DNA of 12,735 bases from a bacterium (lineage in GTDB: Bacteria > Zhuqueibacterota > Zhuqueibacteria > Oceanimicrobiales > Oceanimicrobiaceae): contig JBHHXT010000133.1 in the NCBI GenBank assembly GCA_046757165.1, forward strand, positions 1 through 12,735, read 5' to 3'. Under the pieces are notes generated by a model that did not search any database, was not told where the DNA came from, and was given only the letters and a program-made list of their open reading frames with translations. Shown here piece by piece: positions 1 to 12,735 of the stretch. The translations under genes and the position numbers were made by a program. Every line of letters begins with the position of its first letter. Position 1 is the stretch's first letter.

Positions 1-24
1 GATAATTCAAGAATGGAGAAATAG

Positions 25-100
25 TGATCCTACACAGTTTGCAACTGTGTATCCCTCGCGGATTCTTACCTGAAACACGGTTGCAAACCGTGTTGGATCA
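25..100. repeat. Inverted pair of REP-like palindromes
   Basis: 25-50 TGATCCTACACAGTTTGCAACTGTGT versus the reverse complement of 75-100, TGATCCAACACGGTTTGCAACCGTGT: 23/26 identical. Each copy is itself a perfect 8-bp hairpin with a 3-nt loop. Confidence 0.8.
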
Positions 101-141
101 GGTTTGAATTAACTGGAGCTGTCCGAAAACCCCAGTTTTTC

Positions 142-169
142 TGTCATTCCAGCGAACGCAGGAATGACA
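142..169. repeat. GTCATTCC-type REP-like hairpin; possible terminator for the DUF885 gene
   Basis: TGTCATTCC-AGCGAACGCA-GGAATGACA is a perfect 9-bp inverted repeat with an inner GCG/CGC pair, about 90 bp past the DUF885 stop. Confidence 0.65.
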
Positions 170-257
170 AGTCATGGCTCTTTGCCGACTCTTTGGACCG
201 CCCTATTCAACGCTGAGCCCGAAAAGTTCGACTTTACCCTCATGGTCAGAATCCGGC

Positions 258-2024
258 TCAGGTCCCTTCGCTGAGCTGTGCAGCTTTTTTCTGAATGTAC
301 TCCTGGACCTCCTGCTCCAGAATCGGCAAGGTGACCGCGCCATTGCGCAGCACGACGTCATGAAACTCACGCACGTCGAAATCCTCGCCCAGGGCGTCTT
401 CAGCCTTTCGCCGCAGCTCTTTGATCTCGAGCTCACCCATTTTGTAGGAAAGCGCCTGGCCGGGCCAGGAGATGTAGCGATCGGTCTCTGTACGCACTTC
501 GTGCAAGGACAGCGCTGTGTTGGCCGCCAGGTAGTCGATCGCGTGCTTGCGTGTCCAGCCCATGGCATGGATGCCGGTGTCGACGACCAGGCGGCAGGCC
601 CGCCACATCTCGTAGGTCAGGCGGCCGAAGTTGCTGTACGGGTCGGTGTAGAAGCCAGCCTCCAGGCCGAGCCATTCGGAGTACAACCCCCAGCCCTCGC
701 CGAAGGCTGAAATGTAGGAAAACCGGCGAAAGGTGGGCACATTTTCCAGCTCGCGCGCCAGCGAGATTTGAAAGTGGTGTCCGGGAACCGCCTCGTGGAA
801 CGTAAGCGCCTCCAGCACATAGAGCGGCCGGCTGGCCAGATTGTACGTGTTGACCCAGTAGTAGCCCGGCTCTGTGCTGCCCAGGGCGGGCTCCACGTAG
901 CGCCCGGCAGTGTATTTCGGCGCGATATGGTCAGGCACTGGCGCAACACCGTACGGCAGACGTGGGAAGGTCTTGAACAGCGACGGCAGCTTGCCGTCCA
1001 TGCGTTTGGCGATGGTAGAGGCTTCCTTTAACAGCTCCTCTGCGGTTCGGGGATAGAACCGTGGATCCGTGCGTAAGAACTTGAGAAACGCGGCAAAATC
1101 ACCTCTGAAGCCAACTTGCTCAATGATTTCCTGCATCTCCTTGCGAATGCGTTCCACTTCCCGCAGGCCGGTTTGATGAATCTCTTCGACGCTGAGCGCC
1201 AGGGTCGTGTAGTAGTCGACGCGCTGCTGGTAGTACTCCCGGCCTCCGGGCAGGTCCGAGGCGGCGATGGTTGGCCGCGCCTGCGGAATGTATTCTTCTG
1301 TCATGAACTGCAGAAACATGCGATAGCCGGGCACAACGCCATCCATGATCGCGGCTTTCCCGTCAGCCACTAATCTCGCGCGCGCTGACTGCGGGACGGA
1401 GGCCGGGAAGCGCGCAAATGGCTGGTACAGGACGCTCTCTTCGGGTTCTGTGACAATATGGGGTTCAAGGGTTCCTTCAATGCCGCGCAGCACGACTTGC
1501 GGCAGCGTCATCTCGATCTCGATCCCCTCCTTCATGTTGGCGATCTGCTGCCCCACGTAGCGGGGAAATGCCCGCAGACGGGCGATGTAGTTTTCATAAT
1601 CTTTGACCGTGGAAAACGGCATGAGGGCTGCCAGTCTTGCGAAACCGGTGTGGAAGCCGCTGTCCGCATTCAGCGGCATGGTGTAGGCATGAAAATGCAT
1701 GCCGGCCATGTTGTCTTCCACTTCACGCCGGAACAAGTCGTAGTTGATGCGGTCGGTTTTTGCCAGCGCGCCGCGGTCGATGCGGTTCAGGCGCGCCAGG
1801 ACGTCGGTCCAGAATTGCAACCGGCGCTCGCGGTCTGCCGGTGTGACTGACGGCAACCGGTCGTTGAATTCGTGGCGGCCGATACTGGTAGCAAACAGCG
1901 GATATTCCTGGATCTGGAATTCCCAGGCTTCGTCGAAGATCGCCTGCAGTTCACCTTGTGGCTGCCGGGCGCAACTACAAATCAGAAGCAGGCTGAACAA
2001 AACGGATAAGCGGGTCAGTGGCAT
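258..2024 (-). CDS. DUF885 family lipoprotein (588 aa; putative metallopeptidase-like)
   Basis: Family motifs HEAVPGHHFQ, AFGEGWGLYSEWLG, WRACRLVVDTGIH, RYISWPGQALSYKMG and FHDVVL. ATG at 2024 is preceded by a GGAGGAGG RBS, so it is preferred over the 2063 start. Hydrophobic signal peptide with lipobox-like LICSC (Cys18). Confidence 0.93.
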   Translation of the reverse strand: MPLTRLSVLFSLLLICSCARQPQGELQAIFDEAWEFQIQEYPLFATSIGRHEFNDRLPSVTPADRERRLQFWTDVLARLNRIDRGALAKTDRINYDLFRREVEDNMAGMHFHAYTMPLNADSGFHTGFARLAALMPFSTVKDYENYIARLRAFPRYVGQQIANMKEGIEIEMTLPQVVLRGIEGTLEPHIVTEPEESVLYQPFARFPASVPQSARARLVADGKAAIMDGVVPGYRMFLQFMTEEYIPQARPTIAASDLPGGREYYQQRVDYYTTLALSVEEIHQTGLREVERIRKEMQEIIEQVGFRGDFAAFLKFLRTDPRFYPRTAEELLKEASTIAKRMDGKLPSLFKTFPRLPYGVAPVPDHIAPKYTAGRYVEPALGSTEPGYYWVNTYNLASRPLYVLEALTFHEAVPGHHFQISLARELENVPTFRRFSYISAFGEGWGLYSEWLGLEAGFYTDPYSNFGRLTYEMWRACRLVVDTGIHAMGWTRKHAIDYLAANTALSLHEVRTETDRYISWPGQALSYKMGELEIKELRRKAEDALGEDFDVREFHDVVLRNGAVTLPILEQEVQEYIQKKAAQLSEGT

Positions 2025-2075
2025 GGTCCTCCTCCGTGGTTGTCCATCGATATCCACCTTCAAGTGGCTATGATG

Positions 2076-2375
2076 TTAAAGCTCCAAAAGCTTTGCTCCA
2101 TGAATAATCCTCGAGATAAAAACTGAATATTCCAATACGCGGCATATTATTCGATATTTCTCATAAATTAGATGCCTGTAGTCCGTTCCGAAATACTCAT
2201 TCTCAGGTATGAATGGATTGCGGTTTGGCAGATCTTCAAGTGAATTGACTTTTTCTTCCAGTTCGATAACAAAATTTGTCGCGTTATCAATACTGTCATT
2301 TGCGACATAACAAAAAATACGTTCCAAATCTTCTTGTGCGTGCCGAGTTAAATATACTTCATATTTTTTTGGCAA
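2076..2375 (-). CDS. Type II toxin, RelE/ParE family (99 aa)
   Basis: MPKKYEVYLTRHAQEDLERIFCYVA...LEDLPNRNP...YRHLIYEKYRII...VFISRIIHGAKLL fits the ParE/RelE pattern. Likely TTG start at 2375 with AAGGA upstream, overlapping the antitoxin end by 17 bp. Confidence 0.88.
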   Translation of the reverse strand: MPKKYEVYLTRHAQEDLERIFCYVANDSIDNATNFVIELEEKVNSLEDLPNRNPFIPENEYFGTDYRHLIYEKYRIICRVLEYSVFISRIIHGAKLLEL

Positions 2376-2637
2376 TCTTAAATTCCTTGAAAAAAGATCT
2401 GGCTTCTTTGCAGCGATTGTCACTTATTTCTTCTTCAGCAGATATGAGAAGCTTGAGCAAACTGAATGCGTTCGTATTTTTTTCATATTCCTTTGCATCC
2501 ATGAGCACAGCTTCTGCTTTACCGTTTACGGTGAGAACAACTGGGCGTTTGGTTTTATGGATTTGCGCCAGAATTGAATTAGTTTTCCTTTTCAAATCTG
2601 TAATTGAACGTATGTCTTCTGTTATGCTTAATGTCAT
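2359..2637 (-). CDS. Type II antitoxin, Phd/YefM family (92 aa)
   Basis: IRSITDLKRKTNSILAQIHKTKRPVVLTVNGKAEAVLMDAKEYE is the Phd/YefM N-terminal signature. ATG at 2637 follows AAGGTG and lies directly upstream of the toxin. Confidence 0.9.
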   Translation of the reverse strand: MTLSITEDIRSITDLKRKTNSILAQIHKTKRPVVLTVNGKAEAVLMDAKEYEKNTNAFSLLKLLISAEEEISDNRCKEARSFFKEFKIAKKI

Positions 2638-2673
2638 TTTGAGCACCTTGTAATCATTTATCGTGACATGCTA

Positions 2674-2683
2674 TCTAGCTAGA
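2674..2683. promoter_or_regulatory. Possible antitoxin operator palindrome
   Basis: Perfect 10-bp palindrome TCTAGCTAGA about 40 bp upstream of the antitoxin start. Phd-family antitoxins autoregulate at promoter palindromes. Confidence 0.3.
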
Positions 2684-2735
2684 AGACACTCATTATTTCA
2701 AAAAATCTGGACTAAATATTTTCTGGCGATATTGA

Positions 2736-2766
2736 AACTTAACATATATTTAAGGTTCTTTGTCAA
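2736..2766 (-). promoter_or_regulatory. Outward-facing -35 (TTGACA) at the presumed IS right end, with a possible extended -10 toward the TA operon
   Basis: Minus strand: perfect TTGACA at 2766-2761, then TG-T-TAAGTT ending at 2736. The 19-bp spacer is long. Confidence 0.4.
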
Positions 2767-3060
2767 GAAAAAAGTTCACTCCCATGCCGATTTTTTGTTT
2801 TTTTTTGCCAAATCGGCTGCTAATCTGCAATTGGCGTGGTTGGGCCGCGTTCCGTCGTTGTTGTGGAGCGGGCCTGGGCTAACTGACTTTTGTCCGTTCG
2901 ACCGGTCAGCGTTACCCGGATCCTGTGCAGCAACGTGATTTCAAAAAGGCGGCTGGTTCACCTGGCTTCTGGCAGGATGCCGATGGCCGGTTTCCAGTTA
3001 GGGTCAGGCTCGAGAGCGAGGCAGAGCCGTTTTGAAGCCGAAAGTCACGTTGTTATGTAT

Positions 3061-3172
3061 GGATGGGGGCAGTGCGCGCCAGACTCCATTTATCTGGCGA
3101 GAGCTGCTGCCCCCATCCCATCCGGCGAAGCCGGATAAGGGCTGCCGCACCATGTTTCTCGGAATGGATGGG
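3061..3172. repeat. Cluster of inverted repeats / hairpins
   Basis: GGATGGGGGCAG (3061-3072) with CTGCCCCCATCC (3107-3118); inner CGCCAGA/TCTGGCG; ATCCGGC-GAA-GCCGGAT (3120-3136); 3112-3124 versus 3160-3172 is 11/13 complementary. Confidence 0.75.
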
Positions 3173-3255
3173 ACAAGCCCGGACGGTCCCTTAGAGCGCG
3201 AGTAATTGTTTTCTGGCTTGTTTGTCTTTGACGAACTTGAGTTCTGGGTCCCCGA

Positions 3256-3570
3256 CGTACGCGAGTCGATGGGGTCACTCTTGGCTTTGCCGCCGTGAAT
3301 CGCCTTCATGTAGTAGGCATGGCCAAGATAGAAGGGTAAGTTGGCTTGACAGCAACCATCGGCGAGCCAGTAATAGTAGCAGCTCGATTCGACGCCGACA
3401 GCCAGATTTGGCAGAAAGGGTTGCATGTAGTTGTTGAAAGTTTCGAAATCGTTTGGCATATTACGGCGAAAGAGAATCTCCCCTTGCTTGTCCATCACCG
3501 TGGCGAACATGGTGCGGAAGTGCAGGTCAATCCCACAGTAGTACTCAGCATCAACTTGGGCGAAACGCAT
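3256..3570 (-). pseudogene. IS110-family transposase, N-terminal DEDD (RuvC-like) fragment only (about 105 codons)
   Basis: MRFAQVDAEYYCGIDLHFRTM...AVGVESS...YWLAD...HAYYMKAIHGGKAKSDPIDS contains the GIDLH, E and K.D..D catalytic motifs. GGAGG RBS before the ATG at 3570. Similarity stops after 'DSRT'; the coiled-coil and Tnp (Ser) domains are absent. Confidence 0.88.
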
Positions 3571-3747
3571 GATGACACCTCCCGGGTAACGTAATATCAA
3601 TTCATTCACCCGACAAAAGGGCTCTGGATTTTTGAGCACGTTCAGTGACCTCGCAAAGTTCGTCTCAGATTCTCAGCTAAGTGCTCCAAAACCCTTTTGC
3701 AGGTTATGATCGTGTTAGGGCGGATTGTACAAATGGAGGTTCATGTG

Positions 3748-3948
3748 GTGAGCGATGAAATCTTAATCTACCAGTTCAAAATCACCCTGAGGGGCGTAAG
3801 CCCTCCAATATGGAGAAGGATTCAGGTTCCTCAGAACGATAGTTTTCGGGATCTACATGTCGCCTTGCAGGACGCTATGGGATGGTTTGATTGCCACCTT
3901 CACGTTTTTCGCGTTTTCAATGTTATTGTGGCACTCTTTACGCCGTGA
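3748..3948 (+). pseudogene. Truncated plasmid pRiA4b ORF-3 family protein
   Basis: IYQFKITLRGVSPPIWRRIQVP..SFRDLHVALQDAMGWFDCHLHVF is the family's N-terminal signature. GGAGG at 3735-3739. Only about 66 aa, with none of the C-terminal YEYDFGD.W.H / CPPED motifs. Confidence 0.85.
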
Positions 3949-3963
3949 ACTGGAAACTTTCAG

Positions 3964-3992
3964 TTGATTGTTAGCCCAGAGATTTTTAAGAT
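3964..3992 (+). promoter_or_regulatory. Putative sigma70 promoter of the SBP-kinase-regulator operon
   Basis: TTGATT (3964-3969), 17-bp spacer, TAAGAT (3987-3992); GGGAGG RBS at 4015-4020. Confidence 0.5.
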
Positions 3993-4024
3993 GATGGGAA
4001 CGATCTCAACGACCGGGAGGGCTA

Positions 4025-5662
4025 ATGTTCGACCGTCAATGGAAATTCCTGGCAGTCGTTAGTCTGTTGCACCTCAACCTCTCTTGCCGCCATTCCGACG
4101 AGCCATTGACCACCGTGAAATCAGGTGGAACTTACCGAATCCCTGTCATATCAGACATCACCTCCCTTGACCCAATATCAGGGCAATTCCTTTCATGGAC
4201 CATTGGTAGTCAGATATTCGAAGGATTGGTTACTTACTCACGAGATGAATCCAGAATCATTCCGTTGCTGGCAGAGAGTTACGAAATCAACGACCTGAGG
4301 TTGACCTTCCATCTTCGCCAGGGCATACATTTCCATGATGATGCTTGCTTTCCTGGCGGCAAGGGTCGTGAACTTACTGCAAACGATGTCAAATATTCAT
4401 TTGAAAGAGGATGGGCAATTACTTCTGGCCATGGTGTTGCAAGTCTCGAGCCCTTCGTAGGGTATGAGGCATTTATCACTGGCAAATCGCCACATGTCAC
4501 TGGGTTCAGGGTGGTTGACAAGTTTACTTTTCAAATTCAATTGACAAGACCAAACCCGGGATTCCTAAATGATAAAATTGCATCTTTGGGTTTCTTTATC
4601 GTTCCCAGGGAAGCCGTTGATTTTTATGGAGAGGATTTCAAATTGCATCCGGTGGGCACCGGGCCGTTCAGGTTCTCCGAACTTGTGCCTAATGAAAAGC
4701 TGATCCTCGTCAGGAATGAAAATTATTGGAGTTCTGACAATGGCGTGCAACTTCCATATCTCGATGCCGTCGAGTATCTTTTGTACTCACCCGGTGAGAC
4801 AGAGAAGATGCTCCTGGACTTTCGCACGGGAAAGCTCGATGAGTGTACCCATGATGTCGCCAAACTTCTCGAAGACCTTGCGGAGTTGGATGAGCAAGGG
4901 AATTTGAACTTGCAAGGTTGGTTGAGAGACAAGAGCGTACAGTTTGTACAAGATTCCGTCTTTCGCAAACTGCGCTATATGGAAATTTTTGAGTCGAACA
5001 AGAAGGTGCGGCAGGCGATGTCGTATTCTGTTGATCGAAAGAGACTCGTCGAAGGTCAACAGAGCGTTTTTCAAAACTATGAAACTGCCAGGGGTCCGAT
5101 CGCACCGAATACGATTTACTTCAACCCGGAGCTCAAAGGACAATATTACGACCCGGACCAGGCGCGGCGCCTTCTTGCGGAAGCAGGCTTTCCAGATGGG
5201 AAAGGCTTGCCTGAATATCCGTTCTATTATGCTCCAGGTCCGGACGCAGATCAGGTCGTTGGAAATTTGAGATCCCTTGGTTTCAAGATCAGAAAAATAA
5301 ATAAACATCCGGGATGGCGGGAAGTTTTTGAGCGCCCCGGGCCCCTGCTGGCCTGGATGCGAAATCAAACCACCTCTCCAGAGGCGTATGACGTTCTCGA
5401 TTTAGTTGATGGACAGCCCGAGTGCATGACAGACAGCGTATTTTGGGGAGCCTTCCAGGAATGGCGGAAAAACGAAGAGAATTTCAAGAATTTGGACTTG
5501 CTGCACCGGGTGGAAGAAATCGCCTGTGACCTTACCCCGCAAGTCTTTCTCTATCATATTGGCGGAGACTTTAGATTCCTGCAAAGCTACGTCAGAGGCA
5601 GACAGCTTGGTAATGCCTGGGGGCATAAATTGCACTATGTCTGGCTCGATAAAGGTAAATAA
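4025..5662 (+). CDS. Family 5 (OppA/DppA-like) solute-binding lipoprotein, orphan (545 aa)
   Basis: Lipobox LSC (Cys21); motifs TSLDP, QIFEGLV, PLLAESY, FHLRQGIHFHDD, TANDVKYSFER, PVGTGPF, RNENYW, LPYLDAV, VRQAMSYSVDR and YDPDQARRLLAEAG. Confidence 0.92.
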   Translation: MFDRQWKFLAVVSLLHLNLSCRHSDEPLTTVKSGGTYRIPVISDITSLDPISGQFLSWTIGSQIFEGLVTYSRDESRIIPLLAESYEINDLRLTFHLRQGIHFHDDACFPGGKGRELTANDVKYSFERGWAITSGHGVASLEPFVGYEAFITGKSPHVTGFRVVDKFTFQIQLTRPNPGFLNDKIASLGFFIVPREAVDFYGEDFKLHPVGTGPFRFSELVPNEKLILVRNENYWSSDNGVQLPYLDAVEYLLYSPGETEKMLLDFRTGKLDECTHDVAKLLEDLAELDEQGNLNLQGWLRDKSVQFVQDSVFRKLRYMEIFESNKKVRQAMSYSVDRKRLVEGQQSVFQNYETARGPIAPNTIYFNPELKGQYYDPDQARRLLAEAGFPDGKGLPEYPFYYAPGPDADQVVGNLRSLGFKIRKINKHPGWREVFERPGPLLAWMRNQTTSPEAYDVLDLVDGQPECMTDSVFWGAFQEWRKNEENFKNLDLLHRVEEIACDLTPQVFLYHIGGDFRFLQSYVRGRQLGNAWGHKLHYVWLDKGK

Positions 5663-5665
5663 ATA

Positions 5666-7564
5666 ATGATTTTTATGAATCTCAAACTTTGCTTCCAGAA
5701 CTTAAAGATCAGACAAAAACTGATTCTGGTTTTCTTACCCATTCCTTTGCTCGGCATTGTAACTATTGGCTCGTTTTGGTATTGGAACGCCCTCAAAGCC
5801 GTTGAAAAATCGCTGCAAGAGCAGACATCCATTCTTGCTGAAAACGCCTCTCTTTTGGTTGAAAACTATTTGAACGAAAGGGAAGTTGAAATCAAATCTG
5901 CCTCGCAGTTGGGGTGGATCGTAGACTTTTTTGTTGAAGCCAATGAAAAAACCCCTCCGTCGGCAGATTTTCAAAACAGATTAAGGCAATTGCTTATCGA
6001 TTTGGGCGCCGGCCCCTTTCAGATAACCTGCGCCGACAGTAACGGCATCCTTTTTGCCAGAGCACAGCTCACCTCATTTTTGCCAAGAGACAAGCTCCCG
6101 GTCCATTTCGAAACGCGCTTTTTTAACAACCAGGACCTGATCGGAATTAGGGAATCATTAGCCGCGAATGCAGATCGGGTTTTTGTTTCAAATGTCAAGA
6201 GCATTCGTGGCTCGAAAGCGCTTATTTTTTCAACACCTGTGTGGAATAACAAAACTGCCGGAAGGTTGGGGATAATTGCTTTCTGTGTCGCCATCGCCAG
6301 GATCGCCGATGAGATTGAAACTCAAAGCCTGGGCCATGAAAGTCAAGCAATGATTCTGGACAAAGGTGGCGAAGTGCTTTACCATACCGACAGAAGAAAA
6401 GTCAACCAGAATATCAGTGCGGTCATGCCATTTTTTGTGCATGACTTCGATTTCATGCCTACCGCAAAGCAGGCCAGCAGAACCTTTCAGGATGAGCAAA
6501 ATGAGAGGTGGATTATCTCGGCCACTTCTGTGAAAAAGACCGGCTGGGCCATCGCTATTTCGAGCCCTGTCAAGCCGTTCATTCAGCCAACGCAACGCGC
6601 CGGATTGTTCGGCATTGCCGCCAGCATTGGCGTGTCAATTCTACTTTTGTTCTTGATTCATCGTTTCAGCAAAGAATTTGTAACTGATATTTCGGAGGTA
6701 ACAGAGGGCGCCAGAGCGGTCGCTTCGGGTGACCTCAACCGTCAACTTCCCGTACGTACCGGTGATGAGATTGGCGAACTGGCAAAAGATTTCAACAAAA
6801 TGTCGGCAAACCTGCAACGGCTCATCAGAGAACGTCAAGCCAACGAAACGCTCGTAACCATCGGCAGGTTTTCATCTGCTCTGGCGCATGACTTACGCAA
6901 TCCGATCGAAGGCATGAAGTTATTATCGAGTGAACTCAAGAAGCGAATGAGTGGCTCAGATTCCGCCTATGAAGTTGCCGATGCCATCTCACAATCTGCC
7001 GAAAACTTATCGACGCTCGTTAATCAGTCTCTGGATTTTGCGAGACTCAACCAGCCTGACTTTGCCCCGATGAATCTGGCGACCCTTGCGAATGAGCTGC
7101 TGGCAGATTTCCATTTTGAGAGAGTTGAATTGAAACGCGACTACGCCGACGATTTGCCCAATGTGGAGGTAGACGCGGCACAAATCAAGCGCGTTCTTGC
7201 CAACCTGGTTCGAAATGCTTTGGATGCTTGTCTGGCCAATAGAAATCACGAAAGAAACGAAATCACTCTGACCTTGAAAGGCAGGGGAGAGAAAATGATT
7301 GTCGAGGTTGCAGATACCGGCGTGGGGATTCCCCCGGAGTCTGGCAAGAAAATCTTTGAGCCGTTTTTCACCACCAAGGCCGGTGGCCACGGGTTGGGGC
7401 TGGCCCTGGTGCGGCAGATTATTGCGAACCACAGTGGGACCATTGCCTTCAAAAGTGAAGACGGGCAAGGGACGCGATTTGTGATTGAGTTGCCCATTGT
7501 TCAGAGCAGCCATTCGGAGTCATTGAAATTATCGCACTCGCTCAAGAATAGATTGAAAATATAG
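5666..7564 (+). CDS. Membrane sensor histidine kinase (TM-dCache-TM-HAMP-HisKA-HATPase)
   Basis: Two hydrophobic helices flank a periplasmic region of about 275 aa with Cache-like ILDKGGEVLYHTD and TGWAIAIS. HAMP GDLNRQLPVRTGDEIGELAKDFNKM; H-box AHDLRNP; N-box NLVRNALDA; DTGVGIP; IFEPFFTTK; GHGLGL. Starts 3 bp after the SBP stop. Confidence 0.95.
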   Translation: MIFMNLKLCFQNLKIRQKLILVFLPIPLLGIVTIGSFWYWNALKAVEKSLQEQTSILAENASLLVENYLNEREVEIKSASQLGWIVDFFVEANEKTPPSADFQNRLRQLLIDLGAGPFQITCADSNGILFARAQLTSFLPRDKLPVHFETRFFNNQDLIGIRESLAANADRVFVSNVKSIRGSKALIFSTPVWNNKTAGRLGIIAFCVAIARIADEIETQSLGHESQAMILDKGGEVLYHTDRRKVNQNISAVMPFFVHDFDFMPTAKQASRTFQDEQNERWIISATSVKKTGWAIAISSPVKPFIQPTQRAGLFGIAASIGVSILLLFLIHRFSKEFVTDISEVTEGARAVASGDLNRQLPVRTGDEIGELAKDFNKMSANLQRLIRERQANETLVTIGRFSSALAHDLRNPIEGMKLLSSELKKRMSGSDSAYEVADAISQSAENLSTLVNQSLDFARLNQPDFAPMNLATLANELLADFHFERVELKRDYADDLPNVEVDAAQIKRVLANLVRNALDACLANRNHERNEITLTLKGRGEKMIVEVADTGVGIPPESGKKIFEPFFTTKAGGHGLGLALVRQIIANHSGTIAFKSEDGQGTRFVIELPIVQSSHSESLKLSHSLKNRLKI

Positions 7565-7611
7565 AATAATTTTCTTGCTTTGTGAAGGTCAAATGGTTGA
7601 AAGAAGAAGTC

Positions 7612-7821
7612 ATGAAACTGCAATCCTTACCTCAGATCGAAAAATCGATTGAAGCATTGCCTTATGTGGAGCAGATCAAATTGATTGAAAGAATTGTGCA
7701 CCGTCTGCGCCAAGAATTACCCGGCGCCAACACCCAGAAACAAACCGGATTTGAAAAACGACTTGCAGTAATGGCAGCGGATTTTCAAATCCAATCTGAG
7801 CTGCGAAATATTTCCATCTGA
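7612..7821 (+). CDS. Small helical hypothetical protein resembling putative antitoxins; possibly truncated
   Basis: MKLQSLPQIEKSIEALPYVEQIKLIERIVHRLR...LAVMAADFQIQSELRNI. The 'LP..EQL.LIE.L' and 'MAAD.EIQ.EL' patterns recall small proteins that precede PemK/MazF toxins (recognition from memory). It fills the kinase-regulator gap and ends 4 bp before the next ATG. Confidence 0.5.
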   Translation: MKLQSLPQIEKSIEALPYVEQIKLIERIVHRLRQELPGANTQKQTGFEKRLAVMAADFQIQSELRNISI

Positions 7822-7825
7822 ATTT

Positions 7826-9220
<1,395 letters not shown>

Positions 9221-9235
9221 TGTCGCACCTTCGCG

Positions 9236-9276
9236 GGGATTGCTTCGCCGCAATGAACGCGGGATTCGCAATGACA
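9236..9276 (-). repeat. GTCATTGCGA...GAAGCAATC-type REP-like element
   Basis: The minus strand reads TGTCATTGCGAATCCCGCGTTCATTGCGGCGAAGCAATCCC, matching the widespread GTCATTGCGA-N-GAAGCAATC intergenic repeat pattern, 15 bp after the regulator stop. Confidence 0.65.
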
Positions 9277-9514
9277 GCCCTGGGGCGGGAACAAACGCCA
9301 CACTTTGTGCTCTTTTCGCCCATTCATTCTTAACCACCTATTTAACCAAGAGTTACTCATCCTTCGCGTTTGAACAACCTGACAAGCTTTGTGCGGTTCG
9401 TTCCCCCCCGCCCTTTCAAGACTCAAACACAACTCAAAGAACCACATCATTCCAATTCCTAATAAAACAGCAGCTTAAGCCACCTCTTTTCACCTGAGTC
9501 AAAGCAGAACAGCT

Positions 9515-9530
9515 TTGGCATCGAGTTTGT
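9515..9530 (+). promoter_or_regulatory. Putative sigma54 (-24/-12) promoter
   Basis: TTGGCATCGAGTTTGT versus consensus YTGGCACGNNNTTGC. GG at 9517-9518, exactly 10 nt, then GT in place of GC. It lies about 300 bp downstream of a sigma54 activator gene. Confidence 0.6.
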
Positions 9531-9567
9531 CTTGGTTAACTCCTCAAAGTTCCGTGAAAATTCTGTG

Positions 9568-9942
9568 GTGAATAACTTGCAAACTATCTTAGTCGTCGAC
9601 GATGACTTCGCCATGCGCCGCGGCATCGCCCTCACCTTGCGCGGAGATGGCTATACCGTGTTTGAAGCGGAGGACAGCACGACAGCCCTGCAATTGCTGC
9701 ATGAAAACAGCATTGAACTGGCCGTTGTGGACTTGTTTCTACTAGGACGAGATGGGCTGGAACTCGCTGAGAGTCTTCTGAAACTCAGCCCGCCCACTAA
9801 GATTCTGATGGTCACAGCTCACGGTGAGCATGAGCGGGCCAAAGAGGCGCAAGACCAGTTCGGGGAAAACTTTTTGGATAAATCGCAACTCGACAAGCTT
9901 TTGCTCAAGAAAGTGCAGAGGCTTTTCGAGAGTGTGAGATAA
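9568..9942 (+). CDS. Single-domain response regulator (CheY-like receiver); start uncertain (GTG 9565/9568 or TTG 9577)
   Basis: ILVVDDD, phosphoacceptor in AVVDLF, DGLEL, MVTAHG and FLDK; no output domain. Confidence 0.88.
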   Translation: MNNLQTILVVDDDFAMRRGIALTLRGDGYTVFEAEDSTTALQLLHENSIELAVVDLFLLGRDGLELAESLLKLSPPTKILMVTAHGEHERAKEAQDQFGENFLDKSQLDKLLLKKVQRLFESVR

Positions 9943-10072
9943 AATAGATTCCTGGAATACTCGGTTGGCCGTTGGCTTTTCGCCTTTGGCTCCTAATTTT
10001 TTGGAATTTACGTCGTGATTATCATTCCACCCGTCAGGTGACGTGCAATAACTTACAATCGGAGGTAGAACT

Positions 10073-12457
10073 ATGTACAGCCTTAATATCTGTGTCTTGA
10101 AGAGGCAGGCAATTGCATTGCTTCTCGGCTTTCTTATGACCGTTGCTGTTCGCGCCGAAAATCCAAACAGAAAATACGTAAAGACAGATGCAAAAAGAGG
10201 GGCGTCAAGGGAAACGGCGCCAAAAAGTAAGAGACTCCATAAAAGTTCTGCTTTCCTGGTGGCGGAGATTGAGCCTAATAATACAACGCAAGAGGCGCAG
10301 GTGCTGACAGGCGCTTCTCCCCTGGTGGTGAGCGGCAACGCAGAAGTCTCGGACGACGGCGAGCTTTTCGTCGATGACGATGATCTCGAGGACCTGTTCA
10401 GGGTCACGACGACCGCGACGGGCATCACCATCACGCTTGACAATTTCACTTCAGATTGCGACCTCTGGTTAATCGATCCGGATGACTTGAGTGTCTTGGA
10501 CGCGTCCTTGACCATCGCTGCTACGGAGCCTGAAGTCATTGACAACGCAGAACTGCCTGCGGGGACGTACTTGATCGGCGTCACTATTTTCGATCCGGAC
10601 CCACTCGGCCCGGACAATACTCCTTACGAACTTACAATAACCGGAGAATTTGGCGGCGGTACACCGGGCGCAACGCCCGCCGGCACACTTGTTTACCACC
10701 AAATCACCTCCTTCAGCGAAAGTCAGGTAGGAGGCCAGGGCTGGCAGCATGTGCTCAGCGACAACGGCGGGCATGTGGTGTGGTACAAACAAAGGAACCC
10801 CAAAGGCGTTTTTACAGCGAACGCAGATGGCAGCAATATTCGGGAAGTAGCTAACCTGGACACAGGCCCTTTGTCACAAGTAGATATTAGCGCCGACGGC
10901 TCCAGAATTGCCTATATTGGTAGCCCTCCCTTTACTGGTCCACAGGTTCATACTGTCAATGCGGATGGCAGCAACGATCGGATCTTGCTTGCTCTCAATA
11001 GAAGTATCGGGACGCTTCGGCTCACAGGTGACGGCAGTAAGGTTTTTGTTAATGTGTCTAGCGATGCGAGAATCCAGGGTTCCGGTGACCTGATTGAGCG
11101 TGGGGTCTATTCTATCAATCTTGATAGCAGCGGCTTACAACAGGTGGTTGGGCCCGCGAGCATCGCCGGCCTGCTTGGCATTGCCGCAAGCGATGTGAGA
11201 TTCGATGGTTTCACTCGAGGTCCGGTGGTGGATGTTTCCTTTGACGGCGCCCGCTTTGTTTTTGTCGCCAAGACTACGCAAACCGGGGAACGCCACGTTT
11301 TTACGGCCAACGGCGACGGTTCGGGCGTGCGCCGCATTTTCAGTCCCCCACCTACAACTCCAATAGAAGTCGGCATGAGCCGCAATGGTGCGAAGGTGGC
11401 ATTCATCGTGACTGTCGGCGGTAATCGTGAAGGTTATACCTCGAATTTTGATGGCTCGCAGCTCCTGAAGATTGCATCAAATGAGCAGTTCTTTTTTACG
11501 GGTTCATTCGGAAATGACGTAGGTGATCAGATTTCCCTGACCGCGGACGGTTCAAAAGTGATATTCAATGGCAGCTTCGGGCATTTGTTCAACAGCGACG
11601 GCAGCGGGGTCGTGCAGCTTTCCGCCAACGCCGCTGCACCGGCTGGATTCCCTCTCATCGTCGGCAGTCTCGCACGAGCAACCATGAGCAGCGATGGCGC
11701 CCGGGTTCTCTTTTCTTTCAAGAGCCCTGAAAACCGATGGCAGTTGGCGACGTTGGATATCAATCCTGCCAGCCTCGGAGAAGCGCCCGCTCTCACGGAC
11801 ATCACCGTCAACCCTGATGTTGTGGCTGTGAACGGTGCATCGAATGCGACCATTCGCGTCAAGGTTAGCCCCGCAAATAACGTCTCCTATGTGGGCAACG
11901 TGGCCCTGCTCAACGGGCTGCGGGATTCCAAAGTAACGAATCGGAGGTTTTTTGATGATGGCGTTTCAGCCGGCGATGATGTGGCGGGGGACGGGATTTT
12001 TACCCATAACGCAATCTCGGCATTTTCCGATGCGGAAATCGGCCCGCGCATTCTGCGCATCACTGCTGAAGTTTTTTCCGCGGACAGCCGTTTGCACGGC
12101 ACGGCCGTGGCTGTTGAACCGTTCGCCGTTGTGCAGAATCCGCCCGTGAGTGTCGAGACCCCGGCAGGGAATATCCCCAATACATTTTCTCTCAGCCCAA
12201 ACTACCCCAACCCGTTCAATCCGGAGACGCGCATCGACTTTGTCTTGCCGAACTCCGCCAATATTCGCCTGGTGGTCTTCAATTTATTGGGACAGCAAAT
12301 CAGAACTCTGATTCGTGAGAAAAAAGGGGCCGGTACTTTCAGCGTGGTCTGGGACGGCCGAATGGACAATGGGCAACAGGCCGCTTCGGGGGTTTATATC
12401 TATCGGCTGCAAGCTGAGCGATTTGTACAAAGCAGGAAGCTGCTGTTGCTGAGGTAA
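10073..12457 (+). CDS. Secreted multidomain protein: signal peptide, acidic PPC-like domain, TolB/PD40-like beta-propeller, choice-of-anchor X-like domain, FlgD-Ig/T9SS type A sorting domain (794 aa)
   Basis: GGAGG RBS at 10061-10065; signal peptide ending AVRA; EIEPNNT..EAQ...YELTITG; seven 'S.DG.+V.F'-type repeats; FFDDGVSAGDDVAGDGIFT; C-terminal FSLSPNYPNPFNPET...VWDGRMDNGQQAASGVYIYRL...SRKLLLLR. Confidence 0.9.
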   Translation: MYSLNICVLKRQAIALLLGFLMTVAVRAENPNRKYVKTDAKRGASRETAPKSKRLHKSSAFLVAEIEPNNTTQEAQVLTGASPLVVSGNAEVSDDGELFVDDDDLEDLFRVTTTATGITITLDNFTSDCDLWLIDPDDLSVLDASLTIAATEPEVIDNAELPAGTYLIGVTIFDPDPLGPDNTPYELTITGEFGGGTPGATPAGTLVYHQITSFSESQVGGQGWQHVLSDNGGHVVWYKQRNPKGVFTANADGSNIREVANLDTGPLSQVDISADGSRIAYIGSPPFTGPQVHTVNADGSNDRILLALNRSIGTLRLTGDGSKVFVNVSSDARIQGSGDLIERGVYSINLDSSGLQQVVGPASIAGLLGIAASDVRFDGFTRGPVVDVSFDGARFVFVAKTTQTGERHVFTANGDGSGVRRIFSPPPTTPIEVGMSRNGAKVAFIVTVGGNREGYTSNFDGSQLLKIASNEQFFFTGSFGNDVGDQISLTADGSKVIFNGSFGHLFNSDGSGVVQLSANAAAPAGFPLIVGSLARATMSSDGARVLFSFKSPENRWQLATLDINPASLGEAPALTDITVNPDVVAVNGASNATIRVKVSPANNVSYVGNVALLNGLRDSKVTNRRFFDDGVSAGDDVAGDGIFTHNAISAFSDAEIGPRILRITAEVFSADSRLHGTAVAVEPFAVVQNPPVSVETPAGNIPNTFSLSPNYPNPFNPETRIDFVLPNSANIRLVVFNLLGQQIRTLIREKKGAGTFSVVWDGRMDNGQQAASGVYIYRLQAERFVQSRKLLLLR

Positions 12458-12639
12458 TCTGCTATGGCAATCTGTCTATGGGAAATGGCTTGCGTTTCAG
12501 TTTCGCAATTCTTACCTTTTTTGAACTTTCAGCCAACCAATATCATAGACAATAAATGGCGATGGAATGGTCCACGGGACGGCTGGCGCCGCCGGTGACA
12601 CAGGTCGCCAGGTGTTTTGGGATGGGATAAGTAGAAAAG

Positions 12640-12735
12640 ATGTCGACTGTCGAAGATTAACTTCAAGAAATGGTTGATCGAGAAACGAAGGCATGGGATA
12701 CACAGGATGCAGAGGTACTCATCTCGATCTTCCAT
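12640..12735 (+). pseudogene. 5' part of an NTF2/SnoaL-like (DUF4440-type) gene with an in-frame stop; runs off the window
   Basis: Not in the ORF track. The frame from ATG 12640 reads MSTVED*LQEMVDRETKAWDTQDAEVLISIFH. 'AW...D.E.L.S.FH' is the typical NTF2-like N-terminus. It could alternatively start at ATG 12670. Confidence 0.6.

Follow-up and report, generated by a model that had tools for sequence, protein, structure and literature searches.

The question raised by this locus is whether a family-5 solute-binding protein (SBP) that is encoded beside a sensor kinase, with no transporter genes nearby, serves in uptake or in sensing. The window, that is, the whole stretch of 12,735 nucleotides that was analyzed, is the entire contig C133 and contains no ORF for a permease or an ATPase, as an earlier note on this DNA had claimed; five plus-strand genes, spanning positions 4025 to 12457 as that note gave, encode the SBP (P0001), a sensor kinase (P0002), a sigma-54 activator (EBP; P0003), a lone receiver (P0004), and a secreted-type protein (P0005). 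Upstream of them lie a toxin-antitoxin pair and the remnant of an IS110 element. In our main reading, to which we assign a probability of roughly 0.62, the SBP, kinase, and EBP constitute a transporter-less three-component sensor, in which the SBP docks on the dCache domain of the kinase and the EBP fires a promoter that precedes the receiver and the secreted protein.

P0001 (4025 to 5662, plus strand; 545 aa) is a lipoprotein of the SBP_bac_5 family (Pfam PF00496; E = 2.7e-54; 185 bits vs a cut-off of 32.4) whose lipoprotein-type Cys21 is conserved in almost every member of its own family. Its AlphaFold2 model (pLDDT 88) has 8UPI and DppA as the nearest folds; in Foldseek comparisons with the DppA/OppA transport SBPs (8UPI, 6OFQ, and 1DPP) the TM score is ~0.73 with 20–24% identity. 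P0001 and 17 further proteins (P0007–P0023; 47–76% identity) are separated from their next relatives (≤39%), and P0001 falls below the NCBIfam equivalog cut-offs for OppA, DppA, NikA, GsiB, and SapA (best score 93 bits vs 393–1005); this family is an uncharacterized lineage of family-5 SBPs. It is patchy, being present in 17 of 167 KSB1 genomes; 20 matches to its profile come from outside KSB1 and Calditrichota, by taxon name only (Melioribacteraceae, Chlorobiota, Bacteroidota, and Koleobacter), and the viral contigs that were searched with the profile yielded no relative, and no carrier was listed among RNA runs. A further 30 or so matches to the profile score above 450 bits. P0126 (2843 aa, 696 bits), considered as a fused family member, was rejected because it is a BTAD-AAA protein whose score is the sum over four SBP5 domains; the other long matches, likewise with summed scores, are either tandem SBP5 proteins or fusions with MCP, kinase, or DyP.

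The W-x-x-D-x-P pocket motif of DppA/OppA is N-x-x-T-x-P in P0001, and the Arg-bearing pocket loop is shorter. In profile alignments to 8UPI and 6OFQ the DppA Asp column is occupied by Thr450, a column that we take, through the motif, to be that of E. coli DppA D408; the Asp is retained in family members L116 and L119. D408 of DppA forms a salt bridge with the peptide amino terminus (PMC3295651). Because such anchor residues are not conserved in P0001, a plain peptide ligand is doubtful (the earlier note had proposed a peptide- or oligosaccharide-like one); the pocket sequence suggests that the ligand is probably something other than an ordinary free-ended peptide, and P0001 is predicted to be an accessory sensor with a rebuilt pocket. 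No chitooligosaccharide-binding protein is named among the PDB matches listed for the family.

The SBP gene indeed stops 3 bp before the gene for P0002 (5666 to 7564, plus strand), a dCache-HAMP-HisKA-HATPase_c sensor kinase (Pfam) with phospho-acceptor His408 (invariant in an alignment of 17 rows) and no Pfam match to a receiver or DNA-binding domain. Its dCache_1 match (E = 4.9e-9) lies under the curated cut-off; the homologues in L036, L050, and L051 score over it. Of 24 related loci (the held-out members L051, L080, L084, and L132 included), 22 have a kinase directly 3′ of the family SBP. Within the available flanks, several contigs being short upstream, OppB/C matches occur in none of the 24, and one unrelated ABC ATPase is located 8 kb away in L049; thus, a permease and ATPase linked to the SBP, the mark of Opp/Dpp import, were not found in these loci, and the conserved SBP-kinase-activator linkage without a transporter that marks AioXSR-type systems was. 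The concern that the closest homologues might sit in ordinary opp/dpp operons, or in no conserved order, was therefore borne out on neither count. L115 is an exception in that it has no kinase; an ORF of unknown type and a SpoIIE-type phosphatase come after its SBP. In the reciprocal search of the 167 KSB1 genomes, the sensor-domain profile gave 16 matches (15 training rows and one held out), all adjoining a family SBP.

Pairwise identities of the SBPs track those of the sensor domains (Pearson 0.96), and those of the kinase cores track those of the EBPs (Pearson 0.94); the loci are kin, so these values are not independent, and by Spearman the SBP shows no preference for the sensor (0.59 for SBP-sensor vs 0.65 for SBP-core). 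L048 and L050 share 60% identity with the window in the SBP and 42–49% in the sensor domain but only 33–34% in the kinase core, a region in which the other close loci share 62–65%. AU tests gave an asymmetric result: the SBP grouping is rejected on the core data (p-AU 1.6e-64), but the core grouping is rejected neither on the SBP data (p-AU 0.078) nor on the sensor data (p-AU 0.094). These sequence comparisons are suggestive, and only suggestive, of a kinase-core swap in L048/L050.

The activator comes next, as described before, although a 261-bp gap containing a 69-codon ORF (7612 to 7821, plus strand; no Pfam match) intervenes. This ORF lacks a counterpart at the same junction in relatives and is likely a passenger; in L050, an unrelated PD-(D/E)XK gene occupies the kinase-activator junction. 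P0003 (7826 to 9220, plus strand) contains REC, AAA+ with an intact GAFTGA, and HTH domains, confirming the NtrC-type assignment, and an EBP is downstream in all 17 loci that reach beyond the kinase. The −24/−12-like sigma-54 promoter (TGGCAT-N5-TTGT; 9516 to 9531, plus strand) that the earlier note placed before the two co-oriented genes reads GT rather than GC at −12; in the source genome, 6 of the 17 sigma-54 motifs 3′ of EBP genes have a base other than C in that element. By pattern alone there are two matches in the window (0.85 expected), so support for the promoter comes from its position in the 353-bp gap (shuffle P 0.006) and from conservation: the motif is 3′ of the EBP in 11 of 15 regions (per-region shuffle P 0.004–0.06), four of the matches (L116, L121, L122, and L125) being in loci collected after the pattern was fixed. 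The source genome encodes rpoN, and the assignment as an RpoN promoter is made at the level of the motif only.

A candidate activator-binding palindrome (CCRCR-N3-TGYGS; 9298 to 9310, plus strand) lies 218 bp upstream of the promoter; the equivalent positions are −206, −215, and −217 in L036, L049, and L081. The EBPs of these four loci are P0003 itself or 69–74% identical to it; the pattern, not the spacing, was derived from them, and the palindrome is absent from 7 of the 11 post-EBP regions tested. We read it as a DNA site and rejected a terminator because the window copy has a stem of only 4 bp (by eye) and was not called by the terminator scan. A wider regulon was also rejected: a palindrome and a promoter 190–240 bp apart turn up just once more in the genome, which is probably a coincidence. 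Because no transporter genes adjoin the SBP and it travels with a kinase, an activator, and a conserved promoter, it is likely a sensor.

P0004 (9568 to 9942, plus strand; the start codon may be 9568 or 9577) is a single-domain receiver (PF00072) with Asp55 intact, and a lone receiver is downstream in 9 of 13 loci. When helix 1 of P0004 is compared with the 123 other receivers in the genome, the cognate EBP ranks first; this rank may reflect shared ancestry because the remainder of the domain also places the cognate EBP high (second), and across loci receiver helix 1 is closest to its own EBP in only one of nine. We predict that P0004 is a feedback phosphate sink.

P0005 (10073 to 12457, plus strand) follows after a 130-bp gap in which no terminator-like site was called. 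Its Pfam/NCBIfam and fold matches are to PPC-like (weakly), TolB-like beta-propeller, Ig-like, and type IX secretion (T9SS) type-A CTD regions (TIGR04183, 40.7 bits vs a cut-off of 23). With a signal-peptide-like N-terminus (judged by eye), the CTD, and a translocon in the genome (SprA and PorV, both over cut-off), it has the features of a predicted T9SS type-A cargo; we found no paper in the literature searched that joins KSB1 and type IX secretion. Pfam and NCBIfam gave propeller-only matches and no hydrolase domain. A catalytic cargo was rejected, the nearest propeller folds being TolB and oligogalacturonate lyase with low TM and all Atlas matches being <0.9; residues 17–198 gave no confident structure model.

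CTD-bearing cargo does follow in related loci, and it varies: a co-oriented CTD gene is found in 7 of 13 loci and none in the other 6, and the beta-propeller, which had been taken as the output, is the cargo in just 2 of the 7. The cargo of L036 is unrelated; in L081 the promoter is followed first by the propeller gene and then, 11 bp further on, by the receiver. Four more KSB1 genomes, whose scores put them outside the SBP family, also have propeller homologues. A subclade (L052, L121, L122, and L125) has in common a Glu-for-Asp receiver and a homologous repeat-CTD cargo, and the cargo N-termini have no evident motif in common across loci. The output half does not set the SBP family apart: in the source genome, 17 of 35 EBPs have a sigma-54 motif behind them, as is usual there, and 148 ORFs carry a CTD. 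Thus, of the self-contained sensing module proposed earlier, the conserved transporter-less SBP-kinase-activator unit and its sigma-54 promoter stand, the propeller as the output, as phrased in that note, is not supported, and a plain peptide ligand is in doubt.

In the model that we favor, which predicts binding, phosphorylation, transcription, and secretion from gene content, gene order, motifs, and conservation, a periplasmic ligand would close the lipid-anchored SBP that, docked on the dCache domain, would signal through dCache and HAMP to His408. The phosphorylated EBP would then bind the palindrome ~215 bp upstream and open the sigma-54 promoter. The lone receiver, as the first product, would compete for kinase phosphate and damp the response, and the second product would exit by the type IX system to act as a surface binding protein.

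The SBP could instead serve an ABC permease encoded elsewhere, either as its only task or, as in Vibrio CBP, in addition to signaling, with the dCache domain itself binding the ligand; we consider this unlikely. The orphan MppA of E. coli works with an ABC permease encoded elsewhere; here, contig C237 carries an unlinked oppBC pair, and its listed ORFs include no SBP. Being an orphan is not proof in itself because seven non-family SBP5 loci in Calditrichota (L134–L140) are also orphans, with no adjoining kinase. CBP itself is tabulated with both transporter and signaling genes in a review (PMC8050422). However, the kinase linkage of the P0001 family is tight across two phyla, its sensor domain was never found without the SBP, the family is patchy and moves without a permease, and contig C159 of the source genome has its own SBP beside an OppD-like gene.

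A decidedly improbable explanation is that the sensor cassette and its receiver are genuine but the secreted protein is a bystander, the cassette being mobile and having landed among many CTD genes. The abundance of CTD-like ORFs, the loci without a CTD gene, the unrelated cargo of L036, the propeller homologues outside the SBP family, and the IS110 remnant and toxin-antitoxin pair fit this explanation; however, a co-oriented CTD gene recurs in more than half of the loci, four distant loci have one homologous cargo, and the L081 propeller gene is nested between promoter and receiver. An autoinducing loop, in which the output operon makes the ligand (e.g., a cargo processing product or a cargo-released substance), is very improbable. 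In its favor, subclades differ jointly in pocket motif, type of receiver, and family of cargo, and a sister SBP5-kinase-EBP family lies behind a B12 radical-SAM gene. Against it, common descent may account for that joint pattern, the family loci showed no conserved gene for a synthase or a small peptide, and the cargo N-termini offer no evident shared motif.

Returning to the three-component sensor, two further SBP5-kinase families are present in KSB1 and Calditrichota, three in all. We suggest, as a quite unlikely extension, that family-5 transport proteins repeatedly became dedicated, swappable receptors in these phyla, with the input half (SBP and dCache) of the P0001 family recombining onto different kinase-activator halves and the rebuilt pocket reading a signal linked to the induced type IX cargo, so that a secretion-sensing loop is damped by the receiver. 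If the main reading is correct, the SBP and kinase would be a transporter-free family-5 pair; CBP-ChiS, noticed in the part of a 2021 review that we consulted, is transporter-linked. The whole path, from the receptor through kinase and activator to the candidate activator site, the promoter, and the output, is legible from sequence and could therefore be rebuilt in E. coli and used for ligand screening, which would help to learn what signals uncultured KSB1 bacteria respond to and when they bring their many CTD-bearing secreted proteins into use. The annotation 'ABC transporter substrate-binding protein' in KSB1 and Calditrichota would then overcount peptide uptake.

Parts of the circuit recur in known systems. 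LuxO is reached through a LuxU relay, whereas the EBP here adjoins the kinase. DppA/OppA transport SBPs share the fold of P0001, which differs in having no nearby permease and in its pocket motif and Arg loop. In HptA-HptS and LuxP-LuxQ, the SBP docks on a dCache-type sensor domain, as is predicted here; these SBPs belong to families other than family 5. In the accessible part of the review, HptA has only signaling genes alongside, and the genes for kinase-stimulating SBPs sit among signaling genes (PMC8050422). CBP-ChiS, the only family-5 SBP-kinase pair noticed in the available portion of the review table (PMC8050422), likewise places a family-5 SBP on a dCache-like kinase; however, in the parts of the sources seen, CBP is also transporter-linked and ChiS, a hybrid kinase, itself binds DNA (PMC8050422, PMC12704726), unlike P0002. 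The earlier note knew of no characterized system with this combination, and our search of mostly open-access literature found no description of the module; its logic, however, matches the AioX-AioS-AioR layout of Rhizobium NT-26 and Agrobacterium, where one operon encodes the binding protein, sensor kinase, and activator, and an RpoN promoter and the output genes come immediately 3′ (PMC6011840). AioX is Phosphonate-bd (PF12974) and AioS is sCache-like (PMC8050422), whereas P0001 is a family-5 lipoprotein and P0002 has a dCache domain; the Aio output is an oxidase, not a lone receiver and a CTD-bearing secreted protein. By this comparison, the best reading is that the circuit would follow an already known logic, that of AioX-AioS-AioR, built here from an uncharacterized lineage of family-5 SBPs.

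The five co-oriented genes that the earlier note described as a circuit are all present as claimed, on the forward strand: a family-5 solute-binding lipoprotein (SBP; 4025..5662), a dCache-HAMP kinase whose gene starts 3 bp past the SBP gene (5666..7564), an NtrC-type activator with GAFTGA (7826..9220), a single-domain receiver (9568..9942) and a 794-aa cargo protein with a T9SS type-A C-terminal sorting domain (CTD; 10073..12457). A 69-codon ORF with no Pfam match sits between the kinase and activator genes. The window is the entire contig C133 of a 6.09 Mb genome (G000) that encodes RpoN and SprA and has 24 PorV-family matches, 16 of them above the cut-off. Just upstream of the module (2076-3948), a low-GC stretch carries a Phd/ParE toxin-antitoxin pair, and the same interval also includes the remnant of an IS110 transposase and part of a pRiA4b ORF3. 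The gene for a DUF885 family protein, oriented divergently to the module (258-2063, reverse strand), was not seen beside the module in relatives.

We compared 24 homologous loci (the window, L036, L040, L048-L052, L080, L081, L084, L115-L125, L132 and L133). The kinase gene is immediately 3' of the SBP gene in 22, the exceptions being L133, in which the SBP reaches the contig end, and L115, which has no kinase. The activator is present in all 17 loci that reach beyond the kinase; where there is enough DNA past the activator (13 loci), a lone receiver occurs in nine and a co-oriented CTD gene in seven. OppB and OppC had no match in any of the 24 loci, several of which have short upstream DNA. 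A reciprocal search of 167 genomes with a sensor-domain profile, the reach of which is restricted by low identity among subclades, found 16 places (one held out), each behind a family SBP. In KSB1 and Calditrichota, the neighborhood search that had been suggested finds the SBP-kinase-activator order kept. In L115 (8711-12605), a family SBP is followed by a 288-aa ORF (no Pfam match) and a SpoIIE-type phosphatase; to judge from these genes, the same receptor type is possibly wired to a different output.

More distant genes served as controls. Opp genes are adjacent to more distant SBP5 genes in 9/23 loci of one set and in 4/21 non-family loci of a second. Seven of these 21 are orphans without a neighboring kinase, so orphan status by itself is weak evidence; eight have a kinase behind the SBP5 gene, that is, SBP5-kinase coupling recurs in these phyla.

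At the protein level, the SBP has 17 relatives with 47-76% identity, after which identity falls to ≤39%. The A1 profile, built from 16 of these proteins, identified 19 separate loci (E≤1e-30) across 18 of the 167 genomes of the window's phylum; 18 are family members, and the weakest, L126, which is located in an oppBC operon, was excluded. A wider profile (A2, 28 rows) returned the identical 18 loci (17/167 genomes), with a score gap that is partly by construction because all 18 are training rows or near-identical sequences. In the phylum to which L052 (titled Calditrichaceae) belongs, A2 found, across 86 genomes, the training locus, a held-out member (L132, 589 bits) and a partial, doubtful member (L133). 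In a close relative, L039:1627-1851 (G018:C312) is an SBP gene fragment (~80% identity across residues 12-62) with no module genes behind it; from its sequence, it resembles a copy that has decayed.

When loci are compared in pairs, SBP identity tracks sensor identity (Pearson 0.96, 17 loci) and kinase-core identity tracks activator identity (0.94, 13 loci). Rank correlation (Spearman), however, is 0.59 between SBP and sensor and 0.65 between SBP and core. In L048 and L050, the SBP and sensor are close and the kinase core is distant. The SBP grouping is rejected by the core data; since the core grouping is not rejected by the SBP or sensor data, these alignments suggest, rather than establish, a kinase-core swap.

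The SBP is modeled with confidence as a family-5 fold (pLDDT 88), nearest to 8UPI and to H. pylori DppA. In the alignment, the W-x-x-D-x-P motif of these two structures becomes N447-x-x-T450-x-P452 in the window's subclade and SFxPxYPD-like sequences in a second subclade; it is retained, as WIxDYPD, in L116 and L119. We take the motif column to be that of D408 in E. coli DppA. DppA's Arg-bearing loop is shorter in the window SBP. D408 binds the peptide amino terminus, according to the accessible text of PMC3295651. With the anchor motif changed and the loop shortened, a free-ended linear peptide bound like DppA's is an unlikely ligand for the window's subclade; of the peptide- or oligosaccharide-like ligands that had been proposed, a plain peptide is thereby doubtful. 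The model places about 13 residues between Cys21 and the first strand, a linker length that would be compatible with anchoring in the inner membrane next to the kinase.

The proposed -24/-12-like promoter past the activator is conserved as a motif, with a variant in the window, where the motif (9516-9531) reads GT at -12. Of 15 regions past the activator, 11 contain a sigma-54-like pattern that was derived from seven loci (per-region shuffle P 0.004-0.06); four of these 11 were added after the pattern was drawn. It is missing from L117, L119 and two short regions. Of the 35 activator genes in G000, 17 are followed by such a motif within 500 bp, so the activator-then-promoter layout is a lineage habit; six of the 17 motifs have a non-C base (A or T) at -12, so this variant is ordinary in the lineage and suggests, from sequence, relaxed -12 recognition. 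The four loci that have the most similar activators carry a palindrome, a candidate activator site, 206-218 bp ahead of the promoter. The palindrome was not found in seven other regions; its pattern is post hoc, its spacing is not.

The lone receiver retains its phospho-Asp in the window, L036, L049, L050 and L081; Glu replaces it in L052, L121, L122 and L125. Helix 1 of the window receiver is nearest to that of the cognate activator among 123 genome receivers (score 27, next 18), and the remainder of the domain places this activator second; across loci, the own partner is best in 1/9. We infer that the receiver would act as a feedback phosphate sink. The four Glu receivers all sit ahead of the same repeat-rich CTD cargo family.

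In the cargo model, residues ~200-565 form a TolB-like propeller, C-terminal to which come an Ig-like domain and then the CTD; residues 17-198 have low model confidence. No catalytic domain was found in it, as the earlier note had expected. That note also made the propeller the circuit's output, which the loci compared do not support as worded: only L081 shares it among the loci compared, L052, L121, L122 and L125 have another cargo in common, the L036 cargo has laminin-B, dockerin and cohesin matches, and propeller homologues occur in four further KSB1 genomes without the SBP family. What is conserved is a cargo slot, not the propeller protein itself.

Other SBP5 arrangements were encountered. 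In G000, L128:5183-8290 (C138) is a separate pair, a short family-5 SBP (about 410 aa) directly ahead of a dCache kinase with no adjoining regulator, kept in 6/6 relatives' loci checked (L029-L034; SBP identity 40-56%). A third SBP5-kinase(-EBP) family, EBP being the activator (L141, L142, L144, L148, L149, L151, L152, L153), has a B12-binding radical-SAM gene just upstream in the four loci scanned (L142, L144, L149, L152) and an sCache_3 sensor in both kinases scanned; its gene content resembles a signal-synthase circuit. One cluster, L003 (G000:C170:975-10657), combines an Hsp70-like gene, a TPR-like ORF, a divergent SBP5 and unusual OppB/C-like permeases, and L134-L140 (Calditrichota) have an orphan SBP5 with an aspartate-kinase-like neighbor in 6/7, assigned by N-terminal sequence only. 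SBP5 domains fused to BTAD-AAA, MCP signaling or Ser/Thr kinase-AAA domains (P0126, P0168, P0186, P0210, P0222, L060) represent regulatory reuse of this fold elsewhere.

Taken together, the cassette is real, conserved and apparently undescribed, and is most likely a three-component sensor with a predicted SBP-kinase contact (probability about 0.62). No description of the SBP-kinase-activator module was found in the literature searched (main texts, most subscription papers being outside coverage), in agreement with that part of the claim that no characterized system has this combination. In the accessible portions of PMC8050422 and PMC12704726, CBP-ChiS provides the precedent for a family-5 SBP; however, CBP is transporter-linked and ChiS is a DNA-binding kinase. 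The gene-order logic is already known from AioX-AioS-AioR, which, as far as the available text of PMC6011840 describes it, shares the order of binding protein, kinase, activator, RpoN promoter and output; what appears to be new is the cassette itself.
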